Source: Micrococcales bacterium (GTDB taxonomy: Bacteria > Actinomycetota > Actinomycetes > S36-B12 > UBA10799). From it: DNA of 64,000 bases. The stretch spans positions 214,505-278,504 of the forward strand of contig JADJCR010000003.1 in the NCBI GenBank assembly GCA_016703125.1, in the 5' to 3' direction. Below are positions 1 to 64,000 of this stretch, piece after piece. The position numbers were made by a program, and so were the translations under genes. Under the pieces are notes generated by a model, which was not told the DNA's origin, did no database searches, and was given only the letters and a program-made list of their open reading frames with translations. Position 1 is the stretch's first letter. Each line of letters starts with the position of its first letter.

Positions 1-437
1 GCCCGCTGACGATGGACCTGGACCTGCTCGTGCAGCGCACCAACGAGAACCCGGTCTACTACGTGCAGTACGCCCACGCACGCATCTCCTCGGTCCTGCG
101 CAACGCCGAGGATCTGGGCATCGACTGGCGGGCCGCCGGGTTCGACCCGGGACTGCTGGTCCACGAGCGGGAGTCCGCACTGCTGGGCGTACTCGCAGAG
201 TTCCCACGGATCATCGGCACCGCCGCCGAACTGCGCGAACCGCACCGGGTCAGCCGTTATCTGGAAGAGGTCGCCACCGCGTACCACAAGTTCTACGACT
301 CGTGCCGGGTCCTGCCGCGTGCCGAGGAGCAGGTCGGACCTCTTCACGTGTCGCGACTCTGGCTGTGTGCTGCCGCCCGGCAGGTGATCGCCAACGGCCT
401 GGACCTGTGCGGCGTGAGCGCTCCGGAGAGGATGTGA
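1..437 (+). CDS. argS: arginine--tRNA ligase, C-terminal fragment (gene begins upstream of window)
   Basis: Frame is open to the window edge. Translation ..[60 protein letters not shown] matches the DALR anticodon-binding domain of ArgRS. Stop TGA 435-437. Confidence 0.9.
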
Positions 438-1243
438 TCGCAGGGCGCGTGGCTCTGGTCACGGGGGCCTCGTCGGGGATCGGTCTGGCAACGGCGCGAA
501 CCCTGCATGCCCGTGGCGCCCGGGTCGCCCTGCTGGCGCGCTCGACCGACCGCCTGAACGAGATCGCGGGCGAACTGGGCGACGGCGCCCTGGCGCTTCC
601 GGGGGACGTGGCCGACGTCGCGTTCCTCCACCAGGCGGTCCAGAGGGTCGTGGCGGAGTTCGGGGGTCTGGACATCCTCGTCAACAACGCCGGGATCCAC
701 TACCGCGGGTCGATGCTGCGGCACAGCCCCGAGCAACTGGCCCAGATGATCGCAGTGAACACCGCCGGTCCCATCGCCCTGACGAGGATCGCCGTCGACC
801 ACATGCCACCGGGCTCGGTCATCGTCAACGTCGCGAGCCTGGCCGGAAAGCTGCCCGTCCCTGGGGCCGCCACGTACTCCGGCAGCAAGGCCGGGGTGCG
901 GTTCTGGGCGATGGCCGCCGCGGAGGACCTCGCCGAGCGGGGCATCCGAATCGCCACCGTGAACCCCGGGCCGGTGGACTCCGGCTTCTTCGACGCCGAT
1001 CTCGACAACGTGACGCCGATGACGCTCAGCCAGCCCATGAGTACCGTGCAGCAGTGCGCTGACGCCGTCGTGCGCGCGATCGAGTCCGACGCCTCGCCGT
1101 TGGAGATCGACCTGCCGTCCGCCTCCGGCAGACTCGCCACGTTGGGGTACCTGTCCCCGCCGCTGCGCAGGCTCCTGCGGCCGGTCCTTGAGAAGCGCGG
1201 CGCGAAGGTGAAGGAGCAGTTGAAGCGGCGCAAGGGCCTGTGA
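434..1243 (+). CDS. SDR family oxidoreductase (short-chain dehydrogenase)
   Basis: GTG 434 overlaps the argS stop (GTGA). Rossmann motif [12 protein letters not shown], and catalytic YSGSK (Y-x3-K). Confidence 0.85.
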
Positions 1244-1286
1244 CGCGGCGTCGGGCACCCGTCCTCCCGCAGATACTCTGAGCGTC

Positions 1287-2678
1287 ATGCCCGCACACCC
1301 GGCCGGACCGCGCCACGAGGACATCGTGCACGCCGCTTCCCTCGGAGAACCGCCGACGGATACCAATGCCTTGGCCGCAGCGGTGTGGCCGCAGTCGGCG
1401 GACCGTGTCGACGGCGTGCTACACGTGGGTGGGGTGCCCGTGACCCGGGCCGTGGCGCAGTACGGCAGCCCTGTGTTCCTGCTCGACGAGCAGCACTTCC
1501 GGGTCGCCGCCCGCGCATATGCCCAGGCGTACGCAGGTGCCGACGTCTACTACGCCGCCAAGGCGTTCCTCACCTCGCGGGTGGCGCAGTGGGCCGTCGA
1601 GGAGGGACTGCGCATCGATGTGTGCACCCAGGGGGAGATGGAGGTGGCCCTGCGGGCCGGCGTCGACCCAGCGCTGCTGCTCTTCCACGGCAACAACAAA
1701 GGCGACGTGGAACTGCGCAGGGCATTGCAGGTGGGTATCGGTCGCATCGTGGTCGACTCCCGCACCGAGATCCTGCGCGTGGCGGCCCTGGCCGCGGAAC
1801 TCGGAGTGCGGCCGAAGGTGCTGGTCCGGGTGACCGTCGGCGTTGAGGCGCACACCCACGAGTTCATCGCCACCGCCCACGAGGACCAGAAATTCGGACT
1901 CGCGCTCGCCGGCGGGGCGGCGCAATCCGCGGCCAAGGCCGTGGCGGCCGAGCCGGTGCTGCACCTGGCCGGATTGCACAGTCACATCGGTTCCCAGATC
2001 TTCGACGCCGCCGGATTCGAGGTTGCAGCCCACCGGATGGCAGGACTGGTGGCGGACCTGGTCACCGACGGCATCGGGATCGAGGAGCTCAATCTCGGCG
2101 GCGGCATGGGCATTGCATACACCGCCGCCGACGACCCGCCTCAGGTGGCGGACATGGCAGCGCAGCTGATCGCCATCGTGAACCACGAATGCGAACTGGC
2201 CGGTGTCCCCGTTCCGCGCCTGTCCGTGGAGCCGGGCCGGGCCATCGTGGGCAGCGCGGGGATCACCGTCTACCAAGTGGGAACGGTCAAGCCTGTGGAC
2301 CTCGGGGGGCGATCGCGGCTGTACGTTTCCGTCGACGGCGGCATGAGCGACAACATCCGCGCGGCCTTGTACGGCGCGGATTACACCGTCGTGCTGGCCA
2401 ATCGGGTGTCGGAAGCCCCGCCGGTGGTGGCGCGCGTGGTCGGCAAACACTGCGAGAGCGGGGACGTCGTGGTCCGTGACGCGTGGCTGCCCAGCGACGT
2501 GGGACCGGGTGACCTGCTCGCGGTTGCCGCGACCGGGGCCTACTGCCGCAGCATGGCCAGCAACTACAACTACCTGCCCCGACCGGCGGTGGTGGCCGTG
2601 GCAGGTGGTGCGTGCAGCGTGGTCCTGCGCCGCGAGACCTTCGACGATCTCTTCGCCGTCGACCCTGGCCTCGCCTGA
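1287..2678 (+). CDS. lysA: diaminopimelate decarboxylase
   Basis: 463-aa ORF from ATG 1287. PLP-dependent decarboxylase motifs YYAAKAF, HSHIGSQ, EPGRAIVG, CESGD. Position between argS and hom is as in other actinobacteria. Confidence 0.9.
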   Translation: MPAHPAGPRHEDIVHAASLGEPPTDTNALAAAVWPQSADRVDGVLHVGGVPVTRAVAQYGSPVFLLDEQHFRVAARAYAQAYAGADVYYAAKAFLTSRVAQWAVEEGLRIDVCTQGEMEVALRAGVDPALLLFHGNNKGDVELRRALQVGIGRIVVDSRTEILRVAALAAELGVRPKVLVRVTVGVEAHTHEFIATAHEDQKFGLALAGGAAQSAAKAVAAEPVLHLAGLHSHIGSQIFDAAGFEVAAHRMAGLVADLVTDGIGIEELNLGGGMGIAYTAADDPPQVADMAAQLIAIVNHECELAGVPVPRLSVEPGRAIVGSAGITVYQVGTVKPVDLGGRSRLYVSVDGGMSDNIRAALYGADYTVVLANRVSEAPPVVARVVGKHCESGDVVVRDAWLPSDVGPGDLLAVAATGAYCRSMASNYNYLPRPAVVAVAGGACSVVLRRETFDDLFAVDPGLA

Positions 2679-2731
2679 AACGTGAACCGGGCGTGCGGAA
2701 GTCGGTTGTCCGTTCGTGGGAGACTGTGGGC

Positions 2732-4027
2732 GTGTCTGATTCTGTGCGTGTAGCGCTGCTCGGGGGCGGGACCGTTGGCTCGCAAGTCGCCCGGCTGATG
2801 GCTGATTCCGCCGACGATCTGCAGCAACGCGCGGGTGCGCCCCTGGAACTCGTAGCGGTCGCGGTGCGCGACCTGAGCAAGCCCCGGCCCGGCATCGCGC
2901 CGGAGTTGCTCACCGATGATCCGTTCGCGGTCGTCAAGCGCGAGGACGTCGACATCGTCGTCGAGGTCATGGGTGGCATCGAGCCGACCAAGGAGCTGCT
3001 GGAGACAGCCCTGCGCAATGGTGCCAGCGTGATCACGGCCAACAAGGCCCTGTTGAGCGAGCACGGCGCCGCGTTGCACGAGTTGGCGCACGAGAACGGG
3101 GTGGACCTGTTCTACGAGGCCGCCGTGGCCGGCGCGATCCCGTTGCTGCGCCCGCTTCGGGAGTCCCTGGCGGGCGACCAGGTGCAGCGCGTGCTCGGCA
3201 TCGTCAACGGCACCACGAACTTCATCCTCACCAAGATGGACGAAGAAGGCGCGGATTACGCCGAGGTGCTGGCCGAGGCGCAGCGACTCGGTTACGCCGA
3301 GGCGGATCCCACCGCCGATGTCGAGGGTCACGATGCGGCCGCCAAGGCTGCGATCCTGGCCACCCTGGCCTTCCACTCCAACGTCACGCTGTCCGACGTG
3401 TACTGCGAGGGCATCAGCACCGTCACCCTGCGCGACGTGGACGCTGCCCGCGACCTCGGGTTCGTCATCAAGTTGTTGGCCGTGGCCGAACGCACCCCGG
3501 ACGGCGAGGGGGTTGTCACCAGGGTCCACCCGGCGATGGTCCCCCGCTCCCACCCGCTGGCCAGCGTGCGGGACGCCTTCAACGCCGTGTTCGTGGAGGC
3601 CGAGTCCGCCGGTCAGATGATGTTCTACGGCAGGGGCGCCGGCGGGGAGCCGACGGCGAGCGCGGTCCTGGGGGATCTGGTGACCGCCGCGCGCAACCGG
3701 CGCGCCGGAGCGGGCGGGCAGGCTCAGTCGGTGTACGCCGGGCTGCAGCCCCGGCCGATCGGCGAGGCGGTCACCCGCTACACCGTCAGCCTCGACGTCG
3801 CCGACCGGCCTGGCGTCCTGGCCCAGATCGCCACGTGTTTCGGCGACCATGACGTCTCCATCCAGACCGTGCGGCAGGACACCGACGAGCAGACCGGGCG
3901 CGCGGCGTTGCTGATCCGCACGCATGCCGCCACCGAGGCGGACCTCGCGGCGACAGTGGGCGTCCTGCAGGACCTCGACAGCGTCAATGAGGTGGTTGCG
4001 GTCATGCGTGTGGAAGGTGACGAGTGA
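2732..4027 (+). CDS. hom: homoserine dehydrogenase
   Basis: GTG 2732 gives N-terminus [19 protein letters not shown] (NAD-binding). Also ITANKALL and a C-terminal ACT-like domain. Stop overlaps the thrC start. Confidence 0.9.
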
Positions 4028-5067
4028 GCGCGCACGTGTGGCGGGGGATCATCGAGGAGTACCGCGAGCGCCTACCGGTCGGCGAACAGACCCCGGTCAT
4101 CACGCTGCGCGAGGGTGGCACCCCACTGGTGCCCGCGCACCGGCTCAGCGAGATGACCGGATGCGACGTGTACCTCAAGGTCGAGGGCGCCAACCCCACC
4201 GGTTCCTTCAAGGACCGAGGCATGACGATGGCCATCTCGCAGGCCGCGCAGGAAGGCGCCAAGGCGGTGATCTGCGCCTCGACGGGGAACACCAGTGCCA
4301 GTGCCGCCGCCTACGCCGTGCGTGCCGACATGGTGTGTGCCGTGCTGGTGCCCGCGGGCAAGATCGCCATGGGCAAACTCGCGCAGGCTCTTGTCCATGG
4401 GGCACGTCTTCTGCAGGTCGACGGCAATTTCGACGACTGCCTCACGCTGGCCCGGCGATTGTCCGACGAATACCCGGTCGCCCTGGTGAACAGCGTGAAC
4501 CCTGCCCGCATCGAGGGCCAGAAGACCGCCAGCTTCGAGATTGTCGACCAGCTCGGCGCCGCGCCCGACATCCACTGCCTGCCCGTGGGCAACGCCGGCA
4601 ACATCACCGCCTACTGGAAGGGCTACCGGGAGTACACAACCTCCCCGCGGATGTGGGGGTTCCAGGCCGCTGGGGCCGCGCCGATTGTGCGTGGTGCCCC
4701 TGTGCGGCGGCCGCAGACCATCGCCACGGCCATCCGGATCGGCAACCCTGCGTCCTGGGCGCAGGCCGAAGCCGCCCGGGACGAATCGGCCGGGGTCATC
4801 GAGATGGTCACCGACCGGCAGATCCTCAGTGCGTACAAGTTGCTGGCCGCCGGTGAGGGCGTGTTCGTCGAGCCGGCGTCCGCCGCCGGGGTGGCCGGCT
4901 TGCTGGCCAAGCACGCGGCCGGAGAACTGGATGCGGGTCAGACCGTGGTGTGCACCGTCACCGGCAACGGGTTGAAGGACCCGCAGTGGGCGATCGCCGG
5001 TGCGCCTCAACCGGTCGGCATCGCGGTCGATGCGCAGGCGGCTGCGGCGGAATTAGGCCTTCTCTGA
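4024..5067 (+). CDS. thrC: threonine synthase
   Basis: GTG 4024 overlaps the hom stop (GTGA). PLP-lysine motif GSFKDRGMT and [13 protein letters not shown]. 347 aa. Confidence 0.92.
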
Positions 5068-5917
5068 TGCCCGTGGTCGTGCAGGCGCCCGCCACCTCCG
5101 CGAACCTCGGTCCCGGTTTCGACTGTCTCGGCCTGGCGCTCGAACTGCGCGATCGCGTGACCTTCACGCCGGCCGACACCACGAGCGTCCGCGTCGTGGG
5201 GGAGGGCGCGGGGGAGGTGTCCCTCGGCCCCGACCACCTGGTGCTCGCCAGTTTCCGCGCGGCCTTCGCCGAGTGTGACCTGCCGGCCCCCGAGGTGGCA
5301 GTGCACTGCGAGAACCGGATCCCACACGGGCGCGGACTGGGCAGTTCTTCTGCGGCCATCGTGACCGGCCTGGTCGGCGCGCGGGCGATGGGCGCAGATC
5401 TGGACGACGCGCAGGCACTGGCCCTGGCCACCCGGATCGAGGGGCATCCCGACAACGTCGCCCCCGCACTGCTCGGTGGCTTGACTGTTTCGTGGGTGCA
5501 GGACGGTACCGGTCGGGCGGTCAGGATCGATCCGGCCGCAGGACTGCGAGCGGTGGTGGCCATCCCGGACACCAGGCTCAGTACGGCCACCGCCCGCACC
5601 TTGTTGCCGCAGACTGTGCCGTTCGCCGACGCGGCGCACGCGGTGAGCCGCGCGGCACTTGCTGTGGCTGCTTTCGGTGGTCATCCCGAGCACCTGTTGG
5701 CTGCCACCGAGGACCGCCTGCACCAGGACTACCGCAAGTCCGCGTACCCCTCTCGTGGGAACTGGTCCAGCAATGGCGTGCGGCGGGTGTTCCGGCGGCG
5801 ATCTCGGGCGCGGGACCCACAGTGATCGCCTTCGCCGGCGGCATGCAGGCGCCGCCCGGCTGGCGGTGCGAGGAATTGCGGATCGCCGATCAGGGAGCGA
5901 CGGTCAGCGCGCTCTGA
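5067..5917 (+). pseudogene. thrB: homoserine kinase, apparent single-base frameshift (possibly an assembly error)
   Basis: ATG 5067 overlaps the thrC stop (TGATG). The N-terminal part ([25 protein letters not shown].., GHMP-kinase motif PHGRGLGSSSAAIV) is in the frame of ORF 4950..5825. The conserved C-terminus (..SWELVQQWRAAGVPAAISGAGPTVIAF..) continues in the frame of ORF 5492..5917. The switch is at the CCCC run 5747-5750. Confidence 0.85.
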
Positions 5918-6575
5918 CCGTTTCAGGCCGCAGCGCCCTCTCGCGCCACTCGGGGTAGCCGCCCGTCGCGCGCCGCGCGTCGAACCCGGCCTGCCGCAGC
6001 CGGGCTACCGCCGTCGCCGCCATGACGCAGTACGGCCCGCGGCAGTAGGCGACGATGTGTGCGTCGCTCGGCAGGTCCGGCATCCGGTCGGCGATCTGGG
6101 CGAGGGGGATGTTGATCGCGCCGTCCACGTGGCCGTTCTCGTACTCACTGGCGGGGCGGACATCGACGATCATCGCCCTGCCCGATCGTGCGATTCTGTC
6201 GAGTTCGTCGAACGACACCGGCTCGAGCCCGTCGGCCTGCGAGAAGAAGGCCTCTGCCAGAGATGTGACCTCGGCGATGTGCGTCTCGGCCAGGGACACC
6301 AGAGTCCGATAGGCGGCGGCGACGCCGGGATCCGTGAGTCGGTAGATCCGGGCCGTGCCCTCCGCGCGCCGGGTCACCAGTCCTGCGGACGCCAGCACCT
6401 GTAGATGGTGCGAGGTGGTGGCGATGCTTGCGGAGATCTGCTCGGACAGGGATTCGACGCTGCGCTCTCCCTGCGCCAGTACGTCGACGATCTCGACCCT
6501 CTTGGCATGACCGAGCGCAGCGCCGATGCGTGCGAAGTGCGCGAACGACTCGTCTTTGAATTGGCGGGGGTGCAT
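5904..6575 (-). CDS. ArsR/SmtB-family transcriptional regulator fused to a rhodanese domain
   Basis: 223 aa. N-terminal winged helix (..RVEIVDVLAQGERSVESLSEQISASIATTSHHLQVLASAGLVTRR..). C-terminal rhodanese fold with active-site loop AYCRGPYC. The 3' end overlaps thrB convergently by 14 bp. Confidence 0.85.
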   Translation of the reverse strand: MHPRQFKDESFAHFARIGAALGHAKRVEIVDVLAQGERSVESLSEQISASIATTSHHLQVLASAGLVTRRAEGTARIYRLTDPGVAAAYRTLVSLAETHIAEVTSLAEAFFSQADGLEPVSFDELDRIARSGRAMIVDVRPASEYENGHVDGAINIPLAQIADRMPDLPSDAHIVAYCRGPYCVMAATAVARLRQAGFDARRATGGYPEWRERALRPETVRAR

Positions 6576-6600
6576 GGATCGATCCTCCTCATCTACAGTG

Positions 6601-6622
6601 TATTCAAAGAATCACTTGAATA
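6601..6622. promoter_or_regulatory. perfect inverted repeat TATTCAA-N8-TTGAATA in a divergent promoter (candidate ArsR-type operator)
   Basis: tattcaa agaatcac ttgaata lies in the 57-bp AT-rich spacer between the ArsR-rhodanese start (6575, minus) and the DsrE start (6633, plus). It is the only AT-rich patch locally. Confidence 0.5.
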
Positions 6623-6632
6623 TGGAGTTGCG

Positions 6633-6983
6633 ATGCAGGCCCTGATGATCATCAACGGCTCGGCCTACGGCCTGGACTCGACGTACAACGCAATTCGGCT
6701 GGCCGCATCGATGGCCAAGCGTGATGGTGTCCAGATGACGGTATTCCTGATGGGCGACGGCGTGACGGCTGCGATGAAGGGTCAGAAGACCCCCGACGGC
6801 TACTACAAACTCGACCGCATGCTCGGCACGGTCGCGCGCAGCGAGGGCGCCATCTTGTGCTGTGGCACGTGCATGGATGCCCGCGGCATCACCCCCGAGA
6901 TGCTTGTCGACGGGGCGAAGCGGTCCACCATGGAGGAACTCACCGATCACACCCTGGCCGCGGACAAGGTCCTCGTTTTCTGA
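6633..6983 (+). CDS. DsrE/DsrF-like sulfur-relay family protein
   Basis: ATG 6633 preceded by GGAG (6624-6627). 116 aa with MIINGSAYG..FLMGDGV..CCGTCMDARG. Confidence 0.7.
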   Translation: MQALMIINGSAYGLDSTYNAIRLAASMAKRDGVQMTVFLMGDGVTAAMKGQKTPDGYYKLDRMLGTVARSEGAILCCGTCMDARGITPEMLVDGAKRSTMEELTDHTLAADKVLVF

Positions 6984-6990
6984 GGCTGTG

Positions 6991-8139
6991 ATGACCCGAT
7001 CCCACCCCGCGCTCATCGGACGAGGCGTGTACCTCGACTACAACGCCACGACGCCCGTCGATCCGAGGGTGGTCGATGCCATCACGAGCGTGCTGCGGCA
7101 TGAGTTCGGCAACCCTTCCAGTGCTCACGAGTACGGCCAGACCGCGGCCGGCGCGATGGCCAGGGCACGGGCGCAGGTCCTCCGACTGCTCAACGGCACG
7201 GCCGGACGCCTCATCTTCACCGGCAGTGGTTCTGAGGCGGACGCGCTGGCCATCAAAGGTGCCGTGACGGCGCAGGCGGACGCAGTCGCGACGCCGCATG
7301 TGATCACCCAAGCGACCGAGCATCCCGCGGTGCTGGCCGCGTGTGCGGAACTGCACGCCGCCGGGATCGAGGTGACAGTGCTGTCCGTGGACAGTGACGG
7401 CCGCCTTGATCCAGATGCCGTGCGATCCGCCATCCGGGCCGCAACGGTCCTGGTCAGCGTGATGCACGCGAACAACGAGACCGGGACCATCCAGCCGATC
7501 GCGGAGATCGCCCGCGTGGCGCACGAGCACGGCGCACTCATGCACTGCGATGCCGCTCAATCCGTGGGCAAGGTCCCCGTGGACGTGCAGGAACTCGGTG
7601 TCGACATGCTCACCGTGGTCGGACACAAGATGTACGCGCCCAAGGGGGTGGCGGCGCTGTTCGTCCGGGACGGCGTTGGCCTGCAACCCCTTGTGGCTGG
7701 CGGCGGGCAGGAGTACGGGTTCCGGGCCGGCACGGAGAACGTCGCGTACATCGTGGGGATGGGCGTCGCCGCTGAGCTGGCCTCGGAGGCCCTGGTTGCA
7801 GGCGAGGGGGTCCGGCTGGCGTCATTGCGCGATCTGCTGGAGAACCGACTGCGGGCCGAACTGCCAGGCCGCGTGCTCGTGAACGGCGACCCTTTGCAGC
7901 GGCTTCCCAACACCTCCAACCTGAGTGTGGAAGGTCTGGTGGTGGACAACGTGTTCGCACGTATCGCTGCGTCGGCCGGCTCGGCGTGCCACGCGGGTCA
8001 GCGATCGCCCTCGCCGGTCCTCACCGCGATGGGACTGTCGGCCGAACGCTGCGACTGTGCCGTGCGATTCTCCTTGGGCCGCTGGAGCACCGAATCAGAT
8101 GTTCACCGCGCGGTCGACGCGGTCGTCAGCGCGGTCTGA
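6991..8139 (+). CDS. cysteine desulfurase (NifS/IscS-like, class V aminotransferase)
   Basis: ATG 6991. Motifs LDYNATTP, SGSEA, HANNETG, PLP-lysine in GHKMYAPKG, and active-site cysteine in SAGSACH. Confidence 0.88.
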   Translation: MTRSHPALIGRGVYLDYNATTPVDPRVVDAITSVLRHEFGNPSSAHEYGQTAAGAMARARAQVLRLLNGTAGRLIFTGSGSEADALAIKGAVTAQADAVATPHVITQATEHPAVLAACAELHAAGIEVTVLSVDSDGRLDPDAVRSAIRAATVLVSVMHANNETGTIQPIAEIARVAHEHGALMHCDAAQSVGKVPVDVQELGVDMLTVVGHKMYAPKGVAALFVRDGVGLQPLVAGGGQEYGFRAGTENVAYIVGMGVAAELASEALVAGEGVRLASLRDLLENRLRAELPGRVLVNGDPLQRLPNTSNLSVEGLVVDNVFARIAASAGSACHAGQRSPSPVLTAMGLSAERCDCAVRFSLGRWSTESDVHRAVDAVVSAV

Positions 8140-8147
8140 GGCGCAGG

Positions 8148-8621
8148 TCAGACCTCCCGCGGCACCCTGCCCGTGATCTTCATCATCCGGCACATCATCC
8201 GGTGACCGCCGTCGGAAGCCTTCCCGAACATCAGCGGGCAGCCACCGTCGATGACCATGATCCCGGCCTCCCGCCCGATCCGGGTCGCTTCCTCCGAGAC
8301 ACTGCCGGCGCCGAAGGAACGGTGCATCCAGACGTACTGGACGCCGAGGTCAACCGCTTCGCGCATGGTCGCCGGCGCGTGTTCGGCGCTCGTGGCGATC
8401 ACCACGGCGTCCACGCCGCCGGGGATAGCCGCCAGGTTCGGGTACGCTCGGTCGCCCTCGACCTGCTCGGCCTGCGGGTTCACGGCGAAGACCTCATAAC
8501 CTCGTTCCCGCAGCCGGGTGTACACGGCGTTGCTGCCGTGGCCCTCCGCTTTGCGGGCCACACCCGTCACGGCGACCCGGTGCTGGCCCAAGAACTGTTC
8601 TGCCGCCTCCGCGATCTTCAT
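8148..8621 (-). CDS. CoA-binding domain protein (YccU/YneT-like)
   Basis: 157 aa with ..RVAVTGVARKAEGHGSNAVY..GYEVFAVNP..VDAVVIATSAEH..VQYVWMH. Confidence 0.75.
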   Translation of the reverse strand: MKIAEAAEQFLGQHRVAVTGVARKAEGHGSNAVYTRLRERGYEVFAVNPQAEQVEGDRAYPNLAAIPGGVDAVVIATSAEHAPATMREAVDLGVQYVWMHRSFGAGSVSEEATRIGREAGIMVIDGGCPLMFGKASDGGHRMMCRMMKITGRVPREV

Positions 8622-8919
8622 CGCAGCCCTCCTCTCACACCACCTTCCAGGCTACGCCCGCGGGCACGACGACGAGTGGCGTCTACTGCGACACCGGCGG
8701 TGAAGTGCGCCCTTGGGTTCCCCCGGTGTTGCCGGGGTGTTACAGTGACCGTAGCCAGGGCGTTCGAACCGTGGCGATCCATCGGGCAAGTTTTCTTAGC
8801 CCTATCTCTCCACCTGACGCCCTTCGGCATTACCTGTCCGCTGTGAGCGGTGGTTGTCATATTCACCGTTCACCTTGTGGGGCGCAGCGCGCCTCGACGT
8901 CCATGAAGGGACGTTCCAG

Positions 8920-10561
8920 TTGACTGACACCACGATCGAAGTGCAGCCGTCGACCAAGCGGCGCTCCGGCCTGTCCAGCATGTTGCTGGCCGATCTGCGA
9001 AAGATGGCCGCCGACAAGGGCATCTCCGGGGCCTCCTCCATGCGCAAGAGCGAGTTGATCGCCGCGCTGGGTGGGTCTGCCCCGAAGGCCGCCCGCGACA
9101 CTTCCGCTGAGCCTGCGGGTGAGTCGCAGAGCACACCGTCCGAAGACCCGCCCCAGCAGTCGTCCGAGAAGCCCGCCGGCGAACAGCCCGAGCGCACTGA
9201 GCGCCCAGAGTCCCAGGAGAACCGGGATGGTCAGCGCGACGAGCAGCGCCGTGAGGGGCAACCGTGACCAGAACCGTGATCGGGATCGGGACGGTGGCAG
9301 CCGTAACCGCCGCCGCCGGGGCCGGGACCGCAACCGGGACCGCGACCGCGACCGTGATCGCCGTCGTGACGAGAATGAGCCTGAGGTGTCCGAGGACGAG
9401 GTGCTCGTACCCGTGGCCGGCATCCTCGATGTGCTGGACAACTACGCGTTCCTGCGCACCACCGGCTACCTGCCCGGTCCGACCGATGCCTACCTCAGCC
9501 TCGGACTGGTCAAGAAGTACGCCCTGCGTAAGGGCGACCACGTCGTCGGAGCGATCCGACCGCAGCGCGAGAGCGAGGGCAGCGCCCGCCAGAAGTACAA
9601 CCCGCTCGTGCGCATCGACAAGGTCAACGGCTTGGAGCCGGACAAGGCCAGGGAGCGCAAGGAGTTCGGCAAGCTCACCCCGCTCTACCCGCAGGAACGT
9701 CTGCGGCTGGAGGGCGAGAGCCACAACATGACCACCCGGATCATCGACCTGGTGGCACCGATCGGCAAGGGCCAGCGCGGGCTCATCGTGTCCCCGCCCA
9801 AGGCGGGCAAGACGATGGTCCTGCAGCGCATCGCGAACGCGATCACCACGAACAACCCGGAGGTGCACCTGATGGTGGTGCTCGTCGACGAGCGCCCCGA
9901 AGAGGTCACCGACATGAAGCGTTCGGTGAAGGGTGAGGTCATCGCTTCGACCTTCGACCGTCCCGCCGATGACCACACCACCGTGGCCGAACTCGCCATC
10001 GAACGCGCCAAGCGCCTGGTGGAGATGGGCCAGGACGTCGTGATCCTGCTGGACTCGATGACCCGACTGGGCCGGGCCTACAACCTCTCGGCGCCGGCCT
10101 CCGGGCGCATTCTGTCCGGCGGCGTCGACTCGGCCGCGCTGTACCCGCCGAAGAAGTTCTTCGGCGCGGCGCGCAACATCGAGGAGGGTGGCTCACTGAC
10201 CATCATCGCCACCGCACTGGTCGAGACCGGGTCGCGGATGGATGAGGTGATCTTCGAGGAGTTCAAGGGCACCGGAAACATGGAGCTCAAGCTCGACCGG
10301 CGCCTGGCGGACAAGCGTGTCTTCCCGGCCGTCGATGTCGACTCCTCCGGCACCCGCAAGGAGGAGTTGCTCATGACCAAAGAGGAACTCGCCATCGTCT
10401 GGAAGTTGCGCCGGGTGCTGCACGCCCTCGACACCCAGCAGGGCATCGAACTGCTGCTGAGCAAACTGCGCGAGACCCAGAACAACTACGAGTTCCTCAG
10501 GCAGGTCCAGCAGACCACGCCGGCCGGGCTCGAAGCTGAGGCCTCGACCGGGGAACTGTGA
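8920..10561 (+). pseudogene. rho: transcription termination factor Rho with an Arg/Asp-rich N-terminal insertion; apparent single-base frameshift (possibly an assembly error)
   Basis: The Rho_N/SAP-like start (TTG 8920 ..[35 protein letters not shown]..) is in the frame of ORF 8854..9267. The RNA-binding and ATPase body (..[20 protein letters not shown].., Walker A PPKAGKT, ..[10 protein letters not shown]..) is in the frame of ORF 9071..10561. The switch is at GGGG 9255-9258, inside the RD-rich low-complexity segment. Start codon is uncertain (GTG 8941 is an alternative). Confidence 0.88.
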
Positions 10562-10580
10562 CCGGTCACTAGGACGCACG

Positions 10581-10626
10581 AAAGGGGCGGCGGCTCGATG
10601 GAGCCGCCGCCCCTTTCTGTTTGTGG
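10581..10626 (+). terminator. intrinsic terminator downstream of rho
   Basis: 16-bp perfect stem aaaggggcggcggctc / gagccgccgccccttt with loop gatg, followed by the T-rich tail ctgtttgt. Begins 20 nt after the rho stop. Confidence 0.8.
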
Positions 10627-10774
10627 TGTCGAGCCCGGCGCCGACGACCGGGCAGTTTGGTCACGTGGTTGGAGAACCTTCACCAGGGTGGAGGACCCAC
10701 ACGTGGCTCCTCCAACGTCGTTCACGGACTCCAACCTGGCGGGCAGCGGGCCCGGTCCCGAATCCCCTTGCCAA

Positions 10775-10793
10775 TAGTGTGTGACACACAGTA
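10775..10793. promoter_or_regulatory. 19-bp inverted repeat TAGTGTGTG-A-CACACAGTA (candidate PadR operator)
   Basis: 8 of 9 arm positions pair. It lies at or just upstream of the padR-like gene start (candidate starts GTG 10781, 10796, 10805). Confidence 0.4.
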
Positions 10794-11140
10794 TTGTGAG
10801 ATGCGTGGGTGATCAGCGGGAACTACACCAGCAGGAACTCCGGCGGGGCACGGTGGTGCTCGCGTGCCTGCTCCTGCTGCGCCGCAGCGAGTACGGCTAC
10901 CAGTTGCTGGAGGCCTTGCAGGCGGCAGGCATCGAGGTGGACGCCAACACGCTGTACCCGCTGCTGCGCAGGCTCGAGAAGCAGGGCCTGTTGGAGAGCC
11001 GGTGGAACACCGAGGATTCCAGGCCCCGCAAGTACTACACGACCAGCGTCACCGGGCGGCAGGTCGCTGCCGACCTCGCGACCGAATGGAAGGCACTCGA
11101 CGGGGCCCTGCGCGCCCTGATGGAGGAAGGAACATCATGA
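10781..11140 (+). CDS. PadR family transcriptional regulator
   Basis: ..GTVVLACLLLLRRSEYGYQLLEALQAAGIEVDANTLYPLLRRLEKQGLLESRWNTEDSRPRKYYTTSVTG.. is the PadR winged-helix signature. The true start may be GTG 10796 or 10805. Confidence 0.85.
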   Translation: MTHSIVRCVGDQRELHQQELRRGTVVLACLLLLRRSEYGYQLLEALQAAGIEVDANTLYPLLRRLEKQGLLESRWNTEDSRPRKYYTTSVTGRQVAADLATEWKALDGALRALMEEGTS

Positions 11141-12051
11141 CCACGTTGACCCAGCGGTACGTGAACGCCGCGGTGGCGGGGCTGCCCGAGCCGCAGCGAG
11201 ACGATGTGGCCGAGGAGTTGCGCGCGTCGGTGGCCGACGCGATCGACGACCTCGTCGCCTCCGGCCTCAGCCCGCAGGAGGCGGAGTCCCAGGCCCTGAC
11301 CGACCTCGGCGACCCCGCGGTCCTCGCCGAACGGTTCGGCGGGCGGCCGCGGCACCTCATCGGGCCGGCGTACTTCGGGCAGTACCAGCAGTTGCTGCGC
11401 ACGCTGCTCATCGTGGTCGTGCCGATCGTGGGCGTGGTCTGCCTGGCCGCCCAAGCGCTGGCCGGTGCGGCACCATTGGCCGCGGTTCTCAGTTGTGCCG
11501 GGGTGATGTTCCAGGTCGGTGTGCAGATCGCCTTCTGGGTGACAGTGGTATTCGCACTGCTCGAACGCACACACACGCCGGTGCCCTTCGCGCAGTGGAC
11601 CCCGTCCGACCTACCAGAGGTGGCCGAACGCCGTATCGGCCTGGGCGACACGGTCTTCGGGATCGCGATGCTCATCCTGGCGATCTGGGCGATCCTCTGG
11701 CAGCGGGACCACTGGCTGGTCACCGTGGACGGGACGGCCGTGCCGGTGCTCAACCCGGACGTGTGGGCCCCCTGGCTGGTCGTGCTCCTCGGCGTGCTCG
11801 CGGCCAGCATCCTGCTCGCAGTCGTCACCTACCGCGTCGGGCACTGGACGGTGCCGCTGGCGGTCGTGAACACCGTGCTCAACGGCGCATTCGCGGGCAT
11901 CGTGCTCAGCCTGTGGGCGCAGGGCACCTTGCTCACCCCCGGCGTGGCTGAACTGGTACCCGCAGGCCTGCTCAACCCCTTGCCATGGATCGTGGTGGGC
12001 ATCGCGGTCCTCGACACTGTGGAGGCCTGGTGGCAGGTGCTGCGCCGGTGA
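11137..12051 (+). CDS. PadR-associated integral membrane protein (function unknown)
   Basis: ATG 11137 overlaps the padR stop (ATGA). Soluble N-terminal helix region ([39 protein letters not shown]..) followed by about 6 predicted TM segments. Confidence 0.65.
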
Positions 12052-12152
12052 GGCGGGCGTGGAATAGTCCGTCCGGCCCGCCCGTTACACTCGAAGAGCC
12101 TCCGGTTCACGCTGCACTGTTTCGGCGACCCGGAGACCATCAAAGGAGAGTC

Positions 12153-12368
12153 ATGAAGCCCGACATTCACCCGGAGTACGTCGAGACCACGGTCACGTGC
12201 TCCTGCGGCAACACCTTCACCACCCGCAGTACCGCCAAGAACGGCGTGATCCACGCTGAGGTGTGCAACAAGTGTCACCCGTTCTACACCGGCAAGCAGA
12301 AGATTCTGGACACTGGCGGTCGCGTCGCCAAGTTCGAGAAGCGCTTCGGCAAGCAAGCCACCAAGTAA
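12153..12368 (+). CDS. rpmE: 50S ribosomal protein L31
   Basis: ATG 12153 after [48 protein letters not shown] (C-x-C ... C-x2-C zinc form). 71 aa. Confidence 0.95.
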
Positions 12369-13445
12369 GTGTTCGAGCGGGTCGCCGCGCTGGTCGATGA
12401 ACTGCGGTCGTTGGAGGCCGCTCTCGCCGACCCGGTCCTGCACTCCGACCCTGCGCGGGCGCGGGCGGTGGGCAAGCGACACGCGCAATTGCGTCCCGTC
12501 GTCCAGACCTACGAGCGCTGGCTGACCGTCGGTGAGGACGAGCAGGCGGCACGCGAACTGGCTGATGCGGACCCCGCCTTCGCTGTGGAGGCAGAGGAAC
12601 TGGCGGCCGAGCGCGCCGATCTCGCTGAACGCCTGAGCGAACTGCTGGTGCCGCGCGATCCGCTCGACGATTCCGACGCCATCCTGGAGATCAAAGCCGG
12701 TGAGGGCGGCGACGAGTCCGCGCTGTTCGCCGGGGACCTGCTGCGCATGTACGAGCGGTACGCAACTGCGCGCGGCTGGCGCATGGAGGTCATCGACCTC
12801 GAGGAGACCGCGCTGGGCGGTGTCAAAGACGCGACCGTGTCCGTCAAGGCCAAGGGTCGCACCGAGGTCGACGACATGCCGTTCGCCCGGCTCAAGTGGG
12901 AGGCCGGTGTGCACCGGGTGCAGCGTGTGCCCGTCACCGAATCCCAGGGTCGGATCCACACCTCCGCGGCCGGGGTGCTGGTGTTCCCCGAGACCGAGGA
13001 CGTGGCAATCAGCATCGACCCCAACGACCTGCGCATCGACGTCTACCGCTCGTCCGGCCCTGGCGGTCAGAGCGTGAACACCACCGACTCCGCCGTGCGG
13101 ATCACACACGTGCCCACCGGCGTGGTCGTCTCGTGCCAGAACGAGAAGTCCCAACTGCAGAACAAGGAGCAGGCGATGCGCATCCTGCGGGCCAGGCTCG
13201 TGGCGCTCGCGGAGGAGGAGAAGGCCGCCGAGGCCTCCGCCACCCGCAAGGAGCAGGTGCGCACGGTCGACCGCTCCGAGCGCATCCGCACGTACAACTT
13301 CCCGGAGAACCGGATCTCCGACCACCGCACCGGGTTCAAGGCCTACAACCTCGAGCAGGTGCTCGCCGGCGACCTGGATCCGGTGATCCGCAGTTGTCTG
13401 GACGCCGACCTTGCGCAGCGGTTGGAGTCGGCGGAGTCGCTGTGA
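12369..13445 (+). CDS. prfA: peptide chain release factor 1
   Basis: GTG 12369 immediately after the rpmE stop. GGQ motif in [12 protein letters not shown], and PVT in [13 protein letters not shown] (the RF1 PxT tripeptide). Confidence 0.95.
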
Positions 13446-14226
13446 GCGTGCGCCGGCTCGTGGTGGGCAGGCTGCGTGACGCCGGCGTCCCGTCACCGGA
13501 GGCCGACGCGGACGCCCTCCTCACGTTCGTCACCGGCGACCGCAGTTTCGCGCCCGTCCTGTCCGATGCGCAGCGGGGTCATCTCGACGAGTTGGTCGCA
13601 GCGCGCTGCCGGCGGGTTCCGCTACAGCACCTGACCGGCACTGCCGGCTTCCGCTACCTCGATGTCCTGGTGGGACCGGGGGTGTTCGTGCCCCGCCCGG
13701 AGACCGAGGTGCTGGTCGACGTGGCATTGCGCGAGCCGTTCCGCAGTGCCGTGGACCTGTGCACCGGCAGTGCGGCGATTGCGCTGAGCCTGGCCACGGA
13801 AACCACGGCCGCCGTGGTGGCAGTGGAGGTCGACCCCGGTGCGCTGGAATGGGCGCGACGCAATGCCGCGGGCAGGGTCGAGGTGCTCCAGGCGGATGTC
13901 TGCGCCGATGACCTGAGCCACCTGGGGCCTGTCGACCTTGTGGTGAGCAACCCGCCCTACATCCCCGACGCCATGGTTCCGCGGGACCCGGAGGTGGCGC
14001 TGCACGACCCGCCGCTGGCTCTGTACGGCGGTGCTGACGGCCTTGACGTCGTGCGGTGCGTGATCGCCCAGGCGCGTCGCCTGCTGAGACCCGGGGCCGC
14101 CTGCTGCTCGAGCACGGCGAGCACCAGGCGGGCCAGATCCGGGCGTTGCTGGTCGGGTTCGCCGAGGTGACCACATGGCAGGACCTCACCGGACGCGACC
14201 GCATCACCGGCGGGCGCCTGGGCTGA
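13442..14226 (+). pseudogene. prmC: release-factor glutamine N5-methyltransferase (PrmC/HemK), apparent single-base frameshift (possibly an assembly error)
   Basis: GTG 13442 overlaps the prfA stop. Catalytic NPPY (VVSNPPYIP). After ..RRLLRPG the conserved end (..LLLEHGEHQAGQIRALLVGFAEVTTWQDLTGRDRITGGRLG*) continues in another frame to TGA 14224-14226. The G-run 14093-14096 appears one G short. Confidence 0.85.
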
Positions 14227-14256
14227 GGAGCGGCGTGGCGACGGATCGACGCCCCC

Positions 14257-14871
14257 CTACTTGCCCAGCGCGGCCAGCACTTCCGCTGCCGGGATCGCCC
14301 CTTCGCGCACAACCTCGACCCCGGAGCGCAGGTCCACCACGGTGGACGCGGCGCCCCCGGACAACTCGCCGCCGTCCAGGCCGATCGACACGGCGCTGGA
14401 ATCGCACGATGACAGTTGTGTCGGCGGGAGTTGGCCCGGGACCTGCGCGCCGGTGGCCGCGAGCGGTCCCACTTGCGCGACCAGTTGCAGCATCCACGGG
14501 TGCAGGGGCATGCGCAGGGCGACGGCGTCCGCCACCCCGGCCGTCCACGCCAGCGACAACTGCGGCTTCCCGATCAGGGTCAGCGGCCCCGGCCAGAAGG
14601 CGCTCGCCAGCACCTCGGCGTCGCGGGGCACCCGGCCCCACAGCGCGTGCATCGTGGTGCGGCGGTCGATGAAGACCGGGATGGCGGAGCCAGCGGGAAT
14701 GCCGCGGACCTCGCGCATCCGTGCGACCCCGGTTGCCGAGAAGGCGTCGGTGAGCACCGCGTAGTGGAAATCCGCAGGGGCCAGGACCAGCCGACCCGAA
14801 CGCAGGGCCGTCACCGCGGCGCGGGTTCCGGCCGCGCGCAGTTGCGGGTCGTCGCCGGGGTAGGTCCTCAT
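14257..14871 (-). CDS. L-threonylcarbamoyladenylate synthase family protein (YrdC/Sua5/YwlC domain)
   Basis: ATG 14871, 204 aa. ..LAPADFHYAVLTDAF..GSAIPVFI..FWPGPLTLI..LRMPLHPW..SGGAASTVVDL. The longer ORF to 15153 is upstream read-through. Confidence 0.8.
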   Translation of the reverse strand: MRTYPGDDPQLRAAGTRAAVTALRSGRLVLAPADFHYAVLTDAFSATGVARMREVRGIPAGSAIPVFIDRRTTMHALWGRVPRDAEVLASAFWPGPLTLIGKPQLSLAWTAGVADAVALRMPLHPWMLQLVAQVGPLAATGAQVPGQLPPTQLSSCDSSAVSIGLDGGELSGGAASTVVDLRSGVEVVREGAIPAAEVLAALGK

Positions 14872-14974
14872 CACGCGGTCATTGTGGCATCGGCCACGCG
14901 GGCTGGACGCGCAGTGCCGGGCCGCGCCGCAGCCTCCCCGTACACTGGCGCCAGACCTCGTCACAGGAGAATCC

Positions 14975-16237
14975 ATGAGCAACGTCCCATTCTGGGGTCC
15001 GGACTTCGGCCGGCTCGAAGCTGAGGACCCGGAGATCGCAGGGATCCTGCTGAGCGAACTCGACCGGCTGCGCAGCGGCCTGCAGTTGATCGCCAGCGAG
15101 AACTTCACCAGCCCCGCGGTCCTGGCGGCGCTCGGCTCCACGCTGAGCAACAAGTACGCCGAGGGCTACCCCGGCCGGCGCTACTACGGCGGCTGCGCCG
15201 AGGTGGACAAGGCCGAGACCATCGGCATCGAGCGGGCGAAGGCCCTCTTCGGCGCCGATCACGCCAATCTGCAGCCGCACTCCGGTGCCTCCGCGAACAT
15301 CGCGGTGTACGGGGCGTTCGTCAAGCCGGGGGAGAAGGTGCTCGCGATGAGCCTTCCCCACGGCGGCCACCTCACCCACGGCACGAAGGTGTCGTTCTCC
15401 GGGAAGTGGTTCGACGCGGTGCACTACGGGGTGAATCCCGAGACCGAGGACATCGACTACGACCAGGTCCGGGACCTGGCCCGGGAGCACCAGCCCAGGA
15501 TGATCATCTGCGGCGGTTCGGCGATCCCGCGACTCATCGACTTCGCCGCCTTCCGGGAGATCGCCGACGAGGTCGGGGCGATCCTCATGGTCGACGCGGC
15601 CCACTTCATCGGCCTGGTGGCCGGTGGGGCCATCCCCAGCCCCGTTCCCTTCGCCGACGTCGTGACCTTCACCACGCACAAGGTTCTGCGCGGCCCGCGA
15701 GGCGGCATGATCCTGGCCACCTCCGAGCACGCGGCGGCCATCGACAAGGCGGTGTTCCCGATGATGCAGGGCGGCCCGCTCATGCACGCGGTGGCGGCCA
15801 AGGCCGTGGCGCTGAAGGAAGCGGCCACCCCGGCGTACCAGCAGTACGCGCGCGATGTCATCAGCAACGCCCAGGCCCTCACAGCCGGGTTGGAGGCCGA
15901 GGGCATGCGCGCGGTGACTGGTGGCACCGACACCCACCTGGCCCTGCTCGACCTGCAGGCACTGGGGGTCACCGGGGCGCAGGCCGAGCAGCGCTGCGAT
16001 GCCGCGGGGATCGTGCTGAACAAGAACGCCATCCCGTTCGACCCGCAACCGCCGAGCGTGGCCAGCGGGATCCGCGTGGGCTCGCCGAGTGTGACCACCC
16101 AGGGCATGGGCGTCACCGAGATGAAGGAGATCGCCTCCCTGATCGCACGGGCCGTGCGGGAGCCGGACGCAGCTGACGAGGTACGGGCCGGGGTTGACAC
16201 CCTGGTGCGGGCGTTCCCCGCCTACCCGGCCGGCTGA
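14975..16237 (+). CDS. glyA: serine hydroxymethyltransferase
   Basis: ATG 14975 after AGGAGA. LIASENFTSPAVLAALGS, YAEGYPGRRYYGGC, and PLP-lysine in TFTTHKVLRGPRGG. Confidence 0.95.
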   Translation: MSNVPFWGPDFGRLEAEDPEIAGILLSELDRLRSGLQLIASENFTSPAVLAALGSTLSNKYAEGYPGRRYYGGCAEVDKAETIGIERAKALFGADHANLQPHSGASANIAVYGAFVKPGEKVLAMSLPHGGHLTHGTKVSFSGKWFDAVHYGVNPETEDIDYDQVRDLAREHQPRMIICGGSAIPRLIDFAAFREIADEVGAILMVDAAHFIGLVAGGAIPSPVPFADVVTFTTHKVLRGPRGGMILATSEHAAAIDKAVFPMMQGGPLMHAVAAKAVALKEAATPAYQQYARDVISNAQALTAGLEAEGMRAVTGGTDTHLALLDLQALGVTGAQAEQRCDAAGIVLNKNAIPFDPQPPSVASGIRVGSPSVTTQGMGVTEMKEIASLIARAVREPDAADEVRAGVDTLVRAFPAYPAG

Positions 16238-16247
16238 GCCACCGGTC

Positions 16248-17339
16248 GTGCGCGAGTACCTGGTCTGCTTCCTCGTCGCCGCAGCCGTCACCTACCTGCT
16301 GACGCCGCCGGTGCGCAGGCTGGCCATCCGTGCCCGGGCCATGGCCGAGGTGCGCGACCGGGACATCCACGCCACACCCACCCCGCGCTGGGGTGGGCTG
16401 GCCATGTACGGAGGCTTCCTCGCCGGGCTGCTCATCGCGAGCAAGTTGCCCGGGATGACCGTGGTGTTCGAGGGCAGCCGGCAACCGCTGGCACTCGTTG
16501 TCGGCTCCACCCTGATCGTCGGACTGGGCCTGCTGGACGACCGCTACGGCCTGGACGCGCCCACGAAGTTCGCCGGGCAGGCGCTGGCGGCTGGCTCGAT
16601 GGCGTTCCTGGGCATCCAGATGGTGTGGCTGCCGATCGGCGGGACGCTGGTCCTCGACCCGCTGACCAGCGTGCTGCTCACCGTGCTGTTCGTGGTCCTC
16701 ACCATCAACGCCGTCAACTTCGTCGACGGCCTCGACGGCCTGGCCGCCGGGATCGTGGGTATCGCCGCGACCGCGTTCTTCGTCTACGCCTTCCTGCTCT
16801 CCGTGGACTTCGGCTTCGACCGGGCGACCCTGGCGGCCCTGATCTGTGCGCTGCTGGCGGGCATGTGCGTGGGGTTCCTGCCGCACAACCTCAACCCCGC
16901 GAAGCTGTTCATGGGGGACACCGGCTCCATGCTCATCGGCCTGCTGCTGGCGGCCAGTGCGATCACCCTGTCCGGTCGGGTCGACCCCAGTGCCGTGCGT
17001 GGGGAGCTGCTCCTGCCGGCGATCCTGCCGTTGCTATTGCCACTGGCGGTGATCGCGGTGCCGCTGCTCGACGTGGCGATGGCCGTGGTGCGCCGGACGC
17101 GTCGCGGCCGCAGCCCGTTCGCCCCGGACAAGGAGCATCTGCACCACCGGCTGCTGGAACTCGGTCACTCCCAGCGTCGTGCGGTCGGTCTGATGTACGC
17201 GTGGACGGCCCTCATCGCCTTCTCCGCGGTTGCGGTGGCACTGATCCCGTGGCCGATGGCCCTGGTCATCTTCCTGCTCGGGCTGGGGGGCCTGGCGTTG
17301 CTCGTCTCGCGGCCGGCAGGGGCCGCGTCCCGGCGATAA
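16248..17339 (+). CDS. wecA: polyprenyl-phosphate GlcNAc-1-phosphate transferase (MraY/WecA glycosyltransferase family 4)
   Basis: GTG 16248. Polytopic membrane protein with NAVNFVDGLDGLA and FLPHNLNPAKLFMGDTGS. Sits before the atp operon as rfe/wecA does in other actinobacteria. Confidence 0.8.
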   Translation: MREYLVCFLVAAAVTYLLTPPVRRLAIRARAMAEVRDRDIHATPTPRWGGLAMYGGFLAGLLIASKLPGMTVVFEGSRQPLALVVGSTLIVGLGLLDDRYGLDAPTKFAGQALAAGSMAFLGIQMVWLPIGGTLVLDPLTSVLLTVLFVVLTINAVNFVDGLDGLAAGIVGIAATAFFVYAFLLSVDFGFDRATLAALICALLAGMCVGFLPHNLNPAKLFMGDTGSMLIGLLLAASAITLSGRVDPSAVRGELLLPAILPLLLPLAVIAVPLLDVAMAVVRRTRRGRSPFAPDKEHLHHRLLELGHSQRRAVGLMYAWTALIAFSAVAVALIPWPMALVIFLLGLGGLALLVSRPAGAASRR

Positions 17340-17372
17340 GCCCGGTTTACTCTCCGGTTACAGTGGAGGGAC

Positions 17373-17837
17373 ATGAATCCCGATTCCCCTGTTGCGGCCC
17401 GGACCATCGTGCGTCCGGCGATTGGAACTGTGGTGGCCGGCCTGATCGGCACAGTGTGGGGCGGGATCGTCGCCGGTAGTGCCGGCGTGGCGGCGGGGAT
17501 CATGGCCACCGTCGTCGTGCTCCTGTTCTTCGGCCTCGGCCAATTGGCTGTGCAGAGGGTGATTGCCAACAACCCGGCGATGGGGCTCAACGTCGCGCTG
17601 GGGGTGTACCTCGGGCAGATCCTGGTGCTGTTCATCCTGCTGCTGGCCCTGCGCGATGCGACATTCTTCGATCCCAAGGTCTTCGCGGGCACCATCGTGG
17701 CCTGCGCCCTGGTCTGGACCGCGCTGATCGTGGTCGGCCTGTCGGCGCGGCCCCGCACCTACGTGGAGCCCGAGTCTACCCTGGGCCTCTCCGACGATCC
17801 TGAGGTCGTTTCCCGGCTGCGGAAGAACGGCTCGTGA
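17373..17837 (+). CDS. integral membrane protein upstream of the atp operon (ATP synthase protein I-like)
   Basis: ATG 17373 after GGAGGG. 154 aa, 4 predicted TM helices. Call rests on position only. Confidence 0.55.
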   Translation: MNPDSPVAARTIVRPAIGTVVAGLIGTVWGGIVAGSAGVAAGIMATVVVLLFFGLGQLAVQRVIANNPAMGLNVALGVYLGQILVLFILLLALRDATFFDPKVFAGTIVACALVWTALIVVGLSARPRTYVEPESTLGLSDDPEVVSRLRKNGS

Positions 17838-17879
17838 AGGCGCGGGCCGACCACGGGACGGCGTGGGGGTGCTGGTAAC

Positions 17880-18128
17880 TTGAGCCAGGACATGAGAGTT
17901 CCGAAGACCGACCGTGAGACGCCCAACGTCGCATGGTCAGTGATGAACAACCTCATCGCCGGGATCCTCGTTTACGGGGGATTGGGCTACCTCATCGGGC
18001 TCTGGCTCGGTAACGCCCTCCGTCGGTCTGGCCATCGGTACCGTCGTCGGGCTCGTGGCGAGCACGGTCTTGATCATCTTCCGCCTGCGGCAGTTGGATG
18101 GCGGTCCTCACACACAGCGGGAGGCGTA

Positions 18129-18129
<1 letters not shown>
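17880..18129 (+). pseudogene. AtpZ/AtpI-family small membrane protein, apparent frameshift (possibly an assembly error)
   Basis: The N-terminus (..ETPNVAWSVMNNLIAGILVYGGLGYLIGLWLGN) is in the frame of ORF 17880. A hydrophobic continuation (SVGLAIGTVVGLVASTVLIIFRLRQLDGGPHTQREA*) runs in the next frame to TAG 18127-18129. The switch is near CCC 18016-18018. In the raw sequence the ORF fuses artificially into atpB. Confidence 0.55.
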
Positions 18130-19222
<1,093 letters not shown>

Positions 19223-19229
19223 GGCAAAC

Positions 19230-19778
19230 ATGACCTGGATGCTTGCTGCCGAAGAAGGCGGAAGCAACGTCCTGCGTATCCCGATGTTCGAGTTCGTCAT
19301 CGGGCTCGCGGCGTTCTTCATCGTGTTCGGGGTGCTGGCGAAGATGGCCCTGCCGAAGATCAAGCAGACGCTCGAGGAGCGGGCTGACGCGATCGAGGGC
19401 GGGATCAAGCGCGCGGAGGAGGCGCAGGCCGAGGCCCAGCGCACCCTTGAGCAGTACCAGGAGCAGATGGCTGCTGCCCGTGCCGAAGTTGCGGAGATTC
19501 GCCAGCAGGCCGAGGCGGAGCGCGCAACGGTCATGGAGGAGGCGCGCAAGGCTGCTGAGGTGCAGGCCCAGCAGATCGCTGCCAACGCTACCGCCCAGAT
19601 CGAGGCGGAGAAGGCGAAAGCACTGTCCGAACTGCGACGCTCCATGGGTGGCGTGGCCACCGACCTCGCCGGCCGGATCGTGGGTGAGTCCATGACCGAC
19701 GACGCTCGTGCATCCTCCGTGGTCGACCGCTTCATCGCTGAGTTGGAACAAGCCGGCCAGAACGGCGGGCAGAACTGA
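19230..19778 (+). CDS. atpF: F0F1 ATP synthase subunit b
   Basis: ATG 19230. One N-terminal TM helix, then a long charged helix (..RAEEAQAEAQRTLEQYQEQMAAARAE..). Confidence 0.9.
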   Translation: MTWMLAAEEGGSNVLRIPMFEFVIGLAAFFIVFGVLAKMALPKIKQTLEERADAIEGGIKRAEEAQAEAQRTLEQYQEQMAAARAEVAEIRQQAEAERATVMEEARKAAEVQAQQIAANATAQIEAEKAKALSELRRSMGGVATDLAGRIVGESMTDDARASSVVDRFIAELEQAGQNGGQN

Positions 19779-20596
19779 TGATCGGGGCCAGTCGCACGTC
19801 CCGGGCGGCGCTGCGGGAGGCCGTGGACGCGCGCTTCGACAGCGCCGACGCGGCGGCCCTGGCCGACGACGGCCAAGCGGTGCTGTCATTCGCGGCTCTG
19901 CTGGGACGTGAACGGACTCTGCGGCAGACGGTGGCCGACCCGGCGCTCGACGCCGATGCCAAGCGCGGCCTGCTGCAGCGCCTGCTCGAGGGCAAGGTGA
20001 CCTCCGGGGCGTTCCACCTCATCGTGGAGACGGTCAGCAAGCGCTGGTCGACCGACCGCGACATGGTCGACGCCATGGACGAGGCGGGTGCCGGCCTGCT
20101 GCTCATGTCCGCGGAGAAGGGCGGCCGTCTCGACCGGGTCGAGGAGGAGATCTTCCGCTTCGGCCGGATCATCGATTCTCACCCCGACCTGCAGATGGCG
20201 CTGACGAACCCGGCTGTGGATGAGGCCAGCAAGGCGGCCATCACCGCACAGTTGCTCGATGACAAAGCGGACCCGCTGACGGTGCGGCTGCTGCAGACCG
20301 CCACCACTGAACTGCACGGCCGGCCCGTGCAGATCGCGGTCGCGGACCTGAGTGCGCTGGCAGCGCAACGGCGCGGCCGGGTGGTCGCAGAGGTGCGCAC
20401 CGCCATCCCGCTGTCGCCGGAGCAGTCGTCCCGGCTGACTGCGGCACTGCGGAGCATCCATCACCGCGACGTCCAGCTCAACGTCACCGTCGACCCCTCC
20501 ATCGTGGGTGGTGTGGAGGTCCGGGTCGGCGACGAAGTGATCGATGGAACCCTTTCCACCCGTATTGAGTCGGCGCGCCGCCGGCTCACCCACTGA
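19778..20596 (+). CDS. atpH: F0F1 ATP synthase subunit delta
   Basis: ATG 19778 overlaps the atpF stop (TGATG). OSCP/delta C-terminus ..IVGGVEVRVGDEVIDGTLSTRIESARRRL. 272 aa. Confidence 0.9.
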   Translation: MIGASRTSRAALREAVDARFDSADAAALADDGQAVLSFAALLGRERTLRQTVADPALDADAKRGLLQRLLEGKVTSGAFHLIVETVSKRWSTDRDMVDAMDEAGAGLLLMSAEKGGRLDRVEEEIFRFGRIIDSHPDLQMALTNPAVDEASKAAITAQLLDDKADPLTVRLLQTATTELHGRPVQIAVADLSALAAQRRGRVVAEVRTAIPLSPEQSSRLTAALRSIHHRDVQLNVTVDPSIVGGVEVRVGDEVIDGTLSTRIESARRRLTH

Positions 20597-20623
20597 CGAA
20601 GAACTAGCACGAGAGGCACCGAC

Positions 20624-24657
<4,034 letters not shown>

Positions 24658-24659
24658 TC

Positions 24660-25040
24660 ATGGCGAGCCTCAATGTCGCGATGGTGTCGACCCGGCGCAA
24701 TGTCTGGGAGGGCGAGGCGTCGCTGGTCGTGCTGCGCACCCTGGATGGCGAGATCGGGTTGATGCCCGGTCACTCCCCGATGATGGGGATGCTGGCTGAC
24801 GGTCCGATCCTCATCCGCCCGACCGAGGGTGAGGACCTGCGGGCGTACATCCACGAGGGTTTCGCCACGATGGACGGCAACCGCGTCATCATCCTGGCCG
24901 AGTGGCTCGAGTTGGCCGGCGAGATCGACGTCCGGCAGGCCGAGCAAGAGCTTGAGGCGGCTCGGGCCAAGGGCACCGAGGCCGAGGTCCGCAAGCAGGA
25001 GGGCCGGCTGCAGGTCGCAGTGGGTCCGCGCCACCACTAG
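24660..25040 (+). CDS. atpC: F0F1 ATP synthase subunit epsilon
   Basis: ATG 24660. 126 aa with ..GEIGLMPGHSPMMGML.. and a C-terminal helical hairpin. Confidence 0.92.
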   Translation: MASLNVAMVSTRRNVWEGEASLVVLRTLDGEIGLMPGHSPMMGMLADGPILIRPTEGEDLRAYIHEGFATMDGNRVIILAEWLELAGEIDVRQAEQELEAARAKGTEAEVRKQEGRLQVAVGPRHH

Positions 25041-25090
25041 TCCCGCCCGCCCGCGCCTTTGTGACGAAGGTGCGGCCCTAAGAAGTCCGT

Positions 25091-25186
25091 TTGTGACGAA
25101 GGTGCGGGGTCTCCCCGCCGGAGACCCCGCACCTTCGTCGCATTGCGACGATGGTGTCTCGCACCTTCGCCACAATCACCCTGTCC
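25091..25186. repeat. 96-bp structured repeat unit, left copy (long hairpin of a 16-nt motif plus a second degenerate inverted pair)
   Basis: 87/96 identical to 26049-26144 in direct orientation. TTGTGACGAAGGTGCG (25091-25106) pairs with its reverse complement at 25128-25143 (24-nt arms, 5-nt loop). Contains the DUF559 stop codon (25176-25178). Confidence 0.85.
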
Positions 25187-26055
25187 ACCCTCGGGTCCGC
25201 ATGACGCGTTCCACTTGGTCGACGGAAGCGTGAAGGTCCCGGAAATGGCGGCCGGTCCACACCAGGCACTCCCAGCCGTGCTCGGCGTAGGCGTTGCGGG
25301 TCTGCGCGTCCTGGTGTCGCTGCCGGCGCTCACCGTGGTGGATTCCGTCGTACTCGATGATCAGGCGGTACGCACGCCACACCAGATCACCGCAGCCGAG
25401 CCATTCGCCTTCTTCGATGATGTCCAGGTTGATCTCCGGGGCGGGCAGGCCGCGCTGGTGCAGTTCAACCCGCAGCAGGGACTCTCGCACCGACCGGCTC
25501 CGAGGGTCGGCCAGCGCGGCCGCGTCCCGCAGAACGGGCGCACCTCTGGTGCCCGGTGGCACGGCGAGGTCGGCGAGCAGTCCACGGCGCTCCTGCGAGG
25601 TCCATCCATGTCCGCCGGTAGCCGGTCACGGGCACGGCACCGATGGTGAGGACCTCGCTCAGCCCTCGCTGGTGCCACGCGACGGCCTTGCGAGTGCCAC
25701 GTCTGGTCGGCACGGTGACGTGGAAAGGCCGGCCATCCGGGTGCGGGGTCGGCAGGCCGAGCAGTTGGGCCGCCGTGGTGTGGGAGAACGCTGCGTCCGT
25801 GGGCAGAGTCAGAGCCACCGCCGCCACGTCGTCGAGCCAGGAGCGTGCGGCGGCGTCCGTGCGCACCCCGCGAGTCGGCTTGCGCAGGCCGGCGCGCCGC
25901 GACTGCGCATACGTGAGCTCAGGGGTTCCGCTCTTGGTGATGAGGAAGGGCACCGGTCCAGCGTGGGACACCGAACGGGTGGGGAACGAGCCGCTGCGGA
26001 ATCTGTGGACGAGCGATTGTGGCGAAGGTGCGGCCCCGGTGGGTCGGTTTGTCAC
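25176..26055 (-). pseudogene. DUF559 / Vsr-like endonuclease-fold domain protein, frameshifted
   Basis: The N-terminal part (..ELTYAQSRRAGLRKPTRGVRT..HTTAAQLLGLP..FHVTVP..VPVTGYRRTWMDLAG) is in ORF 25465..26055. The C-terminal DUF559 core (..SVRESLLRVELHQRGLPAPEINLDI..GCGDLVWRAYRLIIEYDGIHH..) is in ORF 25176..25562. The switch is near 25590-25596. The true start may be GTG 25971. Confidence 0.7.
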
Positions 26056-26144
26056 GATGGTGCGCGGTGTGCCCGCCGGAGACCGCGCACCTTCGTCACA
26101 ATGCGACGATGGTGTCTCGCACCTTCGTCACAATCACCCTGTCC
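26049..26144. repeat. 96-bp structured repeat unit, right copy
   Basis: Direct repeat of 25091-25186 (9 mismatches), offset 958 bp. It carries the same tcaccctgtcc tail that forms the DUF559 3' end in the left copy, but with no ORF attached. Confidence 0.85.
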
Positions 26145-26233
26145 GGGCTGTCGTGACGTAGAACTGTCCGCCATCTCACGAGAGACACCTTCGCCACAAA
26201 GGGGGCGGCAGGGGCGACGAAGGGGCGGGCCGC

Positions 26234-26797
26234 CTACCGCTCCCCCCCTGGCACCCACAGCACGTCCCCGCCGGGGTTCGCCACCCGCGCCAGGATGAAC
26301 AGCAGGTCCGAGAGGCGGTTCAGGTAGTGGGCGGTCAGGGGGTTCATCGCGGCGTCGTACTCGCCGAGGGCCCGCCAGGTGGACCGCTCAGCGCGACGGG
26401 TGACGGTGCGGGCGACGTGCAGCAGCGCCGAGGCAGCGGTGCCGCCGGGGAGGATGAAAGAACGCAGGTTCGGCAGGTCCTCGTTGAACCGGTCGCATTC
26501 AACTTCGAGTCGGTCGATGTAGTCCTGGGTCACCCGCAGCGCCGGGCCCTCCCCTCCGAGCGGCGTGCAAAGGTCCGCCCCCACGTCGAACAACTCGTTC
26601 TGGATCCGCTGCAGAGCCGGCGCGACCGGAGCGGGGGGTTCGCCGAGGGCCAGCACAACGCCGATCGCACTGTTGGCCTCGTCGACGTCGGCGTAGGCCT
26701 CCAGACGCGGATCCGTCTTGGACGTGCGACTGAAATCGCCGAGAGAAGTGGACCCGTCGTCGCCGGTGCGGGTGTAGATGCGCGTCAGGTTCACCAT
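26234..26797 (-). CDS. pduO: ATP:cob(I)alamin adenosyltransferase, PduO type
   Basis: ATG 26797. MVNLTRIYTRTGDDGSTSL (N-terminal ATP-binding motif), ..LPGG..AALHVARTVTRRAER.. 187 aa. The longer ORF to 27085 is read-through. Confidence 0.88.
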   Translation of the reverse strand: MVNLTRIYTRTGDDGSTSLGDFSRTSKTDPRLEAYADVDEANSAIGVVLALGEPPAPVAPALQRIQNELFDVGADLCTPLGGEGPALRVTQDYIDRLEVECDRFNEDLPNLRSFILPGGTAASALLHVARTVTRRAERSTWRALGEYDAAMNPLTAHYLNRLSDLLFILARVANPGGDVLWVPGGER

Positions 26798-26860
26798 GCT
26801 TTCGACCCTAAGGCAGAATGACGCACATGGTGGACGCCCGAGATCGGTTTTACATCCAGG

Positions 26861-28857
26861 GTGGCGACCATGGCTTCCATGGCTTCGATCGCCATGTCCT
26901 ACCAGCCAGGTCTGCTGCCCCGCAGTGTCGGTGACCAAGCGATCCTCACGGGTCTGACCAGCGCCGTGAACTACGGTCTGGTGGCCGTGACCGGGTCGGC
27001 GGTGGAGGGTGTGGCCACTGCGCTGGTGGGCCGCGAGCGCATGCAGCGACCCGGTGTGGCGGCCACGACCCACGGGGTCGCGCACGCCACCGTCGCTGCC
27101 ACCAGCGTCGCCGTGCGCCGCATGCTCCCTCCCCGCGACGGTGAGCCGTTGCGGCGTGCCACGTTGCGCAGCGCGGGTTGGGTGGGGGCCGTGACCGGGG
27201 TCACCGGCCTGATCGCCTCCGGCATCCTCGGCATCGGGGAAGTCATGGAAGCGCGCACCGGGCGCAGCTACCGCCGGTTCGTCGGTCCGGGGACACTGGC
27301 TGTCGCCACCGCCACCGCGGTCGCCCTGACCGCACGGACCCGCCGTGACGCCAAGCGCGACCTGCTGCCGCCGCCCGTGGACCCCTTGCCGCTGTCGGAG
27401 CAGGCCGTGGCCTTCGAAGAGCGCCAGGTCGCCAAGTACGAGAAGGTCCCGGCGTTGACCCGTTCGCTGCTGTTCGGGGCGGGGGTGAGCGCAGGCCTAC
27501 AGGGGGCCGCCTTCGCCGAGTCGCTGGCTGCCGAGGGCATCGCTGCCGGCGTGCGCAAAGCCGCACCCTCCATGGCGCCGTTCGCCAACTGGCTGGGGCA
27601 CACAGTCACGCTTGGCGCGGTCGGGGTCGCCGTCGTGTCGGGGCTCGAATACGTGAACCGGCAAGCCGACGCCGGTGGCGCGGCCATCGAGGCCGCCTAC
27701 AACAAACAGCCCACCATGCTCACGGTCTCCGGCGGCCCCGGCTCCCAGATCCCGTTCGACACCCTCAGCCGGGAGGGCCGGCGGATCGTCAACATGGCGC
27801 TTCCCGCCCACGAGATCGCCGAGGTGACCGGCAAGCCCGCCATCGACCCGATCCGTGCCTTCGCCGGGATCGCCACCGCCGAAATGGTCGATGAGCGCGT
27901 CGATGTGCTCATGCGCGAACTCGAGGATATGGGCGCGTTCGAGCGCAAGGTCCTGTGCTTCTGTTCGCCCACGGGGACCGGCTACCTGAACTACGTGATG
28001 ATGGAGACGCTGGAGTACCTCACCGGCGGTGACTGTGCGACGTTCGCGCTGCAGTACTCGCTGCGCCCCTCGTTCATCTCCCTGGACCGGGTCGCGATGG
28101 GCCGGGAGCAGAACCGGGCGATGCTGCATGCACTCACCTGGCGGCTGCGGGCGATTGCGCCGGACAAGCGCCCGAAGTTCGTGGTCTTCGGGGAGTCGTT
28201 GGGTGCGCACACCATGCAGGACGCTTTCCTGCACGAGGGCATCAACGGATTCGCGCGGGCCGGGGTGGACCGGGCGCTGTTTATCGGCACCCCCGCCGCC
28301 AGCGGCTGGGCGAAGCGCTGGCGGGAGGACAAGGAGAAGACCGACCCGCAGGGCCGGGTCGTCGAGGTGGCAGGTTTCGAGGAGTACCTCGCACTGCCGC
28401 AGGAACAGCGCGAAGGGGTCGACGTCTTCCTGGTCAGCCACCATGAGGACCCGATCGTGAAGTTCGAGCCGGAACTGGCGGTGCGGGTGCCCCGCTGGTT
28501 GCGGCCACCGCGCGAGGACGGCGTGCCCCGCGGCATGCGCTGGCGGCCCGTCGGCACGTTCCTGAACGTCGGCGTGGACCTCAAGAACAGCACGGATGTC
28601 GTGCCGGGGGTGTTCGTGGCTCGTGGCCATGACTACCGGGCCGATCTGGCGCGTTTCACCGCCCTGGCGTTCGACCTGTCAGCCGAGGAACAGACCCTGT
28701 TGCGTGTGGAACGGGCCTTCGTGCCCGCGAACTGGAATGGGCCACCGACCGGGTCCAGGCCGAACAGTTGCAGCGGGCGTCCGAGGCGTTGCAGCGACAG
28801 TTGAGCCAGTGGGGGATCTCCGACCTGTCGGGGTCGATCACGGCGCCGATCGCATAG
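26861..28857 (+). CDS. membrane-anchored alpha/beta hydrolase (Abhydrolase_9-like); probable frameshift near the 3' end
   Basis: N-terminal multi-TM region plus a hydrolase core with nucleophile elbow FGESLGAHT. The raw ORF stops at 28804. A much more protein-like tail (ARELEWATDRVQAEQLQRASEALQRQLSQWGISDLSGSITAPIA*) runs in the adjacent frame from about CCC 28724-28726 to TAG 28855-28857. Confidence 0.6.
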
Positions 28858-28861
28858 TCCG

Positions 28862-29563
28862 GTGACCCTCGATCTTGTAGTCCTCGGGCTGCTGATCATC
28901 GTCAACATCCTCAACCACTCGCCGTACATCGCACAGCGCTGGTACGTGCCCACGGGCATCGTGGGCAGCGCCCTCATCGTGTGGATCGGGTACCGCGCCG
29001 GTGTGACGCTGGCCGACATCGGCCTCGGCCCGGACAGTTGGATCCGCGGGCTCATCTGGTCGGCCGGGTGCATCGGCGCCGTGACCGCGGTCTACGTCAT
29101 CGGGGGGTCGATGACGTTCACCCGGCGGTTCCTGGCCGACGACCGCGCCGTGCTGGGCCCGCGCACGCTGCTGTACAAGACCCTGGTCAATGTCCCGCTG
29201 GGCACCGTGTTGTTCGAGGAGTTGGCCTTCCGCGGCGTGGGCCTGGCGCTGCTGTCCGACTGGTTCCCGACGTGGCAGGCCGTCTTGGTCTCGAGCCTGC
29301 TGTTCGGCTTCTGGCACATCATGCCGAGCCTGGTCATGCACGACGCGAACGCCGCGGTGGGCGACCTGCTCGGCCAGGGGGTCTGGGGGCGGATCCAGTC
29401 GGTGGTGTTCACGGTGCTGGGAACGGCCGTGGCGGGGGTGGTGTTCTGCGCGCTGCGGATCTACAGCGACTCCCTGATGCCGCCCATGGCGCTGCACTGG
29501 GCGATCAACGGCCTGGGGTTCATCGCCGCCTCGTGGGTGCACCGGCGGGCCGGCCGGATCTGA
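28862..29563 (+). CDS. CPBP family intramembrane glutamic endopeptidase (CAAX protease-like)
   Basis: GTG 28862. Multi-TM. CPBP motifs EELAFRG, FGFWH, and HWAIN. Confidence 0.8.
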   Translation: MTLDLVVLGLLIIVNILNHSPYIAQRWYVPTGIVGSALIVWIGYRAGVTLADIGLGPDSWIRGLIWSAGCIGAVTAVYVIGGSMTFTRRFLADDRAVLGPRTLLYKTLVNVPLGTVLFEELAFRGVGLALLSDWFPTWQAVLVSSLLFGFWHIMPSLVMHDANAAVGDLLGQGVWGRIQSVVFTVLGTAVAGVVFCALRIYSDSLMPPMALHWAINGLGFIAASWVHRRAGRI

Positions 29564-29655
29564 TCGGGCCGCGCGACGACCGACCCGCACACCTGTCGCA
29601 ATAGCCGGGCGCCTGCGGGGAACCGGCCACGCGGCCGGCGACCCGGACGTATCCT

Positions 29656-30917
29656 GTGGCGGTGACGTTCGAGGTGGTGGGCGGGAACCGCCTTTCGGGT
29701 ACCGTCCGGGTCCCCGGGGCCAAGAACAGCATCCTCAAACTGATGGCCGGGGCGTTGCTGGCCGAGGGCACGACCACGCTCACCGAGGTCCCGGCCATCC
29801 TCGATGTGACGATCATGGCGGAGTTGCTGCGCAGGCTCGGGTGCCAGGTGCAGCACGAACCCGCCGCCGGCACCCTCGTGATCGACGTCCCGGAGCGGCC
29901 GGGGCATCAAGCCGACTACGACCTCGTGCGCCAGATGCGCGCCTCGATCTGCGTGCTGGGTCCCCTCGTGGCCCGGGTGGGGGAGGCCGACGTGGCACTG
30001 CCCGGCGGTGATGCCATCGGCTCGCGGGGTCTGGACATGCACGTCAACGGCCTGACCCGCCTCGGTGCGGAGGTCACCAGCGAGCACGGGTTCCTCATCG
30101 CCAGGGCCGGGCAACTGCACGGTGCCTCGATCTGGCTGGACTTCCCGAGTGTGGGTGCCACCGAGAATTTGCTCATGGCTGCCGTCCTCGCGAAGGGGGC
30201 CACCGTCATCGACAACGCCGCGCGCGAACCGGAGATCGTGGACATCTGCCAGATGCTCGTCGAGATGGGGGCCCGCATCGATGGGGTCGGCTCCTCCACG
30301 CTGGAGATCGAGGGTGTGGACGCACTGGAACCGGTGACCCACCGGACCGTCCCGGACCGGATCGTGGCCGGGACCTGGGCCGTGGCCGCGGTCATGACGC
30401 AGGGCGACATCACCGTCGACCAGGGCGTCAGCAAGCATCTCGAGATCGCGCTGGACAAACTCGTGTCTGCCGGTGCCATGGTGGAACTCGTGCCGGCGGG
30501 GTTCCGGGTCAGCATGGACCGGCGGCCGAAAGCCGTGGACGTCGTCACGTTGCCGTACCCGGGTTTCGCCACCGATCTGCAGCCGCAGTTCATCGCGCTC
30601 AACGCCATCTCGGAAGGCGCGGCCATGGTGACCGAGAACCTGTTCGAGGCACGGTTCCGGTTCGTCCACGAACTCACCCGTCTGGGCGCCGACGTCCACA
30701 CCGACGGCCACCATGCGCTGGTCCGCGGCCGCGCCCGACTATCAGGGGCGCTGGTCGAGGCCACCGACGTGCGAGCGGGGCCGGCCTGGTCCTCGCCGGT
30801 CTGGTGGCAGACGGTGTGACCACCGTCCACGAGGTGCATCACATCGACAGGGGTTACGCGGGTTTCGTCGAGAGCCTGCAGGGGCTCGGAGCGAAGATCA
30901 CACGCCTCCCCGGCTGA
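29656..30917 (+). pseudogene. murA: UDP-N-acetylglucosamine 1-carboxyvinyltransferase, apparent single-base frameshift near the 3' end (possibly an assembly error)
   Basis: ..[24 protein letters not shown].. After ..ATDVRAG the conserved end ([45 protein letters not shown]) continues in another frame to TGA 30915-30917. The G-run 30777-30780 appears one G short. Confidence 0.9.
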
Positions 30918-31227
30918 GCACCTCGAGGGCACGGTCCCGGTCGGCTTCCCACACCATGAGCCGCGGCCCGTCGGTGGTCCGCACAAGGTTGACCCGGACA
31001 CCGCTGTCGACCAGTAGGCGGCGCTGCATCTCGGCACGGACGTAGTCCTCGGCGCCCGCGACCGGCACCATGAGTCCGTATTCGTCCGAACCGCCGGCCT
31101 GCGGATCGCGGGCCACCAGCGAGCCGCCCCCTGAGAACGCCCACCGCAGCAGCAACACGATCACGGCCATGATCACCAAGGCGACCAGCGGGCCGAACAG
31201 GAACGAGTATGTGGACCAAGCCGGCAC
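30898..31227 (-). CDS. hypothetical small membrane-anchored protein
   Basis: 109-aa ORF (GTG 31227) with one N-terminal TM helix ([19 protein letters not shown]). Codon usage matches its neighbours. Overlaps the corrected murA 3' end by 20 bp (convergent). Confidence 0.45.
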
Positions 31228-31285
31228 GAGACCATTGTGCGCCCCTCCGGGCGGAGCCGCATCTGAGCGCGGTTAGCCTCGGAAC

Positions 31286-32131
31286 ATGAGAATCGCGGTG
31301 GTGGGGGCCGGCCTGATGGGCGGCGGGATTGCACAGGTTTCGGCAGTGGCGGGTCACGACGTGATCCTGCAGGACATGAGCGGGGAGTCGGTCGCACGGG
31401 GACGCGACGCCATCGCCGCGTCCCTGGAGAAGTTCGCAGACAAGGGCCGGATCACCGGCGAGCAGGCGCAGGCCGCGCTCGAACGGATCACCACTGTCAC
31501 CGATCTCGATGCGGTCGGTGAGGCCGACATCGTGGTGGAGGCGGTTTTCGAGAAGTTCGAGGTCAAGGCCGAGGTGTTCCGCCGGCTCGATGCCGTCTGC
31601 AGCGACGGCACGCTCCTGGCGACCAACACCTCGGCGATCCCGATCACGTCCATCGCGGCGGTGACCAGCCGACCGGAGCAGGTCGTGGGCACGCACTTCT
31701 TCTCGCCGGTCCCGCTGATGAAGCTGTGCGAGCTCGTGCGCGGGTACAAGACCAGCGACGAGGCCATGGCGCGCGCACGGGAGTTCGCCGAGGGGGTCGG
31801 CAAGACCGTCGTGGTCGTGAACCGCGACGTCGCAGGTTTTGTCACCACGCGTCTGATCACGGCATTGGCGATGGAGGCGATCGCCCTCGTGGAGTCCGGT
31901 GTGGCCAGCGCCGAGGACGTGGACACCGCCTGCCGACTCGGTTTCGGGCACGCCATGGGTCCCCTGGAGACAGCCGACATGACCGGCGTGGACATCATCT
32001 TCAACGCCACGTCGAACATCTACGCCGACAGTCAGGACGAGAAGTTCAGCCCCCCGGAGGTGCTGCGCCGCATGGTGACCGCAGGGGACCTGGGGCGCAA
32101 ATCGGGCAAGGGCTTCTACGACTACTCGTGA
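31286..32131 (+). CDS. 3-hydroxybutyryl-CoA / 3-hydroxyacyl-CoA dehydrogenase
   Basis: ATG 31286. NAD-binding [29 protein letters not shown], and C-terminal ..[11 protein letters not shown]. Confidence 0.88.
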
Positions 32132-32565
32132 TCTCCCGCCTCGCCGGCGTCGTCTCCGGCACGCTCACGCTCTTGGCCGTGGTCGCCGCCACCACAGCCA
32201 AGGGCTACCTGAGCACGATCGGGGAGTTCTGCTTCGTGGTGGCCGTGTCCGCCGTCGCCATGTTCGTCGCGCACTTCTGGTCGCACCTACTGGCGATCCG
32301 CCTGACCAAAGGTGTCGACCGCCGCGCCATCCTGCACGAGGCGGTGAGCAGTTCGGCCAGGCTCGTGCCGGCGGTTGTGCTCCTCGTCGTCGCTCCGCTC
32401 GCATACCTCGTCGCAGGGTCCATGGAGGTCGCGGTGACCGCGGCCATGGTGGCCCTCACCGTGGCCCTGTTCGCCTACACCTGGTTGGGGACCCGCGCCT
32501 TCATGTGGTCGTTGGGTACGGCAGCGGTCGGGCTTCTCATGACGGTGTTCAAGGTCGTGGTCTGA
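32128..32565 (+). CDS. hypothetical integral membrane protein
   Basis: GTG 32128 overlaps the upstream stop (GTGA). 145 aa, 4 predicted TM helices. Its stop overlaps the nucS start (TGATG). Confidence 0.5.
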
Positions 32566-33236
32566 TGCGACTGGTGGTGGCCGAGTGCCAGGTCGACTAC
32601 GTCGGCCGGCTCTCCGCGCATCTGCCGATGGCGCGCAGGCTCCTGCTGATCAAGGCCGACGGGTCCGTGTCGGTGCACGCCGACGACCGCGCGTACAAGC
32701 CGCTGAACTGGATGAGCCCGCCTTGCGCGCTTGCCGAAGTCGCCGACGACGAGCACACGGTGTGGGAGGTGACCAACAAGGCGGGGGAGCGGTTGATCAT
32801 CCGGATCGCCGAGATCGAGCACGAGTGGTCCGGCACCCTGGGCCAGGACCCGGGTCTGGTCAAGGACGGGGTCGAGGCGCACCTGCAGGAGTTGCTGGCC
32901 GAGCAGGTCCATGCGTTCGGCGACGGCTGGACACTCGTGCGCCGCGAGTACCCGACGGCCATCGGCCCGGTGGATCTGCTGTGCCGGGATGCCGGTGGGG
33001 CCGCTGTCGCCGTCGAGGTGAAACGTCGTGGGGACATCGATGGTGTGGAGCAACTGACCCGCTACCTGGACCTGCTCAACCGCGACCCCCTGCTGGCCCC
33101 GGTCGCCGGGGTGTTCGCCGCGCAGGAGATCAAACCGCAGGCCCGCACCTTGGCTCTCGACCGCGGGATCCGGTGTGTCGTGGTGGACTACGACGCCCTG
33201 CGCGGCTACGACGACGAGGAGTCGAGGCTGTTCTGA
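32565..33236 (+). CDS. nucS: endonuclease NucS (EndoMS, mismatch-specific)
   Basis: [38 protein letters not shown].. and RecB-like nuclease core ..[27 protein letters not shown]. 223 aa. Confidence 0.92.
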
Positions 33237-33242
33237 GCCGGA

Positions 33243-34097
33243 TCAGTCGGCGGTGAGGTCGAGCGCCCAGTGGGTGAAGGAGCGTTCGACGGTCATGCCC
33301 ATCCCGGTGTAGACGTCGAGGGCGCCGGTGTTGGAATCCGTGGACAGGCGCACATGGGGGTAACCGGAGCGCACCGCCCGGGAGCGGGCGGCGGCGATCA
33401 GGGCGCGGGCGTACCCGCGGCGCCGGTGGGTGGCGGCCACGGCCAGTTTGTCGACCCAGATCTCCTCGGACTCGATGAAGAACGCCGCTGCCACGGGCCG
33501 CCCGGCGTCGCGGATCACGACCAGGTCCTCGGGCTGGAACCCCAGGCGGTCGACCGTCGAAGTGCGCCAGCGCTGTGGCGGTACGGGCAAGCGGTCCGGA
33601 TGCTCGGCGAAGGCCGTCTCGATCAGGGCCAGCACCTCGTCGTATTCCTCGGGTGCCGCGGGCGCGGCGGGACTGTCGATCGCGGCCGCCGGCGTGGCGA
33701 GGATCCATGACGTGTAGCGGGGCGTGTATCCGTGGGCGGCGAACCACTCGGCGACGTCGGTGCGGACATCGTCGATCGTCTGTCCGATGCGATCGGCACC
33801 CAGCGCCCCCGCACGCCACTGTGACCACCGCAACAACCACTGGCCGATCCCCTGACCACGGGCATCGGGGTGGACGTCAGCCCACCGCTTGCGGTTGTCC
33901 CAGAGCAGGCCCCAGCCGACGATCCGGCCGGCCTGTACGACGACCACGGCGTCGCGCTCCCGGTCGATATGGACGAGGTCGCCGACAAGATCAGCAGCCT
34001 CGAACATCACCTCACCGGAATCGGCGAGTTCGCAGGCGTTGACCAGGGAGACCACCTCGGGGACGTCCCGGTCGCCCAACGGGCGTGCGTGCCACAC
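33243..34097 (-). CDS. GNAT family N-acetyltransferase (two acetyltransferase domains)
   Basis: 284 aa (GTG 34097). Acetyl-CoA-binding motifs RGQGIGQWLL and RRRGYARALI in two tandem GNAT folds. Confidence 0.75.
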   Translation of the reverse strand: MWHARPLGDRDVPEVVSLVNACELADSGEVMFEAADLVGDLVHIDRERDAVVVVQAGRIVGWGLLWDNRKRWADVHPDARGQGIGQWLLRWSQWRAGALGADRIGQTIDDVRTDVAEWFAAHGYTPRYTSWILATPAAAIDSPAAPAAPEEYDEVLALIETAFAEHPDRLPVPPQRWRTSTVDRLGFQPEDLVVIRDAGRPVAAAFFIESEEIWVDKLAVAATHRRRGYARALIAAARSRAVRSGYPHVRLSTDSNTGALDVYTGMGMTVERSFTHWALDLTAD

Positions 34098-34138
34098 CCA
34101 CCTATTGTCCCTGATGGGCCCTTTGCCAGACTTGGGGC

Positions 34139-35812
34139 ATGGCAGACAAAACGGTGGCAGTCGTCGGAGTGGGCACGGTCGGATCGCAGGTGGCTCGCAT
34201 GGCCGCGGACGCGGGGTGGACCGTCATCGGGATCGAGAAGGATGCTGACAGCGCCAAGGCCGCCAGTGAACGCTCGGGCCTCGAGGTCGGGACCTCACTG
34301 GCCGACGCCGCCGGTGCGGCGATCCTCATCGAATGCCTGCCCGAGAAGAAGGGCGTCAAGCACGCGGTCATCGCTGAGGTGGGCGCGCTGGCGGCCGATG
34401 ATGCTGTGCTCGTCACCACGGCCACTGCACTGTCCGTCACGGACCTGGCTTTGAGTTCAGGAAGGCCCAACCGCGTGCTGGGGCTGTCCCTGCCGCACGA
34501 CCCCCAGCGCACCCACGTGGAACTGGTGAGGCCGGACTTCGCCGACGGCGACGCCGTGGACGCGTTGCAGGCCTTCCTCGCCGACGTGGGCCGGGAGGCC
34601 ACGGTTGTTCGTTCCAAGCCCGGCTACATCGCTGATGGTCTGCTCTTCGGCTACCTCAACCACGCCGTGACCATGTACGAGAGCGGGTACGCCAGCCGCG
34701 ACGACATCGACGCCGCCATGCGCTTCGGCTGTGGCTACCCCGTAGGGGCCGTTGGCGCTGCTGGACAAGATCGGCATCGACACCGCCTACGACGTGCTCG
34801 ACGCGCTGTACTCCAGCACCGGACGCCGCCTGCATGCCCCGGCCCCGATCCTCAAGCAGATGCTCGCAGCGGGACGCACCGGGGAGCAGGCAGGCATCGG
34901 GTTCTACGACCACTCCGGGGCTGCAGGCGAGGCAGGCGGCGACGCCGCCACGGCCGAGGTGCGACCAGTGGCCAGCGTCGGTGTCGTGGGCACCGGCACC
35001 ATGGCCTCCGGCATTGTCGAGGTCTTCGCGAAGAACGGTTACGACGTGGTCTTCGTGGCCCGCAGCGACGAGAAGGTCGCGGGGGTGCGTGCCGCAGTGG
35101 AGAAGTCCCTGGGCAAGGCGGTCGCCAAGGGCAAGATGACCGAGCAGGCCCGCGATGAGGTCCTGGGCCGGATCACCGGCGCGACGGCCCGCGAGGCCCT
35201 GGCCGACGTCGACCTGGTGGTCGAGGCGATCGTCGAGGACCTCGACGTCAAACTCGAGCTGTTCCGCGACCTCGACCGCGTCTGCAAGCCCGGTGCGATC
35301 CTGGCGACCACCACATCGTCCTTGCCGGTGGTGGAGATGGCCGCAGTCACCAGCCGTCCGCAGGACGTGGTGGGCATGCACTTCTTCAACCCCGCGCCGA
35401 TCATGAACTCGTGGAGGAGGTCAGCCCGGTGACCACCGGCGAGGACGTCACCGCCACGGTGGTGGAGTTGTGCGCCAAGATCGGCAAGCACCCCGTGAAG
35501 TGCGGCGACCGGGCCGGGTTCATCGTCAACGCCCTGCTGTTCCCGTACCTCAACGACGCCGTCCTGCTGCTGGAGTCGCACTACGCCACCACTGACGAGA
35601 TCGACACGGTGATGACGAAGGGCGCTGGCTTGCCGCTGGGACCGTTCGCGCTGCTCGACGTCGTCGGCAACGACGTGTCGCTGGCCATCGAGCAGGTCCT
35701 GCACAGCGAGTTCCGGCTGCCCGAACTGGCCCCGGCTCGCCTGCTCGAGCAGATGGTCGAGGCCGGGTACCTGGGTCGCAAGACCCGCCGCGGGTTCCGC
35801 GTCTACGGCTGA
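34139..35812 (+). pseudogene. 3-hydroxyacyl-CoA dehydrogenase family protein (duplicated 3HCDH architecture) with two apparent frameshifts (possibly assembly errors)
   Basis: Three collinear ORFs (34139.., 34752.., 35411..35812) together give one protein: VAVVGVGTVGSQ.., then ..GYPVG|P?LALLDKIGIDTAYDV.. (switch at GGGG 34745-34748), then a second Rossmann VGVVGTGTMASGI..HFFNPAPIM|KLVEEV.. (switch at AA 35406-35407), ending ..GRKTRRGFRVYG*. Confidence 0.8.
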
Positions 35813-35840
35813 TCACGGGTGGCCCTCTACCCTGGAGGCC

Positions 35841-36089
35841 ATGGCCCGCCGCAACCGACGTCGTCCGGACGCCGCACGTCCGCTGTCGCCGGGTTACGCG
35901 AGCCGGCGTGACGAGGGCGACTACATCGTCCAGAACGTGACCGGAGGTCAGGCCGGCAAGGCGTACATCTGCCCGGGCTGCAACCAGGAGATCCGCCCCG
36001 GCGTCCCGCATGTCGTGGCGTGGAACCGGCACCACGGGGCCGACGACCGCCGGCACTGGCACTCGCCGTGCTGGCGGCGGTCTCACTGA
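35841..36089 (+). CDS. conserved small protein with a putative zinc ribbon (function unknown)
   Basis: ATG 35841 after GGAGG (35834-35838). 82 aa with CPGC ... HSPC ligand pattern. From memory, similar small ORFs lie near nucS in other actinobacteria. Confidence 0.55.
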   Translation: MARRNRRRPDAARPLSPGYASRRDEGDYIVQNVTGGQAGKAYICPGCNQEIRPGVPHVVAWNRHHGADDRRHWHSPCWRRSH

Positions 36090-36496
36090 ATCCGGGTGGC
36101 CACCGGCGTCGGCAGTTCGAGGCTGCGGCCCACGGTGCACAACCGGTCGTGGGACCGCTGCACGGCAACTGGCAGCACGTCGCGGGCCGCGTCACCGTCC
36201 GGACCGTCATCGAAGCGCAGGGAGAAGGTCACCGTGACGTTCTCCAGGTGGTTCCCAGTCGTCGGGTCCGACACCTTGTCCGCCTCGACGGTGATCTCGA
36301 ACCGGCTGGGTTCGCTGCGCCGTGACGTGAGGTGGTCGACGTCAATGCCGGTGCACCCGCCGAGCGCTGCCAGCAGCAGCTCGACGGAGGAGAACTGATC
36401 CTCGCCCTCGCCGAAACCCAGTTCGGTGCCGGCTTCGTTCGTGGCGACGTACTGACTGAGGGCAGTCCGGGTGATGCGCACGGTCGACATGGGCAA
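36083..36496 (-). CDS. OsmC family protein (peroxiredoxin-like)
   Basis: 137 aa with ..LLLAALGGCTGIDV.. and ..SHDRLCTVGRSL.. (the two conserved Cys of the OsmC/Ohr fold). Confidence 0.8.
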   Translation of the reverse strand: MPMSTVRITRTALSQYVATNEAGTELGFGEGEDQFSSVELLLAALGGCTGIDVDHLTSRRSEPSRFEITVEADKVSDPTTGNHLENVTVTFSLRFDDGPDGDAARDVLPVAVQRSHDRLCTVGRSLELPTPVATRIQ

Positions 36497-36678
36497 ACCC
36501 TAGTGTGACAGTGACTCACAGTGACCACGAGGTGGGAGAACAGCGGAGCGTTACGTGGGTTCCTCCCGGGGGCGGGCCCGGGATGGGGGTGGGGGCACCG
36601 CGTCAGGAATCCCTCGCCGACCGGCTTCAGGGGCGATCGGGGGCGTACCCTGTTCAGAACGTGTGACAGGAGGGCCGC

Positions 36679-37662
<984 letters not shown>

Positions 37663-37692
37663 TCAGTCGGTTGCCGGGAGTACCGTTGAGGT

Positions 37693-38593
37693 ATGGCACC
37701 GGTCATCGACGCCCGGGGCGTCGTCAAACGGTTCGGTAGCACGGTGGCCCTGGACGGCCTGGATCTGCAGGTGCAGTCCGGCGAGGTGCACGCGTTCCTT
37801 GGTCCCAACGGCGCCGGGAAGACCACGACGTTGCGCATCCTGTTGGGAATGCTGCGCATCGACGCCGGCACCATCGCACTTCTCGGCGGGGACCCGTGGC
37901 GGGACGCGGTCGAATTGCACACGAAGGTGGCGTACGTCCCCGGCGAGGTGGATCTGTGGCCGCAGTTGACCGGTGGTGAGGTCATCGACATGCTCGGTCG
38001 GCTGCACGGCGGTTTCAACCCGGCACGGCGGGACCGCTACCTGGAGATGTTCGAACTCGACCCGACGAAGAAGTCGCGGGCGTACTCCAAGGGCAATCGG
38101 CAGAAGGTGGCACTGGTCTCGGCACTGTCCACGGACGTGCCCCTCCTGCTGCTCGATGAGCCCACATCCGGTCTGGATCCGCTCATGGACGCCCGCTTCC
38201 GGGAATGCGTCCGGGAGTTCCGTGGCAACGGCGGCACGGTGCTGCTCAGCAGCCACATCCTCAGTGAGGCCGAGGCGCTGTCGGACCGGGTGACGATCAT
38301 CCGCAACGGCAAGGCGATGGAAAGCGGCACGCTGGCGCAGTTGCGACACCTGTCCCGCACGAAGGTGGTGGCCACTGTGGCGAGCATCCCCGACGGGCTG
38401 GACGCGATCCCGGGCGTGCATGAGGTGATCGCCACCGAGGGAAAGGTGACCTGCTCGGTGGACGAGGCCGGCATGGGGCCGTTGATGAGCCTGCTCGCCG
38501 GAGCCGGCCTGCACACGCTGACCAGCCAGCAGGCCAGCTTGGAGGAGGTGTTCCTGCAGCACTACCAGGACGGGCCGTCCGATGGCTGGCTGA
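37693..38593 (+). CDS. ABC transporter ATP-binding protein (ABC-2 exporter type); stop codon lost in the raw sequence through a 1-nt indel
   Basis: Walker A GPNGAGKTT, signature-like YSKGNRQK, Walker B LLLLDEPTSGLD, H-loop SSHIL. The raw ORF reads on to 38937 out of frame with the permease. Removing one base at about 38586-38589 gives ..QDGPSDGC* with TGA at 38591-38593. Confidence 0.8.
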
Positions 38594-40173
38594 CAGGTTC
38601 GCGGGCACGCTGCCCCTCGTCCGCCTGGCCCTGCGGCGCGACCGGATCCTGCTGCCGGCATGGATCATCGGCTTCGCGGGTATGGCGGGCTTCTCCGCCT
38701 CCGCCACGACGGGGCTGTATCCCGGCGAGGCGGAACGCGTGGCCGCTGCCGAGGCCGTCAACTCCACCAGCGCGATGGTCGCGCTGTACGGCCGGATCGC
38801 CGATCCGACGTCAGTCGGGCAGCTTTCGCTGTTCAAACTCACGGCCTTCGGGGCCGCGCTCACCGGCGTCCTCATGGTCTTCATCGTCATCCGGCACACC
38901 CGCGCCGACGAGGAAGCCGGCCGCCTCGAGCTCATGACGGCGGGCAGTCTGGGCCGTCTCGCCCCGCTTGCGGCATCCCTGCTGGTGGCGACCGGGGCCA
39001 GCCTGTTGCTGGGCATGATCAGTGCGCTGGCGCTCATCGGTGCCGGACTGGCCGTGGCGGGTTCGTTCGCCTTCGGCCTTCGGATGGGCGATGACCGGCG
39101 TCGCATTCGCAGCGGTGGCCGGCATCTGTGCGCAGGTCACCACCGGCGCCCGTGCGGCGCGCGGTCTGGCCCTGCTCCTGGTGGCGCTGGCGTACGCCGT
39201 GCGTGCCGTCGGTGACCTCTCCGAAGGCACGTGGCTGTCGTGGCTCTCACCGATCGGCTGGATGCAGCAGGTGCGCGCCTATGCCGGGGACCGGTGGTGG
39301 GTGCTCCTGCTCCCGGTGGCGCTGACCCTGGTGTGCGCACCGGTCGCGTTCTGGTTGCGGGACCGCCGAGACGTGGGAGCCGGTCTCATCACCGACCGTC
39401 CCGGACCGGCCACAGGCAGCATCTCCGGGGTCTTCGGGCTGGCCTGGCGGCTGCAGCGCGGGACCCTGGCGAGCTGGTGTGCCGGGTTCGCCGCCTTCGG
39501 ACTGCTCCTGGGCTCGATCTCCGACTCCGTCACGGGATTCCTGGACTCCCCGCAGGCACGGCAGTTCCTCGAGCAACTCGGTGGTACGCAGGCGCTGGCT
39601 GACGCGTTCCTGGCCACGGAGTTGAGTTTCGCGGGGATCATCGTGGCGGCCTATGGCATTGCGGCAGCATCGCGCCTGCACTCCGAGGAAGTCGAAGGCC
39701 ACCTCGAGCTCCTGCTGGCCACGCCCACCTCCCGGGTCCGGTGGATGCTCAGCCACGCCGTTGTCGCCCTGGTGGGTGTGGCGGTCATCCTGCTCGTCGG
39801 TGGCCTGGCGATGGGCATCGGGAACGCCATCGCCCTGGGCGAGGCCGACCGTGCCGGCGCGCTGCTGGCGGCCTCCCTGGCGCGCGTGCCAGCGGCGTGG
39901 GTCATCACCGGTGTCCTGCTCCTGGTGTTCGGGTGGTTGCCACGCCTGGTGCCGGTGGTGTGGGGCGTGTTCGTCGCCGCCCTGGTGATCGGGGAGTTCG
40001 GACCGCTGTGGGATCTGCCGCAGTGGCTCATGGATACCTCCCCGTTCGTGCACTCGCCGCGCCTGCCGGCCGTCGATGCCACGCTGTCCGGATTGATGCC
40101 CCTGACCGTCGTGGCCGCCGCGCTGGTTGCGCTGGGTGTCGTGGGATGGCGCCGCCGGGATCTGCACGGCTGA
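38582..40173 (+). pseudogene. ABC-2 type transporter permease (12-TM type), two apparent frameshifts (possibly assembly errors)
   Basis: ATG 38582 is followed in the raw sequence by MAG*. The same 1-nt correction gives MAADRFAGTLPLVRLALRRDRILLPAWIIGFAGMAGFSASATTGLYPGE.. (frame of ORF 38682..39215). The second switch is at about 39078-39082 into ORF 39022..40173 (..GWAMTGVAFAAVAGICAQV..). Confidence 0.75.
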
Positions 40174-40186
40174 CTAGGCTGCAAGG

Positions 40187-40921
40187 GTGGAGCGGATTGC
40201 TGCGAACTCGGTGCTGCCCGCCCTCCGCGAGCCACTGACCCTGGTCACGGGCGACGGCCTGCACCTGGTGGGCGAGTTGGCGCTGCCCGCGGAGCCACCC
40301 GCCGCCACGATCGTGTGCGTGCATCCGCTGCCCACACACGGCGGCATGATGGATTCGCACCTGTTCCGCAAGGCCGCGTGGCGACTTCCCGCACTGGCCG
40401 GTCTGGCGGTCCTGCGGTTCAACACGCGAGGGACCACAAGTGCGGCGGGAACCTCCGAGGGGCAGTTCGACGCCGGCACCGCCGAGGGCCTGGACCTTGC
40501 GGCTGCGGTGGATCTCGCGGCTGCTCGCGACCTGCCCGACATCTGGTTGGTCGGGTGGAGTTTCGGCACGGACGTCGTGCTGCGCCACGGCCTGCTGCCG
40601 CGGGTGCGGGGGGCGATCCTGCTCAGCCCGCCGATGCGGTACGCGACCGACGACGACCTTGACCGCTGGGCGCAGGACGGCCGCCCGCTGACGGTCCTCG
40701 TCCCAGAGTTCGACGACTTCCTGCCGCCATCGCTGGCACAACCACGGTTCGACCGCGTGCCGCAGGCGCGGTTCACCGCAGTCGCTGGGGCGAAGCACCT
40801 GTGGGTCGGGGAGAAGTACGCCTCGATCGTCCTCGATCAGATCACCGCGACCACGACCGGTCGTGCGACGCCTTTGCCGTCCGAATGGGACGGCCCGATG
40901 AGTAAGTGGAGCGACCTATGA
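40187..40921 (+). CDS. alpha/beta hydrolase
   Basis: GTG 40187. 244 aa with nucleophile elbow GWSFG. Confidence 0.7.
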   Translation: MERIAANSVLPALREPLTLVTGDGLHLVGELALPAEPPAATIVCVHPLPTHGGMMDSHLFRKAAWRLPALAGLAVLRFNTRGTTSAAGTSEGQFDAGTAEGLDLAAAVDLAAARDLPDIWLVGWSFGTDVVLRHGLLPRVRGAILLSPPMRYATDDDLDRWAQDGRPLTVLVPEFDDFLPPSLAQPRFDRVPQARFTAVAGAKHLWVGEKYASIVLDQITATTTGRATPLPSEWDGPMSKWSDL

Positions 40922-41676
40922 GCCAGTTGCAGGGCAAGAAAGCCATCGTCACCGGGGCGTCCCGGGGGATCGGCCACGAGATCGCGCTGGAGTTCGCGCG
41001 CCAGGGTGCCGACGTCGCGGTCATCGCCCGCAGCACCGACCTGCTGGAACAACTCGCCGCGCAGATCGGGGACCTCGGGTGCACGGCCGTGGTGCGCGCT
41101 GCCGACGTCACCGATGCCGAGCAGATCGGTGCGGCGATCCGGGGCGCGGTCGACGAGTTGGGCGGTTTGGACATCGTGGTGAACAACGCGGGCGGGAACA
41201 GCTTCTCGGCGCCGCTGGTAGGGATGCGGTTCAGCGGTTGGCAGAAGACCCAGCGGTTGAACGTCGAATCCGCGGTGCATGTCCTGCAGACCGCCGCACC
41301 CATCCTGCTGGAGCAGAAGTCCGGCTCGGTGGTCAACCTGGCGAGTGTGGCCGGGATCGTCGGGGCGCCCCTGATGAGTCACTATGGGGCCGCGAAAGCC
41401 GCGATCATCTCCTTGACCCGCAGCCTGGCGGTGGAGTGGGCGTGGGCAGGGGTCCGCGTGAACACCCTGCTCCCCGGATGGATCGAGACCGACCTGACCC
41501 AGTTCCTGCGGGATGCGCCCGACGGGGGTGCCGGCGCACTGGCGAGGGTCCCGATGCAGCGGTGGGGGACGACCGCCGAGATCGCCGCCGGGGCCGTCTT
41601 CCTGGCCTCGGATGCCTCATCCTTCATGACCGGCCAGGAACTCGTGCTCGACGGCGGCTTGACAGTGATGCCGTGA
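40918..41676 (+). CDS. SDR family oxidoreductase (FabG-like)
   Basis: ATG 40918 overlaps the upstream stop (ATGA). TGASRGIG, NNAG, YGAAK. Confidence 0.85.
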   Translation: MSQLQGKKAIVTGASRGIGHEIALEFARQGADVAVIARSTDLLEQLAAQIGDLGCTAVVRAADVTDAEQIGAAIRGAVDELGGLDIVVNNAGGNSFSAPLVGMRFSGWQKTQRLNVESAVHVLQTAAPILLEQKSGSVVNLASVAGIVGAPLMSHYGAAKAAIISLTRSLAVEWAWAGVRVNTLLPGWIETDLTQFLRDAPDGGAGALARVPMQRWGTTAEIAAGAVFLASDASSFMTGQELVLDGGLTVMP

Positions 41677-41721
41677 GCCGGCGACTTGCCTGCAACCACA
41701 GCCATCGGAAAGGGTGGAGTC

Positions 41722-42126
41722 ATGGGTAACCGAATCGACACGTTGCGCTCAGGCCTGGAGACCGTCCAGGAGGCTCTGGCCAGCGTGGACCACGTAGTGA
41801 AGAACGCCGACACCGCGCTGACGGACACCGACGGCGTGTTGGGCAAGGCCGATGACGCGCTGGAACTGGCCGCCCGTGGTCTGGAGAAGGGCAGGCGCTA
41901 CCTGCCGAAGGTCGCGCTGGGCCTGGCGGTGGTGGGGGTGGGGATAGCCGCGGCCGTGGTGGTCCGCAGGACCCGCCTGGGGCGGGCAGCGGCGAAGGAA
42001 CAGGTGCTCGAACAGCGAGAAGAGCCTGCGGCGCCCGTCAGCGTGCAGGATCTGGCTGAGGACTCCGGCACCGACGCCAGTGACCTCGCGGACGCCGCCG
42101 ACGCCGTGGACGGCGAACGCGGATGA
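41722..42126 (+). CDS. hypothetical protein with one TM segment
   Basis: ATG 41722 after AAGGGTGGAG. Helical N-terminus, TM segment (VALGLAVVGVGIAAAVVV), acidic C-terminus. Its stop overlaps the next start (ATGA). Confidence 0.45.
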   Translation: MGNRIDTLRSGLETVQEALASVDHVVKNADTALTDTDGVLGKADDALELAARGLEKGRRYLPKVALGLAVVGVGIAAAVVVRRTRLGRAAAKEQVLEQREEPAAPVSVQDLAEDSGTDASDLADAADAVDGERG

Positions 42127-42854
42127 CCCAGGTCGTCCTGCTGCACGCTTTTCCAGTCAACCGGCATCTCTGGGACGCCCAGGTCGAGTACCTCACGAAG
42201 GTCGGCTTCAAGGTCACGGCGCCGGATCTGGGCGGCTTCGGGGATTCCCGGGCGCCGCAGGACCCGACGATCTCGGCCATGGCCGAGCAGGCACTGTCGC
42301 ACGTGAGCCGACCGGCGGTCTTCGTGGGCCTGTCCATGGGCGGGTACCTGCTCATGGAGATCCTCCGGCAGGCACCGGAGGTCGTCACGGGTGCCGTCTT
42401 CATGGACACGAAGGCCACCGCCGACCCCGACGAGGGCCGGACGCAGCGCCTGGCCGTGGCGCAGGCGGTGCAGGAAGCCGGTCACACGCGTGACCTGGCC
42501 GAGACGATGTTGCCGCACCTGCTCGGCGCCACCACCCGGGCGCAACGCCCCGAAGTGGTCGACCGGGTCCGGACGTGGATCGAGAACGCCCCGGTGGAGG
42601 CGGTGGTCAGCGCCCAGCACGCGATGGCTGGCCGACCGGACTCGGTGCCCACGCTGCGCACGTACGAGGGCCCGGCGCTGGTGGTGTGGGGGTCTGAGGA
42701 CACGATCTCCCCGCCGGCCGACCAGAAGGTGTTCCTGTCGGCGATGCCGCAGGCAGTGGGCCGGGAGATCCCAGCCGCTGGGCACTTGAGCGCGGTGGAG
42801 ACCCCCGACGATGTCAACGACGTGCTGCTCGAGGCCCTGACCGACTGGAGTTAG
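42123..42854 (+). CDS. alpha/beta fold hydrolase
   Basis: 243 aa with ..LLHAFP..DLGGFGDS.. and elbow GLSMGGY. Confidence 0.75.
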   Translation: MTQVVLLHAFPVNRHLWDAQVEYLTKVGFKVTAPDLGGFGDSRAPQDPTISAMAEQALSHVSRPAVFVGLSMGGYLLMEILRQAPEVVTGAVFMDTKATADPDEGRTQRLAVAQAVQEAGHTRDLAETMLPHLLGATTRAQRPEVVDRVRTWIENAPVEAVVSAQHAMAGRPDSVPTLRTYEGPALVVWGSEDTISPPADQKVFLSAMPQAVGREIPAAGHLSAVETPDDVNDVLLEALTDWS

Positions 42855-42946
42855 GCAGGCGGCCCGGTGGTGCACCGTGGGTCACGCGTCGACGCGCTGG
42901 GGTGGCCGCGCTCGGCGCGTGAGCGCCCACACCTAGGCTGGGAGGC

Positions 42947-44685
42947 GTGCCTGCGCTGGTCGTCACCGATGCCGTGACCGTGCGTCGGGGCACGGCCACG
43001 ATCCTCGACGAGGTGTCCCTGGGACCGTCCGACGGGGATCGTGTCGGGGTGGTCGGGCGCAATGGTGCGGGGAAGTCGACGCTGCTTCGGACGCTGGCCG
43101 GGGACGGCCTCCCCGATGCGGGGCGGGTCACCTTCAGTGGCGGTTGCCGGGTGCGGCTGGTCACCCAGCACGACGTCCTGTCCGGTGAGACGGTCCGTGA
43201 CGTTGTGGTCGGGTCGGGACCCGAACACGAATGGGCCGCTGATCCGCGGGTCCGGACGATCGTCAACGGGCTGCTTGAACCGTCGTGGATGGAGCGGCCC
43301 ACATCGGCACTCAGCGGTGGGCAGTCGCGCAGGGTGGCCCTTGCGGCGGCACTCGTGGCGCTGCCCGATGTGCTGTTGCTCGACGAACCGACCAATCACC
43401 TCGACCTCGCCGCGATCGGCTGGCTGGCCGACCACCTGAACACCTGGCCAGGCACCCGGCGTGCGCTGGTCGTGGTGACGCACGACCGGTGGTTCCTCGA
43501 CGCGGTCACCACCCGGACCTGGGAGGTGGGTGGGGGAGCAGTGGACCAGTACGACGGAGGCTACGCCGCCTACGTGCTGGCCAAGGCCGAGCGCGACCTG
43601 CAACGGCAGGCGCAGGAGTCGCGCCGCCGCAACCTGTTGCGCAAGGAGTTGGCGTGGCTGCGTCGCGGCCCGCCTGCGCGTACGTCGAAGCCCAAGTTCC
43701 GCCAGGATGCGGCACTGGCCCTCATCGAGGATGAACCACCGCCGCGCGACCGGCTGGCTCTGCAGCGGGTGGCCATGAGCCGCCTCGGCAAGGATGTTCT
43801 GGATCTCGAGGACGTCGGGGCTGGTCCCGCGCCCGGAGCCGACCCGGTCCTGCGCCACCTCACGTGGGGGATCGGGCCGGGCGACCGGGTGGGGGTGCTC
43901 GGGCCCAATGGTGCGGGCAAGACGACCTTGTTGCGGGTCCTGTCGGGCCAGTTGCCGCTGAGCGCGGGGCAGCGCCGGGAGGGCAAGACCGTACGCACCG
44001 CGGTGGTGGACCAGCGGCTCCCGGCCGTGGATGCCGACGCCCGTGTGCTGCCATGGCTGCAGGAGGTGGGCCAGCACATCGTCGTGGCCAGTGGCGAGGA
44101 CCTGACCCCATCGCAGTTGCTCGAGCAGTTCGGCTTCACCGGTGATGCCGCCTGGAAGCGGCTCGGCGACCTGTCCGGCGGCGAACTGCGGCGTCTGCAC
44201 CTGCTGCGGACGTTCCTGTCAGGGGCGAACGTGATCATGCTCGACGAGCCGACCAACGATCTGGACACCGAGACGCTGACGGTGCTCGAGGACGTGCTGG
44301 ACGGGTGGTCCGGCAGCCTCGTGGTGGTCTCCCACGACCGGTATTCCTGGAACGGGTCTGCGACGACGTCTGGGCGCTGGCCGACGGGCAGGTGCGGCAC
44401 CTGCCCGGAGGGGTGGACGAGTACCCTGCGACACCGGCGCCGCCAGCGCGTGAGCCGGAGCGCCCCCGCGGTGGCGACACCCGGGCAGCCCGTAGAGAAC
44501 TGGCCCGCATCGAACGCGAAATGGGCAAGGCGCAGACCCGGATCGACGACATCCATGCGCGCATGGCGGAGGCCGCCACCGATGGGGAGGCGCTGATCGG
44601 GCTAGGGCGCGACCTCAGTGCCGCACAGGTCGACCTCGAAGCCCTCGAGGAGCGCTGGCTGGCGGCGGCGGAAGCCGCTCAGTGA
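42947..44685 (+). pseudogene. ABC-F family ATPase (two ABC cassettes, no TM domain), apparent single-base frameshift (possibly an assembly error)
   Basis: Cassette 1: GRNGAGKST / LSGGQSRR / LLLDEPTNHLD. Cassette 2: GPNGAGKTT / LSGGELRR / IMLDEPTNDLD. After ..VVVSHDRY the conserved FLERVCDDVWALADGQVRHLPGGVDEY.. and the coiled-coil tail continue in ORF 44305..44685. The TT at 44344-44345 appears one T short. Confidence 0.85.
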
Positions 44686-45044
44686 CTTCCGGCCTGGTTG
44701 GGGAGCTCCCACAGTTCGATGGGCAAGCCCTCAGGGTCGTGCACGCGCACGAAACGTCCGTACTCTGCCTCCCACTCAGGTCGACGCTCGACGGCAATCC
44801 CGGCGGCTTCGAACCGGTTCACCACGTCGTCCAAGTCAGTGACCCGGAGATTGAGCATGAACGGCTGGTCATCCGGGAAGTAGTCACTGTCGGCGGCGAA
44901 CGGGGCGAACACGGTCATCCCACTGTCCTGGTGCCACATGGCATCCGCGCCGGCTTCGATGCCGAGGTACTCGCGGTACCACGCGACCCTGGATTGCGGA
45001 TCGCGACTACGGAAGAACAGTCCACCGATTCCCGTGACAGCCAT
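44679..45044 (-). CDS. VOC family protein (glyoxalase/bleomycin-resistance fold)
   Basis: 121 aa with ..GIGGLFFRSRDP..WY...LG.. and ..VRVHDPEGLPIELWE. Confidence 0.75.
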   Translation of the reverse strand: MAVTGIGGLFFRSRDPQSRVAWYREYLGIEAGADAMWHQDSGMTVFAPFAADSDYFPDDQPFMLNLRVTDLDDVVNRFEAAGIAVERRPEWEAEYGRFVRVHDPEGLPIELWELPNQAGSH

Positions 45045-45106
45045 GCCCGCAATCTAGTTCGTCCCAGCCGCAGCGCCAATGGGTCGGCCTGGCTGCATGG
45101 TCCCGG

Positions 45107-45496
45107 CTAGCGGCTGACCACCTTGTCCGCGATGAGCCGCACGACGACGCGCACGTTGTCGGTGCCGTCGTCGGCGGGGTAGCGCTCCCAGCCCTGGTAG
45201 GCGCGGGCGAACTCGTCGATCAGTTCCCGACCACCCTCGTGGGTCATCTCGACGTGCCCGCGGACCTCCACGTAGGAGTACGGGTTGTCCGCGTCGTACA
45301 CCAGCACGGTGCATCGCGGGTCACGCGCCAGGTTGCGGTGCTTGCGGCGGCCTTCGACCGTGGAGATGAGCAGGTCGTCCCCGTCGCGCTTGTACCAGAC
45401 GACACTGCTCTGCGGCTGGCCGTCGGGCTCGATGCTGGTGATGACGGCGAACTGCTTGGGCTTGTCGAGCAGGTGGACCGCCTTCTCCTCGAACAT
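45107..45496 (-). CDS. PPOX-class (pyridoxamine 5'-phosphate oxidase fold) probable F420/FMN-dependent protein
   Basis: ATG 45496 overlaps the ccr stop (TGATG on the minus strand). ..FAVITSIEPDGQPQSSVVWYKRDGDDLLISTVEGRRKHRNLARDPRCTVLV.. Confidence 0.7.
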   Translation of the reverse strand: MFEEKAVHLLDKPKQFAVITSIEPDGQPQSSVVWYKRDGDDLLISTVEGRRKHRNLARDPRCTVLVYDADNPYSYVEVRGHVEMTHEGGRELIDEFARAYQGWERYPADDGTDNVRVVVRLIADKVVSR

Positions 45497-46830
45497 CAGG
45501 TGTTGCGGAACCGGTTGATCTGGGGCTCGAACTTCGCGCGCTTCTCTGCGTCGCGCACGCCCAGGCCCTCCTCCGGGGACAGGCACCGCACGCCGACCTT
45601 GCCCTGGTGCTGGTTGCGGTGCACCTCGTAGGCGGCCTGCCCGGTCTGCTCCAGCGGGAAGCTCTTGCTCAAGGTCGGGTGGATCATGCCCTTGTCGATG
45701 AGCCGATTGGCCTCGAAGGACTCCTTGTAGTTGGCGAAGTGGGAGCCGACGATGCGCTTGAGGTTCATCCAGAGGTAGCGGTTGTCGTACTCATGCATAT
45801 AGCCCGACGTCGAGGCGCAGGTGACGATGGTGCCACCCTTCTTCGTCACGTAGACGCTGGCGCCGAAGGTCTCGCGGCCGGGGTGCTCGTAGACGATGTC
45901 GACGTCCTCACCGCCGGTGAGTTCCCGGATCTTCTTGCCCAGGCGCTGCCACTCCTTGGGGTTCTGGGTGTGCTCGTCCTTCCAGAACTGGTAGCCCTCG
46001 GCGTTGCGGTCGATGATGTACTCCGCACCCATGGCGCGGCAGATCGCCGCCTTCTCCGGGCTGGAGACGACGCACACCGGGATGGCCCCGCCATTGAGCG
46101 CGTACTGGGTGGCGTAGGAACCCAGGCCACCGGAAGCGCCCCAGATGAGCACCACGTCGCCCTGCTTCATGCCCGCGCCGTTGCGCGACACCAACTGGCG
46201 GTACGCGGTGGAGTTCACGAGCCCGGGAGCGGCGGCCTCCTCCCACGTGAGGTGGTTGGGCTTGGGCATCAGCTGGTTGGACTTGACCAGTGCGATCTCG
46301 GCCAGGCCGCCGAAGTTGGTCTCGAAGCCCCAGATCCGCTGCTCCGGGTCGAGCATGGTGTCGTTGTGGCCGGCCGGGTGCTCCAATTCGACCGACAGGC
46401 AGTGCGCGACGACCTCGTCGCCGGACTTCCAGGCGTTCACCCCCGGGCCGGTGCGCAGCACGACGCCGGAGAGGTCCGAGCCGATGATGTGGTAGGGCAG
46501 GTCGTGGCGCTTGGCCAGCGGGTGGGAGCGGCCGTAGCGCTCGAGGAAGCCGAACGTGGGCATCGGCTCGAAGATCGAGGTCCACACGGTGTTGTAGTTG
46601 ATCGAGGACGCCATCACGGCCACCAGTGCCTCGCCCGGGCCGAGTTCAGGCACGGGAACGTCATCGAGGTGCAGCGACTTGCGGGGGTCCTTATCCCTGG
46701 TCGGCAGATCGGCGAACATGCCCACGTCATCCTTGTGGACGGTGATCGCGCGGTAGGACTCCGGAATCTCGATGGACGCGAACTCTTCGGCAGGGGCGTC
46801 GTTGAGGATGGCGTCGAGGATCTTCTGCAT
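45496..46830 (-). CDS. ccr: crotonyl-CoA carboxylase/reductase
   Basis: ATG 46830 gives MQKILDAI.. Also ..ASSINYNTVW.., ..IWGASGGLGSYA.. (NADPH site), and ..HQGKVGV. Confidence 0.88.
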   Translation of the reverse strand: MQKILDAILNDAPAEEFASIEIPESYRAITVHKDDVGMFADLPTRDKDPRKSLHLDDVPVPELGPGEALVAVMASSINYNTVWTSIFEPMPTFGFLERYGRSHPLAKRHDLPYHIIGSDLSGVVLRTGPGVNAWKSGDEVVAHCLSVELEHPAGHNDTMLDPEQRIWGFETNFGGLAEIALVKSNQLMPKPNHLTWEEAAAPGLVNSTAYRQLVSRNGAGMKQGDVVLIWGASGGLGSYATQYALNGGAIPVCVVSSPEKAAICRAMGAEYIIDRNAEGYQFWKDEHTQNPKEWQRLGKKIRELTGGEDVDIVYEHPGRETFGASVYVTKKGGTIVTCASTSGYMHEYDNRYLWMNLKRIVGSHFANYKESFEANRLIDKGMIHPTLSKSFPLEQTGQAAYEVHRNQHQGKVGVRCLSPEEGLGVRDAEKRAKFEPQINRFRNT

Positions 46831-46932
46831 CGCTGCTCCCATTCGTGAACCTACTTGCACGTTAATAGGTCACTCCTCGCAACCGTCACCAGGGTGGGAC
46901 CCCGTGGATCCCACCCGGAAATCGTGCCTGGG

Positions 46933-47355
46933 TCAGTGGCCTTCGCCCGGTTCCACCAGTTCGATGAGCACCCCGCCGCAGTCTTTGGGGTGGGCGAAGT
47001 TGACCCGCGATCCCGCGGTGCCCCGCTTGGGCGCTTCGTAGAGCATCCGCACCCCGGCGGCGCGCAACTCGTCGGCTGCCACCTCGATGTCGCTGACCCG
47101 GTAGGCCACCTGCTGGATGCCCTCACCGTTGCGTGCGAGGAACTTGCCGATGGGGGAGTCCTCAGACAGGGGCGCGAGCAACTGGATGCACGAGCCACTG
47201 TCCCCGACGGCCATCATGGCCTCGCGGACACCCTGCTCCTCGTTCACCTCCTCGTGCACCAGTTGCATGCCGAAAGCGTCCTGGTAGAAGGCGATGGCCT
47301 GGTCCAGATCCTGAACAGCCAGTCCTACGTGGTCGATCGCAGTCACAAAACCCAT
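46933..47355 (-). CDS. mce: methylmalonyl-CoA epimerase
   Basis: 140 aa with AIDHVGLAVQDLDQAIAFY.., ..GEGIQQVAYRV.DI.., and ..NFAHPKDCGGVLIELVE. Confidence 0.85.
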   Translation of the reverse strand: MGFVTAIDHVGLAVQDLDQAIAFYQDAFGMQLVHEEVNEEQGVREAMMAVGDSGSCIQLLAPLSEDSPIGKFLARNGEGIQQVAYRVSDIEVAADELRAAGVRMLYEAPKRGTAGSRVNFAHPKDCGGVLIELVEPGEGH

Positions 47356-47404
47356 GGCGTTATCGTGGCACTAAGTGTCTACCCACGGACTCAGGAGGTC
47401 TGGC

Positions 47405-48589
47405 ATGGCCGGAAACGTGATTGTTGCCGGAGCACGCACCCCGATGGGGCGCCTGCTCGGATCGTTGAAGGGACTCTCGGCCGCTGACCTCGGCGGGTTC
47501 GCGATTAAGGCCGCGCTGGAGCGGTCCGGGGTGTCGGCGGCCCAGGTCGACTACGTGATCATGGGTCACGTCCTGCAGGCCGGCGCCGGTCAGATCACCG
47601 CGCGTCAGGCGGCCGTCAAGGCCGGGATCGGCATGGATGTGCCCGCCCTGACCATCAACAAGGTGTGCCTCTCCGGTATCGACGCCATCGCGCTGGCCGA
47701 CCAGCTCGTGCGCGCAGGGGAGTTCGAGATCGTCGTGGCCGGTGGCATGGAGTCGATGACGAACGCACCCCACCTGCTCGTGGGCTCCCGCGAGGGTGTG
47801 AAGTACGGCGACTGGAAGGCCATCGACTCGATGGCGTTCGACGGTCTGACGTGTGCGTTCGACCAGTGCGCCATGGGTGAGTCCACGGAGTCCTACAACT
47901 CCAAGTACAGCAGCCTGACCCGCGAGCGGCAGGACGCGTTCTCCGCGCGCAGCCACCAATTGGCGGCGATCGCGGAGAAGAACGGTGCGTTCGCCGAGGA
48001 GATCGTGCCGATCGAGATCCCGCAGCGCAAGGGTGACCCCGTCGTTTTCAGCATCGATGAGGGTGTGCGTCCCGACACCACGGCCGAGAGCCTGGGCAAG
48101 TTGCGCCCGGCATTCGCCAAGGACGGCACGATCACCGCGGGCAACGCCTCGCAGATCTCCGACGGCGCAGCAGCCGTCGTGGTGATGTCCAAGGCGAAGG
48201 CCGAGGAACTGGGCCTCACGTGGTTGGCCGAGATCGGCGCCCACGGCGTGGTGGCCGGCCCCGACGCCTCGCTGCACCTGCAGCCCGCCCAGGCGATCAA
48301 GGCGGCATGCGAGAAGGACGGCATCACGCCGGCCGATCTCGACCTGCTGGAGATCAACGAAGCCTTCGCGGCCGTCGGCCTGGCCTCCACCGACGAACTC
48401 GGGGTCTCCGAGGACATCGTCAACGTCAACGGCGGTGCCATCGCGTTGGGCCACCCTCTGGGGATGTCGGGAGCCCGGATCGTGCTCTCGCTGGCGCTGG
48501 AACTCAAACGCCGTGGCGGCGGGGTCGGCGCAGCGGCCCTGTGCGGTGGTGGCGGACAGGGCGACGCCCTCATCGTCCGCGTTCCGTAA
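47405..48589 (+). CDS. acetyl-CoA C-acetyltransferase (thiolase II)
   Basis: ATG 47405 after AGGAGG. Active-site Cys in [10 protein letters not shown]-terminal [19 protein letters not shown] and CGGGGQG. Confidence 0.92.
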
Positions 48590-49504
48590 GTGCAGCTGGT
48601 CGATCGGGCACGCGCGGGGGACCCCCGCGCGATCGCCCGGTTGCTCAGCATCGTGGAGAGCGCCTCGCCGCAGTTGCGTGAGGTGAGCGCGGAGTTGATG
48701 CGCCACCAGGGCCACTCCCATGTCATCGGGCTCACGGGAGCGCCGGGGGTGGGGAAGTCCACCACCACCTCGGCCTTGATCGCGGCGTACCGTCAGGCGG
48801 GCCATCGGGTGGCGGTACTTGCCGTCGACCCCAGTTCGCCGTACTCCGGCGGTGCGGTCCTCGGCGACCGCGTGCGCATGCAGGCCCATGCCACCGATCC
48901 CGATGTCTTCATCCGCTCGATGGCCTCGCGCGGCCACCTCGGTGGTCTGGCTGCCGCGGCGCCGCAGGCCTTGCGGGTGCTCGACGCCTGTGGGTTCGAC
49001 GTGGTGCTCGTCGAGACCGTAGGGGTGGGGCAGTCAGAGGTGGAGGTCGTGGGTCAGACCGACACCGTCCTCGTCCTGCTCGCCCCCGGGATGGGCGACG
49101 GGGTGCAGACAGCCAAAGCCGGCATCCTGGAGATCGCCGACGTGTTCGTCGTGAACAAGGCCGACCGCGATGGCGTGGCGCACACCACCCGTGATCTGCG
49201 CGCGATGCTTGCTCTCGGGCCGCCGGGGCCGGATGGGTGGGTCCCGCCGATCATCACCACGGTGGCCACCCGGGAGCAAGGCATCGAGGATGTGATCGCG
49301 GCGATCGAGAGCCACCGGCAGTGGGCGCGGACCTCGGGGGATCTGCGGGAGCGCAGGCTGCAGCGCATCCAGCGCGAGATCGAAGCGGTCGCCGCAGACC
49401 TGGTCAAAGAGCGTCTGGGTAACGCCCGCGACCTCGCCGAACGCGTGCTCGTCGGCGAACTGGACCCCTACCTCGCCTCGCAGTTGCTCATCGAGAGCCT
49501 CTAG
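48590..49504 (+). CDS. meaB: methylmalonyl-CoA mutase-associated GTPase MeaB
   Basis: GTG 48590 directly after the thiolase stop. Walker A GAPGVGKST, VETVGVGQSE, NKAD. Confidence 0.88.
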   Translation: MQLVDRARAGDPRAIARLLSIVESASPQLREVSAELMRHQGHSHVIGLTGAPGVGKSTTTSALIAAYRQAGHRVAVLAVDPSSPYSGGAVLGDRVRMQAHATDPDVFIRSMASRGHLGGLAAAAPQALRVLDACGFDVVLVETVGVGQSEVEVVGQTDTVLVLLAPGMGDGVQTAKAGILEIADVFVVNKADRDGVAHTTRDLRAMLALGPPGPDGWVPPIITTVATREQGIEDVIAAIESHRQWARTSGDLRERRLQRIQREIEAVAADLVKERLGNARDLAERVLVGELDPYLASQLLIESL

Positions 49505-51237
49505 CGCACTGCGCGGGTCGTCACCGGGCTGGTGCCGCCCCGGCCCACGGCCTTCACCTGGACCGCTGTGACCCCCGGTGTGTCCGCGAACCGGGCTCGT
49601 GGTGCGCGCACAACTGCCCAGGTGCCCACCCCGCCGTTGCGTTGGCGCAGTCGGACCCAGTACACACGCGCGCGGCGGGCGGGCCGCCAGGACACAGTGA
49701 GGGCGTCGCGGGAGGATCGCACCTGCAGCCCCGCCACAGCAGGGGGCGCGGCTTGTCCGGCCAAGGGCTCGATCGGCAGCGAACCGGGAGAGGTCAGACC
49801 GACCCCGGCCCGGTTCTCCGCGCGCACCGTGACGCTGTAGGCGGTACCCGGCCGCAGGTGGGTAATGGTGCACCGCCGCGCCGACCTCGCCGCACAGGTG
49901 TTGCCGCCGGGCCACGCAGTGGCCACATAGCGGGTCACCGGTCGCCCTCCGTCGTCCAAAGGTGCACGCCAGCGGATCTGCAGTGCCGATGCCTTGGCCG
50001 CCGCACGGACGTTGCGTGGGGCGCCGGGCGTGCCGTGGGGTCGCACGAAGCGGTCGGCCGTGGCCGCAGCACTCGAGCCGGTCGATGCCCGCGCGATCAC
50101 CGTGACCGTGTACGCGCGACCGTTGCGCAGGCCGTCGATGGTGCAGGCCAACTGCTCGGTGGAACAGCTCTTGCCGCCTGGCGTGGCGGTGGCCACGTAC
50201 TCCCGGATCCCGTCGCTGGGGGAGGGCGACCAGGTGACGGCCAGAGCCCGGTCCGCGGACGTGACCCTGACATCGCCCGGTGGTCGGGGTGCGGGTCCGG
50301 AGGCCATCACGAATGTCTCGCCGGTGACGGCGGGCGAACCCGATCCGATGCGGTTGGTCGCCACCACGGAGAACGTGTAGTCCTGGCCGTTGGACAGCCC
50401 GGTCACCGTGCATGTGAGGGCGGTCGTGGCGCACGCCGCGCCACCTGGGGAGGCGGTGACGGTGTAGCCGGTGATCGGGGCGCCGCCGTCGTCTGCCGGG
50501 GGTGACCACGCCACGACGGCTTGATGGTCACCAGGGGTCGCGCGGGCCTCCCGCGGCGCCCCCGGTGCGGATCGCAGCGTGAGGTCGCGGAACGTGGGGG
50601 ATTGCAGGTCGACCAGGGCAGCAGCGGTGTCATTGCCGTCTGGGGTGGTCAGGGAGTACCTGCCGCGGGGCAGTTGCAGCGTGTACGCGCCCTGAGCGTC
50701 AGTGGTCGTGCGTGGGGCGAAGGTCGTCTCGCCGTCGCGGGTGGCGACCACAGGTGCGCCGGATACCCCTGATCCGCCACGTGTGCGCACGGTGCCGGAC
50801 AGCGTGAGCGACTGCTCGACTTCCGCGGTGAGGATGTGCAGGTCGCACAGCGCCGTGTCCGCTGGGTTGCAGCCGGGGGCGTTGCCGAAGTGCACGATCG
50901 CGGCGGTGTCCTGCGAGTACTGACGGGGCCAGTACTGGGTGGCGAATCCCGGGCGCTCCACCCGCAACCGGTAGCGGCCGAAGGGCAGGCTCACGGCGTG
51001 GTAGTACGCCGATGTCGACGGGTCGCCGTACGCAGGGACCGGGTAGACCAGCCCGGAGTCGACGTTCTCAGCGGTCACCAGGGCGCCCGCCAGTGGCCCT
51101 GATCCCCCGCCGGTGTAGCGGGCGGTGAGGCTCAGCCCCAGGGTCCCGGTGCTGACGGCGTGCGCGGGGGCGGGTAGGACCAGCGCGGTGACTGCCACCA
51201 GCAGGGGCAGGAGCAGGCGACGCAGGTTCTGGCTCAT
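49501..51237 (-). CDS. secreted protein with two carboxypeptidase-regulatory-like beta-sandwich domains and 3-4 fibronectin type III repeats
   Basis: Signal peptide MSQNLRRLLLPLLVAVTALVLPAPAHA. Repeated FN3 pattern (..AVVAWSPPADDGGAPITGYTVTASPGG..CTVTGLSNGQDYTFSVVATN..) occurs 3 times plus a degenerate fourth. No LPxTG motif. Confidence 0.7.
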   Translation of the reverse strand: MSQNLRRLLLPLLVAVTALVLPAPAHAVSTGTLGLSLTARYTGGGSGPLAGALVTAENVDSGLVYPVPAYGDPSTSAYYHAVSLPFGRYRLRVERPGFATQYWPRQYSQDTAAIVHFGNAPGCNPADTALCDLHILTAEVEQSLTLSGTVRTRGGSGVSGAPVVATRDGETTFAPRTTTDAQGAYTLQLPRGRYSLTTPDGNDTAAALVDLQSPTFRDLTLRSAPGAPREARATPGDHQAVVAWSPPADDGGAPITGYTVTASPGGAACATTALTCTVTGLSNGQDYTFSVVATNRIGSGSPAVTGETFVMASGPAPRPPGDVRVTSADRALAVTWSPSPSDGIREYVATATPGGKSCSTEQLACTIDGLRNGRAYTVTVIARASTGSSAAATADRFVRPHGTPGAPRNVRAAAKASALQIRWRAPLDDGGRPVTRYVATAWPGGNTCAARSARRCTITHLRPGTAYSVTVRAENRAGVGLTSPGSLPIEPLAGQAAPPAVAGLQVRSSRDALTVSWRPARRARVYWVRLRQRNGGVGTWAVVRAPRARFADTPGVTAVQVKAVGRGGTSPVTTRAVR

Positions 51238-51755
51238 GTGGGGTCCAATGCGGTGTTCGGGGAAGCGGGATTCGGGGGCTGCTCGGGGCCGACCACGGTG
51301 AGGTCACCGGACGATGCCGGGTCGTCGGCCGCCGCAGGGGTGCCCGGCGACTGGGCCCGGGTGCTGGTGAACGGTGTGGCTGCCGCCGTGGGAGCGGCCG
51401 ACGCCGTGGCAGGGGTGGCCTGCCGGCGTTCGGCCAAGCGGGCGGCAGCGGCGAAGTCAGCGCGGACGCGGTGCAGCACCGCCGTCGTGTGGTCGTCCGG
51501 TCGGCGGGCTGCGAGATCGGCCAGTCCCATGACATCGATGCTGCCGGTGACCGGCGTTGCCTGGAAGGGATCATCGGCAGTCTGTGGACGAAGCTCCAAC
51601 GTCATCCACACCCCCGCGCCGGCCACCACGACGCAGGCGGCCAGAAGGGCCCAGTTGGGACCACGCCGCCGCGGTGGTGGCGGCTCTTGGCCCAGAATCC
51701 GGATCCTGGCACTGGCTGGGCGCGCCGAGGAGGCACCTGGGTGTGCGAATGTCAT
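51234..51755 (-). CDS. hypothetical single-pass membrane protein with an Ala/Pro-rich tail
   Basis: 173 aa (ATG 51755). TM helix ALLAACVVVAGAGVWM. Its stop overlaps the downstream FN3 gene start (ATGA-type overlap). Confidence 0.45.
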   Translation of the reverse strand: MTFAHPGASSARPASARIRILGQEPPPPRRRGPNWALLAACVVVAGAGVWMTLELRPQTADDPFQATPVTGSIDVMGLADLAARRPDDHTTAVLHRVRADFAAAARLAERRQATPATASAAPTAAATPFTSTRAQSPGTPAAADDPASSGDLTVVGPEQPPNPASPNTALDPT

Positions 51756-51831
51756 GGTGCCCCCCGGCAGCGACAGATGGCTTTCAGAACTGTAACCCCG
51801 TGGTTATGGTGGGCCTGCGGGAGGTGTGGAT

Positions 51832-52692
51832 ATGGCGGTGGTTGTCGGTTACGACGGGTCGGATGTCTCCAAGCACGCAGTGGCGTTCGCCGCCCAAGAG
51901 GCCCAGATCCGGCGGCTACCGCTGCAGGTGATCACCGCGTGGGATCAGCCGATGGTCGACCTGGGGATGGGTGCCGGCTCGGTGGTCGACCCCGACCTCT
52001 CGCAGGTGATCGAGAACCGGGCCGGTGAAGTGGCGACGGAGGGTGCCGACCTCGCGCGCCCGGCCGGCGGGGAGGTCACCACGACTGTGGTCCCCGGCCC
52101 TGCCGCAGCGGCCCTGGTGCAACTGAGCCAAAGCGCGGACGTGGTCGTCGTGGGGTCGCACCGGCGCCAGATGATGGCCGATCTGCTGCTTGGCGGAGTC
52201 TCCCGGCAGGTGGCCACCCACGCCTCCTGCCCGGTCATCGTGGTGCGCGGCCGAGCGGACGCCCACCAGCGCGTGGCGGTGGGGATCGATGGCTCGGAGG
52301 GTGCCCGCCGCGCGCTGGACTTCGCGTTCGACGAGGCGAGCCGCCGGGGCTGGGAGCTTCGGGTTGTGCACGCCTGGGATGTCGCTGTGATCGGCTTCGA
52401 CGTCGACGCCTCCACGTATCCGCCCGGCGGCATCCTCGACGATGTCCGCGATGTGGAGACCCGCTTGAGTGCCGAGGTGCTCGCCGGCCACACTGCGCGG
52501 TACCCCGAAGTCCATGTGCAGATCCGCGTGGAGCGGGGCAGCGCGGCCAGGGTGCTGGTGGACGCCGCGAGTGACTGCGACCTGCTGGTGTGCGGCTCCC
52601 GCGGCCGCGGAGGCTTCTCCGCACTCCTGTTGGGATCGGTCAGTCACAAGGTGCTTCACCACTGCCCGTCCAGCGTGGCGATCGTGCCCTGA
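51832..52692 (+). CDS. universal stress protein (tandem Usp domains)
   Basis: ATG 51832 (or GTG 51826) after GGGAGG. MAVVVGYDGS.., ..VVVGSHRR.., ..VAVGIDGSEG.., ..LLVCGSRGRGGFSALLLGSVSHKVLHH. Confidence 0.85.
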   Translation: MAVVVGYDGSDVSKHAVAFAAQEAQIRRLPLQVITAWDQPMVDLGMGAGSVVDPDLSQVIENRAGEVATEGADLARPAGGEVTTTVVPGPAAAALVQLSQSADVVVVGSHRRQMMADLLLGGVSRQVATHASCPVIVVRGRADAHQRVAVGIDGSEGARRALDFAFDEASRRGWELRVVHAWDVAVIGFDVDASTYPPGGILDDVRDVETRLSAEVLAGHTARYPEVHVQIRVERGSAARVLVDAASDCDLLVCGSRGRGGFSALLLGSVSHKVLHHCPSSVAIVP

Positions 52693-52707
52693 CGCGACGC
52701 CGGTCGG

Positions 52708-54099
52708 TCAGGTGTCGGCGACTCCGGCGACGACTGCTTTGCGCAGACCGTCCAGCGTGGTGGACACCCCTTCCAGGAACACCGGCAGGTCGCGCACCGA
52801 GTCGTAGTCGGCCGTCACGCCGAAATTGATCGTTCCGTTGTAGGACACGATGGCCGTCGAGATGCGCAGCCCCGGTCCCAAGGGCACGAACGGGATGAGC
52901 GCCTCCAACTGGCGGCCCTGCATGAAGAGCGGGATCTGCGGGCCGGGCACATTGGTCGTCACCGTGTCGAAGGCTCGCAGGTTCACGTTGGCAGTGACCC
53001 GGCCCGCGGTGGCGAAGAGCATCGGAGGCACGAAGTCGGCCATGCCGATGATGGAGTCGACCGTCAGGGGCGTGCCGCTCTTCTTCACCCGGTCCATCTG
53101 ACGTGTCATCGCGTGCAGACGGTCCACAGGGTCGTCGACGCCGATGGGCAGCTGGGCGAACATCGCCGAGACTTGATTGCCGCCGGTGGTGTCGCCCGGC
53201 AGGCGCATCGAGACCGGGATCATCGATTGGATGTCGGCGGTTCTGGTGTCGATCCCGCGCGCTGCCAGCAGCGCGCGGAACCCCCCGCTAACCGCGGTGA
53301 GGATCACATCGTTCACCGTGCCGCCGAAGGCGTTCTTCGCGGCCTTGATGGTCTCGAGGTCGCCCTCGACCCACCCCCACCGGCGGTGGGCGCTGATCGG
53401 GCCACCGAGGGTCGACTCCGTGCTGAGCAGACGGCTGCCGACCGAGGTGCTGCCGACCACGCGCACCGCGACGTGCTCTGCGAGCTCGCGGGGCCTGGCG
53501 ACCCGGCTCACGATGCGGGTGAGGTGCTCGCCGGGTCGTTTCACCGAGTCGATCAACGCATCGGTGACCAGTTCCGCGGTGCCCGGGGCGGGATCAGGTT
53601 GCCAGGAACTGGGCGGGTTGTCACGACCCTCGGGGTCGGTGTCGAGGATGACCTCCATGATGTCGTGGCCCGAGAGCCCGTCGATCATCGAGTGGTGGGC
53701 CTTGTTGATCAGCGCCCAGCGGCCCTTCGGCAATCCCTCGACCAGCCACATCTCCCACAGCGGCCGGTCGAGGTCCAGGCGCTGGGACAACAACCGGCTG
53801 GCCAGACGCTGCAGCTGAGCCGCGCGCCCGGGCTTGGGAACTGCCGTATGCCGCACGTGGAACTCGAGTTCGAAGTTCTCGTCGTCGACCCAGACGTGCT
53901 GGCCGAGGTGCAGGGGGACCGACTGGATCCGCTGGCGGTAGCGCGGCACCTGATCCAGGCGGGAGTCGAGGTACGCGCACAACTGCTCGTAGGACGGTGC
54001 GGGGCCCTCGAAGACCATCAGGCCGCCGATGTGCATGGGCTGACCGTCCCGCTCGAGCAACAGAAAGGTCTGGTCGAGCGGGCTCAGGCGATCGGTCAC
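52708..54099 (-). CDS. wax ester synthase / diacylglycerol O-acyltransferase (WS/DGAT)
   Basis: 463 aa. N-terminal ..SPLDQTFLLLE...PMHIGGL.. and catalytic HHSMIDGLSG (HHxxxDG). Confidence 0.9.
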   Translation of the reverse strand: MTDRLSPLDQTFLLLERDGQPMHIGGLMVFEGPAPSYEQLCAYLDSRLDQVPRYRQRIQSVPLHLGQHVWVDDENFELEFHVRHTAVPKPGRAAQLQRLASRLLSQRLDLDRPLWEMWLVEGLPKGRWALINKAHHSMIDGLSGHDIMEVILDTDPEGRDNPPSSWQPDPAPGTAELVTDALIDSVKRPGEHLTRIVSRVARPRELAEHVAVRVVGSTSVGSRLLSTESTLGGPISAHRRWGWVEGDLETIKAAKNAFGGTVNDVILTAVSGGFRALLAARGIDTRTADIQSMIPVSMRLPGDTTGGNQVSAMFAQLPIGVDDPVDRLHAMTRQMDRVKKSGTPLTVDSIIGMADFVPPMLFATAGRVTANVNLRAFDTVTTNVPGPQIPLFMQGRQLEALIPFVPLGPGLRISTAIVSYNGTINFGVTADYDSVRDLPVFLEGVSTTLDGLRKAVVAGVADT

Positions 54100-54197
54100 G
54101 AGAACCTCCTTGGCTGCTTTTCAGTCTAGATCACGGTTGACGGGGGCTGGGTCCGTGCGGTCCGTTGCGTCGCCACACGGCCGGTTGGACGGCCCCG

Positions 54198-55136
54198 TCA
54201 GACCCTCGTCGCCAACGCGGCGTCGCGGGCCACGTCAGGGTTCTCCTCGAGCCACTGCAGGATCGTCTGCGCGGTCAGCGCGGGCTCCTCGAGTTGCGGG
54301 ACGTGGCCGACGTCCTCCATCAGGTGGAAGGTCCATTCGGGCCGGCGGGCGGCGGCAGCGTGTGCCGAGCGTGCCGAGACGATCCGGTCCCGGCCGCCGT
54401 GGATGAGCAGGACAGGGGTCGCGAGTTCCTGCAGGCGTTTCACGTAACTGCGGCCCTGGCTCATGAGTACGACCGACCGGGCCGCCTCCACCAGGTGCCT
54501 GGCGGTACCACGGAACTGCCGCCGGACCTCCGCTTGTGCAATGGCTGCGTCGACGGCCTCGCGCGGGAACTTCGTCGGGTCGGCCGCCACGACCCGTAGC
54601 ATGCGGGCCACTTGTGCCTCTGCGGAGGCCAGCCTCGTCCACAGATCCACGATCAAGGAACCGACCCCGGGGGTGGCCAGAACGGCGAACTCGAGGATCA
54701 TCCGTAGGTCGCCGACCATCACGCCGGCCGCGGGGAGGGCGGGGGCGATGAGGACCACGCCGCTGGTGGTCCGCGGCGCAGAGGTGGCCTGCACGACGGC
54801 CAGCAGCCCACCCATGGAATTGCCCATGAGGACCGCCGGGGAACCTGTCACCTCGGTGAGGAAGCGGTGGACGATGTGCTGGTTGGCATGCACGCTGGTC
54901 GATCGGCGGCCCGCCTCGGTCAGCCCGTGGCCAGGCAGGTCCAGTGCCACGACCCGGCAACTGCCCGTCATATGGGTGGCTACGAGGTCCCAGTTCAGCG
55001 CCGAGCCGCCCAGGCCGTGGACGCACACGACCAGTGGCCCGTCCTCCGGACCTCCGTAGTCGCGGTAGTGGACGGGACCGTCGATGTCCACCCAGTGGTC
55101 GGTGCTCTGCCCTGTCGTCACACTCACACTGCACAC
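54198..55136 (-). CDS. alpha/beta hydrolase
   Basis: GTG 55136 directly after the pxpC stop. ..VVCVHGLGGSALNW.. and elbow GNSMGG. Confidence 0.75.
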   Translation of the reverse strand: MCSVSVTTGQSTDHWVDIDGPVHYRDYGGPEDGPLVVCVHGLGGSALNWDLVATHMTGSCRVVALDLPGHGLTEAGRRSTSVHANQHIVHRFLTEVTGSPAVLMGNSMGGLLAVVQATSAPRTTSGVVLIAPALPAAGVMVGDLRMILEFAVLATPGVGSLIVDLWTRLASAEAQVARMLRVVAADPTKFPREAVDAAIAQAEVRRQFRGTARHLVEAARSVVLMSQGRSYVKRLQELATPVLLIHGGRDRIVSARSAHAAAARRPEWTFHLMEDVGHVPQLEEPALTAQTILQWLEENPDVARDAALATRV

Positions 55137-55973
55137 CTAAGCACGGCGGAAAGTCCGCGGTCCGCCGGACCACTGTGCGACATCACACATACTTTCGGCT
55201 GTCACCACGGCGATCACCGGGTAGCCGCCCGTGGTGGGGTGGTCGGGCCCCAGCACGATCGGCAGTCCGTTGGGCGGCACCTGGACCGCACCCAGAACCA
55301 TCGGCTTGCTGGGCAGTGGGGTGGCGGGCGCCGTCAGTGGTTCACCTGCCAGGCGCACGCCAATCCGGTCGGATTGCGGATCGAGTTCCCAGGTGCGTCC
55401 CAGGAGTTCGGCCAGCGCCGCCTCGTGACCGTCCGGACCGGGCAGGACGGCGAAGGACGTCGACGGGGGGTGCACCGGCACGTGATCCACGAGGGGGTGG
55501 CCGGCGCGCTGAGATCCGGCGCCCAGGACCTGCCCTGCTGCCACAGGCGGCGGGCCGAGTCGGCCGAGGGTGTCGTACGACCGGGAACCGAGCACGGGAC
55601 CCACGTCGATGCCGCCGGCGAAGGATACGTAGTAGCGCAGCCCGATCAGTGGCGGCCCGAGGTGGACCTGCTGGCCGGGTGACACGTGAATGGGCGTGTT
55701 GGTGGACACGTTCCGACCGTCGATGCTGATGCTGCCGACGGCCCCGGCGACTGCCATCGTGACGTGCCGCAGAGATACCCAGGTCAGGCCCCCGGCCAGG
55801 CATTCGAGCGCCGCGGCCTGCTCGGTGTTACCCACGAGTCGATTGGCCAATCGCCAGGCCCGGGTGTCGAACGCGCCCGCCCTGGGCACGCCGAGGTGGG
55901 CGTGGCCCCGGCGACCCGCGTCCTGGATCAGCGTCAGCAGCCCGGGGGACAGCACCTTGATCGTGTCCCTCAT
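55137..55973 (-). CDS. pxpC: 5-oxoprolinase subunit PxpC (biotin-dependent carboxyltransferase family, KipA-like)
   Basis: 278 aa with ..KVLSPGLLTLIQDAGRRGHAHLGVPRAGAFD.. Start overlaps the pxpB stop. Confidence 0.82.
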   Translation of the reverse strand: MRDTIKVLSPGLLTLIQDAGRRGHAHLGVPRAGAFDTRAWRLANRLVGNTEQAAALECLAGGLTWVSLRHVTMAVAGAVGSISIDGRNVSTNTPIHVSPGQQVHLGPPLIGLRYYVSFAGGIDVGPVLGSRSYDTLGRLGPPPVAAGQVLGAGSQRAGHPLVDHVPVHPPSTSFAVLPGPDGHEAALAELLGRTWELDPQSDRIGVRLAGEPLTAPATPLPSKPMVLGAVQVPPNGLPIVLGPDHPTTGGYPVIAVVTAESMCDVAQWSGGPRTFRRA

Positions 55974-56539
55974 GTGAAGCGCACCCGGTCGCCGGGGCGC
56001 AGGAGCGACGGCGGGTCCCGGTACGGGCTGAACAAGGTGGCGTCGCAGGTGCCGAGGAGGTGCCAGCCGCCCGGGGATGACGTCGGGTAGACCGCACAGT
56101 AGCCCGCGGCGATCGCGATGGCACCGGCGGGCACGCTGGCACGAGGCCGTTCCCGCCGGGGTAGGTGCAGGCGTTCATCCACTCCCGTGAGGTATCCGAA
56201 GCCGGGGGCGAAGCCGCAGAAGGCCACAGTGAACGTCGAGCCTCGCATCGTCTCGACCACATCGGCCTGGGACGTGCCCGCACTGTCGGCCACCCCGCCG
56301 AGGTCGGGCCCGTCCCAGACGGCCGCGAGGACGATGGGAGCGCGCGGTTGACGACGGGTCGGGACGTCGGCCAGCGAGGCCAGTGCGGCCTCGACCTCGG
56401 TCCGGCGACCGCGCAGCAGCACGTGACTCTGCCCCGGAACCACGTCGTCGAGGCGGCGGGCGTCGATCGCAGTGGCGACTGCGATCGGATCGTCGACGGC
56501 GATGAGCCACCCGTCCTCGCCGAAGGGCGTGATGTTCAT
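55970..56539 (-). CDS. pxpB: 5-oxoprolinase subunit PxpB (KipI-like)
   Basis: ATG 56539 (MNITPFGEDGWLI..) with ..VAFCGFAPGFGYL.. The longer ORF to 57190 is read-through. ATGA overlap with pxpA. Confidence 0.8.
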   Translation of the reverse strand: MNITPFGEDGWLIAVDDPIAVATAIDARRLDDVVPGQSHVLLRGRRTEVEAALASLADVPTRRQPRAPIVLAAVWDGPDLGGVADSAGTSQADVVETMRGSTFTVAFCGFAPGFGYLTGVDERLHLPRRERPRASVPAGAIAIAAGYCAVYPTSSPGGWHLLGTCDATLFSPYRDPPSLLRPGDRVRFT

Positions 56540-57282
56540 GGCCGCGCCCGCACGCGGATGCCGGTGGAGTCCAGGTGGGTGCGCACCCGGCGAGCGAGGT
56601 CCGCAGCTCCGGGCGTGTCCGAATGCAGGCACACGGATTCGGCGCGCAAAGCGATGAGTCGGCCATCGACCGTGGTGACGCTCCCGCGTGCCAATCGGGT
56701 GACCTGGCCCAGCACCGCCTCGTCGTCGGTCAGCACCGAGCCTGGTTGGCTGCGGGGGACCAGTTGCCCGTCCGCCCGGTAGGCGCGGTCGGCGAAGCCC
56801 TCGTGGATGACGGGCACGCCGTGCGAGCGGGCCAACTGCAGGTACTGGGAACCGGGCTGCCCCATCAGCGCCAGGCGAGTGCCCAACTCCTCGGCCGCCG
56901 CCAGTGCGGCGGTGACGACGGCCGCAGCAACGTCTTTGTCCTGGGCCGCCGCGTGGTACAGCGCGCCGTGCGGCTTGAGGTATTCGACCGGAGCCGGGCT
57001 GTTCCCGGCCAGCCTGAGGACCTGGTCCTGTATCTGCGCCGCCAGTAACCCGGGCGGAACCTGCTGATGATGACGTCCGAAGCTCTCGCGGTCGAGGTAG
57101 GAGGGATGGGCGCCGATACGCACACCCGCATCGGCGGCCAGTGAACTCACCGTCCGCATGGTGGAGTCGTCCCCGGCATGCCCGCCGCACGCGATGTTGA
57201 CGCTGCTGACCACCTCGACGATGCGCTCGTCGAGATCCGCGGCCATCTCGCCGACGTCGGCGTTGAGGTCGATGGTGGTCAT
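56536..57282 (-). CDS. pxpA: 5-oxoprolinase subunit PxpA (LamB/YcsF family)
   Basis: MTTIDLNADVGE.., ..VNIACGGHAGD.. 248 aa. Confidence 0.88.
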   Translation of the reverse strand: MTTIDLNADVGEMAADLDERIVEVVSSVNIACGGHAGDDSTMRTVSSLAADAGVRIGAHPSYLDRESFGRHHQQVPPGLLAAQIQDQVLRLAGNSPAPVEYLKPHGALYHAAAQDKDVAAAVVTAALAAAEELGTRLALMGQPGSQYLQLARSHGVPVIHEGFADRAYRADGQLVPRSQPGSVLTDDEAVLGQVTRLARGSVTTVDGRLIALRAESVCLHSDTPGAADLARRVRTHLDSTGIRVRARP

Positions 57283-57959
57283 GACATAGATGCTGCCTGC
57301 AACCGGTACATCAGATCAATGGCGTGGCGCCCTGCCCGTTCCCCGGCCTGCTCGTATTTCGTGCGGGGCCGCTGTTCGACGCGCGGGCCGTCATGGATGC
57401 ACACGAGTTCGGGATGCCTGCCCAGCACCTCGCGCATGACCTGTGCATAGTCCCGGTCATCGGTCGCCAGGTGCAGCGTGCCACCCGGTGCGAGGACGCG
57501 ACTCACGGCCGTCGCGAACTGTTCGCGCACCAGTCGTCGTTTGTGGTGCCGGGACTTGGGCCAGGGGTCGGGGAAGAAGACCAGCACCGACCGCATCGAG
57601 GCAGCTGCCAGCCGACTGGTCAGCAGGTCCAGCGCGTCCCCGTGCACGACGCGCACGTTGCTGAGGCCTCGTTCCCGCATCTGCAGCAGGGTGCGGGCGA
57701 TGCCTTTGGTGTGGACATCCGCGGCGATGAAGTCCAGGTCCGGGTTCTCAGCCGCCATGAGCAGCACGGTGTCGCCGAGTCCCGAACCGATCTCGAGGAT
57801 CCGCGGGGCCCGGCGACCGAAAACATCGTCGAGATCCAGGGGATCGGGCATGCTCGCCACGTCGTACGCGGAACCCCATGTCAGAGCCTCGCGCTGGCGT
57901 AGGGACAGCCGCCCCCGGCGCGCGTGGTAACTGCGGATGGCTTGGTTCACGGCCGTCAC
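57279..57959 (-). CDS. trmB: tRNA (guanine-N7)-methyltransferase
   Basis: GTG 57959. SAM-binding ILEIGSGLGD. ..FFPDPWPKSRHHKRR.. Confidence 0.88.
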   Translation of the reverse strand: MTAVNQAIRSYHARRGRLSLRQREALTWGSAYDVASMPDPLDLDDVFGRRAPRILEIGSGLGDTVLLMAAENPDLDFIAADVHTKGIARTLLQMRERGLSNVRVVHGDALDLLTSRLAAASMRSVLVFFPDPWPKSRHHKRRLVREQFATAVSRVLAPGGTLHLATDDRDYAQVMREVLGRHPELVCIHDGPRVEQRPRTKYEQAGERAGRHAIDLMYRLQAASMS

Positions 57960-58007
57960 GCTACCGATACACTGAGGTCGGCCTTCGCGCAGGCGGGGCC
58001 GATCCTT

Positions 58008-58084
58008 GGTGGGTGTAGCTCAGCCGGTAGAGCACCTGGTTGTGGTCCAGGGGGTCGCGGGTTCAAGTCCCGTCACTCACCCCA
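58008..58084 (+). tRNA. tRNA-His (anticodon GTG), with encoded G-1 and CCA
   Basis: Manual cloverleaf. G-1 at 58008. Acceptor gtgggtg/cactcac. D arm gctc-agccggta-gagc. Anticodon arm cctgg-ttGTGgt-ccagg (anticodon 58042-58044). T arm gcggg-ttcaagt-cccgt. C73 at 58081, CCA at 58082-58084. Confidence 0.93.
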
Positions 58085-58090
58085 CGATGG

Positions 58091-58120
58091 AAGACCCCGC
58101 AGGCTTGCGGGGTCTTTTGT
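58091..58120 (+). terminator. intrinsic terminator after tRNA-His (copy 1)
   Basis: aagaccccgca-ggct-tgcggggtctt followed by ttgt. 11-bp stem. Confidence 0.75.
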
Positions 58121-58200
58121 CGTGTTGGGGGTGGTTCTGCGGGGCTTGGGAGGAGGGCGCCGGAGGCGGCCGACGGCTCCCGTCACTCACCCCACGATGG

Positions 58201-58230
58201 AAGACCCCGCAGGCTTGCGGGGTCTTTTGT
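58201..58230 (+). terminator. intrinsic terminator hairpin (copy 2; could also act on the convergent minus-strand gene)
   Basis: Identical hairpin inside the second repeat copy. On the minus strand it reads aaaagaccccgcaagcctgcggggtctt. Confidence 0.6.
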
Positions 58231-58284
58231 CGTGTTGGGGGTGGTTCTGCGGGGCTTGGGAAGCCCCGACCGTCCGGGGCGCTG

Positions 58285-60878
58285 TCACTGCGTTGCGGGC
58301 ACATCCTGCGCGCCCCCCGCGATTTCGGACATCAGCCGCCCGATCGGCTTGGGCCGGCTCCACAGGAACCCCTGCCCCCGGGTGCACCCGAGCCGCCGCA
58401 GCTCCTGGGCCTGGTCCTCCGTCTCGACCCCCTCCGCAACGATCGACAGGCCCAGCGCATCGGCCAGCCCCACGATGGCGTTGACGATCGCGCAACTCCG
58501 CGGATCCGTGAGCATCGCCGCGATGAACGACTTGTCGATCTTCAGTTCGTCCAGGGGGAGGTGGACCAGGCGGCTCAGAGAGCTGTAGCCCGTGCCGAAG
58601 TCGTCCACGGCGATGCGTACCCCCGCGCCCCGCAGGTCCTCCAGCTCCGCGGTCAGGGACCCGCGTACCGACTCCAGATCCGCTTCGGTGAGTTCGAGCA
58701 CCAGGCCACCGGCAGGAGCCCCGGATCGTTCGAGTGCTGCCAGCACCTGCTCGGCGAGGTCGCCGCGGCGTAGCAGTGGCGCGGAGATGTTGACGTGCAT
58801 GCGCGGGTACGTGCCATCACGCGACCAATCGGCCAGCATGCGGCAGGACTCAGCCACGATCCAGGACTCCAGGTTGGCGCCGTTCGGTCCGGAACACACG
58901 ATGTCCAACCACTGGGCGGGATACAGCAGCCCACGGGTCGGGTGCTGCCAGCGAACCAGTACCTCCGCCGCAACAGTCTTACCGGAAAGCAGGTCGATGA
59001 TGGGCTGGGCGTACAGCGCGATCTCCCGGCGTTCGATGGCACCCTCGAAGTCCGCTGCCACGGTGGCGTCGCGCACGACCTGTTCGTGGAAGGACTCGTC
59101 GAACCAGGTGGACCTGCCGCGGCTCTGGGACTTTGACATGTACATGGCAGTGTCGGCGTCCCTCAGCAACTGCTCGACACTGCTGCCCGGCTCACTGGCC
59201 GTGACGCCCATGCTGGCGGACACCCGATAGGTACCCGACGAGACGCTGAATGGCTTGTCGAAGGCGGTCCGCAGGCGGGAGGTGATCGCCGTGACCACAG
59301 GGCCGCCGGCACCCGGCAGCACGATGGCGAACTCGTCACCCCCCAGGCGAGCCACCGTGTCCCCTTCGCGCACGATCGCACTGAGGCGGGTGGCGGCTTC
59401 CCGCAGGATCTCGTCGCCCACGGCGTGCCCGGCCGCATCATTGACCCGTTTGAAGTCGTCGAGGTCCAGCACGAGGACGGCCGCCGGCTGCCCGGTCCGG
59501 CCGGCGTCGGCCACCGCTCGCTTCAGCCGGTCCTGCAGCAGAGAGCGGTTGGGCAGGCCGGTCAGGGTGTCATGGATCGCAAGGTGCTCCAGTTGACGTT
59601 CCATCGTCTTCCGCGAGGTCGTCTCCGCGAGCTGGATGACGAGCAGCCCCGGCTCGTCCGTCAGTGGGGATACGGCGATGTCGGCCCAGCGCGGGCGTTC
59701 CCTCCCGGCGTGCAGTTCGATCTCGTCCCGCCAGCCCGGACTGTGTCCGTCGGCGATGTCGGTCAGGATCGCCAGCGCGACGGGGGCTGACCGGCCGAGG
59801 AGCTCGTCCCAGGGGATTTCGGCGCGCTCATCGACATCCAACAGGTCAGCAGCCACCGCGTTCATCTCGACCACCTCGAGTTGCCCGCTGACGCTGGTGA
59901 GGATGACCTCGCCCAGCAACGCGTCCTCGAAGCCGCCGCGCAGGATGCGCTCACTGCGCCCCACCTGGGCGAGGATGAGCCGGCGCTGGTGTGCGGTGAG
60001 GGCGGGCGACAGGATGACCACCAGGGTGCTGACCACGAAGAGTTGGGTGAGCATGAAATCGGTCAATGACAGCGTGCCGGGCGGCGTGTTCGCCGGGGTC
60101 AGACCCAGGGCGCTTGACAGGGGGCCCAGGCCGAAGGCGGTGAGGGTCAGCGCTGCCATCAGGGACAGTGAGACCTCAAGAGTGGTCACCCGGAGGGGGA
60201 ACCGCATGGCTGCCCACAGCAGGGGGACCAGCAGCAGGAAGGCCTGACTCAGCCTCGGCTCCACGCTGAAGATGAGAATCGTGGACAGTGCGACCAGGCT
60301 CACTGGGCCCAGGCCTCCACGCGGGGTGACGTCATCCGGTCCGTGGGCTGGCGCAGGACCAAGGGGACCACGAGCAGGGTGGCGCTGGCATGGGAGGCGA
60401 GCAGGTGCAGGAACAGTGGCCAGGGTGCGCCGTCGGTCAGGAGCACCACCGTCGTGGTCGCACCCACCGCGACGACGAAAGCCCCCAGGGCAGCCGCCAC
60501 CAGCAGTCGCCACAGGTCGTTGAGTGTCTCCAACGAAGGCCTGCCGACCCTGCCCCGTAGCAGCCACCATGCCGCGGTGGCAGCTTCGGCCGCATTGCAG
60601 ATCCCGAACAGCGCAGACAACGTGAGGGGGCGCCCGGCGAGGACGTTGCCGGCCAGCGAGGCGAACAGCACGATAAGCACGATGACCGCGCGGGCCCGCG
60701 GCACGGCCGTGATCACCGCGGCCACGGCGACGCCGGCCGCCGGCCACCACAGGGCCACGCCGTCGGTCAACCTGCTGCCTTCCACCGATGCCCAAGCGAT
60801 CACGAGGATGACGACGGCTGTGCCGAGCGCGTGCGCCCACGGCTGGACTCGTCGTCGAGGCACGGTGAGCGGGGACAT
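58285..60878 (-). pseudogene. membrane sensor protein MASE1-PAS-GGDEF-EAL (c-di-GMP turnover), apparent single-base frameshift (possibly an assembly error)
   Basis: The N-terminal multi-TM MASE1-like region is in ORF 60300..60881 (ATG 60878 overlaps the upstream stop). The remainder is in ORF 58285.. (more TM helices, PAS, GGDEF with RLGGDEF, and EAL with ..EVLVRWQHP.., ..DDFGTGYSSL..). The switch is at the G-run 60323-60326 (plus strand). Confidence 0.82.
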
Positions 60879-61555
60879 CAATGCGTCCGCTCCGGCGCGG
60901 CGGCGGAGTTGAGCCGCTGAAGGACGGGAGCGATCGCATCGACGGCAGGCACCGGGATGCGTAGATCGGGGGCGTCGACCGGTTCAAGCGCTGTCAGCCG
61001 CAGCGGAAGGGTTCCCGCCCACACTGGTGCGCTGAGGTCGGCGGGGTCGTCATCCGGCGGTCCGTCGCTGATCTTCACCGACCACTCGGCCAGCGGCAGG
61101 GCCACGATCGAGGTGGCTGCCAGTTCCTTGCGGGAGGGGGTCCGCAGAGTGTCCCACCTGCCCGGCAGAAGGTGCTCGGTCATGACCTGCAGGCCGGCCA
61201 GCAGATCATCCCCTGCCAGCGGCTCAGCGACGCCGAACACCATGGCGCAGCGGTAGTTCATGGAGGACTCGAACGCGCTGCGGGCCAGCACCAGGGCGTC
61301 GAGGTGCGTGATCGTGGCACAGGTCGCGGCGCCCGCCGCCAGGGTGCGCATCAGCCTGCTTCCGGTGGATCCATGCAGCAACAGTCGCTCGCCGTCGCGC
61401 GCGCAGGCCATCGGAAGAACGTAAGGCTGCCCGTCGTCGACGATGCCCACGTGGGCCACCATCGCGGCATCCAGGATGGCGTGCAGCGCGCCCCGATCGG
61501 CGACCGCCTTCTCCGGCAGTCGTCGCACCCGGTTCCGGGGCGTTTCCGTGGCCAT
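60878..61555 (-). CDS. pyridoxamine 5'-phosphate oxidase family (FMN-binding split-barrel) protein
   Basis: ATG 61555 (MATETPRNRVRRLPEKA..) with ..AHVGIVDDGQPYVLPMACARDGERLLLHGS.. Alternative starts at 61564 and 61567. Confidence 0.65.
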   Translation of the reverse strand: MATETPRNRVRRLPEKAVADRGALHAILDAAMVAHVGIVDDGQPYVLPMACARDGERLLLHGSTGSRLMRTLAAGAATCATITHLDALVLARSAFESSMNYRCAMVFGVAEPLAGDDLLAGLQVMTEHLLPGRWDTLRTPSRKELAATSIVALPLAEWSVKISDGPPDDDPADLSAPVWAGTLPLRLTALEPVDAPDLRIPVPAVDAIAPVLQRLNSAAAPERTH

Positions 61556-61704
61556 GTGTCTCATCATCGGCCGTGCGGCGCAAAGTTCGCATTTCGGAAA
61601 CCAGCCGCCCGCCCAGGTGACTCGTGCAGGGCGGCGTGTGCTTGCACAGAGTGATCAGTCCCCTGCGTCGCGCTTAGACCCGCCGCTTCGGCGGTCCCGT
61701 GGCC

Positions 61705-62766
61705 TCAAGGGATCCGCGTCGGATCCTCCCAGATGTTGATCCCGGCATCGTGGGCGAACGTGTCGATGGCGGCCAGTTCCTCCGCCGAGAAATCGAGGTT
61801 GGCGACCGCGCCAAGGGTGTCGTGCAGTTGCGCCACGCTGCTGGCACCGATGAGCGTCGAGGTGACGCGGCGATCGCGCAAGGTCCAGGCCACGGCCAAC
61901 TGCGCCACGGTCTGCCCCCGCGACTCGGCGATCTCCTGCAACCCACGGATCGAGGCGAGGTACTGCGCGGACAACCACTCGGGATCGAGTGACGCGTCCC
62001 GGGCAGCCCGGGAGTCCGCCGGGATGCCGTCGAGGTAGCGCGTCGTGAGCATCCCTTGGGCCAAGGGGCTGAAGCCGATGCAGCCGACGCCCAGATCGTC
62101 GAGGGTGTCCAGCAGATCGGCCTCGATCCAGCGGTTGAACATCGAGTACGACGGCTGATGGATCAGCAGCGGGACACCCATGTCGGACAGGATCCCGGCG
62201 GCGCGCCGGGTGCGCGACGGGGAGTAGGAGGAGATGCCGACGTAGAGCGCTTTGCCCTGGTGGACCGCTGACGCGAGTGCACCCATGGTCTCCTCGAGCG
62301 GGGTCTGCGGATCCGCGCGGTGGCTGTAGAAGATGTCGACGTAGTCCAGGCCGAGTCGCTGCAGGCTCTGGTCCAGGCTGGCCAGCAAGTACTTGCGCGA
62401 ACCCAGGAAACCGTACGGTCCGGGCCACATGTCCCAGCCCGCTTTGGTCGAGATGATCAACTCATCGCGCAGGCCACGGAAGTCCTCGCGCAGGATGCGA
62501 CCGACGTTGAGTTCCGCGCTGCCGTAGGGCGGTCCGTAGTTGTTCGCCAGATCGAAGTGCGTGATCCCGGCGTCGAAGGCCGCACGCATGATCGCCCGCT
62601 GGCGTGACAGTGGGGTCTCGTCGCCGAAGTTGTGCCAGAAGCCCAGCGACACGGCCGGCAGCGTGAGGCCGCTGACACCGCACCTGCGTTGCGGCATGCG
62701 ATCGTCGTAGCGGTCGGGGTCGGGCAGATACGTGTCCAGCAGTCCCATGGCCCCATCTTCGCCCAT
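61705..62766 (-). CDS. aldo/keto reductase (YghZ/L-glyceraldehyde-3-phosphate reductase-like)
   Basis: Start ATG 62766 or 62748 (MGLLDTYLPDPDRYD..). ..GITHFDLANNYGPPYGSAE.., ..ISTKAG.., ..FYSHRAD.. The upstream 360 bp of ORF 61705..63129 is repeat DNA, not coding. Confidence 0.85.
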   Translation of the reverse strand: MGEDGAMGLLDTYLPDPDRYDDRMPQRRCGVSGLTLPAVSLGFWHNFGDETPLSRQRAIMRAAFDAGITHFDLANNYGPPYGSAELNVGRILREDFRGLRDELIISTKAGWDMWPGPYGFLGSRKYLLASLDQSLQRLGLDYVDIFYSHRADPQTPLEETMGALASAVHQGKALYVGISSYSPSRTRRAAGILSDMGVPLLIHQPSYSMFNRWIEADLLDTLDDLGVGCIGFSPLAQGMLTTRYLDGIPADSRAARDASLDPEWLSAQYLASIRGLQEIAESRGQTVAQLAVAWTLRDRRVTSTLIGASSVAQLHDTLGAVANLDFSAEELAAIDTFAHDAGINIWEDPTRIP

Positions 62767-62791
62767 CGCAGCCGGACGCGGCACCAGCGAC

Positions 62792-63133
62792 GGCGGGTGC
62801 GTCGGGGCGCGATCCGGGCATCGGGGCGAGATCCGACCGGTTGTCGTGCCCGAAGGGGGGTCCGGCAGGTGCATCGGGGAGCGATCCGGAAACCGGGGGA
62901 GCGATCCAACCGGTCTTTTTCGCTCCCGGGTGTCGGTTTCACTCCCGGGTGGGTCTGGCGGTGCACCGGGGCGCGATCCGGGCAGCGGGGCGAGATCCGA
63001 CCGGTTGTCGTGCCCGAAGGGGGGTCCGGCAGGTGCATCGGGGAGCGATCCGGAAACCGGGGAGCGATCCAACCGGTCTTTTTCGCTCCCGGGTGTCGGT
63101 TTCACTCCCGGGTGGGTCTGGCGGTGCACCGGG
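62792..63133. repeat. tandem duplication, about 2.1 copies of a 163-165-bp unit, each with four copies of a GGGG[AC]G[CA]GATCC sub-motif
   Basis: Unit starts (ggcgg(g)tgc) at 62792, 62957 and 63120. The two full copies differ by 1 substitution (62820 T vs 62984 G) and 1 G-run indel (62895-62899). Lies in the intergenic region between the orn stop and the AKR start. Confidence 0.88.
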
Positions 63134-63151
63134 AACGCACTCTGGCAGGTC

Positions 63152-63724
63152 TCAGGAAACCCCGGGCGGCGGCAGCATCACCGCTGAGCGGTAGTAGGCC
63201 AACTCCGCGATCGAATCCTGGGTGTCGCCGAGGGCGCGGTGGTTGCCGGTTTTGGTAGGGGCTGAGTAGTAGATCTTGGGGTACCAGCGCCGCACCAGTT
63301 CCTTGATGCTCGAGACGTCCACGAGCCGGTAGTGCAGGAAGGCGTCGAGATCCGGCATGAACTTGGCGAGAAAGCCCCGGTCCACATAGATGCTGGAGCC
63401 GCACAACGGGGCCTTGCGGGCAACCGGGATGTGCGACTTGACGTATGCCAGGACCTGGGTCTGGGCGTCATCGAGCGGCATCCCGTCGGCGATCTCTGGA
63501 AGCAGCCCCGACTCCTCGTGCATCTGGCGCACGACGTCGGGCATATGGGACATGGCCTTGGCCGAGGCGCTGATCACGAAGGAGACGCCGGCGTCGAGGG
63601 GAGTGAGGTCGGACTCGGTCACGATGCACGCGATCTCGACCAGTTCGTCCCTCTCCAGGTCCAAGCCCGTCATCTCGCAGTCCAGCCAGACCAGGCGGTC
63701 GCCGGGGTTGTTCGTCACCGTCAC
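63152..63724 (-). CDS. orn: oligoribonuclease
   Basis: GTG 63724. DEDDh motifs LVWLDCEMTGL, ..CGSSIYVDRGFL.., ..HRALGDTQDS. 190 aa. Confidence 0.92.
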   Translation of the reverse strand: MTVTNNPGDRLVWLDCEMTGLDLERDELVEIACIVTESDLTPLDAGVSFVISASAKAMSHMPDVVRQMHEESGLLPEIADGMPLDDAQTQVLAYVKSHIPVARKAPLCGSSIYVDRGFLAKFMPDLDAFLHYRLVDVSSIKELVRRWYPKIYYSAPTKTGNHRALGDTQDSIAELAYYRSAVMLPPPGVS

Positions 63725-63727
63725 AGC

Positions 63728-64000
63728 CTAGTGCGGGCCGTCGCCGCCGGGACGGAAGAACCAGTCCTGATCATGAGTGTCGCTCTGCGGTGGGGCGAAG
63801 GGCTCGAACGGCTGGTCGGCCGGAACCACGGGGTGCAGGCGCCGCCATGCCACCGCAATTCCGGCGGCGAGGATGACCGCGAGGAGCCCCCAGGCGGCCA
63901 GGGTGCTGCCGGTAGAACCACTGGTGGTGGAGCCGGGCATCGTGTAGATGTACGAGACCTTGCCGGCTGCCCCTTCGGGCGCCCCGTACGGAAGTGCGTC
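63728..64000 (-). CDS. C-terminal part of an unidentified membrane-spanning protein (frame open to the window edge)
   Basis: No stop between 63941 and 64000 in this frame (..DALPYGAPEGAAGKVSYIYTMPGSTTSGSTGSTLAAWGLLAVILAAGIAVAWRR..). One TM helix. Alternatively a 70-aa ORF from ATG 63940. Confidence 0.35.
   Translation of the reverse strand, partial: DALPYGAPEGAAGKVSYIYTMPGSTTSGSTGSTLAAWGLLAVILAAGIAVAWRRLHPVVPADQPFEPFAPPQSDTHDQDWFFRPGGDGPH

Follow-up and report, generated by a model that had tools for sequence, protein, structure and literature searches.

Chromosomal, vertically inherited enzyme genes with a palindromic repeat on both flanks have been described as the RAYT-REPIN association (PMC3116915, PMC3337134, PMC3733652). 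In these systems the flanking repeat can also be scattered intergenically in the same genome, different paralogues pair with different repeat families, and the gene is not found on plasmids or phages. The locus described here, part of a 64-kb stretch of DNA (the window), and the gene family to which it belongs share these features, the intergenic scatter being seen in a related genome, BC1.147. In contrast to RAYT, an IS200/IS605-like HUH/Y1 transposase, the enzyme is predicted to combine an AbiEi winged helix with a Vsr/DUF559 PD-(D/E)xK nuclease, and the repeat units are longer, with half-sites of 17-30 bp (most 18-24 bp) and a gap of 3-22 bp in units of 52-65 bp, or with four 16-nt boxes at fixed spacing. 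Their spacers are not conserved, no GTAG or CGTC tag is established, and in most sampled genomes the repeats occur at the gene flanks only.

The two predicted domains have separate precedents. AbiEi and Rv2827c repress their own promoters via 23-bp inverted repeats, and the Rv2827c operators comprise two pairs in tandem with a 13-bp gap (PMC7319586). The N-terminal domain of the present protein is homologous to theirs, the operator geometry is similar (inverted repeats of about 23 bp with a 3-13-bp gap; PMC7319586), and each family member appears, from sequence comparison, to be specific for its own repeats, as those repressors are. The differences are that no AbiEii partner (the DUF1814 nucleotidyltransferase toxin of AbiE) is present among the neighbours at the window locus and paralogue loci, that a nuclease takes the place of the C-terminal antitoxicity domain, and that arrays flank the gene on either side and recur, in some genomes, at many further loci. 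The EDxHD (Vsr-like) homing endonuclease I-Bth0305I also joins an N-terminal DNA-binding region to a C-terminal Vsr-like nuclease; it is a homodimer with a footprint of ~60 bp that cuts a pseudopalindromic target, and free-standing members of its class exist (PMC3239194). Its site is close in length to the 52-65-bp units of this family. Unlike I-Bth0305I, the present gene lies outside any intron or intein, its DNA-binding domain is an AbiEi winged helix and not NUMOD, and the sites to either side of it have stayed intact in long-stable synteny. Integron attC cassettes and IS200/IS605 hairpin ends similarly present an ORF between directly oriented, hairpin-forming imperfect palindromes (55-140 nt), but here integrase and TnpA are missing, a single family supplies every bracketed gene, half-site sequence is conserved and not structure alone, and one subfamily carries non-palindromic 32-nt tandem arrays in inverted orientation.

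On balance, the locus is probably an inactivated copy of a widespread module of gene plus sites, in which the boxes, judged from sequence comparison, would be the cognate binding sites of the protein in a partnership resembling that of RAYT and REPIN. No account of flanking repeats was found in the literature on DUF559, PF04480 and Vsr-like proteins, coverage of which was incomplete and does not prove novelty.

Gene and repeat arrays at the atpC-pduO locus

The features of the locus, numbered from the first letter of the window, are as follows.

24660..25040, plus strand: atpC (ATP synthase epsilon; Pfam ATP-synt_DE_N, E = 1.2e-19), the conserved left neighbour
25052..25186, no strand: downstream repeat copy, with the unit proper at 25059-25175 and then the 12-nt tail ATCACCCTGTCC, which includes the stop codon
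25059-25074 (+), 25091-25106 (+), 25128-25143 (-), 25143-25158 (+, degenerate), 25160-25175 (-): boxes of the downstream copy
25176..25953, minus strand: AbiEi-like + DUF559/Vsr-like nuclease pseudogene, with GTG start at 25953-25951 and stop at 25178-25176
26002..26009, minus strand: GTCCACAG box (CTGTGGAC on the plus strand), 49-56 nt upstream of the start
26010..26144, no strand: upstream repeat copy, with the unit proper at 26017-26133 and then the 12-nt tail ATCACCCTGTCC
26017-26032 (+), 26049-26064 (+), 26086-26101 (-), 26101-26116 (+, degenerate), 26118-26133 (-): boxes of the upstream copy
26184..26229, no strand: remnant boxes at 26184-26199 (-, 3 mismatches) and ~26212-26229 (+, degenerate)
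26234..26797, minus strand: pduO-type cobalamin adenosyltransferase (Pfam Cob_adeno_trans, E = 2.7e-59), the conserved right neighbour

The direct repeats, reported in a preliminary description as 96 nt long and 958 bp apart, have that spacing but extend over 135 nt with 85% identity, and they enclose only one gene, which is on the minus strand and convergent with atpC. Each copy contains four or five TTGTGACGAAGGTGCG boxes spaced 32/37/32 nt. The repeating element is a four-box unit of 117 nt with the order + + - - and spacing 31-32/37/31-32, which recurs in other genomes; the boxes at 25059-25074 and 26017-26032, previously listed as solo copies, are the outer arms of this fixed unit and not extras. 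Each unit, described earlier as a hairpin plus a second inverted pair, is predicted to form a nested hairpin, with folding energies of -46.0 kcal/mol (z = -8.9) for the downstream copy and -45.6 kcal/mol (z = -6.2) for the upstream copy. As first noted, the stop codon lies in the left copy and the same tail ends the right one: ATCACCCTGTCC (12 nt) follows both units directly, the stop codon comes immediately after the last box, and the 12 nt duplicated beyond the unit include the last four codons of the gene. At no more than 3 mismatches there are nine copies of TTGTGACGAAGGTGCG in the window, all within 25059-26199, against a chance expectation of 0.64, and none of 100 shuffled sequences reached nine; with 4 mismatches allowed, 12 copies are grouped at the locus. 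A search of the whole 64 kb for box pairs at hairpin spacing returned the two inner pairs and nothing more (none in shuffles), in agreement with the earlier statement that the motif is confined to this locus.

The remnant boxes, whose region has no significant fold (z = -0.11) and carries a 10-nt insertion in sister strains, are probably a decayed partial third unit. Rfam covariance models gave zero matches at E <= 1 in 24000-27500, and the paralogue box types GCGACTGTTGCACCGTTG and TGTGACGTTGTTGC are absent from the window. Scans of 24900-26400 for sigma-70 promoters and intrinsic terminators found none, a result of little weight in a high-GC actinobacterium. Within the GTCCACAG box, TCGTCCACA resembles the DnaA-box consensus TTGTCCACA (PMC4285127), and in 61 of 78 family loci the TCCACAG heptamer or its complement precedes the start at a fixed distance.

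The ORF described at first as frameshifted is indeed broken, with its N-terminal part in one frame (25465-25953) and its C-terminal part in another (25176-25562), but the lesion is a 44-nt deletion near 25590, as compared with 99%-identical sister strains in which the gene is intact and encodes 273 aa. The exact AtpC protein of the window is also recorded in sister-strain contigs, one of which (L122) encodes a 187-aa pduO product that is called in relatives as well. In the AF2 model (pLDDT 95.4) the protein begins with a DNA-binding winged-helix domain of AbiEi type and ends with a PD-(D/E)xK nuclease domain of Vsr/DUF559 type. The N-terminal region (~residues 22-160) matches PADLOC AbiEi models with E = 1e-7 to 1e-10 (1.7e-8 to 4e-10 in four family members) and, by Foldseek, Rv2827c (1zel, probability 0.94). 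The C-terminal region matches the catalytic domain of I-Bth0305I (3r3p, probability 1.0, TM 0.73) by Foldseek, and its profile matches are PvuRts1I, 3hrl and 3r3p. The original assignment to DUF559 (PF04480) with a Vsr-like fold falls just short of the Pfam gathering cut-off of 20.6 bits (20.1 for the C-terminal ORF of the window and 18.0 for the intact orthologue), but it is supported by the structure model and by homologues, 34 of 63 family members matching DUF559 at E <= 0.01 (best 5.6e-8). Residues D204, D217, H221 and D230, which vary little or not at all within the family, are likely to be catalytic. NCBIfam assigns no family to the protein; a profile search at E <= 1e-10 gives a family size of 23,523 clusters at 50% identity.

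Recurrence in relatives and across the family

Orthologues with 61-73% identity occupy the same gap between atpC and pduO with the same boxes on both sides. Beside them the 16-nt box is kept at 0-3 mismatches while the spacers have changed, and spacer likeness crosses upstream and downstream positions between different species. The gap is filled in the window and in L123, L128, L131, L136 and L214, whereas in L215-L217, which represent one lineage, the gene is absent and the site contains an array of variant hairpins in place of the canonical box. The comparison of this spacer among relatives proposed earlier gives both filled and empty sites, but a cassette dropped into the junction is not what it reveals: with orthologues this divergent in the same layout and one empty lineage only, there was no recent insertion. 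No integrase or transposase is present among the called neighbours in the window and related loci, and the neighbours at paralogue loci are housekeeping genes and, in L127, one hypothetical ORF.

A gene was counted as bracketed when its upstream flank matched its downstream flank with 35 bits or more, a threshold above the maximum of 33.4 bits for permuted locus pairs. By this measure 60 of 73 family loci are bracketed, or 54 of 65 when near-identical loci are collapsed (the other 11 have no bracket repeat at the threshold), whereas all 147 neighbouring genes at these loci stay below 35 bits (Fisher p = 1.5e-41). Outside the two flanks the repeats are all but absent, with 6 further matches in ~230 kb of outer flank. 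They are alike on both flanks of each gene and different between paralogue lineages. The upstream unit ends 59-150 nt ahead of the start in most loci. In 10 loci with a matching hairpin on both flanks the half-sites are 88% identical from flank to flank and the loops 66%; selection for one binding sequence could produce this likeness alone, without recombination. Since most of the sampled family genes are bracketed by repeats of their own, the repeats may be the DNA sites of the protein itself. The view of gene and structured repeats as a discrete module is thus borne out by the bracketed paralogues and the never-bracketed neighbouring genes. Paralogues carry repeats of their own, different from the motif, and the box-bearing loci listed have no family gene.

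Those loci come from a scan of a genome collection for the box, which gave at least 120 loci; per-genome copy numbers are lower bounds, and the window's own genome is not among the matches listed. In BC1.147 (84% AtpC identity), a metagenome-assembled genome, the orthologue has this unit on both flanks (L214, 6402-6516 and 7485-7599), a solo unit that is missing from relatives lies 3.4 kb away at 10960-11108, at least 13 further loci (8-kb blocks) bear the unit, and many gene 3' ends carry it. The unit is also scattered in HK-STAS-ACTI-17, likewise a metagenome-assembled genome, with no family gene nearby. The combination known from REPIN-RAYT systems, an enzyme gene with cognate repeats at its flanks and further copies dispersed in the genome, is found in BC1.147 and, as far as is visible, not in the genome of the window, where no unit was seen elsewhere in the 64 kb or in 12.8 kb of a second sister-strain contig. 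Searches near the box-bearing loci with both protein halves (tblastn) and with the family HMM found no family gene, indicating that the scattered units are not next to paralogues. Box spacing in the scattered units is fixed and their boxes are 79-88% alike, a value set in part by how the units were found, whereas their spacers, at 52-59%, are at the random level (52%). The units must therefore be old, or selected one by one, and not recent copies, which weakens the case for active mobilisation. In viral contigs the box was found 16 times, always singly and never as a unit, in keeping with chance matches to a lone 16-mer.

Interpretation of the association between gene and arrays

Of the options raised in the preliminary description, the one in which the repeats are recognition sites of the protein is favoured by the comparative evidence, namely the separate repeats of each paralogue, the AbiEi-like N terminus and the operator-like geometry. 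We infer that the protein binds the boxes, cleaves at them and mobilises the arrays. The boxes would act as inverted pairs with the operator geometry of the AbiEi family, doubled at this locus into the 117-nt four-box unit. By analogy with AbiEi and Rv2827c, protein bound to the upstream array would repress its own promoter, the region of which also holds the DnaA-box-like element. By binding both arrays the nuclease would be tethered at its own locus; recombination provoked by it at the boxes may keep the two arrays alike, and the same recombination may seed solo arrays at other intergenic sites in some lineages. Counting against this reading are the old or individually selected scattered units, the missing target-site duplications, the lack of scatter in the genome of the window as far as visible, the absence of the family from the plasmid and phage collections and the 11 distinct loci without a bracket repeat.

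Pure autoregulation, which we consider rather unlikely, would make the arrays operators, possibly also roadblocks or terminators, that repress a potentially toxic nuclease from both sides; the nuclease would have other targets, in repair or defence for instance, and would never touch the arrays, and the scattered units would be a regulon or unrelated co-option. The self-repression of AbiEi and Rv2827c through 23-bp inverted repeats (PMC7319586), the position of the upstream unit relative to the start, the better conservation of half-sites than of loops and the long-stable synteny are all in its favour, as is the finding that the family has no match in the plasmid collection at E <= 1e-8 or in the phage collection at E <= 1e-5. 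It does not account, however, for the second complete operator array that lies downstream of almost all family genes. The duplication in the window of 12 nt past the unit, the spacer likeness that crosses flanks between species, the gene-less array at the same site in one lineage and the unit at many gene 3' ends in BC1.147 also argue against it.

A selfish gene of the homing type, whose nuclease would cut solo arrays so that recombinational repair from a filled allele copies the gene between two arrays, is improbable. The closest relationship of the catalytic domain is to the homing endonuclease I-Bth0305I, and the empty lineage, with hairpin arrays at the atpC-pduO site, appears from AtpC identity and, among the relatives, AtpD identity to be nested among the filled ones. 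However, the supposed insertion has left an intact site to either side of the gene, in contrast to classical homing, the hairpins at the empty site are of variant sequence, and the orthologues look vertically inherited, their identities declining roughly in parallel with those of the adjacent AtpC. The filled and empty states differ between species only; no such polymorphism was found within one species.

Movement of generic REP/MITE elements or integron-like attC cassettes by an unlinked enzyme, with the DUF559 gene as passenger or chance hotspot, is very improbable. The REP/MITE-like option of the preliminary description retains the REP-like scatter of the unit without a nearby family gene in BC1.147 and HK-STAS-ACTI-17, and the ORF between direct imperfect palindromes does look like an integron cassette. 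Generic capture is opposed by bracketing restricted to family genes, by a cargo that is always of one family with a repeat sequence that follows the protein lineage, and by examined neighbours that are housekeeping genes with no integrase or transposase. A MITE was rejected on the random-level spacers beside conserved boxes, the absence of whole-element conservation and the lack of any target-site duplication at the unit borders. A one-off, functionless ancient local duplication, which the preliminary description had associated with a layout common to all relatives, is scarcely credible: the layout is indeed common to all close relatives, but the same arrangement, built from unrelated sequences, is found again at other loci and in other paralogues, and a neutral copy of that age would have decayed, whereas the boxes have 0-3 mismatches across species in which the spacers have diverged.

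Implications for the family

A simple rule that is open to statistical checking holds across the family: a family gene has the palindromic array of its own lineage on either side and a DnaA-box-like element upstream. This moves the very large family of DUF559/AbiEi fusions from "unknown function" to direct experiments on the binding and cutting of the adjoining boxes. If the boxes are the sites of the protein, the family would supply thousands of natural protein-site pairs for studying the evolution of DNA recognition.

More tentatively, this may be a second, independent and long-lived nuclease-repeat partnership, in which the nuclease, with its AbiEi winged helix and Vsr-like domain, maintains arrays of its own sites and from time to time spreads them, these being the REP-like elements of some Actinomycetota, and in which the conserved DnaA-box-like element may link expression to the replication initiator. 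No dedicated enzyme is known for the CGTC-type and similar REP classes (PMC3733652). If true, the nuclease would be a candidate enzyme for the REP-like repeats of some Actinomycetota, and the association would be a second vertically inherited pairing of enzyme and repeat beside RAYT-REPIN. With such a partnership, a family that exceeds 23,000 clusters at 50% identity would gain a function, and a class of intergenic palindromes in actinobacteria would gain an enzyme dedicated to it.

The nuclease gene and its repeats in the window

Two overlapping minus-strand ORFs between atpC and pduO (25176-25562 and 25465-26055) are the halves of a single gene, which is intact (273 aa) in contigs of two sister strains with 98.9-99.2% identity to the window across 20 kb. 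As compared with these (L121, 10931-10974, and L122), the window gene lacks 44 nt near 25590 and carries one adjacent substitution, changes that by sequence comparison inactivate it in the window strain only. Because the flanking arrays are unaltered and the gene is intact in two 99%-identical strains, the loss is recent, and the window copy is a recently broken family member. The relatives of the window genome are named Candidatus Nanopelagicales.

The AlphaFold model, from 63 homologues, is confident (pLDDT 95.4); the solved structures closest to it are the antitoxin Rv2827c of the AbiEi family (probability 0.94) and, from the homing endonuclease I-Bth0305I, the Vsr-like catalytic domain (probability 1.0, TM 0.73). 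PADLOC AbiEi models match residues ~22-160 (E = 1e-7 to 1e-10). The Pfam DUF559 model, against which the window and orthologue proteins score slightly below threshold, is matched by 34 of 63 family members and the related MTES_1575 nuclease model by 23 of 63. From these structural neighbors, AbiEi matches and DUF559 matches, the predicted protein is a fusion of a DNA-binding domain of AbiEi type with a Vsr/DUF559 nuclease. The residues Asp204, Asp217, His221, and Asp230 are conserved throughout the family. No AbiEii toxin gene was found near the nuclease gene, the neighbors being atpC and a pduO-type adenosyltransferase gene.

The repeats reported in the preliminary description were found again, with the following limits.

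25052-25186 and 26010-26144: direct repeat, two 135-nt copies with 85% identity, their starts 958 bp apart

The 16-nt box TTGTGACGAAGGTGCG has nine copies in the window at ≤3 mismatches, all within 25059-26199 (0.64 expected; nine were not reached in any shuffle), and the two inner pairs are the only hairpin-spaced box pairs across the 64 kb (none in shuffles). Each unit has the order + + - (+) - with box starts spaced by 32, 37, and 32 nt, and folds as a single strand, with energies of -46.0 and -45.6 kcal/mol (z = -8.9 and -6.2), into a long nested hairpin; no Rfam family matches the region. The stop codon of the minus-strand ORF (25176-25178) immediately adjoins the final box, and both units have the same 12 nt, ATCACCCTGTCC, directly after them; the last four codons of the gene are thus part of the duplicated tract. 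In the remnant-box region (26184-26250), L121 and L122 show indels of 1 and 10 nt relative to the window and a C-run of different length beside the pduO stop; part of these differences may be long-read assembly error.

Repeats flanking the gene across the family

Paralogues with ~50% identity occupy unrelated loci, and every one of the following is flanked by direct repeats of its own, different hairpin-forming sequence.

Between dTDP-sugar isomerase and short-chain dehydrogenase genes
Between amtB and ftsY
Beside an alcohol dehydrogenase gene

A metagenome scan with the family alignment gave 80 further loci (29-66% identity). When the 450 nt upstream of each gene were compared with the 450 nt downstream, a match of at least 35 bits was present in 60 of the 73 loci with usable flanks; permuted locus pairs average 20 bits and never exceed 33.4. 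After near-identical loci were collapsed, 54 of 65 were bracketed, the better match having direct orientation in 41 loci and inverted orientation in the other 13. Of 147 neighboring genes of the same loci, none reaches 35 bits, as compared with the 60 of 73 (Fisher p = 1.5e-41). The repeats are restricted to the two flanks, with six more matches in ~230 kb of outer flank. This is the decisive result: bracketing by repeats is a property of the nuclease family.

The usual unit is a palindrome with half-sites of 17-30 bp (mostly 18-24 bp) and a gap of 3-22 bp, mostly 52-65 bp overall; in the 10 loci in which both flanks were found to have a matching hairpin, half-sites are conserved more strongly than loops (88% as compared with 66% identity between the flanks). 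The outer end of many half-sites is CGAG or TCGAG in a distant subfamily and TTGTG or TTGAG in the clade of the window. The pattern gives a hint of an outer core that is conserved and an inner part that varies, which would be expected of sites all read by a single DNA-binding fold. One distant subfamily has flanks of another kind.

L183, L189, L195, L204, and L182: tandem arrays of a 32-nt repeat, CCGTCGAGAGGCCACGTCTGGCC..., 3-5 copies, not palindromes

The array on one side of the gene is in inverted orientation relative to that on the other, and the two can be likened to transposon ends with multiple binding sites.

In 61 of 78 family loci (within L123-L213), the stretch from the upstream repeat to the start codon contains the conserved heptamer TCCACAG or, as its reverse complement, CTGTGGA, the latter frequently extended to CTGTGGAT(A/G)A; ~1-2 such loci would be expected by chance. 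Its distance is fixed: most loci of the window's subfamily have it at -52 to -64 nt, and the distant subfamily has it ~45-50 nt ahead of the real ATG.

26002-26009, minus strand: window copy of the heptamer, GTCCACAG

The heptamer matches high-affinity DnaA boxes, both that of Mycobacterium and Streptomyces, TTGTCCACA, and that of E. coli, TTATCCACA (PMC4285127). It could be bound by DnaA, be part of a promoter, or be the site of another factor.

The family comprises 23,523 clusters at 50% identity (E ≤ 1e-10). It was not found in plasmid and phage searches, and viral contigs contain isolated single boxes but no box units. No paper tying DUF559 proteins to flanking repeats was found in the literature searched, the coverage of which was incomplete.

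The atpC-pduO site and scattered units in relatives

The same gap holds orthologues with 61-73% identity in other species (P0006, P0007, P0009, and the protein of Nanopelagicales BC1.147), each with units on both sides and the same box at 0-3 mismatches. The module is therefore old at this site, and the earlier view that it had been dropped into the junction is wrong. Spacers and loops vary from species to species. Units are 82-87% identical within one genome and 71-84% between genomes, and spacer similarity crosses between upstream and downstream positions of different species; the sequences suggest that the two units either exchange sequence or are constrained to a common one.

The site is filled in the orthologue species and empty in one related lineage (AtpC 77% identical), where a variant hairpin, GAGTGTGAGGTTGTTGC ... 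GCAACAACGCCGCACTC, is repeated in tandem ~3.5 times in the gap with a 64-nt period.

L215 6380-6630, also L216 and L217: variant hairpin of 50 nt, one partial and three full copies, at the empty site

The array is either what a lost gene left behind or a target array. This lineage is not more distant, as measured by AtpC and AtpD identity, than certain filled lineages, and gene loss would be the simpler reading, as judged from short proteins.

Two orthologous loci have an extra hairpin between atpC and the unit (L123 6990-7036 and L128 4200-4254), for example CGAAGGTGGGCG...CGCCCACCTTCG, the core CGAAGGTG being common to hairpin and box. Because the window lacks this hairpin, its unit may itself terminate atpC transcription.

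A box scan of genome collections gave at least 120 loci, per-genome counts being lower bounds. Among the listed matches, multi-box units occur in three actinobacterial MAGs only.

Nanopelagicales BC1.147: at least 13 8-kb blocks with units
Actinomycetota HK-STAS-ACTI-17: at least 7
One Micrococcales MAG: at least 1

These scattered units are intergenic, frequently in contact with a stop codon, and no family gene was found near them. BC1.147 is a relative (AtpC 84% identical) in which the orthologue in the atpC-pduO gap is flanked by units of the window's type and the Rce1-murA spacer contains a solo five-box unit (L214 10960-11108); this spacer is short and has no unit in four relatives, L215 and L123 among them. 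The window, aligned to the solo unit, has just CCGCACACCTGTCGCAAT at 29585-29602, perhaps what is left of a single box. Among 16 BC1.147 units, boxes are 83-88% alike, a value partly fixed by the search that found the units, and spacers 55-58%, which is the random level (52%). The copies look old or individually maintained rather than freshly copied. No scattering was seen in the window's own genome (the 64-kb window and 12.8 kb of a second contig from the sister-strain assembly). Paralogues occasionally have intergenic solo copies of their own repeat 1.4-3.7 kb from the gene, so low-level scattering extends beyond the canonical box type.

L126 9167-9293; L140 303-390; L143 5478-5537; L135 2552-2604: paralogue solo repeats

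Putative binding sites and the role of the repeats

The sites bound by AbiEi are two 23-bp inverted repeats separated by 3 bp; Rv2827c recognizes two tandem pairs of inverted repeats of the same length, with gaps of 13 bp, and each protein is specific to its own repeats (PMC7319586). The units described here have this geometry, and their doubling to four boxes fits it as well. I-Bth0305I, whose catalytic domain is closest to that of the family nuclease, is a homodimer with an N-terminal DNA-binding region and a ~60-bp footprint on pseudopalindromic DNA (PMC3239194). The repeats are probably the binding sites of the protein itself; this is the most economical reading because they vary with the protein lineage, boxes are kept while spacers randomize, box spacing is fixed at ~three helical turns, and the homologous DNA-binding domain has known behavior. 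The comparative evidence favors the earlier suggestion of a cassette with repeats recognized by its protein.

We lean toward a mechanism in which cognate site arrays would flank an autoregulated nuclease gene on both sides and recombination provoked by the nuclease would keep them alike. The main rival, that the arrays serve regulation only, is a less probable but serious alternative. A homing-type reading, which overlaps with the favored mechanism, seems unlikely as a separate account. That the gene is a generic REP, MITE, or integron passenger is very improbable, and a functionless local duplication still more so, both being contradicted by the controls. Under the favored mechanism, the same recombination would now and then seed solo arrays, by analogy with RAYT-REPIN systems, in which an enzyme gene is flanked by its own repeats and the same repeats are scattered (PMC3116915, PMC3337134, PMC3733652), the picture seen in BC1.147 with an unrelated enzyme.
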